In this document: positions 1-64,000 of the stretch, piece by piece | How the letters are laid out: the number at the start of each line of letters is the position of its first letter | How positions within the stretch are numbered: the stretch's first letter is position 1 | DNA from: Methanobacteriota archaeon | GTDB lineage: Archaea; Thermoplasmatota; Thermoplasmata; SG8-5; JAGLSY01 | Length of the DNA: 64,000 nucleotides | NCBI GenBank assembly: GCA_020696385.1 | Contig: JAEHCQ010000007.1 | Location: 56,818-120,817 of the forward strand | Direction: 5' to 3' | Notes under the pieces: generated by a model | The model's database searches: none | Told to the model about the DNA's origin: nothing | The model's input: only the letters and a program-made list of their open reading frames with translations | Position numbers and translations under genes: made by a program

Positions 1-486
1 AGCGGTCTTGACTATCTTCTCCTGGCGATCTGTGAGCAAATCATCATCCTTGATGCTTGTCAATTTGATCAGCTTTGGCTGGGCATCGTGTTTGTCCAGC
101 TCGGCAACAAGATTCTTCAGTTTTTCCCTGTCACCAGCCAACATGGTCCATTCGACCCGATCATCCTGGGTTGTGACCGAAGATATGAGGAAACAATCAC
201 ATTGTAAAAGAGCCTTGCAGCCATAGCACATCTTTGTCTTGACAATGCCCAGTGCCTTGCTGGAGTCCACATGGTCGATGTTCACTTCTCCCACTTCATC
301 TATACCCTCAATGAATTTCTTTACCTCTTCTATATCCGCACCATTGAGCTTGATCTCCACCAGATCTTGAACACCGTCTTTTCCAAATGGAATTATATCC
401 AATATCCTGACCTCGATGGGAAATCTCTTGACAACCTCGGTGTGCCAGATACCATATAGCTTAATTGAAAGAACTGCTTCGATCAT
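1..486 (-). CDS. Bacterio-opsin-activator-like (HTH_10) transcriptional regulator, truncated by the window edge
   Basis: Manually translated open frame absent from the ORF track: MIEAVLSIKLYGIWH...CYGCKALLQCDCFL...LLTDRQEKIVKTA. The LTxRQExI motif marks the start of the HTH_10 domain. Confidence 0.7.
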   Translation of the reverse strand, partial: MIEAVLSIKLYGIWHTEVVKRFPIEVRILDIIPFGKDGVQDLVEIKLNGADIEEVKKFIEGIDEVGEVNIDHVDSSKALGIVKTKMCYGCKALLQCDCFLISSVTTQDDRVEWTMLAGDREKLKNLVAELDKHDAQPKLIKLTSIKDDDLLTDRQEKIVKTA

Positions 487-640
487 GTTTCTCACTTACT
501 CCCGCGGCTCAAAAGGTAATCATTATATATAATCCTTAACTATAGCATTTATTAGAGATTGTCACATCTCATGCAATCGAAAGGGTTAATAACAAAATGC
601 AATTATACCCGGAGATATCCTTCATTGGTGGGACTCATAC

Positions 641-1504
641 ATGCAGAAGAAAAATCGTTCTGAACAAGACAGTGCAGAAGAAAAATACAGCGCCCTAGTG
701 GAAAAAAGGAATGAACTCAATACACAGGCTAGAGAATTTGCTGAAGCAAGGAATACTTTGAACGCAGAGCGAAGGCGCATTTTGGACGAGTCCAAGGAAC
801 TGAGAGATGAGCGCAAAAAAGCTGTAGACAAGATGCGCGAGCACAAAAAGAGAAGAAATCATTTCCAGGAGAAGGGAAAGGCTCTCATTGAAAAGAAGAA
901 GAAAAGCAAAGGGAAGATCCCAGAAGGCTTAAACAAGGAGATCGCAACAACCAGGGCCGATGTCAGGAGTCTGGATCACAAACAACAAACAGTACCCATG
1001 ACTGTCCAGGAAGAGAATGTTCTTCTTGACGAAATGAAGATCAAGATGAAGAACCTCAAAGACCTGGAGGTCGTTAAAGAGGAAGAAGACTCGATCATGG
1101 ATGATGTCAAAAAGACCGACCTTTCGATCAATGAACTTTTTGAACTGGCTGATGAGGAGCACAAGAAAGTTGTCGAATACTCCAATATAGCCAATGAGGC
1201 TCATGAGAAGATCAGTAACACGATGAAATCAATTTCTCATCTGATTTCTGAAGCGAACAAGAATCACGAAGCATATGTGGTCATGAAGGAAAAAGCAGAT
1301 GGCTTCCATCAGAAGGCCATGGAAATGCGCAAGAAGCTCATGGCCCTTAAAAACGAGAAGAGAGAGGAAGTCAGAGCTGGAAGGAAACAGGTAACAGACC
1401 ACAATAAAGATGTCAAGAAATACCTTGGCGATGAAAAAGACCTGGATAAAGCAGCGGATGATGCCCTACAACAGCTTCTTAAGAAAGGCAAGGTAGAGAT
1501 TTAA
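641..1504 (+). CDS. Archaeal coiled-coil protein (COG1340-like)
   Basis: 287 aa, K/E-rich heptad pattern, C-terminal LLKKGKVEI; stop overlaps the next start. Confidence 0.65.
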   Translation: MQKKNRSEQDSAEEKYSALVEKRNELNTQAREFAEARNTLNAERRRILDESKELRDERKKAVDKMREHKKRRNHFQEKGKALIEKKKKSKGKIPEGLNKEIATTRADVRSLDHKQQTVPMTVQEENVLLDEMKIKMKNLKDLEVVKEEEDSIMDDVKKTDLSINELFELADEEHKKVVEYSNIANEAHEKISNTMKSISHLISEANKNHEAYVVMKEKADGFHQKAMEMRKKLMALKNEKREEVRAGRKQVTDHNKDVKKYLGDEKDLDKAADDALQQLLKKGKVEI

Positions 1505-2628
1505 TGTCAGAAAATCTCAAGGCCGTCATTCTAGCAGGCGGTATTGGAAAACGCCTGAGGCCATTGACCGAACACAGGCCAAAACCATTGATACCCGTGG
1601 CAGGCAGACCATGTATTGATTTTGTTATCAGATCCTTAGTAAAAGGCGGCTTCACAGAGATCATTGTAACAACTGGCTATCTGTCAGATAGGCTAATAAA
1701 AAGTATCGGAGATGGCTCCAAGTACGGAGCGACCATTCTTTATTCCTTCGAGGAAGAGCCAGCTGGAACTGCGGGCGCAGTCAAGAAGGTGGCTGATTTT
1801 CTGGACGACACATTTGTTGTCGCCAGCGGCGATCTTTTGGCAGATATCGACATGGGCCAGCTTTTGAAATATCACAAGGACAAGGAAGCGATGGCCACCA
1901 TGGCCCTGACAAAGGTCAGTGACCCCACGGACTTTGGTATCGTGGGTATGAACAAGGCCAATAAGATCACAAAATTCGCAGAGAAACCGAAGAAAAAGGA
2001 TGTCTTCTCTAACCTTATCAATGCAGGTATCTACGTTCTTGAGCCAGAGGTCCTGGACATGATACCCGAGAATACGATGTACGATTTCTCCAAGCAGGTC
2101 TTCCCCGAGCTTCTGGCAGCGGATAAAAAACTGTACGGAAAGATGATCAAGGGCATCTGGAGAGATATTGGAAAACCCATCGACCTCCTTCAAGCCAGCC
2201 TGGATGTTGTTGAAAGGGAAGGCACGAAGATCAAGCTGGAGAAAGTGAAGACAAAGGGCAATATCATCATTGGAAAGAACACGGCCATCGAGAAGGGCGT
2301 GAAGATCATCGGGCCAGCATACATCGGTGATGATGTCTATGTTAGCTCTGGAACGGTCATAGACAAGTCATGTATCTATGATAGCGTTTTCATCGACCGG
2401 GACACGAACATAAAGAACAGTATAATCCTGGATGGCAGCAAGATAGGGTGGCAGAGCACCATTGTGGAAAGTGTGATCTCCAGGGATTGCCAGGTTGAAG
2501 AGGACGTGACAATCACCAAGAGCATAATCGGGGACAAGATGACGGTGAAGATCCACTCGAAATTGGAAGATGCGAACCTCACCCAGCCCCCAGAGAGCAA
2601 TAATGGCAATAGTAATCGCAATTTATAG
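1504..2628 (+). CDS. NDP-sugar pyrophosphorylase (mannose-1-phosphate guanylyltransferase-like) with left-handed beta-helix
   Basis: AVILAGGIGKRLRPLT..RPKPL, GTAGA, INAGIY, WRDIG, C-terminal hexapeptide repeats. Confidence 0.9.
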   Translation: MSENLKAVILAGGIGKRLRPLTEHRPKPLIPVAGRPCIDFVIRSLVKGGFTEIIVTTGYLSDRLIKSIGDGSKYGATILYSFEEEPAGTAGAVKKVADFLDDTFVVASGDLLADIDMGQLLKYHKDKEAMATMALTKVSDPTDFGIVGMNKANKITKFAEKPKKKDVFSNLINAGIYVLEPEVLDMIPENTMYDFSKQVFPELLAADKKLYGKMIKGIWRDIGKPIDLLQASLDVVEREGTKIKLEKVKTKGNIIIGKNTAIEKGVKIIGPAYIGDDVYVSSGTVIDKSCIYDSVFIDRDTNIKNSIILDGSKIGWQSTIVESVISRDCQVEEDVTITKSIIGDKMTVKIHSKLEDANLTQPPESNNGNSNRNL

Positions 2629-2690
2629 GCCATGAACCTCCAGCTAGAGTTGGAAGCTGCAATTTGTAACTAATTTCCATCTATTTTCAT

Positions 2691-3272
2691 TCAAGGATAA
2701 GAGATGATTACTTCAGTCCCGGCAGTGATATTATTTTCAGCAGCCAGCCCGTAGTTCATTTCGAGCACGTACAATGCAGGACCATCACTGTGATATCTTA
2801 TCAACTGTATATCTGGCGTGGCATTGTCCTCCACAATGGCCTCTTCCACATTGAGAACCTTAAGATCTTCACCTATGAACACGATATCAAGGGGTATCTC
2901 CACATTATTCATCCAGAATGTCCTATCATCGGGCTCGTTGAAAATGAACAGCATGCCTCGATCCTGAGAAAGATTTGTCACATACATCAGACCCTGCTGC
3001 CTGTCTGCTGTTGTATTGGCGATATCGCAGAATATTGTGAGGTTGGCATTTGTACTTCCTGATGTGTCTGGCATAAGGGTGACCGATGCCTCATAATCGA
3101 TGGTATTGTTTACAAGATCATCGTCAGGTCCATTATCGTCGTCATCATCATCACCATCGTTTTCATCATCCTGATCAGGTTCCAGACCCACATAAAGCAA
3201 GGCTGAGACCACCAATATCGAGATGATGGCTATGGCCAATATGATAATGATCTTATCTTTGGGCAATCTCAC
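2691..3272 (-). CDS. DUF192-family membrane-anchored protein
   Basis: N-terminal TM, acidic linker, RQQGLM..GMLFIF..FWMNN..PLDIVFI..YVLEMNYG. Confidence 0.85.
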   Translation of the reverse strand: MRLPKDKIIIILAIAIISILVVSALLYVGLEPDQDDENDGDDDDDDNGPDDDLVNNTIDYEASVTLMPDTSGSTNANLTIFCDIANTTADRQQGLMYVTNLSQDRGMLFIFNEPDDRTFWMNNVEIPLDIVFIGEDLKVLNVEEAIVEDNATPDIQLIRYHSDGPALYVLEMNYGLAAENNITAGTEVIISYP

Positions 3273-3410
3273 ACCAGATGATACATGAAGTTCAGTCTAT
3301 TTTAAACTTCATGTTTCAGAGAATTTTATCAGCCAGTTTGAAGTCAGGAGGTCCTTGACCAGGTCTGCTAACAACCATCAGTAAAACTTAGGGATGATTT
3401 AATATCCAAA

Positions 3411-4184
3411 GTGGCCAATCATGTCCTGATGACCGAATGGGATGCCGAGATTTTGATCATTATCATATGTTTCACATTATCATTCTTAGCCCATAGAAAA
3501 TCAATTCTGACAAAAAATGGTTCTATCGGAGCCTTTTTCGTCGGCATCATCATAGGCATAATGGGACATATCACCTGGGTCATTCTATTATTGATATTCT
3601 TCCTGACCAGCTTCCTTGCCACCAAATATAAATTTGAATACAAGAAAACTAAGGGACTTCAGGAAGGGAAAGGCGGCGAGAGAGGGCTGAAGAACGTACT
3701 GGCAAATGGGGCTGTGCCAGTCCTTATCGCGATATTGAGCTTCGTATCCGAACACTATTCCTATCTTGACAAGGGGACATGGTCGATAATATTCATCTCA
3801 TCGATCGCGGTCGCTGCTTCAGACACCCTGGCCAGTGAATTGGGAGTGATATCGGATAAAGTATATCTCATCACCAATGGAAAAAGGGTGAAAGCGGGCG
3901 TGGATGGTGGGATTTCCGCCCTCGGGCAAATGGCGGCCTTCATTGCCGCCGCCTATACCGCGGCACTTGGATTCCTGGCCTTTACGTATTTCGATCTCAT
4001 AGACCAGTGCTGGTGCTTCGTAATACCTCTCGTCACTTTCATCGGTTTCCTTGGATGTCAGGTCGACAGTGTCTTCGGGGCAACCCTGGAAACAAAGGGA
4101 ATACTTACAAAATTAACAAATAATCTGTCGTCAATAGCTATTGGCGCGATAATAGCATGGTGGATACTGACATGGCTCGTATGA
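3411..4184 (+). CDS. DUF92/TMEM19-family membrane protein
   Basis: RGLKNVLANG, AASDTLASELG, GVDGGIS, DSVFGATLE motifs; multiple TMs. Confidence 0.85.
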   Translation: MANHVLMTEWDAEILIIIICFTLSFLAHRKSILTKNGSIGAFFVGIIIGIMGHITWVILLLIFFLTSFLATKYKFEYKKTKGLQEGKGGERGLKNVLANGAVPVLIAILSFVSEHYSYLDKGTWSIIFISSIAVAASDTLASELGVISDKVYLITNGKRVKAGVDGGISALGQMAAFIAAAYTAALGFLAFTYFDLIDQCWCFVIPLVTFIGFLGCQVDSVFGATLETKGILTKLTNNLSSIAIGAIIAWWILTWLV

Positions 4185-5401
4185 AGATACTGATGATCAT
4201 ATGTGATGGGATGGCTGACAGGCCGTCGAATGAATTGAAGGGCAAGACCCCGATGGAAGCCGCCTCCACGCCGGCCATGGACAAGCTGGCAAAGCAAGGT
4301 TCCAATGGTCTGATGGACCCGATCGGAAAGGGCATAGTTCCAGGTAGTGACACAGCCCATCTTTCACTTTTTGGCTATGATCCATACACTTATTATTGCG
4401 GCAGAGGAACTCTCGAAGCCGCCGGCCTCGGCATTTACATGAAAAATGGCGATGTGGCCTTCAGATGTAATTTCGCGACAGCCGATAGCGACCTGCGGAT
4501 ACTCGACCGCAGGGCTGGCAGAATTGCCTTCGGAACTGAAGAACTGGCCGAGTCCATAAACGGGCTGGTGATCGACGGCGTGAAGGTGATATTCAAGGAC
4601 GCGGTCGAGCATCGTTCCGTCATGGTCCTTCGAGGCCCTGGACTTAGCTCGAATGTTTCTGAGGTCGACCCCCATCACGAGAATGAAATAGCCTGGAAAT
4701 CCGTAGCTACGAAACCTGGCGCGGAGAAGACCGCGGACATACTGAATAAATTCACCAGAATGTCCTTTGACATTCTGCACAAACACCCGATAAATATCGC
4801 AAGAAAGGAAGAGGGATTGCTTCCCGCGAACATCATACTGGCCAGAGGCCCGGGGGACGTGCCAGACATCCCGACCTTCAAAGAGGTTCATGGAATGAAG
4901 GCCTCGGCCATAGTCGGGATCACTCTTGTCAAAGGTCTGTGCCGCATAATTGGAATGGAAGTGCCCGAGATAGAGGGCGCGACCGGAGGAGCGGACACCA
5001 GCCTGCAAAATAAAACGCAGGCTGTCCTGGAAGCTCTGGAAGACCATGACTTCGTGCTGTGGCATATCAAGGCGACCGATGTCTTCGGTCATGATGGCGA
5101 CGCCACTGGCAAAAGGGACTTCATCGAGAAGATCGATGCAAGTTTGGCTGGTTTGGTGGAAAACCTGGATGACCAGGTTCTGATCGCCATAACCGCCGAC
5201 CATTCCACGCCAACCACGGTAAAGGACCATGCTTCCGACCCCGTGCCTTTGCTGATATATGGCAAAGGATTGAGGGCTGATAAAGTACAGGCATTCAATG
5301 AGCTGGAGGTTTCCCAGGGATCCTTGGGAACCATTCAAGGCCTGGAGCTTATGCAGATATTGAAGGGGCTTGGGGGATGGAACGATAAGTTCGGTGCGTA
5401 A
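4181..5401 (+). CDS. apgM: 2,3-bisphosphoglycerate-independent phosphoglycerate mutase (archaeal type)
   Basis: DGMADRP, TPME, PGSDTAHL, GRGTLEAAG, HIKATDVFGHDG, TADHSTP; ATGA overlap with the upstream gene gives start 4181. Confidence 0.93.
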   Translation: MKILMIICDGMADRPSNELKGKTPMEAASTPAMDKLAKQGSNGLMDPIGKGIVPGSDTAHLSLFGYDPYTYYCGRGTLEAAGLGIYMKNGDVAFRCNFATADSDLRILDRRAGRIAFGTEELAESINGLVIDGVKVIFKDAVEHRSVMVLRGPGLSSNVSEVDPHHENEIAWKSVATKPGAEKTADILNKFTRMSFDILHKHPINIARKEEGLLPANIILARGPGDVPDIPTFKEVHGMKASAIVGITLVKGLCRIIGMEVPEIEGATGGADTSLQNKTQAVLEALEDHDFVLWHIKATDVFGHDGDATGKRDFIEKIDASLAGLVENLDDQVLIAITADHSTPTTVKDHASDPVPLLIYGKGLRADKVQAFNELEVSQGSLGTIQGLELMQILKGLGGWNDKFGA

Positions 5402-5453
5402 GCCTTTTCTTACTTCCTATCTACCTTAAATATAATATCGATAATGGCAGTTC

Positions 5454-6437
5454 GTGAACGCAAAGAGCATACCCACTGTACTATCGGCAGACGAGATACT
5501 GGAAAAAGCCTTCAAGAGAGCGGACAAGTTCCAGATCTGGAACGCGGGCAATCGTAAGAAGACCCGCGCGGAATCTGGCTCGAAGCTCAATTCATTCGGC
5601 CACACGATATCCAGTAAATTGAGAATGTATGTGAGAAAGTTCCCCAGCATGGACCAGCTTCACCCCTTCTATTATTCACTCATTGATCTCAAGATCGACA
5701 ATGACAAGCTCAGGCACTCACTGGGCGCCTTGCAATGGGCGGCCAATACCACGGACGCGGTCCTCAAAGAGAATGAGAGGAAGCTCAAAGGAGCCGAGGG
5801 CAAGAAGGACATGGAGAAGGTGAGAAAGGGTGCGTACGGCAGGATCTCATCGATCGTCAGAAAAGTGGAGAAAGACCTTGTCCTGCTTCAGGAAACAAGA
5901 GAGTTCATGAAGACACTTCCAGAGATAGATGTCGATGAGCCAGTCACTGTTATCGCGGGCGCTCCGAATGTCGGAAAGTCAGCTGTGATGACAAGGCTGA
6001 CAGCGGCCACACCCAAAATCGCTTCCTATCCTTTCACCACCCAGAACATTAGCATCGGGCACATGGACCTGGAAGGAGAAAGATTCCAGATCATGGACAC
6101 CCCGGGATTGCTGGACAGACCTCTTGAGGAGAGAAATGACATCGAAAGGCACGCGATCTTGGCAATAGAACATATTGCCAGCGTCATTGTCTTCATCCTC
6201 GACCCATCGGAATCATGCGGCTATGTCATGGAGGAGCAGAAGAATCTGCGAGCCACCATCATGAAGTCCTTCCCCGAGGCAAGATTCATCACTATCACGA
6301 ACAAATCCGATATGGCGACCATGGACGAGCACATGGCCGTTTCAGCTCTGTACGACAAGGGATTTGATGAGCTGGAAAAACTTCTTTACAAGGAGCTGGA
6401 TGCAATTCCACCTGCACCTTATTATGGGCCGGATTGA
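5454..6437 (+). CDS. NOG1-family GTP-binding protein
   Basis: LHPFY, GAPNVGKS, YPFTT, DTPGLLDRPLEERNDIE, NKSD. Confidence 0.9.
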   Translation: MNAKSIPTVLSADEILEKAFKRADKFQIWNAGNRKKTRAESGSKLNSFGHTISSKLRMYVRKFPSMDQLHPFYYSLIDLKIDNDKLRHSLGALQWAANTTDAVLKENERKLKGAEGKKDMEKVRKGAYGRISSIVRKVEKDLVLLQETREFMKTLPEIDVDEPVTVIAGAPNVGKSAVMTRLTAATPKIASYPFTTQNISIGHMDLEGERFQIMDTPGLLDRPLEERNDIERHAILAIEHIASVIVFILDPSESCGYVMEEQKNLRATIMKSFPEARFITITNKSDMATMDEHMAVSALYDKGFDELEKLLYKELDAIPPAPYYGPD

Positions 6438-6449
6438 GTAATAGAAAGA

Positions 6450-9200
6450 TCAATCCCAGAACCTCTTCGTTCTCGCATACTTAACTTCCGCATTGAGGAT
6501 GGCAGTTAAGAAATCATCCTCATCCTGATACGATCTCTGAAGGATCAAAGCCGCATTGCCAGGCCCCACACCCCGGGCGGCCAGGCAGAGCGCGGCCTTC
6601 TGTCCATGATTGCTCATTAAAGAGGCTGTTTTCATCATGTTCTTTATTTCCTTCTTTTCTTCGAGGGTTGGATTCTTCTTTTTTAGAAGCTTCAGGCGAT
6701 CCATCTGGTGCCTTCTTATAGTGGCCACCATGACCGCACCGCATTTGTCGCAGGATACACGATCCTGGATGGATGACACGGATCGTATGGACTTGCTACT
6801 GCAGTTCATGCACACCTGAACCATTCGTTCCTTCTCCAGTCGCTTTTTGAGGGCCATGAGGATCGCGTGAGTTGGACGTGCTGGCATCATCATGTCCATT
6901 CTCTGTTCTATACCCTCCTTACCGATGGGTGATAGAGCAGATCTCTCCAGAGTGATCTTCCCACTCTGGATCCTCTCGATTATTTGAATGGTCAAGGGGA
7001 TGTCCAGGTTCTCATAAACGGTCTTGTTTATTGCCTCCTTCATTATCGGAGTTCCAGTGTACGATCCCATTATTCTCTCGATGTTCAGGCTTCGGTAATC
7101 CGCATCCTTTCTGATGGCTCCGAACTTCTTGGCCACGTACACGAACTTCCACCTTAGGTAGGCCGTGTTCCGGAGGTATATCCGAAGAATATCGCTCACG
7201 GTTGCTGGGTCGGTCTTGGTGAATATGTTCTCGATTATCTCGATATTCACCATTCTGGGAAGGTGGAGCAGGATCCGATACGGATCGGTCCTGACAGCGA
7301 CAGATTCTCCCATCCTGGCCATCAGAAGCGCGGACACCAGTTTTCCCAGTGTTTCATTCACCTTGCTTCCAAAACAGGCATTGATGACGATCGTACGATC
7401 GGATGTCTCGATGGTCATTTTCTTATCGGTCGGGACAAGGCATTTCACCCTCTGGCTAGCCAGGAAATCCTGAGCCTTTTTCCTGGCATCCGCCCTTGCT
7501 GGATAATCATCATAATTTTCCCTTTCTCTCAGCCTGCCAACTTCCTGGGCAACGGCATAGGGTATTGGAATGTCCTCGCCAGACCATGACGGGACAGTTC
7601 CCAGACCGAGTGAAGGCTCGACTAATATCGTGTCTTCCTCGATGGACACGATATTCCAAGGCCTTCCCCTGACAATTAAGGAAGCGGTGGGCTCCGCATA
7701 GGCAATTACAAAGCTCTCATCCAGCTTGCCAATTGGTTTCCGTGTTGTGATGTCCACGACCCGGAAAGTCCTTTCATCAGGTATCATAGAAACATTATCG
7801 AAAAAGTGAAGTCGCGACCTCTTGGTCCTGCGGAACTCGTCATCCTCGACCCAGACCACCCTGATCTCACCAAGTTGCTCAACAACACGATCGAAATCAT
7901 CCCTATCCAGTGTCTGAAATGGATAGGCTTTTGTCACGATATTATAGAAATCCTCGATATTCTCATCACCAACCTGCATCGCGTGGGCGATCACCTGATT
8001 GGCCAGGACCACCAAAGGATTGAGCCGGATATCGGTCTGCTCAAGTTCGCCAGCCAATGCTCTGCGGGCGACAACTAACGATTCCAATATGTCATCGGGT
8101 GTATCAGCGATTATCACTCCTTTTGATAACTGGCCGATCTTGTGACCCGATCGCCCCAGTCTCTGCACCAGCCTGGATGCTTCTCTTGGGGAATTGTATT
8201 GAATAGTGAAATCAGCAGATCCGACATCGATACCCAGCTCCAGGGAGGATGTACATATAAGAGCGTCCAGCACCTGGGCCTTGAACTCGTCCTCCATCTG
8301 TATCCTGATATCCTTGGAAAGAGAACCATGATGCACCCCGACAGGATGGTCCGGGTCTATAAGATGAAAACGAGCACCCAGTATCTCGGCCGAGTCTCTC
8401 GTATTGACAAAAAGCAGGGTGGAATTATGCGCCTTGATCTGCTCCGAACAGAAGCGAAGGCGAGCGGCAGTATCCTCATCCGAGTGTATGGTGTCAGCCA
8501 ATAGCTCATCTCCTTTTACAGGAACTGGCGATGAGACCTTGACGGACATCCTTTTGTCCCTGGCGACATTGACGATCTCTATCGGTTTACTGCTGCCTCG
8601 GAGGAACCTGGCCACTTCCTCCGGTGTGCCGACAGTTGCTGAAAGACCGATCCTCTGAAAATCATGATCGGCCAGCACCCTCAGCCTTTCCAAGCCAATG
8701 GACAACTGGGCCCCCCTCTCGTCCTGTGCCAGCTCGTGGATCTCATCGATCACAATGTGCCTGACATTCTTCAGGATGTTCTTCAGCCGAGAGCCAGTCA
8801 TCATTATCTGAAATGTCTCCGGGGTCGTGATAAGTATCTGGGGTGGCTTCAACACCTGTTTTCTGCGATCGTTCTGGGTAGTATCACCGTGCCTGACACC
8901 GACGGTCACACCCAATCTTTCCCCGAACCAGGTCATCCTCTTCATCATGTCCCTGTTCAGAGCTCGTAGAGGTGTGATATAAAGCGTATGAAATCCCTTT
9001 GGCTGAGTTTCCAGTATCCTGTGGAATATCGGCAAAATAGCGGCCTCGGTCTTCCCAATGCCAGTCGGAGCTACCAGTAAAAGATTATTTCCTTCCAATG
9101 AAACTGGAATGACCTGTGATTGTGCATCGGTCGGGCGTGAAATACCCAGCTCCTTCATCGCATCCCTTATCCTGGGATCCAAAAGATCGAACGCGCTCAT
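6450..9200 (-). CDS. lhr: Lhr-family (Lhr-core) ATP-dependent helicase
   Basis: APTGIGKT, ITPLRALNRD, DEIH, GLSAT, HHGSLS, SSLELGIDVG, QRLGRSGH; C-terminal zinc finger. Confidence 0.92.
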   Translation of the reverse strand: MSAFDLLDPRIRDAMKELGISRPTDAQSQVIPVSLEGNNLLLVAPTGIGKTEAAILPIFHRILETQPKGFHTLYITPLRALNRDMMKRMTWFGERLGVTVGVRHGDTTQNDRRKQVLKPPQILITTPETFQIMMTGSRLKNILKNVRHIVIDEIHELAQDERGAQLSIGLERLRVLADHDFQRIGLSATVGTPEEVARFLRGSSKPIEIVNVARDKRMSVKVSSPVPVKGDELLADTIHSDEDTAARLRFCSEQIKAHNSTLLFVNTRDSAEILGARFHLIDPDHPVGVHHGSLSKDIRIQMEDEFKAQVLDALICTSSLELGIDVGSADFTIQYNSPREASRLVQRLGRSGHKIGQLSKGVIIADTPDDILESLVVARRALAGELEQTDIRLNPLVVLANQVIAHAMQVGDENIEDFYNIVTKAYPFQTLDRDDFDRVVEQLGEIRVVWVEDDEFRRTKRSRLHFFDNVSMIPDERTFRVVDITTRKPIGKLDESFVIAYAEPTASLIVRGRPWNIVSIEEDTILVEPSLGLGTVPSWSGEDIPIPYAVAQEVGRLRERENYDDYPARADARKKAQDFLASQRVKCLVPTDKKMTIETSDRTIVINACFGSKVNETLGKLVSALLMARMGESVAVRTDPYRILLHLPRMVNIEIIENIFTKTDPATVSDILRIYLRNTAYLRWKFVYVAKKFGAIRKDADYRSLNIERIMGSYTGTPIMKEAINKTVYENLDIPLTIQIIERIQSGKITLERSALSPIGKEGIEQRMDMMMPARPTHAILMALKKRLEKERMVQVCMNCSSKSIRSVSSIQDRVSCDKCGAVMVATIRRHQMDRLKLLKKKNPTLEEKKEIKNMMKTASLMSNHGQKAALCLAARGVGPGNAALILQRSYQDEDDFLTAILNAEVKYARTKRFWD

Positions 9201-9301
9201 TGTATTGACTATATAGATGGAATATAGAATATAAACCTAATGAAGAGAGGGGGGTGACCGAAAGCATTAATATTGCGATTTTTATGCAGATACCACTACG
9301 G

Positions 9302-9378
9302 GGGCCCGTAGCTTAGTCTGGTGGAGCGTCTGGCTCATAACCAGATGGCCGCCGGTTCAAATCCGGTCGGGCCCACCA
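9302..9378 (+). tRNA. tRNA with CAT anticodon, most likely tRNA-Ile2 (agmatidine-modified); CCA encoded
   Basis: Cloverleaf with GGGCCCG/CGGGCCC acceptor stem, TCTGG-CTCATAA-CCAGA anticodon arm, GGTTCAAATCC T-arm and ACCA end. The GGGCCC acceptor matches archaeal Ile tRNAs rather than Met. Confidence 0.9.
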
Positions 9379-9490
9379 AACTTTATGAATAATTATATTC
9401 CGCGGATTACCCATGAAAGAGTTTTATACTTGAGGGCAAATGTAACGACTGTGTTTGTAGAATAACAAAACACAGACAGGATGGATCAAC

Positions 9491-11140
9491 ATGAACTTCA
9501 TTATCCCCATATTGGCCGCAGTAGCCGCGATCGCAGGCATATTTGTCAATGCATTCATAATTGAATCAGATAGATCAGATTGGAACGATGTGGCCAAAAA
9601 GATCTTGGTCATCGGTTTGATAATCGGAGTGGCCATTGGTGTCTTGAATTACTTCATAATGGTGAAGACCATACCAATCAACCTGGTATTCGTCTTCGCC
9701 TTCTTCTTCACAGTAGCCTTTTGGCTCGGATATGTAATATTCGGTTCCAAGAAGAACATCATCCCCGGGATCATATTGGTCATCGTCATGTTCTCACTTC
9801 TGGCATCCCCATATATGATGACAACGAAGCTCTATGAAACAGCAGACGTTATCGAGATGGATGAAAAGCCCATGGAGATAGATACCACCCATCTGAGACA
9901 GGTCAATTACGAATACGCAAAATGGAAGGCTGACAAGGTTGTCGGGGAAATGGGAAACAGGGTGATGATCGGAGAGCTTGAGATCATCCTATACCAGGGA
10001 AAACTTACATGGGTATGCCCTCTGATACACAGGGGTTTCTTCAAGCAATGGGAATATGGTTTCACACCTGGGTATATCCTGGTGGATGGTGAGGACCCGA
10101 CCAAGGAAGCTGTGCTTGTCGATGATTATGAGATCGATTATTCCTACGAATACGAATACTTCAGCGAGTACATGCACAGAATAGTTTACGATGAATATCC
10201 AGATTATGATCAGTATTGGTCCTTCGAGATCGATGAGACTGGTGCGCCCTGGGTGATAGTGACTCTAAGCCAGCCTACAGTTTCATACCATGGAGATGTA
10301 GCACAGCTTGTATTGGTCGTGTCTCCATTGAACAAGTCCATTACATCGTATGCTTTCGGTGAACAACCGGAATGGATAGACAATGCATTCCCAGAGGAAC
10401 TGGCTGAGAGATATTGCGAATGGTGGGGGAACTACAAGCATGGTTTCTGGAACACGCTCATCACTGAAAAGGGCGTGAAAAGACCAACCGCGAAGAACAA
10501 TGCCTATTCCCAGGATGGCGGAGGCTTTGGCACCGACGTTTACATGATCGTCGGTAAGGATAATCAATCATACTGGTTCACGGATTTCACATCACCAGCC
10601 AGCTCGGATCAGAGCATGGTGGGGTATGTTTTGGTCAATACCAAAACAGGGGTGATGAACTTCTACCAGGTTGCTGGACTCCTAAATGGAGATGCCGCGA
10701 TGGAAGCCGCGACCGCGAAGGTGACCAACTTCGTGGGCTGGTACGCGACACAACCGATATTCCTGATAATCGATGGAAATGAGACCTGGTTCACCCCGAT
10801 ACATTCCGGAACGAACATATTGCAGAAGGTGGCGCTGGTTAGTGCCCTTGATGGAAAGGTCACAATGGGCGACAACCTGGAGGCGATCCTGGAGGAGTTC
10901 AGCCTGGGTGATAATGGTATTCCATCTGATACAAATATGACGATAATTACCGTGAATGGCACTGTTGATGACATTCATTCATATGTTGTGGATGGAGAGA
11001 CAGAATGGTATCTGGAGATCAATGGGACCGTGGTATATGCCAATTCGGACACCCAGCCTTTCCTGATCGGTATAGGCGATCATGTGGTCATCGAATACCA
11101 GGTGATCGAAGAAAGGAATATCATTCTCAAGTGGGATTGA
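9491..11140 (+). CDS. Membrane protein with four N-terminal TMs and a large extracytoplasmic domain, function unknown
   Basis: 549 aa ORF; four hydrophobic helices followed by a Trp/Tyr-rich soluble domain (FEIDETGAPW, HGFWN, SDQSMVGY). Confidence 0.7.
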   Translation: MNFIIPILAAVAAIAGIFVNAFIIESDRSDWNDVAKKILVIGLIIGVAIGVLNYFIMVKTIPINLVFVFAFFFTVAFWLGYVIFGSKKNIIPGIILVIVMFSLLASPYMMTTKLYETADVIEMDEKPMEIDTTHLRQVNYEYAKWKADKVVGEMGNRVMIGELEIILYQGKLTWVCPLIHRGFFKQWEYGFTPGYILVDGEDPTKEAVLVDDYEIDYSYEYEYFSEYMHRIVYDEYPDYDQYWSFEIDETGAPWVIVTLSQPTVSYHGDVAQLVLVVSPLNKSITSYAFGEQPEWIDNAFPEELAERYCEWWGNYKHGFWNTLITEKGVKRPTAKNNAYSQDGGGFGTDVYMIVGKDNQSYWFTDFTSPASSDQSMVGYVLVNTKTGVMNFYQVAGLLNGDAAMEAATAKVTNFVGWYATQPIFLIIDGNETWFTPIHSGTNILQKVALVSALDGKVTMGDNLEAILEEFSLGDNGIPSDTNMTIITVNGTVDDIHSYVVDGETEWYLEINGTVVYANSDTQPFLIGIGDHVVIEYQVIEERNIILKWD

Positions 11141-11188
11141 TAGAATTGCCAGTTAGTTCGATAGGGCGAAAATAGCTATCTATCCAGC

Positions 11189-14100
11189 TCATAGCTCATT
11201 CCTAGCCTTCTCTTCCCATGCCGTCATATCCATGTCTCTGAACATATTACAGGCCAGATCCAGATATTCTTCAGTCTTTCCCGGATCGCCCATGTCCTTC
11301 AGAAGAAGAGCATGCTCGTATAGGAGGAATGCTATCTCGATCTTTTCACCCACATCCTGAAGGATCGTCCTGGCCTTTTCAAATTCCATACTGGCCTTGT
11401 CCAGGTCTCCCCTTTTCCTGTGGACCATACCTAGGATGCGAAGGCACATTCCCTCTTCCCTCTTCAAGCTGGTTTCGACAGAGGCCTCCAAAGCCTCTGT
11501 GCCGTGACTGGAAGCCTCATCCATTCTTCCGAGCATCATACTGGCCTCGGCCAATCCACATCTGATCTGGATGATGTGGCGTTTGTCTCCCAGCCCCTTA
11601 TAGATTTCAAGGCATTTATCAAAATATTCCTCCGCACGGTCAGGGCTATCACTGGCCATGTGAAGAAGTGCAATATTATACAGGGATTCGGCAATTCCAT
11701 GTTTGTCCTTTATATTCTCTCTGATCTCCAATCCCCTTATCTGATACTCCAAGGCGATGTCCATATCACCCCTGTTCATATGCACCAATCCGATATTACT
11801 TAGAGATAGGCCAGTACCTTGCTGGTCCCCCATAGCTTCCATGATCTCCAGACTGCTTTCATAATTCTGCAATGCCTTGCTCATATCGCCCCTGTCCCAA
11901 TTCAGATTTCCAAGATTGATGAGTGAGAAGGCTATACCGCGCTTATCCATTATCTTCTCCCTTATCTCCAGACTGCGTGTCTGGCATTCCAGAACAAGAT
12001 CCAAGTCTCCTCTTCTACGGTGGATTATCCCCACATTGTTAAGCGCGGAGGCAATTCCTGGCAGGTTTCCTATCTCCTCCATCAATACCAGGCTTTTCTC
12101 CGAGTATTCAAGAGCCAGGTCATTTTCGCCCTGGCTTATGTAGATATTTCCAACCATTCTGAGAGCATTGGCACTGTCCTCCTTGGCTCCCTCAATATTT
12201 TCAAAAGTATCATATGCCCTTTTGAAACGGTCCATGGCATCGTCATAGACCCCTTTTCTCCAGAAGGCCGAACCTTCGCCAACCAGTATCCTTCCGAGTT
12301 CCATGGGATTTGTATCACCTGCCAGCTCTCTTGCTTGACCAAATAATTCCAGGGACCTGTCGAAATCACCCTTCTTCTCATAGGTCTCTCCAGTGCGCCG
12401 GAGTATCCTGGTTTGAATCTCAATGGACTCACCGCCTTCTACGATCTCAGATAGCAAAGCGAGGTTGGGAAGGGCTTCGTCATAATCTCCGATCTGTATT
12501 TGAATGTCAGCCAGGCTCTCCAGGATAGGGGGTCTTTCACCCCCCTCTATGAATTCCAGGGCATTTTTGAATGAGCGTATAGCCTCTTCATTGGCATATC
12601 TATCTCGTGATTTATTCGCTGCCTGGACGAGATAATGGCCTGCCCTCTTATCTCTGGCCTTTGAGAAATGATAGGCCAGAGGATCGAGAATATCACCCAA
12701 TTCACCCTCTCCCAGATCCATCATCGCCTCCCCCACCATCAAATGATATTCAGTTCTAAGTTCAGCACCGATGCCAGTGTATAGCACATCTCTGATCTTG
12801 GCATGATCAAAGATATATATTTCATCAAGATAATTGATAAGGCGATGATTATTCTCTATCTCCCTGAGCAATTTCAGAAGCTTGATCCGATTCAGTTCAA
12901 GTGTTCTTCCAACAACTGCCGACCTGAACTCATTACCGATGACGCTGGCACACTCCAATACGTCCTTCTGATCCACCCTAAGCCTATCCAAACGCCTTTT
13001 TATAACATCATAGACCTTGGATGGAATATCAAGATCCTCCAATGATCTGGTTATCTCCCATTTCCCTTCTTCATCCTGGGCAATGGTACCATCTTCCACC
13101 AGAAGTCGAGTTACCTCAAGAACGAAAAATGGGGTTCCTTCGGTCTCTTTGAATATTCGAGCCAGCAATTCCTTTTCCAGGTGCACCTTGCCCAAAGCGG
13201 ATATGATCATCCCCTCAGTCTCATTGGATCCCAGTCTTTTCAGCTCGATCCTGTTGAATAAGGATTCACGGCTCATATTCTGCATCGTGGTTTCCAGATG
13301 ATGTGGCCTGCCATCATCTGTTGCTATTACATCTTCCGGACGGTAAGTGCCAACCAGGAGGACTCTCGATTGCCGGGTATTTCGAGCAAGATAATGTATC
13401 AGATTTAGAGTGGTGGGATCCGCCCACTGGATATCGTCAAAGAATATCAGTAATGGGGTATCCATTGCTGTTCTTTGAATTCCCAGAAGTACATTATCAA
13501 AGAGATTCTCTTGCTTTATCTTAGCATCATCAACAAGGAATCTGCCATCATATTTTCCAGAGCCAGTCAGATCAGCCAGCCGGGGAATGAGTTCATCTGC
13601 TTCACTCATATTGCCGCCCCAATTCATCAGAGCCTTTGAAGAATCATCCAATACACTTCTCATATCGTCTATAAGGAATTCGCTCTCATTCCCCTCTATA
13701 ACAGCAGCCAGTGATATCTCTCCCAATGATTGGACGAGTATCTTGTATCTATCATAGCCCAATGAACTAAGACCTGCGCCTTTGCCCTTGCCCATCATGG
13801 AAAGGGAATCCTGAACAAAATCACCGACCGCCTTCAGCATTGATGCAAATATGTCTGGATCCAGTTCTGTTTCCTCACGTTCGACCTTGGCGACCAGCAT
13901 ACCTGCCTTATTGATAAGATATAATGATATCAAAAGTGGCGGAGGCGCATCAGACATGACATGGAGTATGTCCAATTCTTTCAATACGGATTTCACAGGC
14001 ATTAGAGGTTCCAGACTCTCAGCCAGACACCAACCTTGGGAGATCTGGATACCATTTTTCCCAGCCTCTTTAAAAAGCTCATTGACCAACCTTGTCTTTC

Positions 14101-14233
14101 CGATCCCGGCCTCTCCGGATATCAGAACGGTGGAGCCATTACCTTCAAGTGCCTTCATGAGAGCCTGTGTGAGCTGTGCCAGTTCATTGTGACGGCCTAT
14201 AAGCTCAGGCTGATTCAAGGTTGGTCCTTCCAT
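11189..14233 (-). CDS. STAND-class (AAA_16-like) NTPase with TPR array and an inserted longin/roadblock-like domain
   Basis: LIGR..EL, Walker A GEAGIGKT, Walker B LLIFFDDIQWAD, GTPFFV, FDHAKIRDVLY, multiple TPR repeats. Confidence 0.85.
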   Translation of the reverse strand: MEGPTLNQPELIGRHNELAQLTQALMKALEGNGSTVLISGEAGIGKTRLVNELFKEAGKNGIQISQGWCLAESLEPLMPVKSVLKELDILHVMSDAPPPLLISLYLINKAGMLVAKVEREETELDPDIFASMLKAVGDFVQDSLSMMGKGKGAGLSSLGYDRYKILVQSLGEISLAAVIEGNESEFLIDDMRSVLDDSSKALMNWGGNMSEADELIPRLADLTGSGKYDGRFLVDDAKIKQENLFDNVLLGIQRTAMDTPLLIFFDDIQWADPTTLNLIHYLARNTRQSRVLLVGTYRPEDVIATDDGRPHHLETTMQNMSRESLFNRIELKRLGSNETEGMIISALGKVHLEKELLARIFKETEGTPFFVLEVTRLLVEDGTIAQDEEGKWEITRSLEDLDIPSKVYDVIKRRLDRLRVDQKDVLECASVIGNEFRSAVVGRTLELNRIKLLKLLREIENNHRLINYLDEIYIFDHAKIRDVLYTGIGAELRTEYHLMVGEAMMDLGEGELGDILDPLAYHFSKARDKRAGHYLVQAANKSRDRYANEEAIRSFKNALEFIEGGERPPILESLADIQIQIGDYDEALPNLALLSEIVEGGESIEIQTRILRRTGETYEKKGDFDRSLELFGQARELAGDTNPMELGRILVGEGSAFWRKGVYDDAMDRFKRAYDTFENIEGAKEDSANALRMVGNIYISQGENDLALEYSEKSLVLMEEIGNLPGIASALNNVGIIHRRRGDLDLVLECQTRSLEIREKIMDKRGIAFSLINLGNLNWDRGDMSKALQNYESSLEIMEAMGDQQGTGLSLSNIGLVHMNRGDMDIALEYQIRGLEIRENIKDKHGIAESLYNIALLHMASDSPDRAEEYFDKCLEIYKGLGDKRHIIQIRCGLAEASMMLGRMDEASSHGTEALEASVETSLKREEGMCLRILGMVHRKRGDLDKASMEFEKARTILQDVGEKIEIAFLLYEHALLLKDMGDPGKTEEYLDLACNMFRDMDMTAWEEKARNEL

Positions 14234-14406
14234 GTAATCATAGAATACCTTGGTAATAAATATAATTTGTTAAGTTCATCAATGATAATTATCCATTAAA
14301 ATTTCTTTATTTATGATATTGAGATTATTCAATACCTATAACTATATATATTACCCATTAATTTATCTGCCTTTACATATAATATTTGACGAACACATCC
14401 AGGTGA

Positions 14407-15840
14407 GTGAAAATGACGACCAAAGAGCAGGCAAATGAGATATTGAAGAAAGAGAATGTCAAATGGGTGGAGGTCCAGTTCAGCGATGTCTTCGGCAGGA
14501 ACAGATGTGTCTTCCTCCCGGTTCGCAAGTTCGTGGATGGCCACGCATGGGAGCGCGGCGTGAATTTCGATGGATCTTCCATCGGGTTCCTGGCCACGGA
14601 TGACAGTGATATGAATGCCTATCCAGATCCAAATACCTTGATGGTCCTGCCTTTCGAGGATTCACCCGGTGAAAAGACCGCCATCGTCATATGCGACATA
14701 AGGGATGTGAATACGAAGCAAAACTTCTCGGGCGACCCGAGAAGCATAGCGAAGAACTCAGAAAGAGTTCTCCACGAACGTGGTTTTGATGGCGTAAATA
14801 TTCTATCCGAAATGGAATTCTTTGTTTTCAAATCCATGGAAGCAGCCCAGATAGAGAATGATGTCTGGGGCATGGATTCCAATATAGGTGGAGGAAGCCT
14901 GAAGGTCATTCCAACCCACATCAAACCATTGGTGGATCATGATTATATCATCAAGCCCAAGCAGGGTTATTTCCTCGCCCCTCCGGAAGATAGAGTGGCA
15001 GGATACCGTCACCAGCTTTCAAATCTCATGGAGGAATTTGGATTTCCTGTCAAGTACCATCACCATGAAAATGGGAATGGCCAGCATGAGATCGAATTTG
15101 AATTCATAGAAGGAGTTACGAAGCCAGCAGATGCATGTGTGATCTTCAAGCAGATGTCCAGATTATTGTCACAGGACAGAGGATTCGTCCCAACTTTCAT
15201 GCCAAAGCCGCTTTTCGCGGACCTGGGCAGTGGCCAGCATGCGCATCAATACCTTACAAAAGATGGGAAGAATGCATTTTTCGATGCGGATGATCCAGAT
15301 CATTTATCCCAGATAGGCAGATACTATATCGGTGGAATATTGGAATATGCCAGTGACATGGCCGCGATCACCAACCCGATCACGAATTCCTACAAAAGAT
15401 TGATACCTGAATTTGAAGCACCAGTCTTCAAATCATGGTCCTTCAGAAACCGCACTGCCCTGATAAGAGTGGCAGCACCCACCCACAAGGCCCATATCGA
15501 TGTGGAGCCAAGACAGGCAGATCCCACATGCAATCCTTATCTCGCATATTCCCTATTCATCCATGCAGGGCTTGAGGGGATCAAGAAGAAGATCGATCCA
15601 GGGGAGCCAGTTATTGGTGACGTGACCAAGCTTTCAAAGAGAGAGATGAAGGAGAAGGGAATAGAGATCCTGCCAACAACCCTCGAGAACGCACTTGAGT
15701 TCATGGAGACATCGGATTTCGTGAAGCGCATCCTGGGTCAGAACCTCTTCGATCATTATCTTGAAAAGAAGAATGAGGAGCTCTTTGCCAAGAGGATATA
15801 TGTCTCTCCATGGGAACATTACATGTATTTCAACAGTTGA
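14407..15840 (+). CDS. glnA: Glutamine synthetase type I
   Basis: FDGSSI, EMEFF, HHHE..GQHEI, TFMPKP, GSGQHAH, NSYKRLIP.FEAP, NRTALIR, NPYLA. Confidence 0.95.
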   Translation: MKMTTKEQANEILKKENVKWVEVQFSDVFGRNRCVFLPVRKFVDGHAWERGVNFDGSSIGFLATDDSDMNAYPDPNTLMVLPFEDSPGEKTAIVICDIRDVNTKQNFSGDPRSIAKNSERVLHERGFDGVNILSEMEFFVFKSMEAAQIENDVWGMDSNIGGGSLKVIPTHIKPLVDHDYIIKPKQGYFLAPPEDRVAGYRHQLSNLMEEFGFPVKYHHHENGNGQHEIEFEFIEGVTKPADACVIFKQMSRLLSQDRGFVPTFMPKPLFADLGSGQHAHQYLTKDGKNAFFDADDPDHLSQIGRYYIGGILEYASDMAAITNPITNSYKRLIPEFEAPVFKSWSFRNRTALIRVAAPTHKAHIDVEPRQADPTCNPYLAYSLFIHAGLEGIKKKIDPGEPVIGDVTKLSKREMKEKGIEILPTTLENALEFMETSDFVKRILGQNLFDHYLEKKNEELFAKRIYVSPWEHYMYFNS

Positions 15841-15952
15841 TGAACATGTATCACATGTATTTCAACAGTTGATTAATATATAGCATATACTTCGACAGTT
15901 ATTGAACAGACATAGCATGCACTTCAAGAATTAGACAATTTGGAAACATGTG
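15821..15952 (+). repeat. Degenerate ~30-32 bp tandem repeats derived from the glnA 3' end
   Basis: ACATGTATTTCAACAGTTGA exact at 15821 and 15853; diverged copies at 15884 and 15916, and a remnant at 15947. Confidence 0.8.
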
Positions 15953-16100
15953 CAAGTACTGGCACTGCCATAATACAGATTATACCACAATGTAGAATTT
16001 TCATAGCCAGTGCATCAGAAAATATGATTGATTTACTTTGGGAATTCCCATGGAAATCCCTAGATATCTTTATTATCTCGACTGCTGATATTGATAGTAC

Positions 16101-17030
16101 ATGAAAAAAAATTCAAGTAGTCAAACATTGGAAATGTTGAGTGAGCTTAAGATAAAGATAGCCGTGATCGCTCTGGTTGCAATACTGGTCGTCATCGTTG
16201 TCGTACCATTATCAATGCTCGTGAACGTACCTGCAGGCTACAAAGCCGTGGTGGTAAGAGGATTCGGAGTCGGACATGTCTTCGATGAAGGATGGAATAT
16301 GAAGAACCCACTGTCATCTGTGGACTATGTAAGATACAATACACAGAGAGTGGAGTTCATTGGAGCCTCTTATGGAGAGGATAATGTGGGGAATATCGTT
16401 GTCAATAGTAAGGATAATGTGGCGATCTTCATGGATTTCCAGGTGGTCTTCCATCTTGAAGAAAGCTATGTGGGTGATATACGTATCCAGAATGGTGACT
16501 TTGAGGAAACCATAATCGTGCCAATATGCCGCTCTGTACCTCGTGATGTCTGTGCAAAATTTGATGCTCTGGAGATCAGAGGTGACAGCCGTGATCTTGT
16601 GGCATCTGCCATAGAGCGAAACATAACAGCGAAATTCTCTCTCAAACACATAGTCATGGAGGAGTTCGCCTTACAGGAGATCTCACTGCCAGTTGAATAC
16701 GAGTCTGCCATAAACGAGAAGAAGGTCGCGGAGCAGAAGGTCATAACCGAGGAGTACAATCTCGATGCCCAGTCCTTCATAGCCGAGAGAGAGATAATAG
16801 ACGCTCTCGCTCAGGCCAATGTCACCATCATAGATGCGGAGGCAAAGGGTCTGGCAGTCGGTATCATCATGGATCAGTTCAATGTAACTGATGAGTCTGA
16901 AGCAGCAAGTATCTATCTCCAGTGGCTGTACATAAGAGCCCTGACAGATGAGAACACGAACATCGAGTACATAATGGGAGACAATCCCTTCATACTTGAT
17001 CTGACTGATTCTGACGCGGTAACCCCATAA
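16101..17030 (+). CDS. SPFH/prohibitin (band 7) family protein
   Basis: N-terminal TM, VPAGYKAVV, EGWNMKNP, AINEKKVAEQ, AEAKG. Confidence 0.85.
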   Translation: MKKNSSSQTLEMLSELKIKIAVIALVAILVVIVVVPLSMLVNVPAGYKAVVVRGFGVGHVFDEGWNMKNPLSSVDYVRYNTQRVEFIGASYGEDNVGNIVVNSKDNVAIFMDFQVVFHLEESYVGDIRIQNGDFEETIIVPICRSVPRDVCAKFDALEIRGDSRDLVASAIERNITAKFSLKHIVMEEFALQEISLPVEYESAINEKKVAEQKVITEEYNLDAQSFIAEREIIDALAQANVTIIDAEAKGLAVGIIMDQFNVTDESEAASIYLQWLYIRALTDENTNIEYIMGDNPFILDLTDSDAVTP

Positions 17031-17042
17031 GTATAGATTGGG

Positions 17043-17112
17043 GAATTGTAGAGACCAAGCTATGCTTGGAGAATCAATAATGCCCAGCTGAAAAAGCTGG
17101 GCAATCTTTTTC
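17043..17112 (+). terminator. Hairpin plus T-tract terminator between convergent genes
   Basis: TGCCCAGCT-GAAA-AGCTGGGCA followed by TCTTTTTCATTT. Confidence 0.5.
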
Positions 17113-17179
17113 ATTTAATCTTTTACTTTATGATTAAAAATATGATTATAAATCTTTTACTTAATGAGTGTAATATTCA

Positions 17180-17539
17180 TCAGCCAATGCCCTCAATTCC
17201 CCTTTCAAGAACATCTTCTCTCATTATCAATTTCATCTCCCATCTGGCATATCTCATCGCTTTCACCTGCATGATGTCCCATAATGAAGAGGAATCGTCA
17301 AAATCAATCGCATGATCCTCCTCAAATACTTTTGGCAGTGGTAGAACAGGCGGTATCTCCCCACCCATATCCAGGAATTCCTTTTCTCGCCTGGCAAGGT
17401 CGGATTCCCATTGAATGAGTTCCTCTTCCTTCAGCTTGAACTTAGCGGTCTCGTCCTCCATTATCCCCCAGACCGGGCGAAGGCTATTGGAGTCCTCATT
17501 GTTAATATCCTGATTTGTCTGATCATCATCGGGTGCCAT
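17180..17539 (-). CDS. Hypothetical acidic protein
   Basis: 119 aa ORF with plausible codon usage and RBS-like GAGG upstream. Confidence 0.55.
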   Translation of the reverse strand: MAPDDDQTNQDINNEDSNSLRPVWGIMEDETAKFKLKEEELIQWESDLARREKEFLDMGGEIPPVLPLPKVFEEDHAIDFDDSSSLWDIMQVKAMRYARWEMKLIMREDVLERGIEGIG

Positions 17540-17670
17540 GGGTTTGCCTCACAACCTAGATATAATACTGGCACATAATGTTTTTGAAAGAATGGAAGAG
17601 TATGGATTATAATACCTGAACATTGGCCAGCATACCATAATTGGCCATAATTATGGCCATCAATAAACTT

Positions 17671-18066
17671 CTACTTCTTTGTCAAGTAATTGGTCAATGC
17701 CTTCCTCAGAGTGTCAGCCGAGAGTTTGGCACAATGATGGTGGTCCTCTGGAAGTCCACCCAGCTCATCGATCACATCCTGGTCGGATATCTCCAGTATC
17801 TTATCCAGCTTATTTCCCTTGGCCATCTGGGTCGTGATGCTTCCGCAGGCGATGGTCGTATGACAGCCATCCGTGTAGAATTGGACATCCTCGATGATAT
17901 TGCCCTTGATCTTTACATAGAATTCCATGGCATCGCCACATGAGCCAGTGATTTCTCCGAAGCCATCCGGATCGCTCATCCTTCCGACATTCTGTGGATC
18001 ATAGGATTCTCTTATGAGCTTCTCGGTGTTCTTTCTCTTCAGTTTGGCATCATTGTCCAATATCAT
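17671..18066 (-). CDS. IscU/NifU-like Fe-S cluster scaffold
   Basis: PQNVG, GSCGDAM, DGC, HCA (three conserved Cys); start moved to MILDND. Confidence 0.88.
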   Translation of the reverse strand: MILDNDAKLKRKNTEKLIRESYDPQNVGRMSDPDGFGEITGSCGDAMEFYVKIKGNIIEDVQFYTDGCHTTIACGSITTQMAKGNKLDKILEISDQDVIDELGGLPEDHHHCAKLSADTLRKALTNYLTKK

Positions 18067-18199
18067 CGAACCATGAAGAATGACTGGCCTTATTAAATTT
18101 ACTATATATATGGTGAATGATATATATGAAAATGAAAGCCAGGCATATGTCCATTCATATCTCTTAAATACCCTCAAGTTTTACTGGTCGAAGGCGGTT

Positions 18200-19675
18200 A
18201 TGGGCATGTGGAAGAAAAACATAGACGGAGAAGAATATTTTTTGACCAAGAGTAAGTATATGAATGGTATCCAGTGTCCGAGATTATTGTACAAGGTGGT
18301 GAACATGCCAGATGATATCCCACCGCCTGATGAGGCCACCCAGTTCATTTTCAAGCAGGGTAATGAGGTTGGGGAAATGGCCAGGAAGGTATTTCCTGGT
18401 GGCATCCGCATCCAGATGTTCCCCTGGCATACTATCACCAAGAGGACGAAAGCGGCCCTCAACAGCCTGGCCGAGCACGTTTACGAGGCAGGGTTCCTTC
18501 ATGATGAAGTGGTCGTGCTTGTGGATGTCCTTAGAAAGCTGGACGGCAAGACCGTGGACATCATCGAAGTTAAACAATCCACAAGGCGAAAAGATGAGCA
18601 CATTCCGGATCTGGCAATACAGAAATACGTTGTTGAAGGAAACGGGTTCAAGGTCAATAAAACATTTTTAATGCATCTGAACCGCGACTACGTACATCCA
18701 GGCGGCGGAGATGCTGAGCTTCTGGCCATGGAGGATTGCACGGAGGAAGTGAACGAGCACCTGGCCACTGTGCCGGAAAGACTGGCTGCCATGAAAGAAA
18801 CATGCGAGCTTCATTCACCACCCAGAATGGACATCGGCCCGCATTGTACCAGCCCGAGAGAATGCGCGCTCATGCCCGAGTGCTGGGCACGAGTTCCAAA
18901 GCCATCGATCTTCAATATAACTGGCTACAGGAATAAATGGGATCTGTACGAGCAGGGAATTGTTCAACTAAAAGATGTGCCGGATGATATCAAGCTAAGC
19001 AATAGCCAGCAGGCGTTTCTGGACTCCTACAGACTTGGCCATCCGATAATAGATACCCGGGCGATCCAGGAAGAATTGGGTAAAATGGAAAAGCCAATTC
19101 ATTTCCTTGATTTTGAGACAATAAACTGGGCGGTTCCCAAGCATGAGGGGATGCGATCCTACATGCAGGTTCCCTTCCAGTGGTCCCTACACACACTGGA
19201 AGATGGGAAATTGGAGCACAAGGAATTTCTCTGGGACAACCAGGATGATCCACGATTGCAATTAACTGAGAAACTGCTGGATGCCCTCGGAGACAAGGGC
19301 TCGATAGTTGTTTATTCATCCTTCGAGAAGAGCCGATTGAACGAGCTGGCGGACGCGTTTCCAGAGCACCGCGATAGAATTAACGCGGTGGTCGATCGCT
19401 TATGGGACCAGCTGGAGATATTCAGGAACTTTTACACCGACGCAGCATTTGGAGGAAGCAATTCGATAAAGAACGTGCTGCCAGTACTTGTGCCGAATCT
19501 AAGCTACAAGGATCTGGAGATACAGCAGGGGGGACTAGCGATGGCCACCTTCGCCAAGTTCATCGAGATGAAGCCAGGCCAGGAAAAAGAAAAGATTAGA
19601 GATGCTCTTCTGAAATACTGCGAAAGGGATACGTTCGCGATGGTTGAGATTCATCGTAGGCTGGCGGAGCTTTGA
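18200..19675 (+). CDS. DUF2779-family nuclease: PD-(D/E)xK domain with 4-Cys Fe-S motif plus C-terminal RNase H-like exonuclease
   Basis: LTKSKY..GIQCPR, VDVL..IIEVK, HC..PRECALMPECW, LDFET, PFQWSLH, SIKNVLP, YCERD; start at the ATG after AAGGCGG. Confidence 0.82.
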   Translation: MGMWKKNIDGEEYFLTKSKYMNGIQCPRLLYKVVNMPDDIPPPDEATQFIFKQGNEVGEMARKVFPGGIRIQMFPWHTITKRTKAALNSLAEHVYEAGFLHDEVVVLVDVLRKLDGKTVDIIEVKQSTRRKDEHIPDLAIQKYVVEGNGFKVNKTFLMHLNRDYVHPGGGDAELLAMEDCTEEVNEHLATVPERLAAMKETCELHSPPRMDIGPHCTSPRECALMPECWARVPKPSIFNITGYRNKWDLYEQGIVQLKDVPDDIKLSNSQQAFLDSYRLGHPIIDTRAIQEELGKMEKPIHFLDFETINWAVPKHEGMRSYMQVPFQWSLHTLEDGKLEHKEFLWDNQDDPRLQLTEKLLDALGDKGSIVVYSSFEKSRLNELADAFPEHRDRINAVVDRLWDQLEIFRNFYTDAAFGGSNSIKNVLPVLVPNLSYKDLEIQQGGLAMATFAKFIEMKPGQEKEKIRDALLKYCERDTFAMVEIHRRLAEL

Positions 19676-19809
19676 GTAGCTCCGAGCGAGCATGCTAACC
19701 CGAGTTTTCTTTTGCACTGTAATACTTTTCTTTTGGAGGGTTAGCCAGCGCAGCGAGGATAAAAGAAAAGGCTTACGTGGGGATACACAGAAGGCTGGCA
19801 GAATTATAA
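19676..19809 (+). mobile_element. Small structured element (101 bp) plus 33-nt recoded duplicate of the host gene 3' end, copy A
   Basis: Shares CCGAGCGAGCAnGCT and the 25-nt AGCGAGGATAAAAGAAAAGGCTTAC with 44134-44310; 19777-19809 encodes VGIHRRLAEL* versus the gene end VEIHRRLAEL*. Confidence 0.75.
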
Positions 19810-19894
19810 ACATTGCATATGCCAGCAAAGTATATTCTCAACAATGTATATTCGGATCAGTACGAGCATGCCCCGGGGCGAGTGACGCAGACCT

Positions 19895-19932
19895 GGGGTA
19901 CTATATTCTATATCTCAGTGAGTGACAGTTGC
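19895..19932. repeat. Dispersed 38-bp repeat, copy 1 (core of a larger structured repeat)
   Basis: GGGGTACTATATTCTATATCTCAnnGAGTGACAGTTGC, 36/38 identical to 63585-63622. Confidence 0.85.
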
Positions 19933-20156
19933 GATGTGCCAGCAAGAGAATAAACTCCTCGCATTAATAGAGCGAGGAGTCAAATCAATCCCCGCCTCGA
20001 TCAAAGCAGGGGCGGGGTCTTTATCCTCACCCAGCATAACAATTCCATACGAGCTTGCGTAGCGCAAGATCAAAGCAAAAATGCAAGGCCGTATTTGATT
20101 ATGTAGGCTTGATGGAAAGGTATTTTAGATGCTATTCACTTAGTGAATCGGAGAGA

Positions 20157-21086
20157 ATGGTGAAAGAGATGAATAATCTGAATGAGATGGCCCAGTTAGT
20201 GCCATCTGATAAAAAATATCCTGTTATTTCTGTCAAGAACCGGGGCAGATCGTGGAATGAATTCACGAAAAAAGAATTAAAACATATAAAGAGTCAATTT
20301 GATGGTACCAATTTGACAATAAAGAAAGTTGGCCCACTTTCATTTTCTTTAATGTTGGGCTCGGATCTAAAATATCACTTTGAAGCGCTCGACAATAAAT
20401 CCAACAGAAAAGTCGCAATAATGATCTATGATACGCCTTTGTATTATGAGGGGCAATTAAGTTTGATAAACCATGTTATGGCTGATTTGAGTAGATCAAA
20501 GAAACATACCGATTATTTGATATTGATCTACTCTACGAATCAATTACCTAAGGACTATCGCTATTACCTTTCAAGCACACCCATGGTAAAACTGGAATTG
20601 GCGCTTTCCTGGGTTTATCAATTAATAAAATTCGAATATGAAAGCAATTTGAATAAAGAGCTAAACTCGGGAGAATTGGGGAGTGCTGTAAAGCGATATA
20701 CTGGCAATGCTATGCCATTAGGCGAATTCAGTCAGAATATCGGGACATTTCAGAGGGCTATCAACGAATTGAGGGATATCCCGGACTCAACAAGGTATTC
20801 AAAACAACGGCTGAATAATGCCATCCAGGCATTGGGATTGTATTTTGGAAATTACCTACATACTGATATCCGGTTGAAATGGAATATTGGACCTGACGGT
20901 GATCCTCGAACAATGAATATTCTTCCAGGATATTATATTGAACCATTCACAATAGTCGAAGATGCTATTGAAAAGGGAGATTCATTAGAAGAAATCTATA
21001 ACGATATAGTGGAGAAAGTTAAAAAGAACGTAATTCCACAATATGCAAAGCCAATAAAAGGAGGTGAATTGAAAAATGGGATTTGA
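20157..21086 (+). CDS. Hypothetical protein in low-GC islet; C-terminal region resembles DUF3806-type domains
   Basis: AT-rich ORF; ALGLYFGNYL...LKW...PFTIVEDAIEKG; start chosen at the ATG after GGAGAG. Confidence 0.6.
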   Translation: MVKEMNNLNEMAQLVPSDKKYPVISVKNRGRSWNEFTKKELKHIKSQFDGTNLTIKKVGPLSFSLMLGSDLKYHFEALDNKSNRKVAIMIYDTPLYYEGQLSLINHVMADLSRSKKHTDYLILIYSTNQLPKDYRYYLSSTPMVKLELALSWVYQLIKFEYESNLNKELNSGELGSAVKRYTGNAMPLGEFSQNIGTFQRAINELRDIPDSTRYSKQRLNNAIQALGLYFGNYLHTDIRLKWNIGPDGDPRTMNILPGYYIEPFTIVEDAIEKGDSLEEIYNDIVEKVKKNVIPQYAKPIKGGELKNGI

Positions 21087-21480
21087 TGCTTATTTAATCA
21101 CTGAAGGAGAGGAAAATGATATAGAACCTCCTACCGATTCTCGCTTATTTTCAAGTCTTATATTTGACATTGATTATCAAGAGGAATGCACTATGGAAAT
21201 GTTATCGAATTTATATAATCTGGATTTATCTCCTTTACGTCAAGTTGGAAGCGATTCAAGCGATCAGGCCTGGCAAGATCCGGGTAGTCTTTCGCAGGCC
21301 TTTGAATCATTGCTAGAGGCTATAGAAAGAGAAGGCGATGATTTCATTGGTATGCCTTTGAACGAGCATCTATTATATCCAGGCGATGTAACATCCATTA
21401 AAAAATCTCTAAGGGAGGTAATTGAGGGCTGTAATAAGGCATTGAAATCAGGAAAGAGAGTACAGTTGGTAATTAATTAA
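21076..21480 (+). CDS. Hypothetical acidic protein (immunity-protein-like)
   Basis: GGAGGTGA RBS; MGFDAYL start; 134 aa. Confidence 0.6.
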   Translation: MGFDAYLITEGEENDIEPPTDSRLFSSLIFDIDYQEECTMEMLSNLYNLDLSPLRQVGSDSSDQAWQDPGSLSQAFESLLEAIEREGDDFIGMPLNEHLLYPGDVTSIKKSLREVIEGCNKALKSGKRVQLVIN

Positions 21481-21641
21481 AGTCAACTCACTTTTAGAAT
21501 CGGCAACAGGGTAAGCATTGCCAGGCCGTGTTTGATTGAGGAGGAGGCGTGATTCCATACGAACGATTTTAAAGAACGTTCGCTATTCAATTATGGGTGA
21601 AGGCCATGAGCACGACTTAATCAAATGAGGAGGATGTTGAT

Positions 21642-22118
21642 ATGACGCGTTTACAAGTTCGTTTTACCCAGAAACGCCCTAATAATCAAGGATACTTGAT
21701 GGGCTGGATACGGATTTACATTAGTATTGATAATAATATCATTCACGGAATCCATACATCGGATGTTTATCCGCCATATGATAGTTTTCTTGATTTTTTC
21801 CAAGATATTTTACATAACAATTTGCCTACAAGATGCGATATATATGAGGAGGGAATATTTACAGTGTTCATTGCGGAAGAAGTGCCTAATTCCGATTTAG
21901 TTGAATTCAATATCTGTGTAAAAAAGGATGAATATACTGATTCAGATCTCAAATGTGTTTATTCTGATAAATTTAAAAAGCAAGTATTGGTTCGTGAGTT
22001 TATAACGAAATATCGCACATTTTTGTCAGATGAATACCGTCCAGAATCTTGGGAAGAAGTAGGCGGACCAATGCCAATGTCAAAATTGGAGCAAATTGAA
22101 AAGGAACTAACAAATTAA
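21642..22118 (+). CDS. Hypothetical protein in low-GC islet
   Basis: GAGGAGG RBS; 158 aa. Confidence 0.6.
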   Translation: MTRLQVRFTQKRPNNQGYLMGWIRIYISIDNNIIHGIHTSDVYPPYDSFLDFFQDILHNNLPTRCDIYEEGIFTVFIAEEVPNSDLVEFNICVKKDEYTDSDLKCVYSDKFKKQVLVREFITKYRTFLSDEYRPESWEEVGGPMPMSKLEQIEKELTN

Positions 22119-22134
22119 TTTCGTAGTGCCCTTC

Positions 22135-24207
22135 TCACCCCTCATAAAAGAACTTCAATTCCTCTTCGATATTCTTCATGTTCCTCATGCTCAGATCTTC
22201 AGGGAAATAATTCCTGTACTTCTGATATCCAAACCTCTTGTCCAGCAGGATGATCGCCGCCCTATCTGTTTCAGATCTGATACACCTGCCCATTGACTGG
22301 AGAACGCGATTGATGGCCGGGGACGTGTAGCCATAAGCTCGCCCATTACCCCTGCCGAATTTCGTATCATAATAATCGATAAGCTGGCTTTGCTCCAGAG
22401 ATGGAGGGGCGAAAGGCACTCCGACTATCATGACAGAATTGAGAAGATTGTCCTTGTAATCGATTCCTTCAGAAAGAGATCCGCCCATCACTCCGAGCAG
22501 AAGGCCACCCCAGGTGGATTTTAGATCGATAAGGGTATCCAGCATCCGTCTTTTCTGCGCCTTGTTCGAGGTCTGGGATTCTGCCAATATCTCTTTATCG
22601 GTTTCGATGCGGAAGCGAATTTCCTTCAGCATACTATAAGATGGGAAGAAGACCGCGACATTGCCAGGTATCACCTTGCAGGCCTTGCCAATGTGCTTCG
22701 CGATGCGCTCGTACATCGCATCAGATCTCTCATTGTAAAGAGTGGTGACATCATCCGCGACATATACTGGCCTATTGGCTGGCGGGAAGGGAGATGGATA
22801 GGTTCGAAGTATCTGAGAACCATTTTCAATTCCCAGGATATCTGCGAACATCTTTGTCGGAAATAGGGTTCCGCTCATTATGATGCTAGAATGAAATTCC
22901 TTGAATATCGGAGCGGAAATAACCGATGGATCCAGTAGCCTGAAGTAAAGCTTTGATCCATCCTTCTGGCTTGATATCCTGATCAGTCCCTCCAGATCCT
23001 GATTGTAACCCTCCAGAAACTCGCTCACAACAGCTGCGGAACTGCTCTGGCCCTTGACCATCCGGATCTCACCTATCTTTTTCAATTCCTTGATGAGCGA
23101 GTCAAGATCCATGGCTTCGAAAAGTGACTGGCCCATGATACCTTCTATTCTTGACAGGAAAACATCCTTATCGACAACTTCCTCTTTGCCAGGAGGAACC
23201 GCATCCAAGATCTTGCGTAATTCCTTCTTCATCATATTGAGTATGTGCGCGAGCTGTTGATTGGACATCTCGGATATGGCTTCCTGAAGCATGTTCGTGG
23301 TCAGACTTTGGGTGTAATAATTCCTTATTCTATCTGGTAGATTATGTGCCTCGTCAACTATCACGATGCACTCATCCAGTGACTTGTCAAATGATTCGAG
23401 AATTGTTTCCCTAATATCCTGGTCGAAGATATAATTGTAATCGCAGATGATGACATTGGCATCGGCCGCGGCCTTCAATGCCACCTTGTGAGGACAGGCT
23501 CGCTGACCCACAGCCACATCCTTCAATTCCTCAACATGAAGGATATTGGAATGTATCTGCCCTATCAGATCCTCATCTTCCGGAGCTTTGAAATAACTGC
23601 AGGTGCCTGTTTTCTGGCTGGTCCTGCATAGGAGCGTGAAGGCCGCATGAAATTCCTCAGAAATATCTCTGGGGCACATGGCCTGTTTTGAGATTATATC
23701 CACCACTTTTATCCTGGCATTGAAAATGGAATTGATCACCTTGAGAGTGTCAACCGCGATATAGTGCTGTGATTGTTTCGAGGTTAGGAAAAATACGACC
23801 TTGCCAGTCTTGAGAGATTCCGTGATCGCCGGTACAAGAGCAGCGGCGGTCTTTCCAATGCCAGTGGGAGCATAGGCAAGAAGGTGTTTATTCAATTTTA
23901 TGGCCGTGCTGGCATCCTTGATGAATTGTGCCTGTCCATCTCTGGCTGTAGGGTGTGGAAAATATGGAATGGTGGGATGCTTGGCATGAGCTTCGGTCAT
24001 TTTAGGAGACGAAGCGAAGGATGGATCTTTCTTCTTGAGTTGGTCAAAAGATATTATCTCGGCAGGAGGAGATGAGGCTCTGCGACCAGGTTGGCTGGCC
24101 TGGCCGCCACTTGTTTGTCGACTACATTTTGGACAAATGGTCTCTTTCGTTCCACCCCTTTTTCGTATCTTCATCAGGGTTCCACAGCTACCACAGAACA
24201 TGGACAT
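22135..24207 (-). CDS. Rad3/XPD-family Fe-S DNA helicase with N-terminal zinc ribbon
   Basis: APTGIGKT, four Fe-S Cys, CDYNYIF, VDEAHN, MSGTL, FFPSY, SEGIDY, QSMGRCIRSETDR. Confidence 0.92.
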   Translation of the reverse strand: MSMFCGSCGTLMKIRKRGGTKETICPKCSRQTSGGQASQPGRRASSPPAEIISFDQLKKKDPSFASSPKMTEAHAKHPTIPYFPHPTARDGQAQFIKDASTAIKLNKHLLAYAPTGIGKTAAALVPAITESLKTGKVVFFLTSKQSQHYIAVDTLKVINSIFNARIKVVDIISKQAMCPRDISEEFHAAFTLLCRTSQKTGTCSYFKAPEDEDLIGQIHSNILHVEELKDVAVGQRACPHKVALKAAADANVIICDYNYIFDQDIRETILESFDKSLDECIVIVDEAHNLPDRIRNYYTQSLTTNMLQEAISEMSNQQLAHILNMMKKELRKILDAVPPGKEEVVDKDVFLSRIEGIMGQSLFEAMDLDSLIKELKKIGEIRMVKGQSSSAAVVSEFLEGYNQDLEGLIRISSQKDGSKLYFRLLDPSVISAPIFKEFHSSIIMSGTLFPTKMFADILGIENGSQILRTYPSPFPPANRPVYVADDVTTLYNERSDAMYERIAKHIGKACKVIPGNVAVFFPSYSMLKEIRFRIETDKEILAESQTSNKAQKRRMLDTLIDLKSTWGGLLLGVMGGSLSEGIDYKDNLLNSVMIVGVPFAPPSLEQSQLIDYYDTKFGRGNGRAYGYTSPAINRVLQSMGRCIRSETDRAAIILLDKRFGYQKYRNYFPEDLSMRNMKNIEEELKFFYEG

Positions 24208-24371
24208 TAAGGCGGTTCAAGAGCTTTGAGTATTAGAGGGCTTTCATGAGGTCGGTGAAAGTATTGATAGAAGCGGTAATTAATAATAATAATTATAGGC
24301 AAATAATATATATGTAAGATTTATTGCATTGGTAATCCCAATATACCCCAAATCGTAAAGAGAGAAGAGCC

Positions 24372-27300
24372 ATGAAACATAATTCATCCATAAAATCGAA
24401 TGATATAGGATCTGCCAGGATACCTTCCTCCAAAGGCTTTACAAATGGCAATTCCGGCCATAACCATACTGGTTTCACCAACGGGAGTACAAAGGCACAG
24501 AAGAACATGACCAACATTGGTGGAATGACCAATGGTGTTCAGAGATCTGGCATGGTGAATGGCAGTGGGATGGTAAATGGTAGCGGGCTCGTTAATGGCA
24601 ACGTTATGGTCAATGGAAATGGACTTGTGAACGGTAATGGTTTGGTAAATGGGAACGGACTCGTTAATGGCAACGGCATGGTCAATGGAAATGGGCTTGT
24701 GAACGGGAACGGTCTCGTCAATGGAACTGGCATGACAAATGGCCTCGTCGGCACTCCAAAGCTCAGTATAAACAATAAAGCAATGGCTCCGAAGAAGACC
24801 TCTTATGTTCTTATCGTGGTCTTCTTACTGATGGTCACCTCGTCCTTCGCAGTATTGACATTCGATGATTCCATAGTGGGAATGCGGGTCGATGGTGATT
24901 TCGCAGACTGGGATGATCAATACCTCATTTCAGACACAAATACAATATCGACAACCTCACTGGACATAGATGAATATGGGGTTTCGACCGATGATAATGG
25001 TGATATGTTCATCTATGCCAAGGCCAAGGGAACCTGGATGGGATCATCAGAAGCAGAGGGCTTGTTGGTCTTCATAGATTCAGATGGTACGGAAAGCACT
25101 GGATACTCCATCGAAGGAATGGGTGCAGACCATGTACTTGAGGTATACGGTTGGGATGGCAAGATATCTGGCAGGCAATTCGGGACCTTCAATGGGGAGG
25201 ACAGTGATGACTATACCTGGTCCTTCGGAAGTGCGAGAGGGGCCATAGGTGAAGAGCATCTGGAAGCAGGCATCCCAATTACACCATCTGCAAATTATAA
25301 ATTATTGTTCATGACCAAGTCTGGAGATGATATTGGCGAGATATGCCCGGCTCAGATATCTGAAGGAAAGGGATCTGTTGTTCTGAAGCAGACACCAGCA
25401 GATGTCAATGGAATAATATCAGCCAATAAATTAATGGATATTCAGGTAACGGCCTATGGAAAGGACGTTACTGTAAGCTCAATTTCAATGAGCGATTCAG
25501 CAGCTAGTGTCTCAGGATTGCCTGTATCGATCAAAGCAGGCGAGACCATCACCCTGACAGCTGAAAAGACCACACCAGCAGCTGGAACACTGATGATGGC
25601 CAAGGTTAATGCCGTGGTGTGTGATGTTCCATATTCCATTACCGGAGAGGGGCTGAAGGCATATGCCTCTGCTGCCCCATCTACAATAACGATCGATGGT
25701 GCATTCGCAGATTGGACGGGCATTAATAAGTCAGCAGATCCGGCAGGAGATGTGAGCAATCCAGGAATAGACATAGTGGAATTCGCTTCTGCAAACACGA
25801 CCACCAATGCCTTCTTCTACCTCAGAACGGACGATGATGGCAAGATGATGGCAGGCTCCCAGGTACCATATAGCAGATACAAACCGACACCATCTACCCA
25901 GCCAAGTACACCAAGTACCAATGGCTCTAGCCAGCCATCTACACCTTCAACACCCAAGAAACTTCCGAAGTTGAGTGGAGAGGATGTTACAAGGATCTAC
26001 ATAGACACCATCCAAAGCATGGATCCATTGGATGGCATGGGAGCTGATTTCCTTATCGAGATAAAGGGAATGAGAGGAAAAGTGACGTCCAGCAAGCTTT
26101 ACTCTTATCCTAATATGGAATTCATAAAGGATGTAAGTGCTGCAAGTGGAAAGCTGGAGCTGGAATCAGGGGTTGGCTTATCAGACATTCAATTCACAAA
26201 TAACATTTCAATATATTTCGAATCAACAGACTGGCAAGGAAACTATGAGATCACCGAGATCATAGACTGCCAGGAATTACAACAGGGGACTAGAGGAGAT
26301 AGTGAAGCAGGGCCAAGTTATACGACCCCTTCCGGACTCAAGGGCCAATGGACCTTTAATGAGGGCTCCGGAGGCACAGCCTATGATATCAGTGGCAATT
26401 ATCACAATCTCACTTTATATAATACCGCAGACTGGGCTACTGGGCTCAATGATACTGGAGCGGTGTTTGACGGAGTGGCGAGTTTAATAGGCAATGATGA
26501 ATTTCCAAGCTATACGGAGATATCCATCGGATACTGGGTACAGAATTCTACAGTGGGTATTCCCAATATTGCCAAGTACAATGACACATGGGACTGGGGA
26601 TATATCGACTACTACACAATGCTTACATCTGATAGCACAGGATACATCGCTTTCGGTGTCAATGCCACTGACAATGTGACAGTAGATAACCTGCCTGCTC
26701 TAGGCAGTGATTGGCGCCATATCATGATCACGGCCAGCAATATCAGTAAAGAGGTCGCGGTCTACTATGATGCAGTTCTTCAAGGATCCAAGACATTTAC
26801 TGGAGATCTAAAAGAGATCGGAAATGGCTGGCTCATGGGCGGCTGGGATGAAGGGATGCCCAGTGATGGAACCATGGATGAATGGAAGATATTCGATAAT
26901 GTCCTTTCAGCAAGCCAGATAACCGCCGAGTATGAAGAGTTCCACCCAGATGCATATGCAGGTCCTGATCAGAATGTGGATGAAGACACTGTCATGTCAT
27001 TCGATGGCTCTGGATCAACTGATAATGATGGTGTAACCAATTGGACCTGGACCTTCACAGATGATGGAGCCAAGACCATATATGGGATCTCGCCATCCTA
27101 TACCTTCAATACGCCTGGCACTTACAATGTCACCCTCACAGTGACCGATGCTTTCATGGGAAACACGGACGAGGACTGGGTACATATCACGGTATTGGAT
27201 GCTACATCTCCAATAATTGAGGATACGACTATTGGTGCACCTATCAACAATGGCACCTTCAATATCACAGCTAAGATTACCGACTTTTCATCCTTGGCAG

Positions 27301-30300
27301 TTACAGAGGTGTATTATTATGTCCTGACAGCAACTGGCTTCACCACTCCGATCACCATAGCGATGGAAGGCTCAGGGCCTTATTACAAAGAGGTGGCTGT
27401 GCCAGAATTCGCCGAGGAATTGGTCTACAGCATAACAGCAACAGACATAGAGGCAAATACGGATTCAACTGCGCTGGAATGGGTATACGCGCAGTCCAAT
27501 GATGACGATACATTCCTTTGGGAGGATATGAACCCAATACCAAGGCCTAACCCGAGATACTACCATGATATGGCCTATGACTCAACGAATGACAAGGTTG
27601 TTCTATTCGGAGGATACAGTGGAGGAGCTTTGGCGGACACCTGGGAATATGATTACAACACAAACACATGGTCAGGGCCATATTATCCTGCATTGAGGCC
27701 GACCGCGAGATATTCACATGCCATGACATTTGATTCAGACAGGGACAAAGTGATATTGTTTGGCGGCTATAGCACCGATAATTACATCTGGGAATATGAT
27801 GTGACAACACATACCTGGGCCGGCCCGATCAACCCAGCCTATAAGCCTGCTTCGACCTATGATCATGAGCTGGTATATGACCCAATCAATGAGAAGGTGA
27901 TCCTCTTTGGTGGAGTGCAGAGTGGTTCTCGCACTAATGCAGTATGGGAGTATTACCCAGCTACTCAACATTGGCAGGGACCCTATTATGGATCTCCCAT
28001 ACCCAGCCCACGGACCCAATACACAATGTCTTATGACTCAGTAGCTGAAAAGGTGATAATGTTTGGCGGAGATGATGGAGCCTTAGATCAGGAGACTTGG
28101 GAGTGGGACCCGACAGCACGCACCTGGAATGGACCATTGATACCAGCCACAAAGCCTAGTATCAGGCGTGATTCAGAGGTGGAGTACTTCACCTCTGAAG
28201 GAAAGCATGTCTTATTCGGGGGCCAGAGTAATAGCTTTGGGCCCCAGGAAACATGGGAATTCAATGAGAGGAATGACTCATGGGTAGGGCCTTTCATGCC
28301 GACAGTCAAGCCCAGCCTGAGATTGGCCCATGCGATGGTCTATGATTCAGAGAGCGACAGGATGATCCTCTTCAGTGGGTGGTGGAGTAGTATATACAGG
28401 CAAGAGACCTATGCAGGCTACTATGACAATCCACCAACAGCACTGGCAGGAGCAGACCAGACCAAGAACGAGGATATCCTGGTCGAATTGAATGCCACCG
28501 CATCCACAGATAACAATCAAATTGATAATTACACATGGTTCTTCAATGATAGTGGGATGCAGTACCTTTACGGTAATGTCACAAATTATACCTTCAGCAC
28601 ACCAGGAATCTATCAGGTGGCCTTGAACACTACCGATGATCTTGGCCAGTGGGATCTGGACTGGACCATCATCACGGTCCTGGATGCCACGAACCCGATA
28701 GCGGATGCGGGTTCAGATCAGATCCTTTACGAAGATGTGGATGTCACCTTCAATGGCTCTGATTCAATGGACAATGTTGGCATTACGAATTACACATGGA
28801 CCTTTGATGATGGAAGCCCAAGAACACTGTACGGTATTGGGCCATCATACTCATTCCCTGTTACCACAAGTGTATATGTTGTGGAGCTCAATGTCACAGA
28901 TGCAGAAGGCAACTGGCACACCAACACGATGACCGTCACAATAGATGATGTGAATACACCGGTCATCACCGACACTACCATTCTTTTCCCTGTGAACGAT
29001 CAGAATTTCAATATCACAGCCGAGATAGAGGACTGGCTGCCTATTACAGCTCATGTGGAATATTATTTCGAGACCATCTCAGGTAACACGACCCTGACCA
29101 ATGTCACAATGGACGTGGGTTCATTCTACAAGGAAATAGCAGTACCTGAATTTGCACAGGTACTTCATTACTCGATAAGAGCAGTTGACTCGGAAGGTAA
29201 CTGGGCCAACACATCCACTGTTGACATGTATGCTCAATCATCGCCAGATTCAACTATCATATGGGAAGGACCATATAATCCAGCGCCCAAGCCAGGAGGC
29301 AGAAGATATGCGGCCATGGCATACGATGAGGCAAATGACAAGGTCGTGATGTTCGGTGGATATAGTGGGGTAAGCTCACTGAGCGACACCTGGGAGTTCG
29401 ATACCAACACCATGACTTGGTCCGGGCCGTACAATCCAGTACCAAAACCGAACCCGAGGTATGGGGCAGAGATGGTGTATGACCCAGTGAGCAATAGAAT
29501 GATCATGTTCGGAGGAGCTTCAGTCGACAACTGGATATGGGAATACGATACCCTCAATCATACCTGGTCCAGCTATGTGCCCGCTTACAAGCCAGATCAG
29601 ACATATTACCACAGGATGGTATATGATTCCGATAATGAAAAGGTCATTCTGTTTGGTGGTATAAGATTCGGATCACGAAGCAACCAGATCTGGGAATATT
29701 TCCCAGATACCAAGCACTGGGAAGGGCCTATCATCCAAGGAGGCATATCCCCAAGGACAGAGTTCGCTATGAGCTATGATCCTATAGCCAAAAAGGCGAT
29801 CATATTCGGTGGATATGATGGATCCAATGACGAACAAACCTGGGAATATGACCCTGCCTCACGGACATCCACCCAGATACTCCCATCATGGAGGCCGAAC
29901 CCAAAATACGGACAGTTCATGGTGTATGTGCCAGACAAGGCTAAGCATGTGATGTTCGGAGGTTTGGGATCTGCTACACAGGAAACATGGGAGTATGATG
30001 GTGTAACACACACATGGAATGGACCGATCATGCCAACACTTAAGCCTGGCAGTAGAGCATGCCACATGATGGCATACGACATTGAGAGTGAAAAGATCGT
30101 GCTATTCGGTGGCTTTGTGGGATCATATTATTCAGATACATGGGCTGGCTATTATGACAATCCACCAACAGCACTAGCTGGCTCAAACCAGACACAGGAC
30201 GAGGATACTGTGGTCTTCTTCAATGGTTCATCCTCATTCGACAATGATGCTGTTACCAATTATACCTGGATCATCGATGATGGAGGATTGCAATACGTAT

Positions 30301-30518
30301 ATGGTGCTGAAGCCAACTACACATTTGCCACACCTGGCAGCTATATTGTGACACTCAATATCACTGATGGACAGGGCCAGTGGGATCTGGATTGGATCGA
30401 AGTCGAGGTATTGCTGGCTCCAGAATTCCCGGCTCCCCTGATACCCATATTGCTGATGATCAGTATTCCAATGCTGCTTCGTAGACGACGCAAGGACATG
30501 GAGGAGGTTCTCCCATGA
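24372..30518 (+). CDS. Giant cell-surface protein: NG-repeat N-terminus, TM, LamG-like, PKD and two Kelch-type propeller modules, PEF-CTERM anchor
   Basis: (GLVNGN)n; WTFNEGSG..D.SG LamG start; AGPDQ..FDGSGS.D..W.W.F PKD; R..H.MAYD..VLFGG..DTWEYD repeats; APEFP + TM + RRRRK. Confidence 0.85.
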   Translation: MKHNSSIKSNDIGSARIPSSKGFTNGNSGHNHTGFTNGSTKAQKNMTNIGGMTNGVQRSGMVNGSGMVNGSGLVNGNVMVNGNGLVNGNGLVNGNGLVNGNGMVNGNGLVNGNGLVNGTGMTNGLVGTPKLSINNKAMAPKKTSYVLIVVFLLMVTSSFAVLTFDDSIVGMRVDGDFADWDDQYLISDTNTISTTSLDIDEYGVSTDDNGDMFIYAKAKGTWMGSSEAEGLLVFIDSDGTESTGYSIEGMGADHVLEVYGWDGKISGRQFGTFNGEDSDDYTWSFGSARGAIGEEHLEAGIPITPSANYKLLFMTKSGDDIGEICPAQISEGKGSVVLKQTPADVNGIISANKLMDIQVTAYGKDVTVSSISMSDSAASVSGLPVSIKAGETITLTAEKTTPAAGTLMMAKVNAVVCDVPYSITGEGLKAYASAAPSTITIDGAFADWTGINKSADPAGDVSNPGIDIVEFASANTTTNAFFYLRTDDDGKMMAGSQVPYSRYKPTPSTQPSTPSTNGSSQPSTPSTPKKLPKLSGEDVTRIYIDTIQSMDPLDGMGADFLIEIKGMRGKVTSSKLYSYPNMEFIKDVSAASGKLELESGVGLSDIQFTNNISIYFESTDWQGNYEITEIIDCQELQQGTRGDSEAGPSYTTPSGLKGQWTFNEGSGGTAYDISGNYHNLTLYNTADWATGLNDTGAVFDGVASLIGNDEFPSYTEISIGYWVQNSTVGIPNIAKYNDTWDWGYIDYYTMLTSDSTGYIAFGVNATDNVTVDNLPALGSDWRHIMITASNISKEVAVYYDAVLQGSKTFTGDLKEIGNGWLMGGWDEGMPSDGTMDEWKIFDNVLSASQITAEYEEFHPDAYAGPDQNVDEDTVMSFDGSGSTDNDGVTNWTWTFTDDGAKTIYGISPSYTFNTPGTYNVTLTVTDAFMGNTDEDWVHITVLDATSPIIEDTTIGAPINNGTFNITAKITDFSSLAVTEVYYYVLTATGFTTPITIAMEGSGPYYKEVAVPEFAEELVYSITATDIEANTDSTALEWVYAQSNDDDTFLWEDMNPIPRPNPRYYHDMAYDSTNDKVVLFGGYSGGALADTWEYDYNTNTWSGPYYPALRPTARYSHAMTFDSDRDKVILFGGYSTDNYIWEYDVTTHTWAGPINPAYKPASTYDHELVYDPINEKVILFGGVQSGSRTNAVWEYYPATQHWQGPYYGSPIPSPRTQYTMSYDSVAEKVIMFGGDDGALDQETWEWDPTARTWNGPLIPATKPSIRRDSEVEYFTSEGKHVLFGGQSNSFGPQETWEFNERNDSWVGPFMPTVKPSLRLAHAMVYDSESDRMILFSGWWSSIYRQETYAGYYDNPPTALAGADQTKNEDILVELNATASTDNNQIDNYTWFFNDSGMQYLYGNVTNYTFSTPGIYQVALNTTDDLGQWDLDWTIITVLDATNPIADAGSDQILYEDVDVTFNGSDSMDNVGITNYTWTFDDGSPRTLYGIGPSYSFPVTTSVYVVELNVTDAEGNWHTNTMTVTIDDVNTPVITDTTILFPVNDQNFNITAEIEDWLPITAHVEYYFETISGNTTLTNVTMDVGSFYKEIAVPEFAQVLHYSIRAVDSEGNWANTSTVDMYAQSSPDSTIIWEGPYNPAPKPGGRRYAAMAYDEANDKVVMFGGYSGVSSLSDTWEFDTNTMTWSGPYNPVPKPNPRYGAEMVYDPVSNRMIMFGGASVDNWIWEYDTLNHTWSSYVPAYKPDQTYYHRMVYDSDNEKVILFGGIRFGSRSNQIWEYFPDTKHWEGPIIQGGISPRTEFAMSYDPIAKKAIIFGGYDGSNDEQTWEYDPASRTSTQILPSWRPNPKYGQFMVYVPDKAKHVMFGGLGSATQETWEYDGVTHTWNGPIMPTLKPGSRACHMMAYDIESEKIVLFGGFVGSYYSDTWAGYYDNPPTALAGSNQTQDEDTVVFFNGSSSFDNDAVTNYTWIIDDGGLQYVYGAEANYTFATPGSYIVTLNITDGQGQWDLDWIEVEVLLAPEFPAPLIPILLMISIPMLLRRRRKDMEEVLP

Positions 30519-31642
30519 GTCCAGAAGAAGCGATAATGGAGGAAGACCTGGCCGAGTGCCCCACCTGCGGAGAACTTATTCCAGAGGATGCTGGCAAGTG
30601 TCCAGAATGCGGCGAGGAATTCGATGAGGGCTTTGAGGAAGAGATGGAAGAAAAGACCCTTGAAGTTGCTGAGGTCAAAGAGAAGCCAAAAGCAAAGCCC
30701 AAGATGGAAAAGAAGTTCAAGAAAGAGAAGGATGATAAGAAGAAGTTCAAGGAAGATATCCAGAAGGAGAAAGAAATGGATAAGATGCCTGAAACTTCTG
30801 GTGTGAAATACACGCTTCTCATCATCGGAATCATATTCACCCTTATCGGAATGTTTGGAGTTGTAGGACTGCGAACTGGTATCGTGCAATCACTTTTGGG
30901 AGATGCCAGTGCATATCCCGGTATAGGATCTGTCGAGCCAACGGGACATATTGTTTCCATGATCCCATTCGCGCTAGGATTGGTCACCATATTCATATGG
31001 GGGATCAAGAACGAACCGCTCTATGTTGAGAAAGGAGAGCTGGTTGAAGAAGAGAAGGAAGATAAATTTTCCTTCGAGGATGATGTTGATGAAGAAGATG
31101 TGAGTGTCCCAGAGCCTGTCAAAGATATACCAATTAAAGCTAGACCTCAACCACAGGTAGCTGAAAAACCAAAACCACATGTCTCAAAGGAGCCTGTCTC
31201 TAAACCACCCAGTGCGGAGATCGCGGATGTCTTGGATGAGATTGATGCGGAGATCGAAGCCGAGGATATAGAAGATATCGATGAACTAGATGGACTGGCA
31301 GAAAACCTTGCTGAAGAAGAGAGGAAGGAATCTTGCAGAGCCATGCTAATAGAAGCTATCGTACTTGACGAGGACAGAAAGGAATTATCAAAGCAGATCC
31401 TGCTTGGGGCATCAGAGGATGCATTCAAAATAATGGTCAAAAAAGCTGAACAAAAGAAGATCAAGAAAGAGGGCGAGCTCAAGAAGCAGTATGAGAAGAT
31501 GGATGCAGATGAGATCGGACAGAGCCTTGAGGACGAATTGGCTGCAGAGCTGGCATTGCTTGAAGAAGAGCTTGAAGAAGATGACGAAGAGGACCTTGAA
31601 GAGAAAATCTTAAAAGAGATAGAGGACCTTGAGGATCTGTAG
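30515..31642 (+). CDS. Zinc-ribbon, two-TM, highly acidic protein
   Basis: CPTCG..CPECG, two TM helices, D/E-rich tail. Confidence 0.7.
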   Translation: MSPEEAIMEEDLAECPTCGELIPEDAGKCPECGEEFDEGFEEEMEEKTLEVAEVKEKPKAKPKMEKKFKKEKDDKKKFKEDIQKEKEMDKMPETSGVKYTLLIIGIIFTLIGMFGVVGLRTGIVQSLLGDASAYPGIGSVEPTGHIVSMIPFALGLVTIFIWGIKNEPLYVEKGELVEEEKEDKFSFEDDVDEEDVSVPEPVKDIPIKARPQPQVAEKPKPHVSKEPVSKPPSAEIADVLDEIDAEIEAEDIEDIDELDGLAENLAEEERKESCRAMLIEAIVLDEDRKELSKQILLGASEDAFKIMVKKAEQKKIKKEGELKKQYEKMDADEIGQSLEDELAAELALLEEELEEDDEEDLEEKILKEIEDLEDL

Positions 31643-31644
31643 GT

Positions 31645-32145
31645 GTGACATTGGCCCAGTTGAAATTGAGAAGAAGGCACAGACTGAGACGCAAGGAGAT
31701 AATCAAACTCAGTGATGAGATAAAGGACATTCTGGAATGCGAGACCTTCAATGAAGAAGATAATGTGGAAACTGCCAATGCTGGAGACAATGATCTTATT
31801 CTCTACAAGGGAGTTCCTTTCGGCATATACATCGATGAAAAGCCCTTTCTTTTGATAAGAGGCATACTCAAATTCATGCCAGATAAGAAATGGATCACTG
31901 TCGATATGGGAGCTGTGAAATTCCTGGCCAATGGTGCGGATGTCATGTCCCCTGGCATCGTGGATGCGGATATGGGAATTGTTCCTGGAGAAGGCGTGTG
32001 GATAAGGGATGAAAGGAACAAGAAGCCACTGGCTGTCGGGATCGCCCAGATGCCAGCAGATGAAATGGTCAATACGAAAAGCGGTAAGGCGGTCAAGACC
32101 ATCCATTATATCGGAGACAAGATCTGGAAACTGAGCGAGGAGTAG
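31645..32145 (+). CDS. PUA-domain RNA-binding protein (MCT-1/Tma20 homolog)
   Basis: VDMGAVKFLANGADVMSPGIV, KAVKTIHYIGDKIW. Confidence 0.9.
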   Translation: MTLAQLKLRRRHRLRRKEIIKLSDEIKDILECETFNEEDNVETANAGDNDLILYKGVPFGIYIDEKPFLLIRGILKFMPDKKWITVDMGAVKFLANGADVMSPGIVDADMGIVPGEGVWIRDERNKKPLAVGIAQMPADEMVNTKSGKAVKTIHYIGDKIWKLSEE

Positions 32146-32241
32146 GCCCATTCATGCTCATTTATACTTAATCTATATATATTAAAAGGCTATGTAGCGG
32201 TCTACTCTGCCACAGGTACAGGTGAAACGGAGAGAATCAAT

Positions 32242-32637
32242 ATGGTTGAATTCAAAGCAAATATATCTGACCAGAAATCAGGAAAGTCCTATCAAAGGGA
32301 AATAAGCGGTCATCAGGCTAGCGCGCTTCTAGGTAAGAAGATCGGAGATACCGTAGATGGTATCTTCATGGAAATGCCTGGATACAAGCTGGAGATAACT
32401 GGCGGCAGCGATAAAGATGGTTTTAGCATGAGGAAGGACCTTCCAGGACCTCGCAGAAAGAAACTTCTTGTATCAAAGGGCATTGGCTTCAATCCCAATA
32501 AGGACGGCGAGAGGAGAAGGAAGAATTACAGAGGAGATACGATATCTCCTGATATTGTCCAGCTCAACCTTAAGATCGCCAGAATGGGTCCAAAGAAGGT
32601 TGAAGATCTGCTTGGCTCCCCTGAGGAGACAAAATGA
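32242..32637 (+). CDS. rps6e: 30S ribosomal protein eS6
   Basis: [24 protein letters not shown]. Confidence 0.95.
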
Positions 32638-33863
32638 AGGGTAAGAAACAGCCAGAAGTCAATATTGGCATGATAGGCCATGTGGATCATGGCAAGACAA
32701 CCCTTACAAAGGCTCTGACCGGTGACTGGACAGACAGGCATTCGGAAGAGATCAAGCGTGGAATTTCTATTAAATTAGGCTATGCGGATGCAACAATTTA
32801 CAAGTGTCCAGAATGTCCAGATGGCGAGAATTACACGGTAAAGAAGAAATGCTCCTGTGGTAAAGCCACGGTAGCTCAGAGATCCATATCTTTTGTAGAT
32901 GCGCCAGGTCACGAGACCCTGATGGCCACCATGCTTTCCGGAGCTGCCATTATGAACGGTGCACTTCTACTTATCGCGGCCAATGAAACATGCCCACAGC
33001 CACAGACAAAAGAACACCTGATGGCATTGACAATATCAGGTGTTGAGAGCATCATCATAGTTCAGAACAAGATAGATCTAGTAAGTGAAGAAGAGGCCAT
33101 GAAGAACTATGAAGAGATAAAGAAATTCGTTAAGGGCTCCATAGCGGAGGATGCCCCAGTCATACCAATATGCGCCCATAATGAGGTAAATGTTGGATTC
33201 TTGATAGATGCCATTGAGCAGCATATCCCTTCACCAGAACTTCAGGAAGATCTGCCACCCAGGATGTTCGTTGCAAGATCTTTCGATGTTAACAATCCAG
33301 GGAACGGACCTGATGACCTCATTGGTGGTGTCATCGGCGGCACATTGATCCAGGGTGTCTTCAAGAAAGGACAGGACATAGAGATATCACCTGGAGTGAA
33401 GATCGAGGTCAAGGGACAATCAGAGTGGAGCAAGATAGAAAGCAAGATCACATCCCTGCATGCAGGAGGCCAGCTTCATAAAGAGGTGAAGCAGGGTGGC
33501 CTTATTGCAGTTGGGACCTTGCTCGATCCAAATATCACAAAATCAGATACATTGATCGGCAGGGTGGTGGGAACCCCTGGCACATTACCAGATGTTCTTC
33601 ATTCATTTTCAATGAACATCAATCTTCTGGAAAGAGTCGTGGGATCCGAGAAAGAGCTGGAGGTGGACAGTCTGAAGACCAATGAGCCACTTATGCTCAA
33701 TGTTGGAACCAGCACCACTGTAGGACTGGTATCCAGCGCCAGAAAGGACGTTGCAGATGTCAAGCTAAAGATACCGGTATGCGCGGAAAAGGGCCAGAGA
33801 GTGGCCATCAGCAGGCGTATCTCCGGCAAGTGGCGATTGATCGGGTACGGTATCATAAGATGA
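32634..33863 (+). CDS. eif2g: Translation initiation factor aIF2 gamma subunit
   Basis: [44 protein letters not shown]. Confidence 0.97.
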
Positions 33864-34231
33864 AGATAGTTATCGCGGACTCAAACGCCCTTCTCATGCC
33901 TTTCAAGAATTCTATCAATATCGATTCCGAGCTGACAGGCATTTTAGGCAGCTACAAGATCATGGTCCCCGCACCGATAATCGGGGAGCTGAGGAAACTG
34001 AGTGAAAAGATCCCAGAGGCCAGGATCGCATTGAAACTGGCCATGACGAAGGAGCTGGTGGAAACTGAAGCAATGGGTGATGCTTCAGTCATCGAGGCCG
34101 CTATCAAGATGGATGGGATAGTTTTGACAAATGATAGGGAGCTTATTGGTATTGCCTTGAAGCAGAGAATTCCAGTTATCAGAATGATGGGAAAAAAGAG
34201 ACTGGTTCTCACAGATCATAAGAATCGATGA
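33860..34231 (+). CDS. PIN-domain protein (Fcf1/Utp24-like)
   Basis: [22 protein letters not shown]; conserved position after eif2g; ATGA overlap start. Confidence 0.85.
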
Positions 34232-34339
34232 TGGTGTGGTCATTTATCATTTTACATTATGAATTGTCAATATTGCAATAATCCATATTTTGAAATTTTG
34301 AAGCAAAGTGTTTTTATGAGATACGTATAACCATCTTGC

Positions 34340-34990
34340 ATGAACTGGGAGATCGAAGTACTGAAGATACTGGGGTTAAAGGGAGCCCTAAATGGCTTCA
34401 TAACCGTCACATCCAGTGAGCTGGCTGAAGATCTTGACACCAGCCAGCAGACCGCCTCCAATCGCATTCTATCGATCCTGAAGAATGGGAATATAGAAAG
34501 GAAGATGGGCACTCGACATCAGAGGATCAAAATCACCGCCAAGGGCAGAAATATGCTCTGCAAGGAATATGCGGACTACAAGGCCATATTCAAACCCGTG
34601 GAGGAGATCATCATGATAGGATCCGTATCCGCGGGATTGGGGGAAGGCCAGTATTATGTCGCACAGTATGCGAAACAGTTCGAGGCCAGCCTGGGATTCA
34701 AGCCTTTTGAGGGGACTCTTAATCTTACAGTGGATGAGGAAAATGCGCAGAAGCTCAGCCACGTTCCCAGATCGGCCATCATCGAGATCGAGAGCTTCAA
34801 GGCAGATGGTCGGAGCTTTGGGAAAGTATCCTGCATACCTGCGAGGATCAGGGATGTGCAATGCGCCATCGTGATACCAAAACGATCACATCATATCAAT
34901 GTGATCGAGGTACTGGCACAGTACCATCTTAGAAAGAATCTGAAGGTCAAGGAAGGCGAAGACCTTGAGATCATTATAAATATTGAGTGA
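34340..34990 (+). CDS. ribK: CTP-dependent riboflavin kinase with N-terminal winged HTH (RbkR-type)
   Basis: ELA..L.TSQQTAS HTH; GLGEGQYY, PFEGTLN, LRKNL. Confidence 0.9.
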   Translation: MNWEIEVLKILGLKGALNGFITVTSSELAEDLDTSQQTASNRILSILKNGNIERKMGTRHQRIKITAKGRNMLCKEYADYKAIFKPVEEIIMIGSVSAGLGEGQYYVAQYAKQFEASLGFKPFEGTLNLTVDEENAQKLSHVPRSAIIEIESFKADGRSFGKVSCIPARIRDVQCAIVIPKRSHHINVIEVLAQYHLRKNLKVKEGEDLEIIINIE

Positions 34991-35894
34991 TCAGATGATT
35001 GATATCTTACTGGTATGGGGGATCATCATCGCTTCCCTATTGTACGTGGCCTGGAAAAAGGCTTACATGAGCCAGATACTCATAATTACAAATTTCATCA
35101 TTTTCATCTACTACATCATTCTGCAACAGACTGACATTGTGAGAGCATATGATATGGTACATGGATTGACCTTCGTGCCTGCCAGGTTGGGAAATATCGG
35201 ATACTCGCACACCCTGATAACATCCATGTTCATGCACTCGAATGGCTTCCACATACTGGGAAATTGTCTTTTCCTCTACCTGCTGGGTATGCCCCTGGAG
35301 GAAAGGATCGGAACAAAGAGATGGGCGATCCTGTATTTCTCGACCGGGATAATCGCCACCTTCAGTTTCTACCTCTTCAACATAGATTCGATCGGTCATC
35401 TTCTTGGAGCATCTGGAGCGATCTTCGGAATTGCTGGCTCCCTGCTTGTCCTGTACCCGAATGACAAGGTACTGCTTCCTATTCCTCTATTCTTCATCAT
35501 GCTTTTCAGAAGGGTGAAGGTGTGGATCGCTGTCGGCCTCTTATTCGTTATAGAGACCGTCCTGGTCATTATCGCGGTACAGGACGGAGTGGCACATATC
35601 GCTCACGTTGGTGGCCTGATAGGCGGCATATTCCTGGCCCCCTTGATATTCGAGAGAACGAGGACGGAATCCGAGAAGGACATAGATCTCTCTGGCCTAA
35701 AGGAAATTGCCACAACGGAGAAGGAGCTGGCCATCCTGGAGAAGATAGAGAATGAAGAAGTAGAGGATGTGCGAAAGGTGTGGGTGGACGAATTCTTCAA
35801 GGTAGCCACTTGCCCGTATTGTTCCCGACCACTTGAAAAAGTTTCTGGGAAGATCAAATGCGAGTGCGGTAAGGAATTCAAGGTACTGAAATAA
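34983..35894 (+). CDS. Rhomboid-family intramembrane serine protease with C-terminal zinc ribbon
   Basis: TSMFMH..HILGN, LGASGAIFG, AHIAHVGG, CPYC..CECG. Confidence 0.9.
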   Translation: MSDQMIDILLVWGIIIASLLYVAWKKAYMSQILIITNFIIFIYYIILQQTDIVRAYDMVHGLTFVPARLGNIGYSHTLITSMFMHSNGFHILGNCLFLYLLGMPLEERIGTKRWAILYFSTGIIATFSFYLFNIDSIGHLLGASGAIFGIAGSLLVLYPNDKVLLPIPLFFIMLFRRVKVWIAVGLLFVIETVLVIIAVQDGVAHIAHVGGLIGGIFLAPLIFERTRTESEKDIDLSGLKEIATTEKELAILEKIENEEVEDVRKVWVDEFFKVATCPYCSRPLEKVSGKIKCECGKEFKVLK

Positions 35895-35923
35895 ATTATT
35901 TCCTGAAATAGATTACTTCAGGC

Positions 35924-36580
35924 TTACTTATGAGCCTTCGCTTTCTTAATTATTACTTCAAAATCCCTAACACTGGCCGCAACATTTTCTGTTGCCACCG
36001 TCGCACTGATGGCACACACCGAATCCGCACCAGCTTTTACAACACTTTCCAGATTTTCTAAATCAATACCGCCAATTGCTATAACTGGTAGATCAGTAGC
36101 CTTCCTGAACTCAGTGATGCCAGCCAATCCAAGAGGCTGGCCTATGTCTGCTTTTGTCGTGGTGAAGAAAACTGGACTCACAGCGATGTAGTCCGCGCCC
36201 TTTGCCTCGGCTTCTGACACATCGGCCAGTGAACTGCATGATATGCCAATGATACCATTCGGGAAAATGCGCCTCGCTTCCTCCAGGGGCATGTCCAATT
36301 GCCCAAGATGAACACCATGAGCATCCACATCCAGTGCGATCTCCACACTGTTGTTTATCAGAAGATGGACACCAGCTTTTTTACACGTATTGACAAGTAT
36401 CCTTGCCTCGGCCAGCATTTCTGTTTTGGATCGATTCTTTTCCCGATACTGAATGACCCTGGCTCCCCCTCTTATCGCATCATCCACGTCCTTCAGACAA
36501 TCCTGTTTTGTCAGATTGGAATCCGTGATGAAATAGAAGTTCCAGTCAATTTCATTACCACTATTATTCGACATCCACAT
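35924..36580 (-). CDS. thiE: Thiamine-phosphate synthase
   Basis: YFITD, IQYREK, GVHLGQ.D, GADYI, T.TK.D, AIGGI. Confidence 0.93.
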   Translation of the reverse strand: MWMSNNSGNEIDWNFYFITDSNLTKQDCLKDVDDAIRGGARVIQYREKNRSKTEMLAEARILVNTCKKAGVHLLINNSVEIALDVDAHGVHLGQLDMPLEEARRIFPNGIIGISCSSLADVSEAEAKGADYIAVSPVFFTTTKADIGQPLGLAGITEFRKATDLPVIAIGGIDLENLESVVKAGADSVCAISATVATENVAASVRDFEVIIKKAKAHK

Positions 36581-37373
36581 TAGCTCCTTTGCAGATGTCT
36601 TCCGGACCGATATTCATAATGGTGTCGAACATGTGCATCTTCATCGTGCCTGGCCCGCTTGCTTTTTCAGCAGCCATTTCTCCCGCGATGCCGTATACCA
36701 CCATCGCGTTTACAGCTGCCTGTGTGGACTCATCACTGATAGCGACAAAAGCCCCGATAACGGAAGCGGCCATGCAACCGGTTCCAACAACTTCGCCCAT
36801 CCTGGCATGTCCGTTCTTGACCTTGAATACCTTTCTACCGTCGGTGATTATATCCTCGGCACCTGTGACGACCACTGTACAACCTGCATTGTCGGCCAGC
36901 GACTTGGCGTGAGTTAGCGCATCTCCATCGTGGGAGATCGACTCAACTCCACGGACTTCCGCCTGTGCTCCGGCCAATGTGGCTATCTCGCCCGCATTGC
37001 CCTTTATCACGCTTATTTGAACCTGATCCAGTATCTTCTTCGTGCTCTCGGTTCTAAGTGTTGTGGCTCCAGCTCCGACAGCATCCAGAATAACTGGCTT
37101 GTGAAGGCTATTGGCCTTTTTTCCGGCCTGTATCATGGCGTGTATCAGCTCGGGAGTGAGTGTTCCGATGTTCAGGACCAGGGAATTGGCTATGCCCACC
37201 ATTTCTTCAACTTCATCTTCCGCATGCGCCATGACCGGGTAAGCACCCAGGCTGCGTGTGATGCTCGCGCACTCGGATATCGTCACCCAGTTGGTTATGT
37301 GATGTACCAGTGGCGGCACCTCTCTCAGAAATTCCAGATCACTTATTGCGGATTCTACTTTGAAGCTTGTCAT
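36564..37373 (-). CDS. thiM: Hydroxyethylthiazole kinase
   Basis: PLVHHITNWV, LNIGT, IKGNAGEI, GTGC. Confidence 0.95.
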   Translation of the reverse strand: MTSFKVESAISDLEFLREVPPLVHHITNWVTISECASITRSLGAYPVMAHAEDEVEEMVGIANSLVLNIGTLTPELIHAMIQAGKKANSLHKPVILDAVGAGATTLRTESTKKILDQVQISVIKGNAGEIATLAGAQAEVRGVESISHDGDALTHAKSLADNAGCTVVVTGAEDIITDGRKVFKVKNGHARMGEVVGTGCMAASVIGAFVAISDESTQAAVNAMVVYGIAGEMAAEKASGPGTMKMHMFDTIMNIGPEDICKGANVDVE

Positions 37374-37497
37374 TCATATCACCTATTGAGGTTCACCTAT
37401 CAAAGTTGGTGAACCCCTGTATGTGGCGGTGAATCTGGACATGGCTAATAAATGTTATCAGTTAACGATAGTAAGGTCATTTGGAATATATGATGGA

Positions 37498-40464
37498 TCA
37501 GCCGATCTTGACCAGCCAGACCTTGAGCATGCGCTTATCGATCGTCCATTCCTTGAATGCCCCATCGGGTAACTCGCCAACGTCCATCTCATCGGCCAAT
37601 ATCTCGTGGCCGATGTAGTCCTTGTTCTGCTGAATGGCATTCACCATCTCATCATCACCTTCAAAGCCGATCTTTATGCGCTGGTCGTACTGGAGATCCT
37701 CCTCCTTCCTGAGGCTCTGTATTCGACGGACAACGTCCCGGGCAATTCCCTCGCTGGCCAGCTCCGGTGTGAGCTCCATATCGATGAAGACCTTGAAGCC
37801 CTGGCCCTCTGCGATCGCCGCATTTTCCATATCTGGATCTGTGGCGGAGAATTCCATGGACTTGACGTTTAATTCCTCTTGTACCAGGGGAATTAAATCA
37901 GCATACAATTGTTCGCCCTCCATGACGACGACAGCCCTCGAAAGCGGTTGTCGTAACTTGGAGCCAGAGGTCTGTCTCGCATTCCTACCAGTCTCGGACA
38001 TCTTCCTGGAAAGGGTCATCATCCTTTCCAGCTCCATGTCGATAAGAGTTTCATCGGATTCGGGGTAGGAAGTCAGATGAACACTGGTTGGGGCATCTTT
38101 ATCAATGCCAGCCACCAAATTCCCATACATTGCTTCTGCGATGTATGGGGTGAAAGGGGCCATCATCCTGGCCGTGTCCACCAGCACCCTGTAGAGAGAT
38201 GAATAGGCTGAATTTTTATCTTCATCCACATTCTCTGTCCAGAATCTTCTGCGGGATCTTCGAACATACCAATTGCTCAGGTCGTCGATGAAATCGAATA
38301 TCGCCCTCACGGATTTGTGGAGCTCCATCTTGTCAATTCCGAGTTGCACATCAGCATTCGCGCTCTGTAACCTGGATAATATCCACTTGTCCAGCAGATG
38401 TACTGGCTCGCTCTCGTTCCTTGGATCGAAACCGTCCAGATTGGCATTGGAAACATAGAATGAATACACGTTCCATAGTGTATTCATAACCTTGCTGTGC
38501 GCTTCCTTGAGCGATGCATCACTGAACTTCTGGTTGGTCCAGCATGGCGCGGATAGAAGTGCTATTCGTGTAGCATCCGCTCCGGACTTGTCAAATGTTT
38601 CGTGAGCGTCAACCGACGTGCCCTTGGACTTGGACATCTTCTGCCCGTCATTGTTGAGCAGAAGACCCTGTGTCAGGCATTTCTTATAAGGTGGAGTTCC
38701 GAATGTCGCTGTACCAACTGCCAGCAGGGTGTAGAACCATCCACGCGTCTGGTCGATGGCCTCGGTTATGAAATCAGCTGGATAAGATTCGTCAAACAGC
38801 TCCTTATTCTCAAATGGATAATGGAATTGCGCGAAAGGAGCTGAACCGGAATCATACCAGGTGTCGATGACATATTCCTCTCTCGTCATCCTTTTACCAC
38901 AATCTGGACATGGTATATCCAGGTCATCCACCCACGGCCTGTGGGGCTCGAAATCATCGGGAAGATCTCCTGCCAGATCCTTCAATTCCTCAAAGCTCCC
39001 GATGCATATCTCCTTGGAGCAATCACATCTCCAGACTGGAAGTGGTGTTCCCCAGAATCGGTTCCTGCTCAGAGCCCAGTCCTTGAGCTCGTCCAGGAAA
39101 TTGCCGAATCTACCATCTTTCAAATGCTCCGGCTTCCACTCGATCGTCTGATTATTAGCAACCATCTCATTTCTGAGCTGGGACATGCGTATGAACCATG
39201 AATCCAATCCGTAATACAGAAGCGGTGAGTCACATCTCCAGCAGTATGGATAGCTGTGAACGTAATTCTCATCCTTATATAATCTATTATTATCATTAAG
39301 ATGGACCAAGATCTCCACGTCCAGGCCCTTCTTTTTAACAAAGCTACCCTGCCATTGTGGGACCAATTCGTTAAACTTGCCTTCCATATCGACAGTGTGC
39401 TTGGCCGGAAGCCCGACCTTCATTCCCAGGTTGTAATCGTCCTCACCGTACATGACGGCTGTATGAACCACGCCAGTTCCTTCCTCGGTGGTTACGAAAT
39501 CCGCGGCCACTACCTCGTAAGCCTTCTTGCCTTCCTCACTGAGGTCCATGAAATCGAAAAGCGGATGATATTTCCATCCGACCATTTCCTCGCCTTTGAT
39601 GACACCCAGCAATTCGTGCTCGCCCTCTATGACCTTCTCGACGAGGTCCATGGCGAGCAGAAGCTTTTCTCCCTTCTGCTCCACTATGGCATAATCGATG
39701 TCCTTGCCGACTGCCAGTGCCACGTTCCCTGGCAGTGTCCATGGCGTTGTCGTCCATGCCAGGATGAATGCCTCGGGTCCCAGCTTATCTTGATCGTACT
39801 CGGATAATTTGAATTTTAGAGTTGCAGATAGTTCCTTCACATCCTTGTAGCCCTGCGCGACTTCGTGACTTGATAGTGGTGTCCCGCATCTGGGGCAGTA
39901 GGGAACTATGTAATGCCCTTTCTGAAGAAGTCCCTTGTCGTATATTGTTTTGAGAGACCACCAGACACTCTCGATGTAATCATCGTCCATGGTGACATAC
40001 GGGTCTTCCATGTCGATCCAGAATCCCAATCGTTCTGACATGGCCTTCCATTTTCCCTCATACTTCATGACGGATTTCCTGCATAGCTTATTGAACTCCG
40101 CTACTCCGAATTCAACCACTTGCTTCTTGGACTTCAGACCCAGTTCCTTTTCCACGCCGATCTCGACAGGCAATCCATGACAGTCCCAGCCGCCTTTCCA
40201 GGGAAACACGTGATATCCTTTCATCGCGTGGTATCTGAGAAAGACGTCTTTGATGGTACGACCTGCGGAATGCCCAATGTGGGGAATACCATTGGCAGTT
40301 GGCGGGCCTTCCAGGAATATGAATTTCTCATTACCCTGGTTCTTGGCACGCAGCTTACCGAAAATGTCATTCGCCTTCCATTGGCTAAGGGTCTCCTCTT
40401 CCTGCTTCGGGAAGGAGACAAAGGTCGGTACATCAGCAAAGATTTTATCTATTTTAGAACCCAT
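37498..40464 (-). CDS. ileS: Isoleucine--tRNA ligase
   Basis: GPPTANG.PHIGH, GWDCHGLP, WTTTPWTLP, SRNRFWGTP, KMSKS; start at MGSKID after GGAGG. Confidence 0.96.
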   Translation of the reverse strand: MGSKIDKIFADVPTFVSFPKQEEETLSQWKANDIFGKLRAKNQGNEKFIFLEGPPTANGIPHIGHSAGRTIKDVFLRYHAMKGYHVFPWKGGWDCHGLPVEIGVEKELGLKSKKQVVEFGVAEFNKLCRKSVMKYEGKWKAMSERLGFWIDMEDPYVTMDDDYIESVWWSLKTIYDKGLLQKGHYIVPYCPRCGTPLSSHEVAQGYKDVKELSATLKFKLSEYDQDKLGPEAFILAWTTTPWTLPGNVALAVGKDIDYAIVEQKGEKLLLAMDLVEKVIEGEHELLGVIKGEEMVGWKYHPLFDFMDLSEEGKKAYEVVAADFVTTEEGTGVVHTAVMYGEDDYNLGMKVGLPAKHTVDMEGKFNELVPQWQGSFVKKKGLDVEILVHLNDNNRLYKDENYVHSYPYCWRCDSPLLYYGLDSWFIRMSQLRNEMVANNQTIEWKPEHLKDGRFGNFLDELKDWALSRNRFWGTPLPVWRCDCSKEICIGSFEELKDLAGDLPDDFEPHRPWVDDLDIPCPDCGKRMTREEYVIDTWYDSGSAPFAQFHYPFENKELFDESYPADFITEAIDQTRGWFYTLLAVGTATFGTPPYKKCLTQGLLLNNDGQKMSKSKGTSVDAHETFDKSGADATRIALLSAPCWTNQKFSDASLKEAHSKVMNTLWNVYSFYVSNANLDGFDPRNESEPVHLLDKWILSRLQSANADVQLGIDKMELHKSVRAIFDFIDDLSNWYVRRSRRRFWTENVDEDKNSAYSSLYRVLVDTARMMAPFTPYIAEAMYGNLVAGIDKDAPTSVHLTSYPESDETLIDMELERMMTLSRKMSETGRNARQTSGSKLRQPLSRAVVVMEGEQLYADLIPLVQEELNVKSMEFSATDPDMENAAIAEGQGFKVFIDMELTPELASEGIARDVVRRIQSLRKEEDLQYDQRIKIGFEGDDEMVNAIQQNKDYIGHEILADEMDVGELPDGAFKEWTIDKRMLKVWLVKIG

Positions 40465-40604
40465 GAAAAAACCTCCAGAAAAGATTTCTGGCATGAGCTG
40501 GGCGAACGGTCACTTTATCTAATTATGATCGTGGCTGAGCTCATTAGTCGTGGTAAGAAGGAGCAATATATAGGTTTTTCGTAGAATTAAAAGTGGGATA
40601 AAGA

Positions 40605-40782
40605 TCAATGAGGGCTCCCCAAGGCTAAAGCCTGGGGTATCCCCTCTGATAAATTATTGAAGATTATCGGGGAATATGAGCCCTTATTGAATACATACCA
40701 AGCTAATACCACAGGCGCGCCCTGCGCCCTGTATCCACAAGCATAAATGCTGTGGTATTATGGCTTGGAGATTATTCAATAA
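40605..40782. mobile_element. Multi-hairpin palindromic element (MITE/PATE-like or structured RNA)
   Basis: Nested inverted repeats including CCCCAAGGCT-AA-AGCCTGGGG, TCAATGAGGGCTC/GAGCCCTTATTGA and TTATTGAATA/TATTCAATAA. Confidence 0.5.
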
Positions 40783-40860
40783 TTTTGTAGCGGTAAACCT
40801 AATAGTTCTACTGAATATCATGTATGCTTTTCCGATCAAGCATGCCTTCGAAGACAGATC

Positions 40861-41103
40861 CTAATCTTCTTCAGAAAGTAATGGCCTCAGCATTCTGCCA
40901 CTCGATATCCTAGGAGCGGCACTTCCTACTGGCCAGAACATCTCGTCAAAGGCTATACGGTACTCGTCATACAGACTGTCCATTTCATCAAATAATGCAT
41001 ATGGTTTTCGTTCGAACTTCTTCTTCCCCCTCGTCCTGGAAGGGGCATATATTAGATCTCCTGATTCGTCATATATCTCTATATTTTCATCCCCCTTTTC
41101 CAC
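40861..41103 (-). CDS. Small hypothetical protein resembling the N-terminal arm of Hsp20
   Basis: ALFDEMDSLYDEYRIAFDEMFWP; no alpha-crystallin domain follows. Confidence 0.4.
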   Translation of the reverse strand: MEKGDENIEIYDESGDLIYAPSRTRGKKKFERKPYALFDEMDSLYDEYRIAFDEMFWPVGSAAPRISSGRMLRPLLSEED

Positions 41104-41311
41104 AATTTACAATTCGAATATAAACTGTGTGTAATTAACAATGATTTATATGCCTATATAATGCTTTTTCATGTGATTGAGCAAAAGTTATTTTGAACCA
41201 AAGAAAAATGACCTTACTGCCTAACATAAAAACAATCTAAAGAAAGTGGGGGGCCTGGGATTACCCAGATTATCCTTATAAGCTCATTATCCATTATACC
41301 TTTGATAAGAG

Positions 41312-42277
41312 ATGATCGGTGAATTATTATTAATGATACTGGGCTTCCTTTTTTTGTGGAAAGGAAGTGACCTGACGGTTGACGCGTCCAAGAATCTGGC
41401 GACCAAATTCGGGATATCCCATGCGGTGATAGGTCTGACCCTGGTATCTGTTGGAACTTCCTTACCAGAGATATTCACAAATGTATATACTGGCCTCAGG
41501 GTCAATGCGGGAGCCGAGGTCAGCGGGATCGCGGTCGGCATGATACTGGGCAGCCAGATATCACAGATCACTTTCATTCTGGGAGCTGCTGCATTGGTGG
41601 GGATCATGTATGCCAGCAAGTTCACCTTCAAGCGCGATGTGCCAATGATGTTCGTCGCCATCGCCATGTTCTTCTTGGTGGGATTGGATGGACAGGTTAC
41701 TCGGGTAGAGGGAGCCATGCTGATCACCATCTATCTTGTTTATTTGTTCCTAATAAATAAGCAAGATCATGTTGCTGGCAATATCAAAAATGAGATCAAG
41801 AACGGCAATCACAAGGAGATCAATACGGCCAGGCAAGGCGGGATCGTATTGCTGGGATTGATCATCCTGATAATCGGCGGAATACTCGTGGTGGACAATG
41901 CGGAACTAATCGCGAGTGAATTTGGAGTTTCAAACACGCTCATCGGTATACTGGTCATCGGGCCAGGAGCCGCATTACCGGAATTATCCGTAGCAGTATC
42001 TGGTATGAAGAAGAAAGCGGAAGAGATCTCACTAGGAGCCCTGATCGGCTCAAATATCACGGATCCACTACTGTCATTCGGAGCAGGAGTGGTTATCTCG
42101 GGCTTTGCCTTTGATAAGGGACTTCTATGGTTCGACATTCCATACTGGACCGTCGTCACATGCGTGGCAGTTGGTCTGATGTGGCCTGGCCAGAGAATTG
42201 GCCGAAAAAAGATCAGCGGCATTGTACTGATATCATTGTTCGTGTTATATGCGGTTATCAAGATCGCCATGATTTAG
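41312..42277 (+). CDS. Ca2+/Na+ antiporter (CaCA, YrbG-like)
   Basis: Two alpha repeats: GTSLPE..GSQI and GAALPE..GSNI. Confidence 0.9.
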   Translation: MIGELLLMILGFLFLWKGSDLTVDASKNLATKFGISHAVIGLTLVSVGTSLPEIFTNVYTGLRVNAGAEVSGIAVGMILGSQISQITFILGAAALVGIMYASKFTFKRDVPMMFVAIAMFFLVGLDGQVTRVEGAMLITIYLVYLFLINKQDHVAGNIKNEIKNGNHKEINTARQGGIVLLGLIILIIGGILVVDNAELIASEFGVSNTLIGILVIGPGAALPELSVAVSGMKKKAEEISLGALIGSNITDPLLSFGAGVVISGFAFDKGLLWFDIPYWTVVTCVAVGLMWPGQRIGRKKISGIVLISLFVLYAVIKIAMI

Positions 42278-42320
42278 GCATAAACTAAAATAGCCAAATC
42301 ACATTTTGAGGATTGAGAAC

Positions 42321-42737
42321 ATGGGTTCGGACGAGGCGAAAATAGAGAAAAAGAGACTCAAGGCGGAGCAGAAGGCCAAGAAGAAGGCGGCCAAAGCAGA
42401 GGAGAAAGAAGAGAATCAACCAGTGGAACCAGACAAGCCAGTAGAGTCGGTGAAGCTGGAAGAACCAAAGGAACAGCAGGCTGTCGAAAAGCCTGCTGTT
42501 TCCGAGCCTATTGAACCAGTCAAACCTATCGAGCCAGTACCAAAACCACAACCAACAGCGATGCCTGTCCAGAGCCACAAGCCAACACAGGCTCCAAGAA
42601 AAAGAAAGCCACAGCCAAAGATAATCGTCCAGATGCCGAAAGTTCCATGGTACAAGGATCCGAGATGGATCAGTGCGATCATCGGAGCAGTGAGTTTATC
42701 ACTGGCATTGATAAGTATTTTCACAGACTGGCTGTGA
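42321..42737 (+). CDS. Pro/Lys/Glu-rich protein with C-terminal membrane anchor
   Basis: Low-complexity PVEP/KP region, PWYKDPRW then a TM helix; start at the MGSDEA ATG. Confidence 0.6.
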   Translation: MGSDEAKIEKKRLKAEQKAKKKAAKAEEKEENQPVEPDKPVESVKLEEPKEQQAVEKPAVSEPIEPVKPIEPVPKPQPTAMPVQSHKPTQAPRKRKPQPKIIVQMPKVPWYKDPRWISAIIGAVSLSLALISIFTDWL

Positions 42738-42885
42738 ACTATCAGGCTCTAAAAAATTTATAAGCCTGAAAGTTCCCATTTCATAGGCCATAAGCCCCAA
42801 CTCGCAAAGTTGACAACTTTGCGTTTATTTGCAGATACACCGATGGGCTTACGGCAACCGACTACTTTTCATATATAAATCAAAA

Positions 42886-44037
42886 TTATTCCCGCAATAC
42901 CTGCCCGGCAATGACCATTTTCTGGACTTCACTAGTACCTTCGTATATCTCGGTTATTTTGGCCTCACGGTACATCCTTTCTACTGCATAATCCTTAATG
43001 TATCCGTAGCCACCATGTATCTGGACAGCATCCGATGTCACTTCTCTGGCGATCTTGGAAGCGTACAGCTTGGCCATCGCGCTTTCTTTGCTGAATCTCG
43101 CTCCCTGGTCCTTCAGATACGCAGCTCTGTAGACGAGATACCTTGCGGCCTCGATCTTTGTCGCCATGTCAGCCAGCATCCACTGGATGGCCTGGAATTT
43201 ACCAATTGGCCTTCCGAACTGCTCGCGCTCCTTCGCATATCTTATGGACTCTTCCATCGCTCCCTCAGCAATGCCAAGTGCCTGGGCGGCAATACCAACC
43301 CTGCCACCGTCCAGCGTGGCCATTCCGATCCTGAAGCCATCTCCTTCCTTGCCGAGGAGATTTTCTTTTGGAACTCGGCAGTTTTCGAATACGAGTTCCG
43401 ACGTTGCGGAAGCACGCACACCCATCTTGTCCTCGACAGTTCCGTAAGTGTAGCCAGGAGTTCCTTTTTCAACAATGATCGTGCTCAATCCCTTGGTTCC
43501 CTTCGAGGGATCCGTGGAAACAATTATGATAGCGACATCGGCCTCGCAGCCGCTTGTAATGAATATCTTGTCGCCATTTATGATATAATCATCCCCATCA
43601 AGAACAGCCTTGGTTCTGACCGCACCAGCATCGGAACCCGCGCTTGGTTCTGTGAGCGCGAAGGCGCCCAGCTTCTCACCACGTGCCAGTGGCTTGAGGA
43701 ACTTTTCTTTTTGTTCCTCAGTTCCGAACTTGTAGATCGGATAGCAGCAGACCGAATTATGCACAGCCATGATCACACTGGTACTGGCGCAAACTTTGGC
43801 GATCTCCTCGATAACAATGGCATAAGAAATGGAATCCACACCAGCCCCGCCATATTCCTTCGGAACTGCCAATCCGAGCATGTTCAGCTTGCCCATCTTC
43901 TTCAGCACGTCCCATGGAAACTCTCCGCTCATGTCAATGTCATGAGCGATGGGCTTGACCTCTTCCTCGGCAAAGCGCCTGGCCATCGTGCGTACCATTT
44001 CCTGTTCCTTGGTAAGATTGAAATCCATTTGATCCAC
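42886..44037 (-). CDS. Acyl-CoA dehydrogenase (butyryl-CoA dehydrogenase-like)
   Basis: [50 protein letters not shown]. Confidence 0.95.
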
Positions 44038-44100
44038 TTCCGCATGCTGTTATAGGACTTGGGAACTTATGATTAGATAAATATGTTTTGAAAACCTTAA

Positions 44101-44310
44101 CTACTTCTTTACAACAATGCTAAGAACATCCTCGTAAGCCTTTTCTTTTATCCTCGCTCCTCTGGCCTGGCTCCTGAATCAAGCTGTTAGCTTGACAAAA
44201 TAGTTGCATGGACTTCGTCCACAACTAAAAAAGAAAAAATCGCCGGAGCTCGGCTATGCCGAGATTCTGAAAGCTCAGCTCTGCTGAGATTCAGCCTGCT
44301 CGCTCGGGTA
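44101..44310 (-). mobile_element. Small structured element (177 bp) plus 33-nt recoded duplicate of the host gene 3' end, copy B
   Basis: Same terminal motifs as 19676-19776 with four extra internal hairpins; 44133-44101 encodes EDVLSIVVKK*, identical in protein to the gene end 44343-44311. Confidence 0.78.
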
Positions 44311-45420
44311 TCATTTCTTGACAACAATGCTCAGCACGTCCTCGTCCTTCAAAACATGGCCAATACTTACTCGCTGGCCAGGGAACTTCGCACTTGGCCC
44401 CCAGACTCGTGCGTATCTGAACTTTTCTCTAAAATCACGATGAAGACTATCGCAAACCACACCCACAGTGGAATCCTCCTTGATGACCAGTGGTTCTATC
44501 AGATCCGCATCCTGGCCCTGTGGTTTGAGGAATATCCTGACGAACTGGCAGATATCGAATATTTCTTGTTTGAATTGCTCGATCATAATGTCTTTCTCGG
44601 CGGACATGCTGAAGACATTCCAGCCATCCAGTGCCTCGATCACCTTGTCCACCTCCTCCTTTGGAAGCAGATCGATCTTATTGAGCACGACTATGGCATC
44701 GACATATACTTTATTCCCGGAGAGATAATCTATGAGCTGGTCCTCATCGATATCTTCCCTCAGGACGATATCGGCATTGATCACTCCATAAGAGGACATG
44801 ATGTTCTTGACCATTTCCTCATCCATCTTGGTCATTTCCACGGTGTGATTGACATTCAGGCCACCCCTGAAGCTCTTGTAAATTCGAATATCGACCGGCC
44901 TCGCATTGAGGCGCATGCCAGCCTTGTAAAGTTCACGGACGATTATATCGATGTCATATCGGAAGACATCGACCATCAGGATGAGCAGATCCGCGCTTCT
45001 AGCTGCTGCTATCACCTCTCTGCCACGCCCTTTTCCCTTGGACGCGTCCTTGATTATACCTGGCAGATCCAAGATCTGCACCTTCGCACCCTGATAATCC
45101 ATTATTCCTGGCACGACATCCAGGGTGGTGAATTCATAACGACCAACTTCACTGGTGGCGTCGGTTATCTTGTTAAGGAGAGTTGATTTTCCCACGGATG
45201 GAAATCCCACGAGAGCGACTGTGGCATTACCTGATTTCTTCACAGCATATGATTTACCACCACCCGAGCTGGCTGCTCTTCTTTTTTCCTGATCATCCTT
45301 GAGCCTCGCCATCTTGGCTTTCAGCTTGCCAATATGATGCTGGGTGTTCTTATTGTACTTCGTCTTCGCAATCTCTGCCTCGATGTCCGCGATCTGTTCT
45401 TCAATATTACCCATGTTCAA
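44311..45420 (-). CDS. DRG/RBG1-family GTPase with TGS domain
   Basis: YNKNT.HHIG.LKAK, GFPSVGKST, YEFTTL, DLPGII, GKGRG, ARVWG.SAKF.GQ. Confidence 0.95.
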   Translation of the reverse strand: MNMGNIEEQIADIEAEIAKTKYNKNTQHHIGKLKAKMARLKDDQEKRRAASSGGGKSYAVKKSGNATVALVGFPSVGKSTLLNKITDATSEVGRYEFTTLDVVPGIMDYQGAKVQILDLPGIIKDASKGKGRGREVIAAARSADLLILMVDVFRYDIDIIVRELYKAGMRLNARPVDIRIYKSFRGGLNVNHTVEMTKMDEEMVKNIMSSYGVINADIVLREDIDEDQLIDYLSGNKVYVDAIVVLNKIDLLPKEEVDKVIEALDGWNVFSMSAEKDIMIEQFKQEIFDICQFVRIFLKPQGQDADLIEPLVIKEDSTVGVVCDSLHRDFREKFRYARVWGPSAKFPGQRVSIGHVLKDEDVLSIVVKK

Positions 45421-45552
45421 TCCGAGGATATGGGGATTGGATATATAATTTGTTCATGATTATACATTATTTTCTTTAACAAATATCACAATTCGAAGAT
45501 ATCATGGTTCCGGGATTAATTTATTATCCTTAGACAATTACGCTCTGGTATC

Positions 45553-46857
45553 ATGGCAGAGCAGATCGACCTATTGAAAAGATATTCCGGTTTCAGGAAG
45601 AGCGCCCGCAATCTTGTATTCGTGGGTCTCATAAACATGACAGGTAGTTCCCTCATGGGTTTTATCCTTGTGCTTTATCTCAATGTACTGGGTCATAATA
45701 ATTCGGTCTTCGGATCACTTGGCCTGGTGATGGAAGTTAGTACAGTTATCATTCTGATCGTCAGTGGTCTGCTGGCCGACAAATATGGAAAGAAAGGGAC
45801 ATTGATGCTGGGTATCACCCTCAGTGCACTGGGCATGCTATTGTTTTCCCTGACCGAATCCATGCCATTATTCTTCATCGCCGCAGCCTTGATCGGCCTG
45901 GGTGGAGGATTTGATGGCCCCTCCTTTAATGGACTATTGGCCGAATTATCCAATTCAAAAAGAAGAAAATATCTGTTCAGTTTCAATTCATTCCTCAATC
46001 TGATGGGGTCTGGAACCATCACGATAATTGGTGGTTTTGTTCCACTATTACTAATATCCTCGCTGAACTTCGGCAGTATCGAGGCCTACAGAATGATCTT
46101 CATATTGGCTTTCCTTCTCAAGGTCATCAGTCTGCTACTTCTTTCCAGGATCAAAAAGCCAGAGGCGGATGAGAAGGACATGGATGATTCATGCCCCATT
46201 AGCGACAAGAAGCCATGGGGTCTCATATTCAAATTCGCGCTTCCAAATGTATTCACTGGCCTGGGGGCGGGAATGATAGTTCCTTACTTCCAGATCTTCT
46301 TTAAAGAGGAGTTCACATTAGAACTGGGAAGCATCGGCATAATTTTCGCCCTGCTATCTTTTGTTATGGCCGCCATCACCTTCATACTTCCCCGGATAGC
46401 GGAGAAAGGAGGCTCGGTGATGACCATCGGCGTATTCCATGGAGTCTCCATCTTTGCGATGATCGCCATACCCTTCACGCCCTGGCTGGCCGTGGTCATA
46501 TTCCTATTCATATTCCGGGCGGCGATGATGAATGTCCCACATCCGATAATGACAGCTTTCATGCAGTCCAAGATGCCGGATAATTGTCGCTCAACTGCCC
46601 AAAGCGCTCTGGCCTTCGCCTGGATGGTCACTCATGCTGTAGGGATATACATCGGGGGATTTATCTGGGATGCTGTCTATGTTTATGAGACCCTACCTAT
46701 GAGATATCCTTTCTACATAGCCACTTTACTGTATACCATTTCCACAATCCTCTTCCTGGCCTTCTTCCTAAAAATGGATGATAAGGAGCACAAATCACTG
46801 CCTCATTTGCACAAAAAACCAAGTCTGTCTAACATACTCCATCGCAACCCCAGATGA
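45553..46857 (+). CDS. MFS transporter
   Basis: About 12 TMs; motif A GLLADKYGKK. Confidence 0.88.
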   Translation: MAEQIDLLKRYSGFRKSARNLVFVGLINMTGSSLMGFILVLYLNVLGHNNSVFGSLGLVMEVSTVIILIVSGLLADKYGKKGTLMLGITLSALGMLLFSLTESMPLFFIAAALIGLGGGFDGPSFNGLLAELSNSKRRKYLFSFNSFLNLMGSGTITIIGGFVPLLLISSLNFGSIEAYRMIFILAFLLKVISLLLLSRIKKPEADEKDMDDSCPISDKKPWGLIFKFALPNVFTGLGAGMIVPYFQIFFKEEFTLELGSIGIIFALLSFVMAAITFILPRIAEKGGSVMTIGVFHGVSIFAMIAIPFTPWLAVVIFLFIFRAAMMNVPHPIMTAFMQSKMPDNCRSTAQSALAFAWMVTHAVGIYIGGFIWDAVYVYETLPMRYPFYIATLLYTISTILFLAFFLKMDDKEHKSLPHLHKKPSLSNILHRNPR

Positions 46858-46961
46858 TCATCGCCCTGGCATCCACTTTATCATGACCCATACCTTATTT
46901 ATAATGCAGAAACCTTTATAATAGATAGTTATGTACGGTGAACTTCACAGGCGGGTCCACT

Positions 46962-47147
46962 ATGAAAATGGAATATACAAGATATGAACTTGCTAGGATA
47001 ATCGGTGCAAGAGGCTTGCAGATCAGCATGGGCGCTCCAGTTCTTATTGACGTGCCAGAAGGTCTGATCAATCCGATAGACATAGCATTGGAAGAATATG
47101 ATCTGGGATTGCTACCTATCACGGTCAAGAGGAGCAAGAACGTATGA
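46962..47147 (+). CDS. rpoK: RNA polymerase subunit Rpo6 (K)
   Basis: [28 protein letters not shown]...LPITV. Confidence 0.95.
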
Positions 47148-48349
47148 GTCTCATCGATGATATCATTATAAGGAAGATCCTTGACAGCAGAGGCAATCCT
47201 ACAGTCGAAGTTGAGATCATCACAGAAAATGGTTACGGCATGGCCGCGGCCCCAAGCGGAGCCAGCACTGGAGAGCATGAGGTAAAGGCATTTCCAGAAG
47301 GCGGTGTTGATAAGGCCATCAGCATATTTCAAGAAGATATCGAGCCCGAGTTAATAGGCGTAGATACTTTTGAGCAGGAGTATATTGACTCCATGCTCCA
47401 TCACATAGATGGGACACCTGATTTTGCGAAGATCGGGGGCAATGTCTCGGTTGCAATTTCATTGGCAGTTGCAAAAGCATCTGCATCCATACTGGGTATT
47501 CCATTATACCAGTATATTGGAGGGGCTTTTGCCAAGTCCATCCCTAATCCACAGGGTAACCTGATCGGAGGCGGCAGACATGCGATAGGCGGGACAGATA
47601 TCCAGGAGTTCCTGGTCGTGTCCAAGTCAGATTCGATAGTCAAGAGCGTGTTCGCCAATGCTTATGCACACAAGACAGTGGGCAAGAAGCTCAAGGCAAA
47701 ATTGCCAGATACAGCCATCGGAAAGGGAGACGAGGGCGCATGGGTTGCCAAGTTGACAAATGAGGAAGCCCTGGAAGTTCTCAGATCCACATGCGATGAT
47801 GTGAAGAGCGAACTGGGTATAGAGATCCACCCATCACTTGATGTCGCAGCTTCCGAACTGTATGACAATGGAAATTACAAGTACAAGGATAAGGTACTGA
47901 CCACTGACCAGCAAGTGGATTACATTATCAAACTCATCGAGGACTTCGACCTACATATGGTGGAAGATCCCCTGGATGAGAACGATTTCGAGGCATATGC
48001 GAAACTCACGGAGGCCGTGGGCAGCAAATGCATCATAGTCGGTGATGATCTTTACGTGACCAACAAGGAAAGGTTGCAAAAGGGCATCGAGATGGGTAGC
48101 AGTAATGCGATACTCATCAAGCCGAACCAGGTCGGGACCCTGACAGACACGGTCCAGACAGTGAATCTGGCCAAGGAAAATGGCCTGAGAACGATAATAT
48201 CCCACAGGAGCGGTGAGACCATAGACGAGACCATCGCACACCTGGGAGTTGCCTTTGGCTCCTACGCGATTAAAACGGGAGCAGTAGGCGGCGAGAGGAT
48301 AGCGAAACTCAATGAATTGATCAGAATAGCCGAAGATTTGGAGGGCTAA
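47144..48349 (+). CDS. eno: Enolase
   Basis: [40 protein letters not shown]. Confidence 0.97.
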
Positions 48350-48351
48350 AT

Positions 48352-48990
48352 ATGGCAGAAACAATTGAAGAGCCAGTACAACAAGAAGAAGCAAAGAAGA
48401 CATTGCTGATACCTGAAGAAGGGTACCTTACATCTGGTGTTCACATAGGAACTCAGCAAAAGAGCGCGGACATGAAACAATTCCTGTTCAAAGTAAGAAG
48501 CGATGGTCTGTATGTCCTTGATGTGAAAAAGACCGATGAAAGGATCAAGCTGGCTGCCACTATGCTCGCCAATTACGATCCAAAGGATATAATGGTCGTT
48601 TCAGCAAGGCAATATGGTAAGAAGCCAGCAAGGCTTTTCTCAAAGACCTCTGGCGCCAGAGCCATCCCAGGTCGTTTCATACCAGGCTCATTGACAAATT
48701 ACAATCTTCCAGATTACAGGGAGCCAAAGGTTCTCTTTGTCACAGACCCAGCAGCAGATCAACAGGCGATCAGGGAAGCCATGAGGATCGGTATCCCGAT
48801 AATCGGCCTTTGTGATGCAAATAATGAGACCAGGAACATGGATCTTGTAATACCATCCAACAACAAGGGTAGAAGATCCCTGGCATTGGTCTACTGGCTT
48901 GTAACAAGGGAATTCCTCAAGGCAAAAGGCAAGATCGTCTCTGACGATGATTTCCTTCTGACAGTGGATGACTTTGAAGCAACACTTTAG
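48352..48990 (+). CDS. rps2: 30S ribosomal protein uS2
   Basis: GVHIGT, RFIPGSLTN, DP..D.QA..EA, IPSNNKG. Confidence 0.96.
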   Translation: MAETIEEPVQQEEAKKTLLIPEEGYLTSGVHIGTQQKSADMKQFLFKVRSDGLYVLDVKKTDERIKLAATMLANYDPKDIMVVSARQYGKKPARLFSKTSGARAIPGRFIPGSLTNYNLPDYREPKVLFVTDPAADQQAIREAMRIGIPIIGLCDANNETRNMDLVIPSNNKGRRSLALVYWLVTREFLKAKGKIVSDDDFLLTVDDFEATL

Positions 48991-49099
48991 TGTGTGGCTA
49001 CTTAATAGACCAGACATGACAATACGGCCGATGTGGAAATGCATCGGCCGGACATCTTACTTTTTATAAAAATAATCCAAATAATACTGGGAAACATTA

Positions 49100-49504
49100 T
49101 TATCGAATTATCATAACAGGTCGATCTGAATGTCTGGCAACCCGTTCTGCCACACTACCAAGAGTGAACCTTCCTATCTTGCCAGTTCCGATAGAGCCGA
49201 TAATGATCAGACTTACTTTCATGTCTGATGCGAAATTGATTATCTCTTCAGCCACATTCCCTTCCTTCACAAGACCAATGGCCTTAATTTCCCTGGCAAT
49301 CGCCTTGTCTATGGCCTTATTGACCATCTCATGGGCTCGGGCTCTGGAAACCTCAGGGTCCAGTATTGCGAATTCCTCTATCAAAGCTGCCGGGATCACA
49401 TAAAGGATTATTATCTCGTCTCCCTCTTCAGCCATGCCCAGTGCCTTTTCGAGGGCTTTCCAGGAATGATCAGAACCATCATAGGGAACAAGTATCTGTG
49501 CCAT
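49100..49504 (-). CDS. Universal stress protein
   Basis: ILVPYDGS, IIIGS.G, LGSVAERV...PVMIIR. Confidence 0.92.
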   Translation of the reverse strand: MAQILVPYDGSDHSWKALEKALGMAEEGDEIIILYVIPAALIEEFAILDPEVSRARAHEMVNKAIDKAIAREIKAIGLVKEGNVAEEIINFASDMKVSLIIIGSIGTGKIGRFTLGSVAERVARHSDRPVMIIR

Positions 49505-49652
49505 TGATAGAGTATTATCCTTTATGTTCTTATATATTATTGCGTGTTATTATGTGCGTGATATAAAGTCTATAAACTGTATAATTGTATAATTGTGCAA
49601 AACCTTATTATATAGATGGCGTTTGGGGGATATTCTCCCAGGAGGAGTATTA

Positions 49653-50015
49653 ATGAGAAGATTCGAAAAGACCAACCCGAACATAACCGATCTCATACTG
49701 GAACTCAAGAAGGCATCTCGTGATAACGATGCTGCCATCTGGAGGGACATTGCAAAGAGATTGGAAAAACCGAGTTCCAGGTGGAGCGAGGTCAATCTTA
49801 GCGAAATCGAACGATATGCAAAGGACAAGGATACCATTGCGATACCCGGCAAACTATTGGGAGCCGGTAATATCACGAAAGCTGTCAATGTTGCAGCTTT
49901 CAGCGCATCCAACAGTGCCAAGACCAAACTGGAGGAAGCAGGTGGAAAGTTCATGCAATTAGAGGAGCTGGCAGCCAGTAACCCAAAGGGTAGCGGCGTC
50001 AGGATCATGGGGTGA
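49653..50015 (+). CDS. rpl18e: 50S ribosomal protein eL18
   Basis: KTNP, A.IW, VNLS.I, PGKLLG.G, NPKGSGVRI; GGAGG RBS. Confidence 0.95.
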   Translation: MRRFEKTNPNITDLILELKKASRDNDAAIWRDIAKRLEKPSSRWSEVNLSEIERYAKDKDTIAIPGKLLGAGNITKAVNVAAFSASNSAKTKLEEAGGKFMQLEELAASNPKGSGVRIMG

Positions 50016-50019
50016 TACT

Positions 50020-50442
50020 TTGCAGGTTATTGATGGAACTGGACATATACTAGGTCGATTGGCCACATACGTTGCTAAACAAGTATTGGAAGGCGAGGAG
50101 ATCGTCATAGTCAATGCTGAAAAAGTACTTGTTACTGGAAGCAAGACCGATATCATTGCAGATTACCATAACAGGCGAAACAGGGGTGTAACAGGTAGGA
50201 ACAGAAAGGGTCCTTACTACCCCAGGATGCCAGACCGAATGGTACGAAGAAGTATCAGAGGAATGATACCATACCAGCAGCCCAGAGGAAAGGCCGCTTA
50301 TGAGAGGTTGATGACCTACATAGGTGTTCCAAAGGAGTTCGAAGGTATGGAACAGATCACGATCGAGAATGCAAAATATAGAGGAAGTGCCAAGAAGATG
50401 TCAATGGAGGAACTCTCCGGATATCTTGGTGCTAAATTCTGA
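50020..50442 (+). CDS. rpl13: 50S ribosomal protein uL13
   Basis: GHILGRLA, VNAE, GPYYPRMPD..RGMIPY; TTG start with GGGGTGA RBS. Confidence 0.95.
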   Translation: MQVIDGTGHILGRLATYVAKQVLEGEEIVIVNAEKVLVTGSKTDIIADYHNRRNRGVTGRNRKGPYYPRMPDRMVRRSIRGMIPYQQPRGKAAYERLMTYIGVPKEFEGMEQITIENAKYRGSAKKMSMEELSGYLGAKF

Positions 50443-50451
50443 GGTGTTTAG

Positions 50452-50868
50452 ATGGCAAAAGCAAAGAAAACTAAAGTTGTGAACACAAGCGGAAAGAGAA
50501 AGACGGCCATCGCGAGAGCCACCGTCAAAAAGGGAAAAGGAAGGGTTAGGATAAATTCCATCCCACTTGAGATCCTTACCCCGGAGCTTGCAAGATTGAA
50601 GATACAGGAACCGCTGATCATGGCAGGCAAGAAATCCGAAATAGTGGATGTCGATATCAGTGTCGCTGGTGGCGGGTTCATGGGACAGGCAGAAGCCTGC
50701 AGGACCGCAGTCGCAAAGGGACTTGTAGCTTTCCACGAAGATGAAGAACTTGAATCCATATTCAGAATGTACGACAGAAGCCTTATGGTGAATGATGCCA
50801 GGAGAAAGCTTCCGAAGAAGCCGCTTGGCCGTGGTGCAAGAAAGAAGCGCCAGAAATCGTACAGGTGA
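50452..50868 (+). CDS. rps9: 30S ribosomal protein uS9
   Basis: GKRKTAIARA, GGGFMGQA, GARKKRQKSYR. Confidence 0.97.
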   Translation: MAKAKKTKVVNTSGKRKTAIARATVKKGKGRVRINSIPLEILTPELARLKIQEPLIMAGKKSEIVDVDISVAGGGFMGQAEACRTAVAKGLVAFHEDEELESIFRMYDRSLMVNDARRKLPKKPLGRGARKKRQKSYR

Positions 50869-50874
50869 TCTTCT

Positions 50875-51066
50875 ATGATGATACCTGTAAGATGCTTCAC
50901 ATGTGGCAAAGTAGTAGGGTCTGCCTACGAGCCTTTCGTTGAAAGGACTGGTAAGGGCGAGGATCCGGTCAAGGTCCTGGACGAACTGGGACTTGACCGC
51001 TACTGCTGTCGCCGCATGATAATATCCCATGTGGATCTTGTAGATGAGTTAATGCCGTTCGACTAA
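50875..51066 (+). CDS. rpoN: RNA polymerase subunit Rpo10 (N)
   Basis: [17 protein letters not shown]. Confidence 0.97.
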
Positions 51067-51194
51067 GTTCGGACGGTGTTTGCTCCACTATCAATGTATA
51101 GCCAAAGGCTTGCTGAGCTATATTGAAGCTCAGTAAGTCCATGTGGTAAACATTTAATACTCTGGCACAATTCCCCAAATACAACACATGCAAA

Positions 51195-51267
51195 GGGCCC
51201 GTGGGGTAGTTTGGTATCCTTGTACTCTGGGGGGGTATAAACTCCGGTTCAAATCCGGGCGGGCCCA
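51195..51267 (+). tRNA. tRNA-Pro (GGG); CCA not encoded
   Basis: GGGCCCG/CGGGCCC acceptor, GTACT-CTGGGGG-GGTAT anticodon arm, GGTTCAAATCC; canonical position after rpoN. Confidence 0.85.
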
Positions 51268-51348
51268 CTTTTTTACTTTAAAAGCCTTTTAGTACACCTA
51301 TAACGGCCGTCCAGCACAAATTGATTATGGTGGCCCAACCCCCAGTCA

Positions 51349-52290
51349 ATGGAAAACATTATTCAGTATGGTGCATTTTCATTCTCGATGGACGAGGTTG
51401 ACATAGTCATATTCAAAGAATTATGGAAGAATTCAAGAATTACTATAAGGGAGCTTTCCGACAAACTGGGCATATCCGTGAACAGTGTGCACAAGAGAAT
51501 CAACAATCTTGTTGAGGTAGGCATCATCGAATGCTTCTTTTTGAGACCTAACAAACTCTATCCTGCATCTTTATGGGTATTGCTATTTGGAAAATCTAAT
51601 TCATCCGAGCTGGAGAATAAGATATTAAAATTAGGAAAGAAAGGAAATATCTTTAAAGCGGTACAGTGCTTGGATAATTGTGTCCTAATCTTTGGACCCC
51701 TCAAGGATATCTCCGAAATCAATAACTTCACTGAAGATGTAGTGAGGGAACTGATTATGGAAGATTATATACTCGGCATTCAGGCCAATAATGAAAATAA
51801 TGAGGATACAGTCTCGTTTTCCAAGTTGGATTATCAAATATGCCACTCATTGGCTAAGAATTCAAGAAGACCCCTGTTAGATGTAGCAAATGAGTTGGGC
51901 GTGACCCCCAAAACAGTGAAACGAAGATTGACCAAAATGGAGAAGGATGGATCGGTGCATACGAAATTCCGCTGGCAGCCAGCATTGGGCGATATGATTT
52001 TATCCTACATGTACCTAACCATAAAGCCAGGCATATCAAGGCAAGAGATCACCGCCTATCTATCTAATGATTTTAATACTCATTTACTTCAATATATTGA
52101 GTTCAGCAATCTTCCTAATTTCCTACTCACAGCCTTCTGTGGCAGGACCTTTGGTGAGATAAGTGACATCCAGCAGAGGCTCAATGAAAGTGGAAAGTTC
52201 AAGGAAATAACAGTCAATGTCCAATATAAGGCGTATCATTTTGATACTTGGATGGACGACCATATACGGAATAAAGCAGGAATCAAATAG
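51349..52290 (+). CDS. Tandem (double) Lrp/AsnC-family HTH regulator
   Basis: Two D..I...L..NSR....EL...LG.....V..R HTH units. Confidence 0.85.
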   Translation: MENIIQYGAFSFSMDEVDIVIFKELWKNSRITIRELSDKLGISVNSVHKRINNLVEVGIIECFFLRPNKLYPASLWVLLFGKSNSSELENKILKLGKKGNIFKAVQCLDNCVLIFGPLKDISEINNFTEDVVRELIMEDYILGIQANNENNEDTVSFSKLDYQICHSLAKNSRRPLLDVANELGVTPKTVKRRLTKMEKDGSVHTKFRWQPALGDMILSYMYLTIKPGISRQEITAYLSNDFNTHLLQYIEFSNLPNFLLTAFCGRTFGEISDIQQRLNESGKFKEITVNVQYKAYHFDTWMDDHIRNKAGIK

Positions 52291-52437
52291 TAGCCAGTAT
52301 TTTTCATGTTCTGTTTTTTTCACCCGGAAAGGTGAAGAAGGCTCCATTTTTTTCAATTGTGATTGTCCTTTCTTAATCTACCCCTAAAACATGAGCTTAT
52401 AACTTGTTTTGACAATATTTATCTTGAGGTGTGAAAA

Positions 52438-52602
52438 ATGAAGAACATCATGAAAGAAGTGATTAGAATACTGATCGGACGCCGAAAAGGCGGTGCAGCC
52501 TATGGATTCAGCAATTCGGTAGAATCCCGTGCAGCCTATGGATTCAGCAATTCGGTAGAATCCCTGATAACAGGACAAAGAATCAGGACATCAATAGTCT
52601 GA
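52438..52602 (+). CDS. Small peptide (54 aa) with a duplicated AAYGFSNSVES segment
   Basis: GAGGTG RBS; MKNIMKEVIRILIGRRKGGAAYGFSNSVESRAAYGFSNSVESLITGQRIRTSIV; below the ORF-track cutoff. Confidence 0.5.
   Translation: MKNIMKEVIRILIGRRKGGAAYGFSNSVESRAAYGFSNSVESLITGQRIRTSIV
52493..52564 (+). repeat. Perfect 36-bp tandem duplication
   Basis: GTGCAGCCTATGGATTCAGCAATTCGGTAGAATCCC x2. Confidence 0.95.
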
Positions 52603-52623
52603 ACCAGATATGCAGAAATAAAG

Positions 52624-52806
52624 GTGTTGGAAATGAGAAACTATGAAGCAATGAGAGGTGGACACAAGCCACGGGACATATATGCCGAATTGCGCAGAAT
52701 AGAGGAGCGCGGTAAAAGACTCAAGAACAAGCAAAGGGCAAGATTTCACTGGCCATTTAGAATGAAATCGAAGAATGCAGATAAAAAGGCGGTGAGCTCA
52801 TTATGA
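52624..52806 (+). CDS. Small basic hypothetical protein
   Basis: AAGGTG RBS (true start likely the ATG at 52633); ATGA overlap with the next small ORF. Confidence 0.5.
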   Translation: MLEMRNYEAMRGGHKPRDIYAELRRIEERGKRLKNKQRARFHWPFRMKSKNADKKAVSSL

Positions 52807-52976
52807 CCATAATAATCTATCAGATCGAGACGAGAGATGATGGGGCCAAGTCCATTGAACCTTTAACTGTTTTCAAAAAATTGAGTGAAGCTAAAAGCTA
52901 CATAACTCAAATGCTGGCCAAAGGAAAGGAAGTGTACGGCATGAAAGTTGGTCCAATGAGAGTTAATAGAATTTAA
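52803..52976 (+). CDS. Small hypothetical protein (57 aa)
   Basis: GGCGGTGA RBS; MTIIIYQIETRDDGAKSIEP...MRVNRI; manually translated. Confidence 0.5.
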   Translation: MTIIIYQIETRDDGAKSIEPLTVFKKLSEAKSYITQMLAKGKEVYGMKVGPMRVNRI

Positions 52977-53003
52977 TATCCATTAATTTAAATAATTAAA
53001 TAG

Positions 53004-53402
53004 GTGAAAAAAATGATCAAAATAAACGAACTAGTCGAAAAGGCAAAGAAAGCGAATTCACAGGAGATGCTGGCCCCTGTTTTCAAGAACCAGGATTTCG
53101 AGGTCTGGGTCGGTGTCTGGCTCACTGAAAATGGTGATTCAGATATCTTCACAGCGGTCTCAATTCAGCTGGGCTTCTCCGATGATTGCAGTGTTAACAT
53201 GAATTACTTGCAAAATGCAGTCGATGTTACAGGCAAGCTACATGAACTGGGATTTACAGTCTATCACTGTAATTCCTCCATCTATATGGAGCGCGAATCA
53301 GGCAAGGAAGAAGTTAACGAGCATCTGAAAGAGCTTGGTGAATTACTCGCAGTGGACCTATCCAACATCATTATCATAAGAAATGAAAAGGAGGTGAGAT
53401 AA
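53004..53402 (+). CDS. Hypothetical protein
   Basis: AGGTGA RBS before the ATG at 53013; about 130 aa. Confidence 0.6.
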   Translation: MKKMIKINELVEKAKKANSQEMLAPVFKNQDFEVWVGVWLTENGDSDIFTAVSIQLGFSDDCSVNMNYLQNAVDVTGKLHELGFTVYHCNSSIYMERESGKEEVNEHLKELGELLAVDLSNIIIIRNEKEVR

Positions 53403-53525
53403 ATGGACATAGAAATATCAATTCTAATTCTTGGAGCCCTAATAATGACCGGGTTAATTGTTGCCGGAGGAGCAATTTCCAGCGCAATTGCAGAACAGAC
53501 CAAGGCAATGAACAGCAAGGAGTAG
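53403..53525 (+). CDS. Small single-TM peptide (40 aa)
   Basis: GGAGGTGA RBS; MDIEISILILGALIMTGLIVAGGAISSAIAEQTKAMNSKE. Confidence 0.5.
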   Translation: MDIEISILILGALIMTGLIVAGGAISSAIAEQTKAMNSKE

Positions 53526-53706
53526 ATTATTATGAGCGAACTTAGCCATAATATATTTTTCCACGGTGGGGCCGGGAAACCGGCCCTTCTTTTTGGGAAG
53601 GGGGATCAATATGGAGAAAATTCTGGTATTCAGGATTGCTTGGGCCTGACCCTGACTTGGAGCATTAAAGAATCTAAGCATAGAGTTATAATTAGAGGTG
53701 TAAAAT

Positions 53707-54627
53707 ATGATAGATAATGATAATAAAATAGTAGATGAAATAGTAGATGAAATAGATATTGATACTACACGAAATACGTCAAACAAATCTTTTGGGTTTA
53801 GAGAATTTTTGAAAAAGAATACACTGGCAGTATATTTCGCCCTTATTCTGATCATCGGGTGGTTTCCATGGTATACAACCGGTTCAGGAATTATTTTCTG
53901 GGCTCCGATAATCAGTTTTGTAATAATTTCAGGTTTAGTAAACGGAAAACAAGAAATTCTCCGAGTGCTCAAAAGCATGTTTAAATGGAAAGCTAAACCA
54001 ATATGGTATATTATTGTGCTTTCTTTTCCAGTGATCTTCGCCCTAATAGCGGTTGGAATTCGAGTTATCTCGGGTGGAACAGCACCAGATTTTGCTATCA
54101 TTAGTGAGAATCCACTTTCGATACTCTTCCTTACATTTATTTTCCTCTTCCCTCTGACCGCAACTGCCTTTCAGGAAGAAATGGGATTCCGTGGATATGC
54201 CTTGCCTATCGCCCAGAAAAAATATGGGCCATTGGTCGGGACATTGATCATCGGAGCATTCTTTGGGGCTTGGCTGCTTCCTGAGTTTTTCAACAGTTCA
54301 TCTGCACAATATGCCATGGGTGGGATGTCCTATTATCCCTGGTTCATATTAACGGAACTTTCATGGTCAATCATTATGACATGGATCTACAACAATACAA
54401 AGGGCAGTGCACTAATAAGTGGCTGGCTTCTTCATGGATTTTTCAATTTGTGGACTCTCCTATTGCTTACCAATGCTGTTATGGGTGAGGAATTCGAAGC
54501 TTTTGATGAAGTGTTGCTAATCATATATTCGGTTGTTGTGACAGGTGCTGCCATTGTTATAACTATTGTCACAAAGGGTCGATTAAGCTATGATCGTCTA
54601 CCCAAAGAAGAGATATGCAATTCCTAA
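53707..54627 (+). CDS. CPBP/CAAX-type (Abi) intramembrane metalloprotease
   Basis: EEMGFRGYA, W.LP.F, YNNTKGS, HGFFN. Confidence 0.88.
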   Translation: MIDNDNKIVDEIVDEIDIDTTRNTSNKSFGFREFLKKNTLAVYFALILIIGWFPWYTTGSGIIFWAPIISFVIISGLVNGKQEILRVLKSMFKWKAKPIWYIIVLSFPVIFALIAVGIRVISGGTAPDFAIISENPLSILFLTFIFLFPLTATAFQEEMGFRGYALPIAQKKYGPLVGTLIIGAFFGAWLLPEFFNSSSAQYAMGGMSYYPWFILTELSWSIIMTWIYNNTKGSALISGWLLHGFFNLWTLLLLTNAVMGEEFEAFDEVLLIIYSVVVTGAAIVITIVTKGRLSYDRLPKEEICNS

Positions 54628-54658
54628 AAAAAATGAATAATGATAAAAAAGAAAATAG

Positions 54659-55114
54659 GTGATAAATATGAATAAAAATAATGTAAAAAATACGACAAAA
54701 GAAAGTGAGCTTGAATTGGAGAATGATAGAAAGACCACACCGATCTTCGAAGATGTGAAGATAAATACGAAGATAATACTTGCAGCATTATGGGCCGGGC
54801 ATTTCATGCTATGGACATTTGGAGATATGGCATCCCTTCTGCAACAATTGAGTGACCCTATTGAAAATAATTTATTGTTGTTCATCGCAGTACCACTTGC
54901 CATGACCCAGGCATTGATGATATTCTTCAGCCTTACAGGGAAAGCAAAACATGTTCGTCTGGCAAATATAGGCGCGGCCTCAGTATTCATGCTATTTAAT
55001 GTAGGATTCATATCAGAGGCAACTGCTGGCTGGGAAGCTCTTTTGGGAGCGGCATATGTTCTGTTCAATGTACTGGTCATAATATACGCATGGAAATGGC
55101 CAAAACAGGAATAA
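54659..55114 (+). CDS. Small four-TM membrane protein (DUF6326-like)
   Basis: KIILAALW..., RLANI, IIYAWKWP. Confidence 0.65.
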   Translation: MINMNKNNVKNTTKESELELENDRKTTPIFEDVKINTKIILAALWAGHFMLWTFGDMASLLQQLSDPIENNLLLFIAVPLAMTQALMIFFSLTGKAKHVRLANIGAASVFMLFNVGFISEATAGWEALLGAAYVLFNVLVIIYAWKWPKQE

Positions 55115-55126
55115 TTTGAGTGTGAT

Positions 55127-56155
55127 ATGATGAAAGCGATTGTGTATGATAAATACGGGGCACCAGAAGTTCTTAAGATCAAAGAGGTAGCCAAGCCGAT
55201 ACCCAAGGACAATGAGATATTGATAAGAACTCATGCTGCAACGGTAACGAAATTCGATTGTTGGATGAGAAGCGCCACAGCTCCTCCTGGGTTCGGGCTC
55301 CTGATGCGGATAGCTTCAGGTTTCACAGGGCCGAAGAAGACCATTCTCGGAACCGAGATGGCCGGGGAGATCGAAGCGGTAGGTAAAGATGTAACACGAT
55401 TCAAAATAGGCGATAGTGTCTTCGGATCCTTCGGAATGAACATGGGTGCTTATGCTGAGTACATCTGTCTACCTGAAGATGGAGCGGTGGCATTAAAACC
55501 GGCTAATATGAACAATGAAGAAGCTGCTGCTGTACCTTACGGCGGATTGACCGCATTGTATTTCTTAAGAAAGGCAAACATCCAGAAGGGACAGAAAATC
55601 CTTATCTATGGGGCATCCGGCGGGGTGGGTAATTATGCGGTTCAGCTTGCCAAGTCCTTCGGGGCGGAGGTCACTGGGGTCTGCAGTACCAAAAAAGTAG
55701 AATTCGTAAGAAGCCTGGGAGCCGATAAGGTAATTGATTACACAAAAGAGGATTTTACCAAAAATAATGAGATCTATGATATAATCTATGACACAATAGG
55801 AAGTAGCCCGTTTCCAGGTAGTAAAAGGTCATTGAAGAAAGACGGCATCTATGTTACCACAACTTTCGGAATCCCACGGCTTCTTCAAATGCAATGGCTT
55901 AAGCTGACAAGCAGTAAGAAGGCGGTATCCGGCCTGACGGAGGAAAAGGCCGAGGACCTGGTATTCATCAGAGAGCTTATCGAGAACGGAAAGCTGAAAT
56001 CTGTCATTGACAGAACATATCCTTTGGAACAGACCGCCGAGGCACACAGATACGTCGAAACAGGGCATAAAAAAGGGAATGTGGCCATTACTTTGAAACA
56101 ACCTTTATTAACAAATGAACATTTCTGGACTGTGCCAGAAAAAGGAGGTGCATAA
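55127..56155 (+). CDS. NAD(P)-dependent MDR-family oxidoreductase (quinone reductase-like)
   Basis: [42 protein letters not shown]. Confidence 0.9.
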
Positions 56156-57094
56156 ATGTCTAATGAATCAATAATAACTGTGACCGAACTCAAGAAACAC
56201 TATGGAGACATCAAGGCAGTCGATGGTGTCAGCTTTGATGTCAAACGTGGACAAATATTCTCTTGCCTTGGACCTAATGGAGCAGGAAAGACCACTACTG
56301 TGGAGATGATGGAGGGGCTTCGCACCCCGACTTCAGGTAAAATCGAAATCTTTGGTGTAGATGTGACCCAGGACTACGCGTCCATCCGGCACCGAGTCGG
56401 TGTTCTGCCTCAGGACTTCATACCATTTGAACGGCTCAAAGCCCCTGAAGCTATTGCATATTTCGCAGGACTTTACGGCAAAGAGATGACAAAAGATGAC
56501 GTAAATAAGCTTCTTGAAACCGTCGAATTGGTTCATCGAAAAGATGTCATTGCCAAAAAGCTCTCTGGTGGTGAGAAGAGAAAACTTGGCATTGCACTCG
56601 CACTTGTCGGAGAACCTGACCTCCTTTTCCTAGATGAGCCTACTACAGGCCTGGACGCACAGGCAAGGAGAAATCTTTGGGGACTTCTCGAAAATTTGAG
56701 AGATGAGGGCAGAACCATTCTTTTGACCACCCATTACCTGGATGAGGCAGAAAAACTCTCAGATGAGGTCTTTGTCATGCATAAGGGGAAAGAGATTGCC
56801 CGAGCATCTCCGCAAAAGCTGATCGAACAATATGGCGGCAAGAGATCCATGATCATTCACGGTTGTGATGCAGAATCCATTCAGAAATTAGAGGCATCAG
56901 GCTTTTCTATGGAGCGTGTTCAAAAAGATGTTAAATTATTCATTGGCGAAGGAGAATCTGTGAGAGACATAGTTCGTCGATTGGATTCCAGTGATATTCT
57001 GTATACGGATTTCACGACCAATGAACCAACTTTAGAGGATGCTTTCATAAATCTTGTTGGCGGTACAATTGTTTCAGGGGAGTTGAGCAAATGA
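56156..57094 (+). CDS. ABC transporter ATP-binding protein
   Basis: GPNGAGKTT, LSGGE, LDEPTTGLD, TTHY. Confidence 0.93.
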   Translation: MSNESIITVTELKKHYGDIKAVDGVSFDVKRGQIFSCLGPNGAGKTTTVEMMEGLRTPTSGKIEIFGVDVTQDYASIRHRVGVLPQDFIPFERLKAPEAIAYFAGLYGKEMTKDDVNKLLETVELVHRKDVIAKKLSGGEKRKLGIALALVGEPDLLFLDEPTTGLDAQARRNLWGLLENLRDEGRTILLTTHYLDEAEKLSDEVFVMHKGKEIARASPQKLIEQYGGKRSMIIHGCDAESIQKLEASGFSMERVQKDVKLFIGEGESVRDIVRRLDSSDILYTDFTTNEPTLEDAFINLVGGTIVSGELSK

Positions 57095-58194
57095 GCAGAA
57101 TAACCGCAGATTTGAAGGCATTTGCCATTCAATACCTGAGGAATCCTTTTGGGGCCGCTTTTTCCATAGGCTTCCCCCTCTTATTGGTCATTTGTTTCGG
57201 GGCAATGTTCAGCCCTTCAGCAACACCAGATGTCCATTTATTGATACAGGATTTGGACGGAACTCCGATGAGCGAGCAGTTCATTGATACATTGAATCAA
57301 ACCACCATATCGTATTCCGGAACCTTTGAGACATATATGACAGAGCCTACTTATGATATGAACGAAAGCGTTCTTCAGGAACATGAACTGTCAGGAGCCA
57401 TTGTCATTCCTGCTGGGTTTGAGGCACAGATATCGGGTAACCAATCAGTTGACATTATAGTTTTCTTAGACGAGTCTTCTTCAACAGATGGGGTAATTCT
57501 TGAAAACGTTGATACAGCGATAGTTACTTTCGAGGCCAGTTCGTCAGTGTCAGGCCAATATGTCAGTATCACTATCACCGAGATCGACAATGGGGAATTC
57601 AACTTCCTTAACTTCTTCCTACCTGGGATTATCGCTTTGACAATTATGCTCAACTGCCTGATGATTCTGGCCAGTCTCATGGCCGATTACTGGTCACATG
57701 GTTATTTCAAGATACTCAAGACCACGCCTTTGAAAAAATGGGAATGGGTTCTATCCAAGCTGATCTGGTACTTGGTTGTCATGGCAGTCGCAATTTTACT
57801 ACTGTTTGTAGTCGGTGTGGGTCTGTTCGGAGCAAATGTCACAATAACACCGATCGCCATTGCCCTTATTGTGGCTGGGACGCTCCTCTTCTCATCTATA
57901 GGTATGATTATAGGGGCCTTGGCTAAACACACAGACACAGCCGCAGGGATCTCACAGGCAATAGGCCAGCCAATGATGTTCCTTTCTGGAATCTTCTGGC
58001 AGCTGGAGGAATTTCCCCCAATTATGCAGACAATCTCCAAGTTCTTCCCTCTAACCTATCTCGGTGCGGGGTTGCGCGCGACAATGCTGGAAGGAAATGA
58101 CATATTAGCTCTAGAGAATCTTGCAGTAGTGGTGGTTTTGGCCGTGGTCTTCTTCATCCTTGCTGTGAAATTGATTAAGTGGAAGGAGAAGTGA
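57091..58194 (+). CDS. ABC-2 type permease
   Basis: TM-loop-5TM topology, FFLPGI, MFLSGIFW, PLTY. Confidence 0.88.
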   Translation: MSRITADLKAFAIQYLRNPFGAAFSIGFPLLLVICFGAMFSPSATPDVHLLIQDLDGTPMSEQFIDTLNQTTISYSGTFETYMTEPTYDMNESVLQEHELSGAIVIPAGFEAQISGNQSVDIIVFLDESSSTDGVILENVDTAIVTFEASSSVSGQYVSITITEIDNGEFNFLNFFLPGIIALTIMLNCLMILASLMADYWSHGYFKILKTTPLKKWEWVLSKLIWYLVVMAVAILLLFVVGVGLFGANVTITPIAIALIVAGTLLFSSIGMIIGALAKHTDTAAGISQAIGQPMMFLSGIFWQLEEFPPIMQTISKFFPLTYLGAGLRATMLEGNDILALENLAVVVVLAVVFFILAVKLIKWKEK

Positions 58195-58327
58195 ACTGGT
58201 TAAACTAGTTACTTAAAATAAATGGGCCCTTCTTGCCTGAAATCTGCCTGGGCCCACTTTTTTACTTTAAAAGCCTTTTAGTACACCTATATCGACGACC
58301 CAATATCAACTCATTTTGATATGCCAC

Positions 58328-59074
58328 TCAAATATCCTTCTTTATGAACCACAAGCCACCAGCCACGAACAGAATTATTGTGGAAACCAGCACTACTAAG
58401 AATGACTCAGCCAAGGGCATTCCAGCCATCACCCTGTATCCGAAGGCCAGGGGATTGTAAATGGATGGTTCTGATCCCGGATCGGCCATGAGGGCGAAAC
58501 CATAAGTGAATGATAGGAACAGGGAGCCAGCAAATCCAGCTAGTACAGAGTAAGTAACCGTCCTAAGAGGAACACTGAAGAAGAAAGTGAGGGCGAAAAC
58601 GAACAATAGCATTGGCAATATCATGAGCTGATGTAGTATGAAAAGAGGGAGGTCCAGGCTGCTCACGATGGCCCAGGCGATAACTCCTGCGATAAGGCTC
58701 CCGATGGTGAATATCATCAGAAAAGATAGCACGGAAGATAAAGTTCTTCGTATGAGGAAGTCAAGTCGGGATTCTGGCCGGGCCAATGTCAGGCCCATGG
58801 TATCATCGTCCTCCAGATCACTTATCATGAAGGCACCGAAACTCACCACCATGAGCAGAAGCATTTTCAGAACATCCTCGAACCACATGTACTCAAATGC
58901 ACCAGCCGACCCATCTGGCTTGGCAGCTTCAAGGGCACTCTTCAATCCCTCTGGAGAATACTCGATCATGGCGGCAAAGGTCAGGGCGAATATTGCCAGG
59001 AAGAGAATGGTATAGGTAGCCCTCTTGGACATGAGCATGACTTTCATATCTATAAATATCAATTGAAAGTTCAT
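58328..59074 (-). CDS. ABC transporter permease
   Basis: About 6 TMs, LARPESR, F.KKDI end. Confidence 0.75.
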   Translation of the reverse strand: MNFQLIFIDMKVMLMSKRATYTILFLAIFALTFAAMIEYSPEGLKSALEAAKPDGSAGAFEYMWFEDVLKMLLLMVVSFGAFMISDLEDDDTMGLTLARPESRLDFLIRRTLSSVLSFLMIFTIGSLIAGVIAWAIVSSLDLPLFILHQLMILPMLLFVFALTFFFSVPLRTVTYSVLAGFAGSLFLSFTYGFALMADPGSEPSIYNPLAFGYRVMAGMPLAESFLVVLVSTIILFVAGGLWFIKKDI

Positions 59075-59853
59075 AGATCCTCATTCCGGAATTTCATGAT
59101 GGACAGGGCCAGGAAGGGGAGTGATAGCAGTATGATAATTACCGCATAAGCGATGTACGAACCTGCAGTTACATCATGGGTTGTGAAATATGATGCATAA
59201 TAGTGAGGTGTGGCCTTGGACAGGGCCAGGAAAGCATCAGAATTATATTTCATCGCATTGGGCAACATGAGGAAGGAGAAGGTTCCAAAGACCATGATGA
59301 ATGAGATAAGATTGGACTTGGATATTGTTGATATGAATAATGCCAGACATAATGCAAAGACACCCAGAAGGAACATCAGGCCCGTTGTGGCCATATATGC
59401 CTCGATAGTTAGACCCGGAACCTGAGGCTGGATCGAGAAATATCCTGGGATCATGGTTCCAAAGAAGACAATTCCAAATGCCAATATGGCAGATGCAAGG
59501 TTTATGATCATATACTGGACTCTTGTTATTGGCCGGGACAGCAGGATCCCGATCCTTTCTCCCTTCTTGTCGCCAGATACGGCATCGAATATGAAGAGAG
59601 GAGCTGTGAACATTGTGACCATCTTGATCAGGGCACCATCAAAGAAGAACCATTGAAATTTCATATCTGGATTGTCCATGAACAGGGTGTAGAGCTCTCC
59701 AGTTACAGTTCCTGCCTCCATCAAGGCATCCATCATGTAAGCTCCGATGACTATCATGTAAATAGACATCAGAAGAGCGATAAGGCCTCTTATTGAAAAG
59801 AGATTATTCATCGCCCTGTGCCAGACAATAGCTATGAGGTTAACATTATCCAT
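59071..59853 (-). CDS. ABC transporter permease
   Basis: FDAVSG..LLSRPITR, FRNEDL end. Confidence 0.8.
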   Translation of the reverse strand: MDNVNLIAIVWHRAMNNLFSIRGLIALLMSIYMIVIGAYMMDALMEAGTVTGELYTLFMDNPDMKFQWFFFDGALIKMVTMFTAPLFIFDAVSGDKKGERIGILLSRPITRVQYMIINLASAILAFGIVFFGTMIPGYFSIQPQVPGLTIEAYMATTGLMFLLGVFALCLALFISTISKSNLISFIMVFGTFSFLMLPNAMKYNSDAFLALSKATPHYYASYFTTHDVTAGSYIAYAVIIILLSLPFLALSIMKFRNEDL

Positions 59854-60571
59854 GTCTGGCCACCTTCAGGAATACTTCATCCAAGTCTTTACACCCGTGC
59901 TTGGATCTCAGTTCATCTGGACTTCCTTGCTCGATGAGCAAACCCTCGTGGATTATGCCAACAGTGTCGCATATCTTCTCAACATCGCTGAGAATGTGAG
60001 TTGAAAATATCACGGTCTTACCCCTTTCTGCAAAGGCCTTCATGGCATCCAGTACCTCATTTCGCCCCAGTGGGTCGAGGCCAGTTGTTGGCTCGTCAAA
60101 AAGGAGAATATCTGGATCGTGTATCATGGCTTGAGCAATGCCCACTCTCTGTTTATTGCCCTTACTGAGTGTCTTGATCTTACGATCTAGGTTTTCTGTG
60201 AGATGAATTTCCGCGGCTATGGACTCTATTGCCTTTGCCACATCTTCTTTGGACATACCGCTTAGTATCCCCATGTATGTGAGGAACTTACGGGGTGTGT
60301 CGCCACCAGGCATTCCGTATGATTCCGGGAGATAGCCAATGTGCTTTCTGGCTTCCACGCCGTTATTGATGACATCTATGCCCTTGATACTGGCATTACC
60401 ACCAGTGGCAAATACAAGACCCACCAGTATCTTCAATGTAGTGGATTTGCCTGCGCCATTGGGTCCGCAGAAACCATAGACCTGACCTTCTTCAACCACC
60501 AAATCCAGTCCTTTCAGTGCCTGTATGTCTTTATAATCCTTCTTCAGCTGCTTGATCTCAATTGCACCCAT
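59846..60571 (-). CDS. ABC transporter ATP-binding protein
   Basis: GPNGAGKST, LSKGNKQR, FDEPTTGLDP, STHIL; start at MGAIEI after AGGTGA. Confidence 0.93.
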   Translation of the reverse strand: MGAIEIKQLKKDYKDIQALKGLDLVVEEGQVYGFCGPNGAGKSTTLKILVGLVFATGGNASIKGIDVINNGVEARKHIGYLPESYGMPGGDTPRKFLTYMGILSGMSKEDVAKAIESIAAEIHLTENLDRKIKTLSKGNKQRVGIAQAMIHDPDILLFDEPTTGLDPLGRNEVLDAMKAFAERGKTVIFSTHILSDVEKICDTVGIIHEGLLIEQGSPDELRSKHGCKDLDEVFLKVARHG

Positions 60572-60653
60572 GATATCACCTGAAACTGGAGTGATATTCA
60601 TGCTTATAAGTGTAGTCATGGGCACGCCCAGGGAACCCAAAATTATTTGGATT

Positions 60654-61466
60654 TTAGATGGAACTATCGAGTCCGTTCTCAACAATCCCTAATAGCCAGT
60701 CTTCCTGTTCCTTGATATTCTCATTCAGCCTGGCTGCGGCTACCGGCACTCTCCAGGCATCGAGTTGTTTAGGATCCAATTCCTGGAATTTGGAATATTC
60801 TGCAAGGTAAGAAACTATGAACTGGCTTCTTAATTTGTCGAACTCGACTTTTGACATGACCTCTTCTGGTGGGCCGCCATGACCTATAAGCAGGAGGGTC
60901 CTGGCAATGTCCGCATGTGGATTTCCACAAGATGCGGTGAGCCAATCTATCAGCACCGGGCCTTTGGAGGTCAGCATTATATTGCCCGGATGGAGATCAT
61001 AATGACATACGACATCTCCATTGGGAAGCTTATCAAGCCTGTCCAGTACCTTTTTTCTAAGATCATCTGGCAAGCTCTCCGCCCTCTCTATCCCTCCGCG
61101 GATCATGTCATATTGATGAGGAAGCCCTGGCAAAGCCTTGGAATGAAGTGAAGCATGTACCTCGGCCATTACTGGTGCATGGAGCAGGAAGGAAGCCGGA
61201 TCTGAAGTGAACTTCAGGTCGATATCCTGCATCATGGTTATGCCATCCAGTCGTTCCATTATCAGGCCTTTACGGCCATCGATATCAGTAAGACCAAATG
61301 TTTGGGGCGCGGGCAATCCAGCCTTGTAACAAAGGCTGGTTATCTCTTCTTCGTGGCCGATCCAAGTTTCCGAGCACCAGTCCATGTAAAGCTTGAGAAC
61401 CTTGTCCTTACCCCATTCGAATATCTCGGCTGTGCGGCCAATACCAACAAGTGCTCCTTTTTCCAT
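60654..61466 (-). CDS. Aminoglycoside-phosphotransferase/choline-kinase family protein
   Basis: GIGRTAEIF, VLK, CHYDLHPGNI, LIDW, G.P.AD. Confidence 0.85.
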   Translation of the reverse strand: MEKGALVGIGRTAEIFEWGKDKVLKLYMDWCSETWIGHEEEITSLCYKAGLPAPQTFGLTDIDGRKGLIMERLDGITMMQDIDLKFTSDPASFLLHAPVMAEVHASLHSKALPGLPHQYDMIRGGIERAESLPDDLRKKVLDRLDKLPNGDVVCHYDLHPGNIMLTSKGPVLIDWLTASCGNPHADIARTLLLIGHGGPPEEVMSKVEFDKLRSQFIVSYLAEYSKFQELDPKQLDAWRVPVAAARLNENIKEQEDWLLGIVENGLDSSI

Positions 61467-61579
61467 GATAGGGGATTGGAAAAGATACTGATTACTCTTT
61501 TGGTTTTATAAAGCAAGATGGGACATTGCAATTCCCCAAACCATAATTATTATTATATCCAGGTCCATCAAGCCCTGCA

Positions 61580-62680
61580 ATGACCATGTTCGAGCCCATT
61601 GACAAGTTCACACCGCCCACTGACCCTGATTTCATAAGGGACTTTCCACCAGCCAGGATGTTCTCCAAGAAGGGAAATTTCGTATGGTGGTGGTGGATGT
61701 TCCTCTTTGAGGAAGATGGTGTTAAAAAGCAGATCGTCGCCTTCTGGACAACCAAATCATACAAGAATGTCAAGGCGAATGGTGTCAACTGGGGCCCGAA
61801 AGCGGAGATCACTGGGCAGCCAGATAATTTTTCATTTAATGGAATGGCCACCTTCTGGTACTGGGACGGCAAGGAATTTCAAGAGATCGAGCCCAAGAAT
61901 ATGAAATTCACCACCGTGATCAAGGACGGTGGTGTTTCTATTGATTCTGATGACATGCAGATGAAAGCCAGCCGCGTGAATACCAATATCAGGTTCTGCC
62001 GCGATCCAAAGGATTTCGATCTGGATGTTGACAAGGTCACGCCCACTCCCCCGCCAGTTGGGTACAAGCGCACGATGTTGACCAAGAAGCTGGGTTTCGA
62101 CGGCCTGAAGATCTACCATGCGGATTGGTCTGGCTCTCTGTCTACAAAGGGCGACAAGCGCAAGGTGGAAGGTAGCCTGTACATGCAGCATATCACACTT
62201 AACACGCCAGCATTTCCCTGGCTCTGGGGTGTGTTCCACAAGAAGGATGGCTCCTATCTCACTTACTTCACCACTTTTCTCAGCAGGCTGATGTTCCGAC
62301 GTAGTGCGGAGTGCAAGCCCAGCGCGGATAATAAATTCAGATTTATGAATAAGAATTTGAATTACACACCAGTGGGTCAGAAGACCAAGCGCTTCAAGCA
62401 CGTGAGATACAATGTATTCCGGCAGGAGAATGGCCTGCCGGGTTTCGAAGCCTGGGGAGACCTGGGCAAGGAGAGGCTTCGCATCAAGGTGATTACAGTT
62501 GCTAAGACGACTTACACCTTTGAGAGGCGCAAGTACTGGCGCAATAAATTCTTCTACAATGAATTTCCTTCAGAAGTTGTTGAGATCGAATACAGGGACA
62601 AAGAAGGAAAAGTTCATAAGGAAGGCGGAGATGATTGGAATGGCAATTGCGAATACTCCTGGGGACTCCTTCTGGGTTAG
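61580..62680 (+). CDS. Hypothetical beta-rich protein (tocopherol-cyclase/lipocalin-like fold by inference)
   Basis: WWWWMF, G.LYMQ, PWLWG, CEYSWG aromatic motifs. Confidence 0.55.
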   Translation: MTMFEPIDKFTPPTDPDFIRDFPPARMFSKKGNFVWWWWMFLFEEDGVKKQIVAFWTTKSYKNVKANGVNWGPKAEITGQPDNFSFNGMATFWYWDGKEFQEIEPKNMKFTTVIKDGGVSIDSDDMQMKASRVNTNIRFCRDPKDFDLDVDKVTPTPPPVGYKRTMLTKKLGFDGLKIYHADWSGSLSTKGDKRKVEGSLYMQHITLNTPAFPWLWGVFHKKDGSYLTYFTTFLSRLMFRRSAECKPSADNKFRFMNKNLNYTPVGQKTKRFKHVRYNVFRQENGLPGFEAWGDLGKERLRIKVITVAKTTYTFERRKYWRNKFFYNEFPSEVVEIEYRDKEGKVHKEGGDDWNGNCEYSWGLLLG

Positions 62681-62722
62681 TTCCCCCACCCTGAATATCA
62701 TGATAATTGGAGAGAAATAAAC

Positions 62723-63412
62723 ATGGTGAAAAAACTATCTGGCATAACATTCGATTATGATGCTACCTTTTACAATTATCCAGTCATGGTGTCCAAGTTG
62801 ATTCATCGATTCGGACCGCATGTGAAGCTCATCTACGACCTTACAGATGAGCGGGCGAAGATGAGGAAGGAAGGCAAAATTGAAAATTTCAGGGAGCGAC
62901 AGGTGGAGCTCATGGCCATACGCTGGAAGAAGACACCTGAATGGACACGAAAAAAAATAGACAGGGTGGTGTACGATGGCTGGAATTCTGCCTTTGACCG
63001 TGTCAAACCTCTCAAGAATGTCTTCAATATGCTGGACATGGTGGTTGCCAATGATATTCCGATCTGCGTTGTATCAGATTACCCTCCGCATGATAAGATG
63101 AAGAAAATGGGATTCATGGGTTATCCATGGAAATTGATCCTTAATGGTGAGGATATCGGGTTGATGAAGCCTGACCCAACAGGATTGAAAATGGCCATGG
63201 AGAAGATGGGCACGAAGCCAGAAGAAACTCTCCATGTGGGAGACTCGCTCAGATACGACATTTTGGGAGCGAAGAACGCGGGCATGATGAACGCTTATCT
63301 CAAATGGCCGTGGAAGAGGAACAAGCACAATATACAGCCAGACTATACTTTTACGAACTTCGCGCAGCTGATGGAATTGCTGGAGACTGAGTTTGGGCTT
63401 AAACGTGTTTGA
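62723..63412 (+). CDS. HAD-superfamily hydrolase
   Basis: FDYDATF, VSD, KPDP, HVGDS..DI.GA..AGM. Confidence 0.88.
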   Translation: MVKKLSGITFDYDATFYNYPVMVSKLIHRFGPHVKLIYDLTDERAKMRKEGKIENFRERQVELMAIRWKKTPEWTRKKIDRVVYDGWNSAFDRVKPLKNVFNMLDMVVANDIPICVVSDYPPHDKMKKMGFMGYPWKLILNGEDIGLMKPDPTGLKMAMEKMGTKPEETLHVGDSLRYDILGAKNAGMMNAYLKWPWKRNKHNIQPDYTFTNFAQLMELLETEFGLKRV

Positions 63413-63584
63413 ATTATTAGCAATTCATAGCATTTTCTCTACAATGTAGTTCCCAGCGGCATGCCCCGTCTAAACACAGTGTTTCTGGTAGCGTATTATA
63501 TGTTCAATTGTACGCGACCAGAAAATCTAATACGGCTATTGACTAAATCATATTGAAGTATTTGATTCATCTCTTTGTGCGGGC

Positions 63585-63622
63585 GGGGTACTATATTCTA
63601 TATCTCAACGAGTGACAGTTGC
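63585..63622. repeat. Dispersed 38-bp repeat, copy 2
   Basis: 36/38 identical to 19895-19932, same orientation. Confidence 0.85.
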
Positions 63623-63712
63623 AGAGTGCTCTGATATTCGGAACCCCGTCTGTAGGGCGAGGGGGTCAAACTTTCTGAAACCCCCAGCACCCGTAAAAAT
63701 AATGATCATCAA

Positions 63713-64000
63713 CTACGGAAATTCTTTATTCTTAAACAGCAAAGCTCCGAATCCCAGCAATGCGATTATCAGTACAATGAGAATTCCATATGTGCTGGCA
63801 TCGGCTTCCATATATGTTCCCAATGATCCAAACTCTGTCATTCCAGATCCTATCGCTCTTATGAAATGCTTGATCGTGTACTGGCCGATAGCTCCACCCA
63901 TCAAGCCAATGAAACCCTCCCAGATGAAGGCGTAGAAAAGACCGAAGTAAATTGGTCTTTTAAACAATATGCTGGTGAGCAGGAACATGGCGGAGTAAGC
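63713..64000 (-). CDS. ABC permease C-terminal part (5' end outside the window)
   Basis: KRP..FGL.Y.FIWE, C-terminal TM and FKNKEFP. Confidence 0.65.
   Translation of the reverse strand, partial: AYSAMFLLTSILFKRPIYFGLFYAFIWEGFIGLMGGAIGQYTIKHFIRAIGSGMTEFGSLGTYMEADASTYGILIVLIIALLGFGALLFKNKEFP

What the first reader, a model, noticed from the sequence alone, without database searches (positions are those of the whole stretch)
19643..19809. Candidate new system: conserved mini-element that replaces gene 3' ends and is followed by a 33-nt recoded copy of the host gene end (copy A, DUF2779 nuclease)
Seen: a 101-bp element (19676-19776) follows the DUF2779 stop. It has CCGAGCGAGCATGCT near its start and ends AGCGAGGATAAAAGAAAAGGCTTAC. 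The next 33 nt (GTG GGG ATA CAC AGA AGG CTG GCA GAA TTA TAA = VGIHRRLAEL*) repeat the gene's last 10 codons plus stop (GTT GAG ATT CAT CGT AGG CTG GCG GAG CTT TGA = VEIHRRLAEL*). There are 11 nucleotide differences and 10 are synonymous. The same architecture, with an identical 25-mer and again exactly 33 nt, occurs behind an unrelated gene at 44101-44343. Inference: a decaying non-coding target-site duplication should gain random rather than synonymous changes, so both versions were under coding selection. One model is that the element arrived with a divergent gene end and displaced the original. Established: TnpB omega-RNAs consist of the IS200/IS605 right end plus the adjacent flank as guide, and TTAC is the IS608 target tetranucleotide. 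Hypothesis: a non-autonomous RNA-guided homing-type element whose guide matches the element-free allele while the recoded end protects the occupied allele. No TnpB, IscB, Y1 transposase or integrase is evident in this window, so any effector would act in trans.
Basis: partly seen in the sequence, partly recalled or inferred. Interest (0 to 1): 0.95.

Follow-up and report, generated by a model that had tools for sequence, protein, structure and literature searches.

The report
Structured archaeal repeat duplicating gene ends
A small folded DNA repeat found in many Thermoplasmata archaea sits just behind genes and is usually followed by a second, often differently spelled copy of the gene's end, which looks like a recombination scar rather than an RNA guide.

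Summary
Both sites carry the exact 25-mer, each followed by a mostly synonymous copy of the upstream gene end. The "exactly 33 nt" is a coincidence.

The element (E) is a ~95-nt structured repeat:
- 47 merged hits in this genome.
- Found in 31 of 141 sampled genomes of the class.
- 30 of 31 re-examined copies have a direct repeat of the upstream flank, 17-320 nt long and 67-100% identical. A second repeat family (R2) has none in 14 copies.

Differences between the two copies fall on third codon positions (84 of 119; 76 synonymous against 25 non-synonymous codons). A duplicated tRNA shows compensatory changes. So the two copies come from different functional alleles, not from in-place decay.

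The element-to-copy junctions show G-rich microhomology with the element's ragged 3' tip.

E folds as a covarying stem, two mirror-image pyrimidine tracts and a purine tail. That implies a 3'-terminal triple helix resembling ENE elements.

This genome has no TnpB and no reverse transcriptase. It has one IS200-type Y1 transposase beside one E copy, an adjacency seen at 1 of 20 such loci across genomes.

Best reading (0.42): the copies are scars where the element's 3' end was spliced by microhomology into a second allele. The RNA-guided homing idea is not supported.

The parts
18080..19675 (+). DUF2779-family gene. Its last 27 nt (19649-19675, IHRRLAEL*) are the upstream copy U of site A.
   Evidence: ORF list. 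Pfam PF11074 at E 4.9e-39. U differs from the element-free allele of relative G002 only in one Arg codon, CGT against AGA.
19676..19782 (+). Element E, copy A. 5' motif CCGAGCGAGCATGC 19682-19695; lower stem 19694-19701 with 19738-19745; pyrimidine tract 1 19705-19713; variable middle 19714-19725; pyrimidine tract 2 19726-19734; linker 19746-19760; purine tail 19761-19771; tip CTTACGTGGGG 19772-19782.
   Evidence: Sequence. nhmmer and CM matches. Stem covariation. Mirror-tract test. Absent at this place in G002.
19783..19809 (+). Downstream copy D of site A (IHRRLAEL*). It differs from U only synonymously and is the more divergent version relative to G002.
19811..20046 (+). Copy of a second structured repeat family (R2). 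It contains CGAGCATGCCCCG and ends CACCCAGCATAACAA.
   Evidence: There were 47 nhmmer hits in the genome, and no flanking duplication in 14 full copies.
20055..22118 (+). Low-GC islet with three ORFs (20055-21086, 21076-21480, 21642-22118). Together with E, D and R2 it forms the 2465-bp insertion (19677-22141) relative to G002.
   Evidence: BLAST against the G002 locus. GC 0.35-0.39 against 0.44-0.50 for the neighbouring windows. Only a sub-threshold DUF3806 match. The ORF part matched nothing in the 21 other genomes of the order.
44311..44343 (-). Upstream copy U of site B: the last 10 codons plus stop of the upstream gene (EDVLSIVVKK*).
44134..44310 (-). Element E, copy B. This is a long form with extra hairpin modules inserted between the pyrimidine tracts.
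   Evidence: Absent at this place in G001, G002 and G003.
44101..44133 (-). Downstream copy D of site B (EDVLSIVVKK*). It is continuous with the native downstream flank.
   Evidence: U and D share AGC and AAG against all three relatives.

Best explanation
**What it is.** E is a member of a family of ~95-nt, non-autonomous, strand-specific structured repeats. Long forms reach about 400 nt. The family is widespread in Thermoplasmata. Copies lie just after stop codons, tRNA 3' ends or the end of another repeat, in the sense orientation.

**Structure.** As a single strand (RNA or ssDNA) it folds into:
- a covarying lower stem;
- inside it, two mirror-image pyrimidine tracts around a variable hairpin;
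- a downstream purine tail that pairs Watson-Crick with tract 2 and Hoogsteen with tract 1.

This gives a triple helix about 11 nt from the element's 3' tip (CTTMCGKGGGG).

**How the copies arise (inferred).** The gene-end copies are not guides and not decaying target-site duplications. They are recombination scars:
1. A free 3' end at the element's tip arises. I infer that the triple helix protects it from trimming.
2. That end anneals by G-rich microhomology to a second copy of the same locus. This is a sister chromosome or DNA from a related lineage, held in register by the homologous gene upstream.
3. Synthesis or joining resumes a variable distance upstream of the gene end.

The product is gene(allele 1)-E-gene end(allele 2)-downstream.

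**Shown:** the family, its structural covariation, its position and orientation, the variable-length duplication, the allelic (coding-constrained) nature of the two copies, the microhomology at the E-to-copy junction, and element-free single-copy sites in relatives.

**Inferred:** the free 3' end, its protection by the triplex, the one-sided homologous plus microhomology join, and how E first reaches a new locus (unknown).
For: **Family**
- 53 nhmmer hits merged to 47 in this genome.
- The covariance model finds E in 31 of 141 genomes of the class and 12 of 65 genera.
- 34 exact-pattern stretches in genome contigs, 33 of them in records titled Thermoplasmata, Thermoplasmatota, Methanomassiliicoccales or Methanobacteriota MAGs.

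**Duplication**
- 30 of 31 re-examined copies have an adjacent repeat of 17-320 nt. Those 31 were chosen from 47 merged hits; the 16 dropped rows are listed under Tried and rejected.
- 12 of 32 copies in other MAGs have one.
- 0 of 14 R2 copies have one.

**Two alleles rather than decay**
- Differences by codon position are 21, 14 and 84.
- 76 synonymous against 25 non-synonymous codon differences over 20 loci, with no gaps.
- At C50, each copy of a 320-nt repeat holds a whole tRNA, with compensatory T-arm changes.
- Long repeats have an identical centre and recoded edges.
- At site A, D is the divergent version and adjoins a low-GC insert.

**Empty sites**
- A single gene end and no E at sites A, B, C46:100217 and C11:577121 in relatives.

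**Junction**
- G at 12, 14, 13 and 11 of 29 at the first four repeat positions, against a genome G frequency of 0.229.
- Complete tips are followed by non-G. Truncated tips are followed by target sequence that continues the tip consensus (my reading of its table).

**Structure**
- Lower stem: 90.9% of cells paired, 7 of 8 pairs with double changes, slid controls at most 47%.
- Mirror test on 50 distinct combinations and 26 tails: the 5' tract fits the parallel image better in 33, worse in 0, tie in 17. The 3' tract fits the antiparallel complement better in 40, worse in 0, tie in 10.

**Position**
- A sense ORF stop lies within -70..+12 nt of the E 5' end in 21 of 38 copies, against 12.7% of random places.
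Against: - No enzyme or intermediate is identified.
- The model does not explain how E first arrives behind a new gene, nor why different E subfamilies pile up at one place (C47:27144-27594).
- About 60% of copies in other MAGs have no repeat. So do six full copies in this genome, one of them an old copy shared by the whole genus. The duplication is therefore not obligatory.
- For C46:100217 and C11:577121, U and D are equally distant from G002, so no polarity can be read there.
- Whether the fold exists in RNA or in DNA is untested. T6-T7 runs in tract 2 of one subfamily would be expected to terminate archaeal transcription before the tail (my knowledge). That argues against an RNA fold there.
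- The sequences compared are related, so the covariation counts overstate independence.
- The stem alignment was fitted to the stem.
Confidence: 0.42

Rival explanations
1. E inserts by an unknown transposition mechanism that makes a long, variable target-site duplication, so the two copies are identical at birth. Later homologous recombination with element-free alleles overwrites the outer part of U (from upstream) or of D (from downstream). The tracts have to stop at the heterologous element.
For: - Several pairs are perfectly identical and directly flank E: C33:1417 at 32/32, C11:72989 at 22/22, C11:632370 at 24/24 and C33:175441 at 48/48.
- Long repeats show exactly the predicted pattern of an identical centre with diverged 5' and/or 3' edges.
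- Overwriting from functional alleles would explain the synonymous bias.
Against: - Short, fully diverged pairs cannot be made by crossovers inside the copy. Examples are site A (27 nt, about a third of positions changed) and site B (33 nt, differences spread throughout).
- By my tally of the per-locus rows for repeats up to about 53 nt, short repeats still show about 23 synonymous against 4 non-synonymous codon differences.
- No known prokaryotic transposase makes 17-320-nt duplications (my knowledge).
- Microhomology at the junction is not expected from a precise strand transfer.
Confidence: 0.25
2. E is mobilised in trans by the single-copy IS200-type Y1 (HUH) transposase, in a REP/RAYT-like relationship. 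One-ended cleavage at the E tip and at a variable place upstream releases circles of [gene end + E]. These re-enter the homologous gene of another chromosome by homologous recombination and so duplicate the co-excised flank.
For: - The genome has exactly one Y1 transposase (C50:1968-2396; PF01797 at E 1.2e-28; NCBIfam IS200/IS605 at 119.5 bits). It lies upstream of an E copy, with a tRNA between them.
- Close orthologues (E below 1e-42) occur in 20 of 141 genomes, and 19 of those carry E.
- E is strand-specific and hairpin-bearing, as IS200/IS605 ends are (my knowledge).
- The gene is single-copy and keeps its place beside a Leu-type tRNA across two families.
Against: - E lies within 1.5 kb of the transposase gene in only 1 of 20 loci.
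- The sequences flanking the gene in other genomes are different hairpins, not E.
- 12 E-bearing genomes lack the orthologue with this query, including 7 of 7 in family f12 and 2 of 2 in f15.
- The co-occurrence may only reflect shared ancestry.
- No conserved tetranucleotide sits at the left border of E or of U.
- The RAYT model scores 28 bits against a cut-off of 80.
Confidence: 0.12
3. E is the scaffold of a guide RNA whose guide is the adjacent gene-end copy. A TnpB/IscB-like nuclease acting in trans cuts element-free alleles, and the recoded upstream end protects occupied alleles.
For: - The copy starts exactly at the 3' end of a structured element, as omega-RNA guides do (my knowledge).
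- The synonymous recoding is real.
Against: - No TnpB C-terminal domain in the genome (0 matches; control rings in 8 of 14 genomes).
- No Rfam match for the element.
- Copy length is 17-320 nt.
- Many pairs are identical over their first 20 nt.
- Copies without any gene-end repeat are common.
- At site A the upstream end is the native, unrecoded one.
- IscB was not searched for specifically.
Confidence: 0.03
4. E copies are miniature integrative elements (CIME-like). A site-specific integrase inserts them, and the attachment site carries a replacement gene end, as with tRNA-targeting islands.
For: - Targets include 3' ends of tRNAs and of protein genes.
- Tandem accretion occurs at single sites.
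- The copy differs from the resident end, as expected of an attP brought from another host.
- Four tyrosine recombinase matches exist in the genome.
Against: - More than 25 unrelated targets share no common core sequence.
- Junctions are ragged with microhomology rather than falling inside an identical core.
- One ~95-nt family would need a different attP for every target.
- No E was found in viral contigs by three pattern scans.
Confidence: 0.05
5. E is a SINE-like retroelement. Its RNA, stabilised by the 3' triple helix, is reverse-transcribed at a nick that pairs with its G-rich 3' end. Variable second-strand cleavage then gives variable duplications.
For: - Variable duplication length, ragged 3' end with microhomology, filler at the 5' junction.
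Against: - No RVT_1 in this genome.
- RVT_1 occurs in only 4 of the 31 E-bearing genomes.
- Duplications made this way would be identical at birth, so the synonymous bias stays unexplained.
Confidence: 0.05
6. The diverged copies are strain-chimeric assembly artefacts around a repeat.
For: - The genome is a 50-contig assembly.
- E copies lie near several contig ends (C3, C33, C50).
Against: - The same architecture appears in assemblies from several records with different naming styles, including contigs of 956 kb and 137 kb.
- A graph join from the E tip into the middle of a gene needs reads that carry that junction.
- Another equally abundant repeat shows none.
Confidence: 0.02

Closest known systems
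REP / REPIN sequences with their RAYT (Y1) transposase in bacteria
   Same: - Short, abundant, structured extragenic repeats that sit behind genes.
- A single-copy, vertically kept Y1 HUH transposase in the same genomes.
- A possible role as a 3' barrier for mRNA decay (my knowledge of REPs).
   Different: - The transposase here is an IS200/IS605 equivalog, not a RAYT.
- It is not flanked by E in 19 of 20 genomes.
- E is about 95 nt with a triplex-type fold, not a 20-40-nt palindrome.
- REPs are not reported to duplicate gene ends (my knowledge).
ENE plus A-rich tract triple helices (MALAT1, KSHV PAN, TWIFB1 and other transposable-element RNAs)
   Same: - A stem enclosing two U/T-rich strands around an upper hairpin, with a downstream genomically encoded purine-rich tract close to the 3' end.
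- The covariation fits U.A-U and C+.G-C triples.
   Different: - These are known in eukaryotes and their viruses. The passages I read of a 2026 review list only riboswitch-type triple helices for prokaryotes.
- Here neither the RNA nor its 3' end has been seen.
- The fold could equally be in single-stranded DNA.
Homology-facilitated illegitimate recombination and microhomology-mediated break-induced replication
   Same: One homologous anchor (the gene) plus one junction at a few bases of GC-rich microhomology. The outcome varies between duplication, precise join and none.
   Different: These are generic repair routes described in bacteria and eukaryotes (my knowledge; for HFIR I saw only the search listing). 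Here one end of the junction is always the tip of one repeat family, which those routes do not predict.
IS200/IS605 miniature derivatives (PATEs) and TnpB omega-RNAs
   Same: Strand-specific, hairpin-bearing, without inverted terminal repeats, with TTAC-like letters near one end. The flank next to the 3' end is the informative part.
   Different: - No conserved target tetranucleotide.
- Long duplications instead of none.
- No TnpB.
- No similarity to Rfam omega-RNA families.
tRNA/gene-end-targeting integrative elements and CIMEs
   Same: A replacement copy of the gene's 3' end, direct repeats of unequal sequence, and tandem accretion.
   Different: No integrase, no shared core, dozens of targets, and an element of only ~95 nt.

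Membership tests
TnpB/IscB omega-RNA-guided IS200/IS605 element | An RNA-guided nuclease gene (TnpB or IscB) is present in the genome | tested here: not met
   PF07282 gave 0 matches in G000 (94.5% complete); the control rings in 8 of 14 genomes. IscB-specific models were not searched.
TnpB/IscB omega-RNA-guided IS200/IS605 element | The scaffold is similar to known omega-RNA families | tested here: not met
   Rfam 15 scan of 19000-20500 at E up to 10 gave only chance-level matches, none to omega-RNA or HEARO families.
TnpB/IscB omega-RNA-guided IS200/IS605 element | A fixed short guide next to the element end, and insertion 3' of a conserved tetra- or pentanucleotide without duplication | tested here: not met
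   Repeat length is 17-320 nt, and no conserved motif lies left of U or of E.
REP/RAYT system | The transposase belongs to the RAYT family | tested here: not met
   NCBIfam REP_Tyr_transpos scores 28.2 bits against a cut-off of 80. IS200/IS605 scores 119.5 against 55.
REP/RAYT system | The single-copy transposase gene is flanked by the repeats it mobilises | tested here: inconclusive
   E lies downstream of the gene in G000 only, 1 of 20 loci. Phyletic co-occurrence is 19 of 20, but 12 E-bearing genomes lack it.
ENE-type 3' triple helix | Two pyrimidine strands inside a stem, plus a downstream purine tract that can form Hoogsteen (parallel) and Watson-Crick (antiparallel) pairs | tested here: met
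   Mirror test on 50 distinct combinations and 26 tails: 33/0/17 for the 5' tract and 40/0/10 for the 3' tract. Enclosing stem 90.9% paired with 7 of 8 covarying pairs.
ENE-type 3' triple helix | It exists in an RNA and protects that RNA's 3' end | not testable with these tools
   No RNA run was listed for this sequence.
Transposon with a target-site duplication | Flanking repeats of fixed length that are identical at birth and then decay neutrally | tested here: not met
   Length is 17-320 nt. Differences fall 21/14/84 by codon position, with 76 synonymous against 25 non-synonymous codons.
Site-specific integrative element (CIME-like) | One shared core sequence at all attachment sites | tested here: not met
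   The borders of about 29 different repeats share no core, only G-richness.
Retroposon (target-primed reverse transcription) | A reverse transcriptase is available in the host genomes | tested here: not met
   RVT_1 is absent from G000 and present in only 4 of 31 E-bearing genomes. Other RT families were not searched.

The most novel reading that the evidence does not exclude
E is a new kind of recombination-promoting mobile element. A triple helix formed by its own single strand protects a 3' DNA end. That end is then spliced by microhomology into the homologous gene end of another allele. In this way the element moves horizontally between related archaeal lineages, carries neighbouring DNA such as the 2.3-kb islet at site A along, and leaves the displaced gene end as a fossil of the other parent. 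If the fold also forms in RNA, it would be the first ENE-type 3' triple helix in archaea.
Probability: 0.2. Interest if true: 0.85.

Novelty: new variant of a known kind. Interest (0 to 1): 0.68.

Why it matters
- **A record of past exchange.** Each gene-end copy would preserve the other parent's allele, so these elements would log recombination between diverging archaeal lineages. It could be read directly from genomes of uncultured Thermoplasmata.
- **An unusual fold.** The mirror-symmetric covariation is sequence evidence for a pyrimidine-motif triple helix in a prokaryotic repeat. In the review passages I read, ENE-type 3' triple helices are described only for eukaryotes and their viruses. 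If the fold forms in RNA, it would be an archaeal counterpart of an mRNA 3'-end stabiliser. If it forms in DNA, it would be a natural case of a structure steering repair.
- **A practical point.** Annotators should not read the short gene-end copies as pseudogenes, guides or CRISPR-like spacers.

Tried and rejected
**Hypotheses tested and set aside**
- IS608-type TTAC targeting: no motif lies left of U or of E.
- A diversity-generating retroelement: the differences are not adenine-specific (my reading), and there is no reverse transcriptase.
- A fixed-length Cas1/casposase-type duplication: the lengths vary.
- An autonomous long copy. No pair of E motifs encloses an ORF; the far-apart pairs rest on poor 3' matches. 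Self-megablast shows no multi-copy insertion sequence.
- Single-sequence folding of E gave z-scores from -1.2 to +0.4, which is not informative.

**Searches that found nothing or too little**
- Rfam: nothing.
- Sequencing runs: no RNA holder was listed. The only DNA run (X1, share 0.08) held other E and R2 copies but not this locus. Its contigs break at 19774-19781, the E tip. This says nothing about expression and does not test the junctions.
- Viral contigs: 0 matches in three pattern scans. The gap in the second scan was set too long for short forms and was corrected in the third.
- Metagenome contigs: 0 exact matches to the 27-nt D of site A, and no relative of the first islet ORF.
- Polarity from an outgroup: at C46:100217 and C11:577121, U and D are equally far from G002.
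- Column-wise counting of tract-tail pairs on alignment A2 was abandoned because the subfamilies are out of register there. The register-free script was used instead. Its 'tail read backwards' control is only the mirror of the result and adds nothing.
- Literature: three searches and passages of one review turned up no description of this element. Supplements were not consulted.

**Rows dropped before the 31-copy count**
16 of the 47 merged hits were dropped:
- five short fragments: C11:568184, C22:356914, C44:183531, C44:216474 and C33:252959, the last being merged into its neighbour;
- five further members of tandem arrays: C11:530666, C44:62248, C44:62329, C47:27345, C47:27518;
- six copies with no adjacent repeat by the aligner: C11:492512, C22:218833, C33:26015, C33:220219, C44:66235, C47:165281.

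**Other rows set aside**
- The codon test used 23 loci. Three had no upstream sense ORF of at least 50 codons and were skipped. One counted locus (C46:40826, 7 non-synonymous) may not be a real gene and works against the bias.
- In one search, roughly 10 of 29 best-hit loci of relatives showed an adjacent repeat. I did not score these by a fixed rule.
- The short-repeat tally of 23 synonymous against 4 non-synonymous codons, and the statement that truncated tips are followed by sequence continuing the tip consensus, are my own readings of the tables. They are not script outputs.
Full report
**1. The observation**

Both sites are as described.
- The DUF2779 gene (18080-19675; PF11074) ends at 19675.
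- A 107-nt element follows.
- Then comes a copy of the gene end.

The exact 25-mer occurs twice in the window, against none in 100 shuffles.

On the minus strand at 44101-44343, an unrelated gene ending EDVLSIVVKK* is followed by a longer form of the element. After it comes a 33-nt copy that differs only synonymously.

This shows when copies are compared. The copy is therefore 27 nt (19783-19809 against 19649-19675), and every difference is synonymous.

**2. A genome-wide family**

The 25-mer with up to 3 mismatches occurs 14 times in the window's genome (2.28 Mb, 50 contigs, 94.5% complete).

A profile built from 11 short copies finds 53 pieces, which merge to 47 hits.

There are three subfamilies with different tails. 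There are also long forms in which hairpin modules are inserted in the middle.

A covariance model finds the family in 31 of 141 sampled genomes of the class and 12 of 65 genera.

An exact-pattern scan of 185,579 species genomes gives 34 stretches. Of these, 33 lie in records titled Thermoplasmata, Thermoplasmatota, Methanomassiliicoccales or Methanobacteriota MAGs. One lies in a record titled Sulfuritalea.

Rfam has no match.

**3. The gene-end copy is general, variable and specific to this element**

Of the 47 merged hits, I carried forward the 31 that had a candidate adjacent repeat. The 16 dropped rows are listed under Tried and rejected.

Of those 31, 30 have a direct repeat of the upstream flank starting at the element's 3' tip. 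It is 17-320 nt long and 67-100% identical. Site A was seen only by translation.

The upstream copy ends at or a few bases after one of three things:
- a stop codon;
- a tRNA 3' end;
- in two cases, the end of a copy of another repeat, R2.

The 5' end of E follows the stop of a sense ORF of at least 80 codons in 21 of 38 copies. The figure for random places is 12.7%.

As a control, R2 (47 hits) shows no flanking repeat in 14 full copies.

In other Thermoplasmata assemblies, 12 of 32 copies have an adjacent repeat. The feature is therefore widespread but not obligatory.

One copy in this genome without a repeat (C33:220219) is old. It sits at the same place in all three other species of the genus.

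**4. The two copies are different alleles**

Over 20 loci with an upstream ORF, the differences fall 21, 14 and 84 on codon positions 1, 2 and 3. There are 76 synonymous and 25 non-synonymous codon differences, and no gaps.

If the downstream copy were decaying freely, I estimate that about 45-50% of differences would fall on third positions. That estimate is mine, not a computed control.

At C50, the 320-nt repeat holds a whole tRNA in each copy, with compensatory changes in the T arm.

Long repeats are mosaics. The centre is identical, and the last codons or the first codons are heavily recoded.

Relatives carry a single gene end and no element at four places:
- site A;
- site B, in all three congeners;
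- C46:100217 and C11:577121.

At site A the upstream version equals the allele of the closest relative except for one Arg codon. The downstream version differs at about nine positions.

Relative to that genome, the window carries a 2465-bp insertion (19677-22141). It consists of E, the copy, an R2 repeat and three ORFs. The ORF region has GC 0.35-0.39, against 0.44-0.50 for the neighbouring windows. The ORF part matched nothing in the 21 other genomes of the order.

At site B both versions share derived codons against all relatives.

**5. The junction**

The first four positions of the repeat are G in 12, 14, 13 and 11 of 29 cases. The genome's G frequency is 0.229.

Copies with a complete tip (CTTCCGKGGGG) are followed by A or T. 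Copies whose tip is cut short are followed by target sequence that continues the tip consensus, such as CTT|CCGATGG, CTC|ACGGTGG and CTTCC|GG. This is my reading of the table.

That is the signature of a join made by annealing a few bases, not of a precise transposase cut.

The 5' side shows 0-54 nt of spacer. In one case the spacer is the last ~20 nt of an R2 copy.

**6. The fold**

The lower stem covaries (the alignment was fitted to the stem):

| Measure | Result |
|---|---|
| Distinct sequences | 73 |
| Cells paired | 90.9% |
| Pairs with changes on both sides | 7 of 8 |
| Paired in slid controls | at most 47% |

Inside the stem lie two pyrimidine tracts around a variable hairpin. A purine tail follows the stem.

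Across 26 different tails and 50 distinct combinations:
- the 5' tract fits the same-direction pyrimidine image of the tail better than its reverse complement in 33, worse in 0, with 17 ties;
- the 3' tract fits the reverse complement better in 40, worse in 0, with 10 ties.

One example has tail AAAGAAAGAG, tract 1 TTTCTTTCTC and tract 2 TCTTTCTTT.

Neither duplexes nor duplication predicts mirror symmetry. A pyrimidine-motif triple helix does.

The layout is that of ENE elements with a genomically encoded A-rich tract (my knowledge). The passages I read of a 2026 review mention such elements only for eukaryotes and viruses.

Whether the fold forms in RNA or in single-stranded DNA is open.

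**7. Enzymes**

- This genome has no TnpB domain and no RVT_1.
- RVT_1 is present in only 4 of the 31 E-bearing genomes.
- There are four tyrosine recombinase matches, none in the window's contig.
- There is no multi-copy insertion sequence.

The genome has one Y1 transposase, an IS200/IS605 equivalog and not a RAYT.
- It lies just upstream of a tRNA and the E copy at C50.
- The downstream repeat there includes the last ~60 nt of a diverged transposase allele.
- Close orthologues occur in 20 of 141 genomes, and 19 of those carry E.
- However, 12 E-bearing genomes lack it with this query.
- E lies within 1.5 kb of the gene in only 1 of 20 loci.

I treat this link as a lead, not a finding.

**8. 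Reading**

The data exclude three things:
- a decaying target-site duplication;
- a guide RNA;
- a site-specific integrase with one core.

They fit a join between two alleles in which the only new junction is between the element's tip and the second allele, made by microhomology. The homologous gene upstream keeps the two molecules in register.

I propose that the triple helix keeps a 3' end at the element's tip from being trimmed. That would explain why the junction is always there. This step is inference.

The main rival is an identical long duplication at insertion, later overwritten from element-free alleles. It explains the mosaics well. It does not explain short, fully recoded pairs such as sites A and B.

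How E first reaches a new gene end is unexplained under both.

**9. Limits**

- No RNA data exist for this sequence.
- The source reads were not available, so I argue against assembly chimerism only from the recurrence of the architecture in other assemblies and from the R2 control.
- Related genomes are not independent samples.

Noticed in passing
window 19811-20046; 47 nhmmer hits genome-wide (for example G000 C33:137542-137840 and C22:273166-273466): A second structured repeat family (R2, about 230-300 nt). It has several covarying hairpins, contains CGAGCATGCCCCG and ends CACCCAGCWTAACAAA. It is also present in G001-G003, has no flanking duplication and has no Rfam match.
   Followed up: partly
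L014:1181-1268 and 1660-1746 (G000 contig C50); also L095, L096 and L109: A class-II (long variable arm, Leu-type) tRNA next to the Y1 transposase gene carries the anticodon GAA (Phe) in G000 and three other genomes. Other relatives have CAG or GAG (Leu) at the corresponding place. A Leu-type body with a Phe anticodon could misread UUY codons.
   Followed up: no
window 20055-22118: Three low-GC ORFs (343, 134 and 158 aa) with no Pfam family above threshold and no match in the 21 other genomes of the order or in metagenome contigs. They form an orphan islet wedged between two convergent conserved genes.
   Followed up: partly
window 42730-42870: A third intergenic repeat with dozens of 70-88% matches in G001-G003 (query positions 230-370). 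It is unrelated to E and R2.
   Followed up: no
L098 (G011), L099 (G014), L104 (G015): The Y1 transposase gene is followed by about 216 nt of hairpins and then a partial copy of its own 3' 60%. The two C-terminal allele types stand in opposite order in G011 and G014. This is the same 'new end displaces old end' architecture, but without E.
   Followed up: partly
G000 C47:27144-27594 and C2:12212-13703: Arrays in which three E copies of different subfamilies alternate with three diverged versions of the same ~100-nt flank. This indicates repeated events at one place.
   Followed up: partly
L157 (G000 C33:220219-220323) and the orthologous places in G001, G002 and G003: An E copy conserved at one locus across all four species of the genus and lacking a duplication. 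It may have been taken over for a host function.
   Followed up: no

What the first reader, a model, noticed from the sequence alone, without database searches (positions are those of the whole stretch)
44101..44343. Second independent copy of the gene-end element, behind the DRG GTPase: all 7 differences synonymous
Seen (minus strand): the gene ends GAG GAC GTG CTG AGC ATT GTT GTC AAG AAA TGA. A 177-bp element follows (TAC-CCGAGCGAGCAGGCT...AGCGAGGATAAAAGAAAAGGCTTAC), then GAG GAT GTT CTT AGC ATT GTT GTA AAG AAG TAG. Both encode EDVLSIVVKK*, with 7 nt differences, all silent, including TGA versus TAG. As in copy A, the junction is at TTAC|G, on a codon boundary, 33 nt from the end. Inference: the same offset in two unrelated genes points to a mechanism with a fixed length (guide, duplication or co-conversion tract), though n=2. 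It also shows the element can occupy a conserved housekeeping gene without changing its protein.
Basis: seen in the sequence. Interest (0 to 1): 0.92.

Follow-up and report, generated by a model that had tools for sequence, protein, structure and literature searches.

The report
Structured element carrying a replacement gene end
Behind a housekeeping GTPase gene of an uncultured archaeon sits a small folded non-coding element that arrived together with a foreign copy of the gene's last ten codons and pushed the original gene end downstream, and dozens of genes in this genome show the same thing.

Summary
The DRG-type GTPase gene (44311-45420, minus) ends EDVLSIVVKK*. A TAC spacer and a 174-nt element follow, then a second EDVLSIVVKK* copy with 7 differences, all silent. 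The "fixed 33-nt" reading is wrong: 26 of 34 family members in this genome (27 with copy A) have such a flank duplicate, and lengths run from 17 to 312 nt. Four relatives have an empty DRG site. The downstream copy is the resident gene end; the upstream copy, spacer and element are the arrival. Across 18 loci the copy pairs differ like two working alleles (68 silent and 31 replacement changes; pN/pS 0.12). The 177 nt of DRG before the junction also lose sister-species similarity. My best reading is that a gene end plus element was recombined in from a diverged relative. Homology in the gene anchored the left side. On the right, the element's exact 3' end was joined illegitimately upstream of the resident gene end. 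The family occurs in 27 of 121 sampled Thermoplasmata genomes, has no Rfam match, and has a covarying fold. That fold pairs a 3' purine tract with one U-rich strand and matches a second in parallel, like the triple-helix caps of MALAT1/PAN RNAs. No reverse transcriptase was found in the genus. Similar gene-end stacks also exist without the element. The joining mechanism is inferred.

The parts
44311..45420 (-). DRG-type GTPase gene (369 aa) in its present form, ending with the upstream copy E1
   Evidence: ORF. Pfam MMR_HSR1, MMR_HSR1_Xtn and TGS. Orthologues in G001-G004.
44344..44520 (-). The last 177 nt of the gene before E1. This tract has lost sister-species similarity and is probably part of the imported DNA.
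   Evidence: Third-codon-position identity to G002 is 33/59 here against 237/300 in nt 1-900 of the gene (Fisher p=4e-4).
44311..44343 (-). E1: the upstream, translated copy of the last 10 codons plus TGA. It is read here as the incoming allele.
   Evidence: E1 is further from G001/G002/G003 than E2 (18/20/18 against 21/24/22 of 33 identical). It is derived at 6 of 7 differing sites by my reading of the alignment rows.
44308..44310 (-). Spacer S (TAC) between the stop codon and the element's L-box
   Evidence: In other copies the spacer is 0-55 nt and unique to each locus. At the C50 locus the spacer is homologous to the native downstream flank.
44134..44307 (-). Element X proper (174 nt). It is a composite variant with inserted hairpin modules.
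   Evidence: Family membership. The covariance model R1 finds the family in 27/121 genomes.
44293..44307 (-). L-box CCGAGCGAGCAGGCT, the 5' strand of the basal helix
   Evidence: RNAalifold pairs it with the 3' box with compensatory changes, e.g. G6-C76 becomes A-U in 5 sequences.
44227..44239 (-). The single U-rich strand TTTTTTCTTTTTT of this copy. Canonical copies have two such strands, U1 and U2.
   Evidence: Read and compared with the copies. This copy lacks the segment CACTGTAATACTTGTTCTTTTG that carries U2 and GTAA in its close relative on contig C33.
44152..44164 (-). 3' box CAGAGGAGCGAGG, the 3' strand of the basal helix
44139..44149 (-). Purine tract AAAAGAAAAGG
   Evidence: In the family it is the Watson-Crick complement of U2 and the parallel match of U1.
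44134..44138 (-). 3' terminus CTTAC; the junction lies after C 44134
   Evidence: TTAC/TTCC/TCAC covary with GTAA/GGAA/GTGA just 5' of U2.
44101..44133 (-). E2: the displaced resident gene end (10 codons plus TAG), not translated
   Evidence: It is contiguous with the native flank, which is 92% identical to G002 over 284 nt. TAG is also the stop in G002, G003, G004 and G021.
42886..44100 (-). Native downstream flank and acyl-CoA dehydrogenase gene (42886-44037)
19643..19809 (+). Copy A: E1 19643-19675, spacer 19676-19681, basic 95-nt element 19682-19776, E2 19777-19809
   Evidence: G002 has no element here.

Best explanation
The 177 nt behind the DRG gene are a 3-nt spacer plus one member of a large family of short, non-coding, modular elements (X). 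X elements lie just 3' of co-oriented genes in part of the class Thermoplasmata. On the gene-sense strand, X folds into a long hairpin. The L-box pairs with a 3' box, and above that a covarying stem A encloses two U-rich strands. A 3' purine tract and the last four bases then fold back onto the U-rich strands. This gives a helix (probably a triple helix) whose blunt end is the element's last base, TTAC. The second EDVLSIVVKK* copy (E2) is the gene's original end. The translated copy (E1), the spacer and X arrived together from a diverged relative in which X already lay just behind the DRG stop codon. The left side of the incoming DNA was resolved by homologous recombination inside the gene. 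The right side ended exactly at X's structured 3' terminus. It was joined by short or imperfect homology to a point 33 nt upstream of the resident stop codon, so the resident end was pushed downstream as a relic. I infer that the folded 3' end protects a single-stranded intermediate from 3' trimming and lets it prime on the opened homologous region. Shown here: the family, its fold covariation, the empty sites, which copy is resident, allele-like divergence, and the variable duplicate length. Inferred: the nature of the intermediate, the joining chemistry, and any role of X as an RNA 3'-end stabiliser.
For: (1) Family and position. By regex there are 34 strict copies in G000 and 33 by the covariance model. 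24 of 34 have a co-oriented gene end within 100 nt upstream (22 ORFs, 2 tRNAs). X was found in 27 of 121 sampled genomes of the class.
(2) Fold. Stem A has 8 of 8 pairs with changes on both sides and is 88.7% paired. The covariation score for the given structure as a whole (stem A plus helix 2) is 0.363 against 0.174 in shuffles, with 0 of 500 shuffles reaching it. RNAalifold independently finds stem A and L-box:box pairing. Among 21 asymmetric purine tracts A(a)GA(b), U2 fits the antiparallel complement (x=b in 19/21, y=a in 16/21). U1 fits the parallel register (p=a in 13/21, p=b in 1/21). Permutation over 16 distinct types gives p<1e-4, 0.008 and 0.03. Distant families keep the pattern with other tracts. 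Terminal TTAC/TTCC/TCAC covaries with GTAA/GGAA/GTGA.
(3) Empty DRG sites occur in G001, G002, G003 and G004.
(4) E2 is contiguous with the native flank and nearer to relatives than E1.
(5) Allele-like divergence. 18 loci and 374 codons give Sd 68, Nd 31, pS 0.284 and pN 0.035. The binomial p is 5e-13 against 'one copy drifting freely'. At locus C46, changes derived in the relic copy are 7 silent to 2 replacement.
(6) The imported tract reaches upstream of the junction. Third-position identity between G000 and G002 is 33/59 in the 177 nt before E1 against 237/300 upstream (p=4e-4).
(7) At the C50 locus the spacer is homologous to the native downstream flank of the relic copy and of G001/G002. 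So E1 plus spacer is a diverged allele of gene end plus flank.
(8) In the 26 script-detected duplicates, the second copy starts 0-26 nt after the 3' box, at or a few bases past X's 3' end.
(9) No RVT_1 reverse transcriptase was found in the 4 genomes of the genus.
Against: No donor genome carrying E1-TAC-X without E2 was found (0 hits). No read-level data exist for this organism, because the one run laid held only contigs of relatives. The drop in similarity before E1 could instead reflect a recombination in G002, and another window of the gene (451-540) is also somewhat low. At copy A the polarity is ambiguous: E1 is the G002-like copy, and E2 heads a 2465-nt insertion absent from G002. At two loci tested, E1 and E2 are equally far from the relatives. 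Gene-end duplicates with the same silent bias also occur without any X: 14 loci with Sd 15 and Nd 9. So X is not needed for the duplication, and its 3' end may only mark where the incoming piece stopped. The DRG copy itself has only one U-rich strand and so cannot form the full triple helix. Support for the Hoogsteen strand is moderate (p=0.03), and copies are related by descent. RNA or ssDNA existence, end protection and self-priming are untested.
Confidence: 0.5

Rival explanations
1. Site-specific (Campbell-type) integration. A small circle [gene end + spacer + X] is inserted by a tyrosine recombinase acting in trans at a site formed by X's 3' end and a look-alike in the gene. This would resemble prophage e14 in E. 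coli icd, which supplies a replacement 3' end and leaves a 163-bp pseudo-icd.
For: The topology is the same as e14/icd (passages read in PMC6379469). Four Phage_integrase hits exist in G000. In three loci the gene sequence just upstream of the first copy resembles X's last 10-14 nt, e.g. GAAAGGGCCTTCGG against GAAAAGGCTTACGG. tRNA T-loop junctions occur.
Against: No integrase lies in or next to the elements. Each locus would need its own attachment sequence. The junctions show no common core and are fuzzy, with extra G-rich bases in some copies. In DRG the divergent tract extends at least 177 nt upstream of the junction, which a circle of E1+S+X does not predict. X-less stacks have units of 18-62 nt, too short for double-stranded circles. 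X was not found in 44 viral contigs that carry the L-box 15-mer, and the right-end pattern gave 0 viral hits.
Confidence: 0.15
2. RNA-mediated insertion. The stable 3' part of an mRNA (gene end + 3' UTR + X, capped by the triple helix) is copied into DNA at a nick inside the gene (target-primed) and resolved by homology on the 5' side.
For: X is co-oriented with the upstream gene in 24/34 copies. The insert's right boundary equals the predicted RNA 3' terminus. The A-rich 3' tract and the variable duplicate length resemble SINE/LINE insertions (recalled). The local tandem [gene end-X][gene end-X] arrays at C33:72721-73100 and C47:27149-27600 share near-identical interiors.
Against: No RVT_1 was found in G000 (94% complete), G001, G002 or G003. 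The two copies differ like alleles of different lineages (pN/pS 0.12), which copying the cell's own mRNA cannot give. Spacers do not match the resident downstream flank. No RNA run is available.
Confidence: 0.1
3. Transposase-made long target-site duplication followed by divergence in place. This is the first reader's 'fixed length' idea, or an IS200/IS605-like element that targets TTAC.
For: Several duplicates are perfect (64, 49, 32, 24, 22, 19 and 17 nt). One Y1 (IS200-type) transposase gene exists in the genome. TTAC is the IS608 target (recalled).
Against: Duplicate length varies from 17 to 312 nt. A unique spacer lies between copy 1 and X. Divergence in place predicts pN/pS near 0.55, but 0.12 is observed (p=5e-13). 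In DRG the constrained copy carries 6 of the 7 derived changes and the free copy none (my reading). TTAC lies inside the element, at its 3' end, and covaries with an internal GTAA. There are no terminal inverted repeats. The single Y1 gene lies inside a flank duplicate, not inside an X.
Confidence: 0.05
4. Assembly artefact: two co-existing strains' alleles were wrongly joined in a metagenome-assembled genome.
For: The genome is a 50-contig bin, and the two copies look like alleles.
Against: The same architecture recurs at 26 loci by script threshold (27 with copy A) with a conserved structured element. It also occurs in other genomes assembled separately. At the tRNA-Ser locus, G000 and G002 share it with a homologous spacer and the same 1-nt insertion in the relic copy. 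The shared sequence between X's end and the gene is too short for an assembler overlap.
Confidence: 0.02

Closest known systems
ENE-type triple-helix 3'-end elements (KSHV PAN, MALAT1/MENbeta, plant and fungal transposon dENEs)
   Same: A stem encloses a U-rich internal loop. A downstream genomically encoded A-rich tract pairs by Watson-Crick with the 3' U-rich strand and lies parallel to the 5' U-rich strand, and C sits opposite G in both. The position is at the 3' end of transcription units. This architecture is recalled from the MALAT1/PAN literature. A 2026 review, of which I read passages only (PMC13541005), lists viral, lncRNA and plant/fungal transposon ENEs; none of the 12 of 15 passages shown mentions an archaeal ENE.
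   Different: X occurs in archaea, as a multicopy modular repeat with inserted hairpin modules. It has an extra basal helix (L-box:box) and a 4-bp terminal clamp (TTAC:GTAA). There is no poly(A) and no RNase P/tRNA-like processing signal. RNA existence and stabilisation are untested. The DRG copy has only one U-rich strand.
Integrative elements that carry a replacement 3' gene end (e14 and phage 21 in E. coli icd; tRNA-targeting elements)
   Same: The gene stays intact because the incoming DNA supplies a near-synonymous 3' end, and the resident end is left as a downstream pseudo-fragment (e14: 163-bp pseudo-icd; PMC6379469 passages).
   Different: X has no integrase, no cargo and no common core. 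The same small element carries a different gene end at each locus, duplicate lengths are 17-312 nt, and the imported tract seems to reach upstream of the junction.
Homology-facilitated illegitimate recombination (HFIR) in naturally transformable bacteria
   Same: Foreign DNA is anchored by homology on one side and joined through a few base pairs on the other (PMC6382021 passages: RecA-dependent, 3-10 bp segments, low efficiency).
   Different: HFIR is described in bacteria in laboratory crosses. Here the illegitimate joint lies upstream of the anchor's end, so it duplicates rather than deletes. It coincides with the end of a structured element and recurs at dozens of gene ends in natural archaeal genomes.
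MITEs and IS200/IS605-derived palindromic elements
   Same: Short, non-coding, multicopy and hairpin-rich. TTAC is the IS608 target (recalled). One Y1 transposase is present in the genome.
   Different: X has no terminal inverted repeats and no short fixed target duplication. TTAC is the element's own paired 3' end. No autonomous relative was found.

Membership tests
ENE-like triple-helix 3'-end element | U-rich internal loop closed by stems | tested here: met
   Stem A has 8/8 covarying pairs. L-box:box pairing is found by RNAalifold. U1 and U2 lie inside the loop.
ENE-like triple-helix 3'-end element | Downstream A-rich tract that is Watson-Crick complementary to the 3' U-rich strand | tested here: met
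   x=b in 19/21 and y=a in 16/21 asymmetric tracts, with permutation p<1e-4 and 0.008. Helix 2 is 78.6% paired. The pattern is kept in distant families.
ENE-like triple-helix 3'-end element | 5' U-rich strand parallel to the tract (Hoogsteen register) | tested here: inconclusive
   p=a in 13/21 against p=b in 1/21. Over 16 distinct types it is 9/16, permutation p=0.03. The second G of the tract is faced by G, not C, in two variants. The DRG copy lacks a second U-rich strand.
ENE-like triple-helix 3'-end element | Exists as RNA and protects the 3' end from decay | not testable with these tools
   No RNA run was listed.
MITE | Terminal inverted repeats and a short target-site duplication of fixed length | tested here: not met
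   The ends are CCGAGCGAGC... and ...GGCTTAC, which are not inverted. Duplicates are 17-312 nt.
IS200/IS605-derived element | Inserted 3' of a TTAC-type target that stays outside the element; Y1 transposase partner | tested here: not met
   TTAC is the element's 3' end and covaries with an internal GTAA. The only Y1 gene is unrelated in sequence to X's ends.
Integrase-borne element with att duplication (e14/icd type) | Gene 3' end replaced by an element-borne copy, with the resident end displaced | tested here: met
Integrase-borne element with att duplication (e14/icd type) | Own integrase and an identical core at both junctions | tested here: not met
   No ORF of that kind lies in the 174 nt. 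The integrase hits lie on C47 and C1. The junctions have no shared core.
Non-LTR retroposon / SINE-like | Reverse transcriptase available in the genome | tested here: not met
   PF00078 was found in 0 of 4 genomes of the genus, at completeness 94, 78, 93 and 74%.
HFIR-type import | Foreign tract anchored by homology on one side | tested here: inconclusive
   In DRG, 33/59 against 237/300 third positions are identical to G002 (p=4e-4). At two other loci E1 and E2 are equidistant from relatives.
HFIR-type import | Microhomology at the illegitimate joint | tested here: inconclusive
   2-14 nt of imperfect similarity between X's end and the gene upstream of copy 1 was seen in several loci. No statistical test was made.
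Diversity-generating retroelement (TR/VR) | Adenine-specific differences between repeats and a reverse transcriptase | tested here: not met
   The differences are C/T, G/T, G/T, C/A, A/G, G/A and A/G. No reverse transcriptase was found.

The most novel reading that the evidence does not exclude
X is a protein-independent mobile module. Its triple-helix cap defines and protects the 3' end of a single-stranded copy (ssDNA taken up from relatives, or RNA) of 'gene end + X'. That capped end survives trimming and primes synthesis on the homologous region it has just invaded. In this way the element writes itself, and a foreign gene end, in front of the resident one. Archaeal genomes of this group would then carry, behind many genes, ordered stacks of displaced gene ends. 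These stacks would be a readable fossil record of successive allele imports. They would also be the first ENE-type triple helix outside eukaryotes and their viruses.
Probability: 0.2. Interest if true: 0.92.

Novelty: new variant of a known kind. Interest (0 to 1): 0.8.

Why it matters
Three things would follow if this holds. (1) A conserved, multicopy fold with triple-helix geometry and no Rfam match (region searched: 43900-44500) would be present in a quarter of the sampled Thermoplasmata genomes. This would extend ENE-type 3'-end caps to archaea and give a testable handle on archaeal RNA (or ssDNA) end protection. (2) The stacks of gene ends, with or without X, show that working 3' ends of genes are repeatedly overwritten by alleles from diverged relatives while the old end is kept. 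That is a direct, datable trace of inter-lineage recombination in uncultured archaea. It is also a way for a selfish or useful 3' module to enter essential genes at no cost to the protein. (3) For annotation, short 'pseudo C-termini' behind genes and tRNA 3' halves in these genomes are relics of this process and not random debris.

Tried and rejected
**Fixed 33-nt mechanism.** Rejected by the spread of 17-312 nt.

**Rfam.** Only a sub-threshold sR32 match was found (13.5 bits against a gathering score of 40, E 0.43) in 43900-44500.

**Donor search.** A degenerate pattern for EDVLSIVVKK* gave 0 hits in metagenome contigs and 0 in genome contigs. The own genome is left out of those scans.

**Right-end pattern.** It gave 4 genome contigs (Thermoplasmata and Methanomassiliicoccales MAGs by record title) and 1 metagenome contig.

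**Viruses.** The right-end pattern gave 0 hits. The L-box 15-mer hit 44 viral contigs, and 0 of the 44 have the rest of X.

**Reverse transcriptase.** None was found in the genus. G004, which belongs to another genus, has one hit.

**Y1 transposase.** There is one gene, and it lies inside a 312-nt flank duplicate. I took its closeness to an X as coincidence.

**Sequencing runs.** No RNA holder was listed. The one DNA run had a small share of the words. Laid at 80% likeness, it gave only contigs of related organisms. Two low-depth contigs (2.4 and 2) join 44106 or 44118 to 44345 with 28 or 16 other letters between. This fits relatives without the element but is no evidence about this organism or its habitat.

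**Single-sequence folds.** Folds of the DRG and copy-A regions were not clearly better than shuffles (z -1.6 and -1.9). The structural case rests on covariation.

**Run-length scoring.** My first run-length scoring of U1/U2 against the tract did not discriminate because of low complexity. In one search the x value was wrong because of a regex fault, and it was corrected.

**Outgroup polarisation.** mis-aligned the 33-nt DRG copy and its result is discarded. One search, with an anchor, covered only part of it. The DRG polarisation I give is my own reading of the alignment rows printed.

**Scan of long-ORF ends.** Most of the 63 hits without an L-box are internal repeats of repetitive proteins or antisense frames. 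Only about 14 short-gap cases at ORF ends were kept, and these ORFs are stop-to-stop frames, not validated genes.

**Literature.** Searches found no description of such elements or of archaeal ENEs. Of PMC13541005, PMC6382021 and PMC6379469 I read passages only. Supplements were closed and were not consulted.

Full report
**1. The observation.**
On the minus strand the ORF 44311-45420 (369 aa) carries MMR_HSR1, MMR_HSR1_Xtn and TGS domains, so it is a DRG-type GTPase. It ends GAG GAC GTG CTG AGC ATT GTT GTC AAG AAA TGA at 44343-44311. Then follow TAC and 174 nt running from CCGAGCGAGCAGGCT to AAAAGAAAAGGCTTAC (44310-44134). After that comes GAG GAT GTT CTT AGC ATT GTT GTA AAG AAG TAG at 44133-44101. 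There are seven differences and all are silent.

**2. A family, and a rule.**
The element (X) gives 25 BLAST matches in the window's own genome, G000, which is 2.28 Mb in 50 contigs and 94% complete. I searched with the conserved L-box, the conserved 3' box CAGCRCAGYGAGG and a purine tract, and found 34 strict copies. Variants with degenerate boxes are missed, e.g. those at C2 and C44:99257.

In 26 of the 34 copies, the sequence right after X's 3' end repeats the sequence that lies upstream of X, at the script's threshold. Copy A is a 27th case, seen by eye. The repeat lengths run from 17 to 312 nt, so the shared 33 nt of the two window copies is a coincidence.

The upstream copy (c1 or E1) ends at a gene end. 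For 22 of 34 copies this is a co-oriented ORF of at least 70 codons, and for 2 of 34 it is a co-oriented tRNA, in each case within 100 nt. Homology between the two copies stops at the stop codon or at the tRNA 3' end. Between c1 and the L-box lies a spacer of 0-55 nt that is unique to each locus.

**3. Which copy is the resident one.**
G001, G002 and G003 (same genus) and G004 (same family) have the DRG gene followed directly by the intergenic region and the acyl-CoA dehydrogenase gene, with no X and one gene end. E2 is contiguous with that native flank, which is 92% identical to G002 over 284 nt. E2 also shares TAG with G002, G003, G004 and G021.

E2 is nearer than E1 to each same-genus relative: 24 against 20, 21 against 18 and 22 against 18 of 33 positions. 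Reading the rows printed, E1 is the derived copy at 6 of the 7 differing sites, one site is unresolved, and E2 is derived at none. An unconstrained relic should change faster than a translated copy, not slower, so divergence in place does not fit.

**4. Allele-like divergence is general.**
I dropped 6 of the 26 duplicate-bearing loci because no ORF end was found (they are tRNA or tandem loci). For 20 of the 26 the script found an ORF end, and 18 of those gave codons to compare. These 374 codons gave 68 silent and 31 replacement differences over 239.8 silent and 882.2 replacement sites, so pS is 0.284 and pN is 0.035. If one copy had drifted freely, the replacement share should be about 0.67. 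The observed 31 of 99 has a binomial p of 5e-13.

With outgroups at locus C46:100316, changes derived in the relic copy are 7 silent to 2 replacement, and in the translated copy 5 to 2. So both copies evolved as working gene ends. They are alleles of different lineages brought together. The divergence ranges from 0 to about 21%, which suggests donors from the same population up to other species. At two loci E1 and E2 are equally far from G001-G003.

**5. The imported tract.**
Along the DRG gene, third-codon-position identity between G000 and its sister G002 is 0.73-0.90 over nt 1-900. In the 177 nt before E1 it is 33/59 (0.56). That is the level seen between G000 and the more distant G001 and G003 (0.59, 0.56). 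The Fisher p is 4e-4. This fits an import that extends upstream of the visible junction, with a homologous crossover near nt 900. I cannot exclude that G002 is the recombinant instead.

At the C50 locus the duplicate is 312 nt. It covers the end of an IS200-type tnpA, the IS end and a whole tRNA. There the 18-nt spacer after c1 is homologous to the native flank after c2 and to the flanks in G001 and G002. So c1 plus spacer is a diverged allele of 'gene end plus flank', with X sitting 18 nt behind the tRNA in the donor.

**6. The fold.**
The alignment comprises 37 minimal copies: 20 from G000, 15 from relatives G001-G004, and 2 from contigs found by pattern search.
- *Stem A:* compensatory changes occur at 8 of 8 pairs and 88.7% of cells are paired. 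The covariation score for the given structure as a whole (stem A plus helix 2) is 0.363 against 0.174 in shuffles (0 of 500 shuffles reach it) and it falls when the partners are slid.
- *Basal helix:* RNAalifold, run blind, finds stem A and also pairs the L-box with the 3' box. For example, G6-C76 is replaced by A-U in 5 sequences.
- *U-rich strands:* inside stem A lie two U-rich strands, and behind the 3' box lies a purine tract A(a)GA(b). In the 21 of 37 copies whose tract is asymmetric, U2 is its antiparallel complement (x=b in 19/21, y=a in 16/21). U1 matches in the parallel sense (p=a in 13/21, p=b in 1/21). Over the 16 distinct types the permutation p values are <1e-4, 0.008 and 0.03.
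- *Other tract variants:* AAAGAAAAAAG, AAAAAGAAGAA, AAAAGAAAGAG and, in other families, AAAGAAAGCGTTTG facing CAAATGCTTTCTTT keep the rule.
- *The terminus:* the last four bases covary with four bases just 5' of U2 (TTAC:GTAA, TTCC:GGAA, TCAC:GTGA).

So the element's last base is the blunt end of a helix. This is the reason for the constant 'TTAC|G' junction. The geometry is that of ENE-type triple helices with an encoded A-rich tract; that architecture is recalled, and a 2026 review read in passages lists no archaeal case. Support for the third strand is moderate. Whether the folded molecule is RNA or single-stranded DNA is unknown.

The DRG copy is a composite with inserted hairpin modules and only one U-rich strand (44227-44239). 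It could form the duplex but not the full triplex.

**7. Distribution.**
A covariance model of the family finds it in 27 of 121 sampled genomes of the class at E<=1e-5. It is multicopy in every sampled family of its own order except one of the two f3 genomes, and it is present in four further families. Record titles name Thermoplasmata and Methanomassiliicoccales MAGs. Flank duplicates also occur in G002 and in distant genomes such as G005 (59 nt) and G048 (78 nt, 55 identical, mostly silent or conservative changes). The tRNA-Ser locus is shared by G000 and G002, with a homologous spacer and the same 1-nt insertion in the relic. That insertion therefore predates their split.

**8. X is not required for the stacking.**
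Scanning 3336 long-ORF ends, 63 have a downstream copy of the last 66 nt against 0 in the control. Many of these are internal protein repeats. However, about 14 are gene ends repeated 2-5 times with gaps of 0-46 nt and no X. They show the same silent bias (Sd 15, Nd 9; pS 0.248, pN 0.033), and the stop codon is kept in 11 of 14.

In G000 the orthologue of a G002 X-bearing gene has the gene end three times, separated by TTAC. So the underlying process is repeated overwriting of gene 3' ends by incoming alleles, with retention of the old end. Where the donor carried X, the incoming piece ends at X's terminus. Where it did not, the piece ends a few to about 46 nt past the stop.

**9. Mechanism.**
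What is shown: one boundary is fixed by X's structured 3' end, and the other side is homologous. What I infer is a sequence of steps. A single-stranded 3' tail that is non-homologous beyond the stop codon is trimmed back until homology or the folded cap stops the trimming. The tail then pairs through a few bases within the region opened by strand invasion and primes synthesis, which duplicates the resident gene end.

Several observations fit this. The junctions are fuzzy, and some show G-rich extra bases or G-richer starts of c2. Several loci show imperfect similarity between X's end and the gene just upstream of c1. It resembles homology-facilitated illegitimate recombination, which is known in bacteria (passages).

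The rivals are:
- a trans-acting integrase acting on small circles (same topology as e14/icd), which is not favoured by the upstream tract, the absence of a common core, and the 18-62-nt X-less units;
- RNA-templated insertion, which is not favoured because no reverse transcriptase was found in 4 of 4 genomes of the genus and because of the allele-like divergence;
- a transposase-made target duplication, which is contradicted by the length spread and pN/pS;
- an assembly artefact, which is contradicted by recurrence across loci and genomes.

**10. Verdict.**
The 'fixed offset' interpretation is refuted, while the idea of a systematic mechanism is upheld in another form. The element belongs to no described family I could find. 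The combination is new in my searches: an archaeal ENE-like capped module, gene ends replaced by foreign alleles, and stacks of relic ends. The component processes have known relatives. The mechanism remains an inference that needs reads, 3'-end mapping and genetics.

Noticed in passing
window 15818-15911: The last ~27 nt of a long ORF (stop at about 15840) plus 5 nt are repeated three to four times in tandem with growing divergence (ATTACATGTATTTCAACAGTTGATGAA-catgt...). This is a gene-end stack without any X element.
   Followed up: partly
window 51195-51329 and 58240-58318: The last 18 nt of tRNA-Pro (51195-51268) plus 61 nt of flank recur 7 kb downstream at 80% identity. The 7 kb between encode an HTH regulator, a CAAX-type protease, a zinc dehydrogenase and an ABC transporter, with no integrase. 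It is an island bounded by a displaced tRNA end.
   Followed up: partly
window 19677-22141: A 2465-nt insertion relative to G002 starts right after the stop codon of the copy-A gene. It comprises spacer, X, E2 and three ORFs (343, 134 and 158 aa) with no Pfam match.
   Followed up: partly
window 19895-19939 and 63585-63629: A second, unrelated repeat family (45 nt, 89% identical) has many matches in G002.
   Followed up: no
G000 contig C50:1230-2360 (locus L060): An IS200-type Y1 transposase gene, its hairpin end and an 87-nt tRNA are duplicated as a 312-nt diverged block on either side of an X element. The two tRNA copies differ by compensatory changes in the T-arm.
   Followed up: yes
G000 contig C2:9743-9785: A gene end (TCTGGGGCATGTAG) occurs three times, separated by TTAC, and a fourth decayed copy follows. 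The orthologous gene in G002 carries an X element between two copies. This may be a footprint of X loss.
   Followed up: partly
G000 C33:72721-73100 and C47:27149-27600: Tandem arrays of gene end-X-gene end-X. The two X copies share a near-identical interior but differ in stem A or in inserted modules, and one copy is truncated at its 3' side.
   Followed up: partly
X copies at the tRNA-Ser locus of G000 (C11, about 632370-632514) and G002 (L087): The orthologous X copies differ by a 46-nt pair of hairpin modules inserted between U1 and U2. The internal hairpin modules therefore seem to be mobile themselves.
   Followed up: no
window 52493-52564: A perfect 36-nt tandem duplication.
   Followed up: no
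window 24548-24745: An 18-nt coding tandem repeat of eight or more units. It is probably a repetitive protein.
   Followed up: no

Follow-up and report, generated by a model that had tools for sequence, protein, structure and literature searches.

The window, by which we mean the whole 64,000-nt stretch of DNA that was analysed, holds two copies of a short repeated element, one of which (copy A) has a gene for a DUF2779 protein upstream and the other (copy B) the gene for a Drg-type GTPase; neither gene encodes a nuclease. An acyl-CoA dehydrogenase is also found among the neighbours of the two copies. Both copies had been picked out in an initial annotation, all the sequences that it named were found again at their positions in copies A and B, and the common 3′ block of the two is seen as a 37-nt inverted match of 92%. 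The coordinates of the elements, of their parts and of the duplicated gene end around copy B are collected in Table 1.

Table 1. Parts of the two element copies and of the duplicated gene end in the window.
Feature	Position	Strand	Remark
Copy A, complete short form, 96 nt	19682..19777	+	Model R1 107.4 bits, E-value 7.7e-21; model R2 98.3 bits
Copy A, 5′ strand of P1a, CCGAGCGAGCA	19682..19692	+	Pairs with linker 19747-19758, tandem G.A between
Copy A, arm1 of helix P1b, GCTAACCC	19694..19701	+	Partner arm2 GGGTTAGC, 19738-19745
Copy A, U1, TTTTCTTTT, proposed Hoogsteen (parallel) strand	19705..19713	+	Family-wide parallel-register covariation with tail; second occurrence of TTTTCTTTT at 19726-19734 (+)
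Copy A, 5′ strand of pseudoknot: GTAA of distal helix, TA internal loop, CTTTTCTTTT as U2 (Watson-Crick strand)	19719..19734	+	
Copy A, 3′ tail, AAAAGAAAAGGCTTAC	19761..19776	+	A-tract (AAAAGAAAA, 19761-19769) pairs with U2, TTAC with GTAA
Copy B, long form, two nested two-hairpin modules	44134..44307	-	
Copy B, 5′ block	44307-44297	-	
Copy B, module 1, hairpins CTCAGC-aga-GCTGAG and CTCGGC-ata-GCCGAG	44249..44288	-	Minimum-energy fold
Copy B, U-run	44239-44227	-	
Copy B, module 2, hairpins TAGTTGTGGAC-gaa-GTCCATGCAACTA and TCAAGCT-aac-AGCTTGA	44179..44227	-	Minimum-energy fold
Copy B, 3′ strand of P1a, CCAGAGGAGCGAGG, then AT, then A-tract AAAAGAAAA	44141..44165	-	A-tract at 44149-44141
X_up, last 11 codons and TGA of the Drg-type GTPase gene (ORF 44311-45420)	44311..44345	-	Gene-attached copy
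X_dn, second gene end (EDVLSIVVKK, stop TAG)	44101..44135	-	Directly behind the element

The explanation that we prefer, and that taken as a whole we hold to be probable though well short of assured, is that copies A and B are members of a family, here called E, of non-coding mobile cassettes of ~95 nt in uncultured Thermoplasmata. The two copies of the initial annotation are both real, but their number was understated, since there are at least 39: in this 2.28-Mb genome (G000, 94% complete), the models of the family, of which R1 and R2 were used to score copies, gave 39 matches with an E-value of at most 0.01, and the 13-mer AAAAGAAAAGGCT occurs exactly 23 times against an estimated chance expectation of ~0.07. 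Of the 22 genomes of the order, 20 gave matches, as did 31 of the 151 genomes sampled from the class Thermoplasmata, in which the family numbers more than 300 copies; the host group consists of uncultured sediment archaea with dozens of copies, and 52-81 distinct copies could be compared for structure. An assembly artefact is excluded by the recurrence of the structure in other assemblies and by the presence of the family in single-contig genomes. A search of copies A and B against Rfam gave no match at the gathering score, and with the limit relaxed to an E-value of 10 the two loci gave eight matches at chance level, none of them an ENE and none near its gathering score.

By comparison of its copies the element folds into a hairpin of 20 irregular steps, made up of P1a, between the conserved 5′ block and the 3′ linker, where tandem G.A pairs interrupt the Watson-Crick pairing, and of P1b, between arm1 and arm2; the pairing of the 5′ block with the linker was absent from the initial annotation. 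The comparison of the family is what raises this fold beyond chance, single-sequence folding being unremarkable (z = +0.14 for the sense strand of copy A and -1.5 for that of copy B, neither significant). In an alignment of 18 short copies (A1) the 15 hairpin pairs were 89.8% paired against 72.9% in shuffles and 38.3% at most in slid controls, and nine of the 15 had changed on both sides, in 43 cells against 13.2; neither value was reached in 500 shuffles, controls that overstate significance, since repeat copies share ancestry. With 52 distinct copies (A2) the figures were 90.8% against 71.2%, with 12 of the 15 pairs changed on both sides (141 cells against 41.1), in an alignment that, as with A4, was fitted to the structures tested on it. 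Compensatory changes in P1a fall at RNAalifold pairs 5-82, 6-81, 9-78 and 10-77, one column pair of P1b is GC in 11 and AU in seven copies of A1 (AU in 25 and GC in 21 of A2), and the GA/GA columns switch to UU/AA in six of the 52 copies. The minimum-energy fold of copy A is this same covariation-supported hairpin. Both alignments thus bear out the proposal of the initial annotation that structure was kept while the sequence changed, and they point to a functional single-stranded scaffold. A K-turn reading of the G.A motifs was rejected on inspection, since the bulged strand of such a turn would carry a 3-nt bulge and then tandem G.A, an arrangement that is absent here.

The functional strand had been left undetermined, and the sense strand can now be named from the sequence comparison as the one reading CCGAGCGAGCA...AAAAGAAAAGGCTT (also written CCGAGCGAGCA...AAAAGAAAAGGCTTMC). 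This is because G.U and U.G pairs in the hairpin far outnumber A.C and C.A (34 against 4), and because the conserved tandem G.A pairs would become pyrimidine-pyrimidine mismatches on the opposite strand.

The A-rich 3′ tail of the element can pair with the apical loop, to whose 3′ half it is complementary: its A-tract pairs with the U-rich segment U2, and a distal helix of 4 bp follows. A long-range pairing of U-rich with A-rich sequence had been suggested for the two copies, and the pseudoknot alignments confirm that it is real and covaries. In a plain MAFFT alignment the pairs were 87.7% paired against 81.9% in shuffles, and 10 of 15 had changed on both sides (39 cells against 12.8, reached in 0 of 500 shuffles), and an alignment fitted to the model gave 93.8% paired, with 14 of 15 pairs changed on both sides (90 cells against 22.4). 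Slid controls are already 56-77% paired in the A/U part, and the signal is carried mostly by the distal helix, which was seen as GGAA/TTCC in 16 cases, GTAA/TTAC in eight, GTGA/TCAC in three, CCCC/GGGG in one and in other states, and by the G/C positions. The wobble bias of the pseudoknot is only two to one (G.U 25, A.C 12). The loop binds its own tail with -15.3 kcal/mol, the tails of other copies with -11.6 and shuffled tails with -7.7; for copy A the tail-loop duplex reaches -14.4 kcal/mol.

A second U-rich segment, U1, which is the 5′ U-run, mirrors U2 and follows the tail in a parallel register. Across the 62 copies whose purine tracts are asymmetric, the parallel register was better for U1 in 38, tied in 24 and worse in none, and the antiparallel register was better for U2 in 53, tied in eight and worse in one, with margins of only one or two positions per copy. 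In an anchored test on 74 copies, U1 matched in parallel at 349 of 444 positions against 296.7 in shuffles and U2 in antiparallel at 368 of 444 against 312.5, in both cases reached by 0 of 2000 shuffles. The states of U1 and tail include TTTCTTTCTC/AAAGAAAGAG, TTTCTTTCCC/AAAGAAAGGG and TTTCTTTTTC/AAAGAAAAAG; the U1 of copy A, a symmetric tract, is itself uninformative on the register. This mirror-repeat signature is that expected of a putative U.A-U / C+.G-C triple helix, so that of the likeness drawn by the initial annotation to the pseudoknot or triplex cores of TnpB and Cas12f RNAs, the triplex gains support from the parallel-register covariation of U1, but the kinship does not (see below).

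The topology of the element sets a limit on how these pairings may combine. The tail begins 2-3 nt past the base of a stem of ~20 steps and yet pairs at its apex, so that the hairpin base and the pseudoknot are incompatible in a straight monomer, and their estimated energies are similar (about -9.4 kcal/mol for P1a and -10 to -14 for the tail-loop duplex). The two would then be alternative states, or both could be satisfied only in a head-to-tail dimer or with a sharply bent stem. In the mechanism that we propose, the folded molecule would be an RNA, made as a 3′ extension of the upstream gene, in which U1, the tail and U2 are predicted to form a pyrimidine-motif triple helix (U.A-U, C+.G-C) that buries the 3′ end. 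Such a buried end may stabilise or define the end of the transcript, as the ENE with its A-rich tract does in MALAT1 and in transposon RNAs. One argument against this mechanism is that the U-runs could stop archaeal transcription before the tail is made. A search of sequencing runs with positions 43700-45000 of the window matched no RNA run and one DNA run, with a share of words of 0.06.

Archaeal RNA polymerase terminates at oligo-T, and the element might act on its host mainly as a two-way stop of transcription, its fold being a by-product or an aid to termination only. T-runs are indeed present in both directions, as U1 and U2 in the sense strand and as the complement of the A-tract in the other, the element sits directly behind stop codons and tRNA ends, and in other families within the class 0-1 nt separates a convergent tRNA gene from the start of the tail's complement. 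Termination at a T-run, however, needs neither a hairpin nor a distal helix nor mirror symmetry, all three of which covary here, and the T-runs are mostly of four T broken by C. A stop at U1 or U2 would moreover leave the RNA without the tail, so that the covariation of tail and loop would go unexplained at the RNA level, and we regard this explanation as improbable.

A more far-reaching proposal, which we put forward as tentative and ourselves think somewhat doubtful, is that the family is an archaeal 3′-end module of the MALAT1 type and a selfish mobile element at once, placing a self-capping, blunt-ended triple helix on the 3′ ends of the gene or tRNA transcripts behind which it lands. The long hairpin and the triplex pseudoknot would then act as a switch between two states or, in a head-to-tail dimer, as its two contacts, and the protected end of the RNA (or DNA) would serve as the fixed end of the mobile intermediate. 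A protected end of this kind would account for a 3′ boundary at the last paired base, for the filler bases and for the upstream gene end being carried along (see below). In those lineages in which a convergent tRNA gene adjoins the element, the 3′ end would be made by a cut at the tRNA-like complement, just as RNase P generates that of MALAT1. In copy A the 3′ boundary coincides with the end of the tail pairing, the junction with the flank being read from other copies.

Copy B probably cannot form the triple helix, broken as it is by two nested hairpin modules. It has neither U2 nor the partner of the distal helix, and it is a weak match to R1 (only 36 bits, E-value 3.1e-5, over 44133-44253). 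Module 2 occupies the place that the loop and U2 have in the short forms, and its double hairpin is also found inside other long forms; relatives of module 1, at 92-96% identity, lie at other loci of this genome and of two relatives (G001 and G002), and pieces of the modules recur alone elsewhere. The four local hairpins described for copy B are all present in its minimum-energy fold. Its supposed closing stem, GGCT-GAATC / GATTC-agg-AGCC, consists of complementary strands, but it is not homologous to the stem of copy A, and the family alignment assigns GGCTGAATC... to an inserted two-hairpin module that follows the 5′ block. In our reading of its fold and of the 36-bit model placement, the arms of copy B that are homologous are the weak CUCCGGC / GCC(A)GG.

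The mobility of the element is seen at empty sites, which the closest relative, G002, has at all four loci tested. There the two matched segments overlap by 11, about 203, 165 and 116 nt, the single target of G002 aligning with both of the repeats that flank the element. A duplication of the target, absent from the initial annotation, lies behind 19 of the 23 exact copies in this genome and behind 12 of the 35 testable copies in other genomes, the duplicated segment taking in 22-300 nt from the end of the upstream gene or tRNA (aligned lengths 22-293 nt). The inserts measure 96-236 nt and contain no long ORF, and the junctions show 0-6 filler bases or overlaps of 1-3 nt. At 17 of the 19 duplication loci of this genome the segment ends, by our classification, a gene (14) or a tRNA (three) on the same strand, and the usual landing site is just behind the stop codon or tRNA on that strand. 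Wider counts gave a same-strand gene end within 100 nt upstream at 16 of 36 copies in this genome and 19 of 49 in relatives, as counted from stop-to-stop ORFs, and a convergent gene end downstream at nine of 36 and 18 of 56, the latter inflated by spurious antisense ORFs and convergent gene pairs, so that the duplication loci were relied on instead. In other families of the class the element stands tail-to-tail with tRNA genes of the opposite strand at eight of 10 loci, and the sense-to-gene rule is therefore not general. No longer parent element with the ends of the family was found among the matches of its models, and the duplications are long and variable, with a 5′ boundary that is not fixed, rather than short and of fixed length as in a MITE.

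The locus of copy B illustrates this arrangement. X_dn overlaps the element by 3 nt (ACG) and differs from X_up at five third codon positions and the stop (four of these within the 31-nt alignment, the rest by eye), and G002 has one gene end only, continuous with X_dn and the DNA downstream. Differences between target copies fall at codon positions 1, 2 and 3 in the ratio 17/10/72 in this genome and 2/2/34 in others, and this near-pure third-position pattern would arise from the transfer of alleles by recombination. Alleles bearing the element may thus be exchanged among related lineages through homologous recombination whose crossovers fall within the duplicated segments. At one locus (C46:100239) a reciprocal mosaic was found, in which G002 matches X_up at nine and X_dn at two differences in the first 150 nt, and X_up at two and X_dn at seven in the last 35 nt (Fisher p = 0.02). 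The comparison of the two target copies with G002 and G001 at four loci was mixed, the relative siding with X_dn at two loci, C33:252820 (4 against 0) and, as judged by eye, copy B, and with X_up at C11:577142 (5 against 1); since the donor may itself be similar to G002, the comparison does not tell the native copy from the other, and information comes from the mosaic alone. Metagenomes scanned with the GTPase protein yielded 11 loci, the best with 77% amino-acid identity, too distant to give the configuration of a donor. A diversity-generating retroelement was rejected as the source of the gene-end copies, their differences not being confined to adenines, and a search of the genome for the reverse transcriptase domain PF00078 gave no match, which weakens retro-type models, but another polymerase may be at work.

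The duplication bears directly on the idea of the initial annotation that the element is the scaffold of a TnpB/Cas12f or IscB guide RNA, with the sequence flanking the 3′ block as its guide. The element would suit such a role in being non-coding and structured, with a pseudoknot or triplex where a mobile unit ends, and the flank past the 3′ end does match a sequence of the upstream gene. That flank, though, is at copy B a second copy of the last 31 nt of the gene, and it is often identical to the gene copy over 30-100 nt, which would have the locus target itself. Nor did the genome, at 94% completeness, give any match to the TnpB zinc ribbon PF07282, for which the same search was positive in eight of 14 control genomes, and the elements sit behind unrelated housekeeping genes and not where a tnpB or iscB gene ends (the neighbours of the two copies being the DUF2779 protein, the GTPase and the acyl-CoA dehydrogenase). 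Comparison with Rfam models of the HEARO and omega-RNA type gave no match to curated RNAs, even up to an E-value of 10, and a guide-RNA scaffold is now hardly credible.

Duplicated tRNA 3′ ends are also the classic mark of integration by an integrase, and cassettes stacked behind tRNA genes were found, so that the elements with their duplicated ends might be att-site remnants of larger integrated plasmids or viruses that were later deleted. This would have to have happened at 19 or more different targets in one genome, each left with an element of ~95 nt and nothing else, with duplications and junctions that are variable and imprecise, and the element itself is under structural selection; we consider it very improbable.

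Every covariation argument made above fits single-stranded DNA equally, and G.T wobbles, tandem G.A pairs and T.A-T / C+.G-C triplexes form in DNA too. REP and REPIN hairpins are substrates of RAYT transposases, and the ends of IS200/IS605 elements are substrates of TnpA. The fold could accordingly be that of single-stranded DNA at replication forks, recognised in the manner of a REPIN by a Y1 (HUH) transposase, with any effect in RNA being incidental. The genome has exactly one gene for a Y1 transposase, with one copy of the element 320 nt downstream of it, and the Y1 family is present in one to three copies in 16 of the 22 genomes of the order and in all seven of the high-quality ones. NCBIfam, however, classes this protein as a TnpA of the ordinary IS200/IS605 kind, with 119.5 bits (cut-off 55), and the RAYT model gives it only 28 bits, short of the cut-off of 80. 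RAYT genes are characteristically associated with their REPs, unlike the Y1 gene here, which lacks flanking repeats of the family: an element lies within 1.5 kb of a Y1 gene at only one of 21 loci, the adjacency being confined to G000. Transposition of the IS200/IS605 type goes into a short, fixed target and leaves it unduplicated, unlike the duplications of 22-300 nt and the filler and overlap junctions seen here. In a doublet of inverted REPs one motif is present twice, in inverted orientation, which is not true of the two strands of P1, and the hairpin is asymmetric, with conserved G.A mismatches and a 2x3 loop. Six genomes with the element gave no detectable Y1 gene, although these are only 59-83% complete. 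On balance we judge this explanation unlikely. The likeness to REPINs is nevertheless close, as far as the available parts of PMC3116915 and PMC5581495 describe them, in that these are extragenic hairpins of ~70-110 nt, present in tens to hundreds of copies, in clusters and stacks, with common compensatory changes and a single-copy Y1 transposase, and are said to fold 'in ssDNA or mRNA'. They differ in that family E is not a pair of inverted REPs and adds a pseudoknot or triplex and long target duplications, in that the Y1 protein here is of the IS200 type, not a RAYT, and is not flanked by the element, and in that REPIN/RAYT systems are described there as bacterial, whereas family E is archaeal.

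Among known RNAs, the omega RNAs of TnpB and IscB resemble family E in being structured, with a pseudoknot, and in lying at the border of a mobile element beside sequence derived from the flank; family E differs from these and from HEARO in that no TnpB gene was detected, in giving no Rfam match and in having a flank that is a target duplication. The H-type pseudoknots of telomerase RNA, SAM-II and preQ1-II are similar in that a hairpin loop pairs with a downstream strand and that the first loop (GAG and U1 in the element) lies in the deep groove, where U.A-U triples are possible (PMC13541005, in its available part). These are single-copy functional RNAs, not mobile repeats, and in the element the third loop would be the 15-nt linker that is otherwise paired with the 5′ block.

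The preferred folding is also to be compared with the ENE and its A-rich tract, for which the KSHV PAN ENE, MALAT1 / MEN-beta and the ENEs and double ENEs of plant and fungal transposon RNAs were taken as the set. In these, as far as the available parts of PMC13541005, PMC8457004 and PMC4824109 go, a stem closes a pair of U-rich strands that lie on either side of a loop or stem-loop, the genome itself encodes an A-rich tract further downstream, at the 3′ end, with an internal G of the tract facing C, and the location is at transcript 3′ ends, those of mobile elements included. The same arrangement is found in family E, where U1 and U2 flank a 12-nt loop (or inserted hairpins) closed by the covarying P1b in 41 short copies, and where the tail pairs with U2 to the extent given above in both the plain and the fitted alignment. 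The 3′ end of MALAT1 is cut next to a tRNA-like structure, and the element often abuts a tRNA gene. Differences are that the element is found in an archaeon and matches no Rfam ENE model, that its tail adds a Watson-Crick distal helix of 4 bp and so leaves the 3′ end fully paired, that the pseudoknot has a competitor in a long second helix, formed by the 5′ block and the linker, and that the triple helix and any effect on stability are here putative. Stabilising triple helices of the ENE type are documented, in the literature available to us, from viruses, vertebrate long non-coding RNAs and plant and fungal transposons; the available part of PMC13541005 gives riboswitches as the prokaryotic triple helices and names no archaeal example. 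A candidate backed by covariation, on an archaeal mobile element at gene ends, would extend the device to a third domain, and as a small (95-nt), naturally varied test set the family may serve to probe C+.G-C positions, interruptions and bulges in the rules of triplex formation.

For the manner of insertion the nearest parallel is with restriction-modification units, which insert with long target duplications, leaving repeats of 46-423 bp (Furuta, Abe and Kobayashi 2010, PMC2853133), and which were proposed to move in a cycle: they insert, are amplified by way of their repeats, are released and enter again. As in family E, with its 22-300 nt, the direct repeats of the target are tens to hundreds of bp long and imperfect, the targets are often gene 3′ ends or tRNA genes, and the insert carries no transposase or integrase. 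In contrast to those units, the cargo here is a structured non-coding sequence of ~95 nt with one fixed end, present in dozens of copies and with no gene unit, and it comes from an archaeon, a domain in which that survey (PMC2853133) detected no case. Family E is a clear non-coding, multi-copy case of insertion with long target duplication; it explains many of the oddities of 'duplicated gene-end' and 'duplicated tRNA-end' in the annotation of Thermoplasmata genomes, and its fixed end, filler bases and mosaic flanks constrain the mechanism by which such duplications are made.

E, a family of mobile elements of about 95 nt with two copies (A and B) in the window, is a large family that extends beyond these two. 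The 13-mer AAAAGAAAAGGCT has 23 exact occurrences in the 2.28-Mb assembly of the same genome (G000; 50 contigs, 94.5% complete), where an estimated ~0.07 would be expected by chance, and a covariance model (R1), built from 18 short copies (alignment A1), found 39 places there at an E-value of 0.01 or below. The model matched 20 of the 22 genomes of the order, with 3–36 matches in each, and 31 of 151 sampled genomes of the class, including four further families and single-contig genomes. The records carrying E are named “MAG: Thermoplasmata archaeon”, “Methanomassiliicoccales archaeon UBA147/UBA280” and “Methanobacteriota archaeon” (26 pattern matches); a single Hymenobacter contig among these is probably a chance match. 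Rfam at gathering score recognized tRNA alone in the whole window, its best match at the loci of copies A and B in a search up to E = 10 was E = 2.7, and literature searches, at the level of listings and selected passages, turned up no archaeal element of this kind. A search for sequencing runs covering window 43700–45000, around copy B, yielded none of RNA.

Copies A and B share their 5′ block of 11 nt (CCGAGCGAGCA) and are 92% identical over a 37-nt 3′ block (repeat comparison within the window). In both cases the stop codon of a same-strand, unrelated gene lies no more than 7 nt before the start of the copy. Upstream of copy A this is a gene for a 531-aa DUF2779 protein, and upstream of copy B one for a 369-aa GTPase with MMR_HSR1, MMR_HSR1_Xtn and TGS domains, a set named “Drg-type” here; an acyl-CoA dehydrogenase gene lies downstream of copy B. 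Neither copy has a nuclease or transposase gene beside it. The initial annotation had proposed that the two copies share a covarying RNA fold. All of the motifs that it named were found, and the minimum-energy fold of copy B contains its four local hairpins; the folding of either copy by itself fell short of significance, with z values of +0.14 (A) and −1.5 (B).

Using RNAalifold on A1, the stem drawn earlier between arm1 and arm2 (the upper hairpin helix) was recovered, and the 5′ block was also paired with the linker CAGCRCAGCGAGG preceding the A-tract (the hairpin base); of the 11 pairs in the whole prediction, 8 had compensatory changes. The hairpin was tested as a 15-pair version against shuffled and slid controls. 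In A1 (18 copies), 89.8% of the cells were paired versus 72.9% after shuffling, both sides had changed in 9 of the 15 pairs, and 43 cells were changed on both sides versus 13.2; in A2, a model-fitted alignment of 52 distinct copies from seven genomes, the corresponding values were 90.8% versus 71.2%, 12 of 15 pairs, and 141 cells versus 41.1. None of 500 shuffles came up to this in either alignment, and slid controls were at most 38.3% (A1) and 39.3% (A2) paired. Conserved G.A/A.G tandems are placed between the Watson–Crick pairs; since the 5′ GA is changed to TT in 6 of the 52 copies and the partner GA to AA in those same six, the G.A columns lie opposite each other in a continuous helix. The paired columns hold 34 G.U/U.G and four A.C/C.A combinations, and this excess, together with the purine–purine mismatches, identifies the folded strand, which is the one co-oriented with the upstream gene in both window copies.

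The apical loop contains two U-runs, U1 and U2, and its 3′ half (GKAA-nn-CC-TT(G)TTCTTTT) is complementary to the A-rich 3′ end of E (the tail, nn-AAAAGAAAA-GG-C-TTMC). In all of 42 short copies the tail bound more strongly to the U2 side than to that of U1, and the shape was uniform, with 10–13 A/U-rich pairs, an internal loop of 1–2 nt and a distal helix of 4–5 bp. The mean binding energy was −15.3 kcal/mol for a copy’s own tail, −11.6 for the tails of other copies and −7.7 for shuffled tails. In A3, a plain MAFFT alignment of 41 copies, the 15 pairs of this pseudoknot were 87.7% paired versus 81.9% in shuffles, with both-side changes in 10 pairs and in 39 cells versus 12.8 (0 of 500 shuffles); slid versions were up to 77% paired, a high value because the tract is homopolymer-like. 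In A4 (55 distinct copies, an alignment fitted to the tail–loop helix itself), 93.8% were paired, with both-side changes in 14 of 15 pairs and 90 such cells versus 22.4. The clearest signal for the predicted pseudoknot is that of the distal helix, which occurs as GGAA/TTCC (16), GTAA/TTAC (8) and GTGA/TCAC (3), and once each as CCCC/GGGG, AGAA/TTCT and GGGA/TCCC; its last base is the 3′ boundary of E, as read from the junctions with flanking DNA. In altered-tract subfamilies both strands change jointly (for instance AAAGGAAAAGG/CCTTTTCCTTT, AAAAAGAAGAA/TTCTTCTTTTT and AAAAGAAAAATA/TATTTTTCTTTT). The fold claimed at the outset is real, and richer than described.

The tail starts 2–3 nt past the base of a hairpin of about 20 steps, and its first A pairs with the last U of U2, 3 nt from the hairpin apex; the hairpin base and the tail–loop pairing cannot form jointly in a straight monomer. 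If arm1:arm2 alone were formed, the 15-nt linker could bridge the 9 bp of that helix, serving as loop 3 of an H-type pseudoknot in which GAG and U1 would lie in the deep groove. The nearest-neighbour energies in copy A are comparable, at about −9.4 kcal/mol for the hairpin base (−21.1 versus −11.7) and −10.2 to −14.4 for the tail–loop helix. Since both sets of pairs covary, they would represent alternative states, or each would supply one contact in an antiparallel head-to-tail dimer, or else the stem would be sharply bent.

Rather than a second copy of U2, U1 is its mirror image: in the 5′-to-3′ direction it corresponds to the tail taken in that same direction, T facing A and C facing G. Tail, U1 and U2 are, respectively, AAAAGGAAA, TTTTCCTTT and TTTCCTTTT at locus L144, and AAAAGAAAAA, TTTTCTTTTT and TTTTTCTTTT at L130, and the parallel U1/tail match is also present in other families of the class (TTTCTTTCTC/AAAGAAAGAG, TTTCTTTCCC/AAAGAAAGGG, TTTCTTTTCC/AAAGAAAAGG). 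In 62 copies with an asymmetric purine tract (21 distinct tracts), U1 matched the tail better in parallel in 38, equally in 24 and worse in none, while U2 matched it better in antiparallel in 53, equally in eight and worse in one. With the first C or G as anchor (74 of 81 distinct short copies), parallel U1–tail matches filled 349 of 444 cells versus 296.7 with shuffled tails, and antiparallel U2–tail matches 368 of 444 versus 312.5 (0 of 2000 shuffles each). Watson–Crick pairing is unable to account for the parallel match; a putative pyrimidine-motif triple helix (U.A-U, C+.G-C) can. U1 often has one purine interruption, 2–3 positions past the C, and in the main subfamily a bulged G in U2 is found, by inspection, at the matching place. 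Judged from sequence patterns, a putative ENE-like triple helix is the best-supported account of the U/A tracts.

The extra hairpins of copy B are a feature of long forms: one module of two hairpins separates the 5′ block from arm1, another two-hairpin module stands in place of the loop and U2, and module pieces recur independently, with 87–96% identity, in G000 and the related genomes G001 and G002. The closing stem assigned to copy B earlier joins the start of the first module with the end of the second, and the homologous arms are CUCCGGC and GCC(A)GG. Because copy B scores 36 bits with R1 and is without U2 and the distal partner, it is probably a dead copy as regards the triplex.

E is a mobile, non-coding, structure-selected cassette. 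The DNA right after it repeats the DNA right before it in 19 of 23 exact-tail copies (aligned length 22–293 nt), and in 12 of 35 testable copies in other genomes. By our own classification, what is repeated at 14 loci is the 3′ end of a protein gene on the same strand, and at three loci a same-strand tRNA end; for copy B it consists of the final 31 nt of the GTPase gene (DEDVLSIVVKK, stop). Homology between the target copies usually ends at the stop codon, the junctions have 1–3 nt of overlap or 1–6 G-rich filler bases, and an unrelated leader of 0–50 nt stands ahead of the 5′ block. At five loci the displaced copy is followed by older, decayed remnants of E, and new units therefore join on the gene side. 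In G002, the closest relative (85–91% identity), the site was empty, with a single target copy, at all four loci tested.

Differences between target copies are distributed over the codon positions as 17/10/72 in G000 and 2/2/34 in relatives; this third-position bias speaks against decay of the displaced, non-coding copy, which is thereby ruled out as their source. At a locus on contig C46, the copy attached to the upstream gene (X_up) and the one behind E (X_dn) are reciprocal mosaics relative to G002 (Fisher p = 0.02): over the first 150 nt X_up agrees with G002 at nine differences and X_dn at two, no differences occur in the middle 50 nt, and in the last 35 nt the numbers are two and seven. 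In the simplest account, a primary insertion would create the long target duplication, and the E-bearing allele would then spread among related lineages via homologous recombination, or via a circle and a single crossover, and the exchanges would fall within the repeats. A copy on C47 adjoins the start codon of an opposite-strand gene, ~30 nt of whose 5′ end are, by eye, apparently and weakly repeated behind E, so that targets go beyond 3′ ends.

Copies of E from other families of the class end directly against an opposite-strand tRNA gene, the two 3′ ends being 0–1 nt apart, and ARAGORN confirmed this adjacency at 8 of 10 loci tested. Such neighbours break the rule that E is sense to the upstream gene; they would fit either a targeting bias towards tRNA ends or a role of the tail complement in termination. 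At L192 a sense-oriented fragment resembling a tRNA 3′ end was seen by eye ~40 nt upstream of E, which is therefore bracketed by inverted tRNA ends. On contig C50 of G000, a conserved hairpin region, an 87-nt tRNA-Phe(GAA) and E come, in that order, after the genome’s sole IS200-type transposase gene (143 aa). Behind E, the gene end and the hairpin region recur as a diverged copy, along with another intact tRNA-Phe(GAA), 88 nt long. The duplicated segment comprises the whole tRNA and the transposase gene end, and the two tRNAs differ through paired stem changes. In three other genomes a Y1 gene is followed, 250–450 nt downstream, by a second partial match to its C-terminal half only; this looks like the same sort of long target duplication, from a cassette that R1 misses.

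Locations of the E copies, associated loci and other repeats
Feature	Location	Strand	Basis or remark
Copy A of E	window 19682-19777	+	sequence read at coordinates
Copy B of E	window 44134-44307	-	sequence read at coordinates
Solitary tail-like sequence (AAGTAAGAAAAGGCTTACG)	window 5397-5420	-	other E parts not nearby; remnant or chance
~225-nt repeat family	window 19817-20042	+	40 nt behind copy A
~225-nt repeat family, second place	window 63585-63629		
36-nt unit GTGCAGCCTATGGATTCAGCAATTCGGTAGAATCCC	window 52493-52564		two exact tandem copies
79-nt direct repeat	window 51251-51329 / 58240-58318		80% identity
tRNA-Pro(GGG)	window 51195-51268		
Coding repeats inside large ORFs	window 24548-24745 and 27570-30225		
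Mosaic target copies	C46:100239		
E at start codon of opposite-strand gene	C47:165285-165381 (G000)		
IS200-type gene, tRNA-Phe and E	C50:510-3857 (L156, G000)		
Y1 gene and partial second match	G011:C77:8060-8859; G014:C21:3196-4005; G015:C112:2666-3434		transposase-family search
E abutting convergent tRNA (Pro, Val, Arg)	L189-L199		genomes G029, G032, G041, G061, G070

The ~225-nt repeat family is unrelated to E and without a match in Rfam. It carries the motifs GCATGCCCCG..GGGGTACTATATTC..GAGTGACAGT..GAGTGC, then CCCCGCC/GGGGCGGGG hairpins, and is found at at least 10 places in G002 (74–83% identity) and behind E at three further G000 loci. The 79-nt direct repeat starts inside the 3′ end of the tRNA-Pro gene, runs through a T-run and a TTTAAAAG box, and may be another duplicated tRNA end. 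Two kinds of repeat lie inside large ORFs: an 18-nt periodic coding repeat, AATGG/GGTAA-rich, and a ~300-nt repeat in eight copies with Kelch-like spacing.

The guide-RNA interpretation offered by the initial annotation fails, as G000 has no match to the TnpB family (PF07282) and Rfam is blank at both loci; the reverse transcriptase family PF00078 is likewise without a match in G000. Its one Y1 transposase gene scores 119.5 bits with the NCBIfam IS200/IS605 TnpA model and 28 bits with the RAYT model, short of the cut-off of 80; the Y1 family occurs in 16 of the 22 genomes of the order, and E lies within 1.5 kb of a Y1 gene at 1 of 21 loci. REPINs, in the parts of the published accounts consulted, resemble E in having a hairpin with compensatory changes and a single-copy Y1 gene (PMC3116915, PMC5581495), but the transposase association and element architecture that define the REPIN system are not those of E. 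The position of E next to tRNA genes recalls MALAT1, in which, according to the excerpts consulted, a tRNA-like structure adjoins the triple helix. The pattern of E matches a known but unexplained process in restriction-modification units, “insertion with long target duplication”; there the repeats span 46–423 bp, and the units often sit at gene ends or tRNAs and occur mostly in naturally competent species (PMC2853133).
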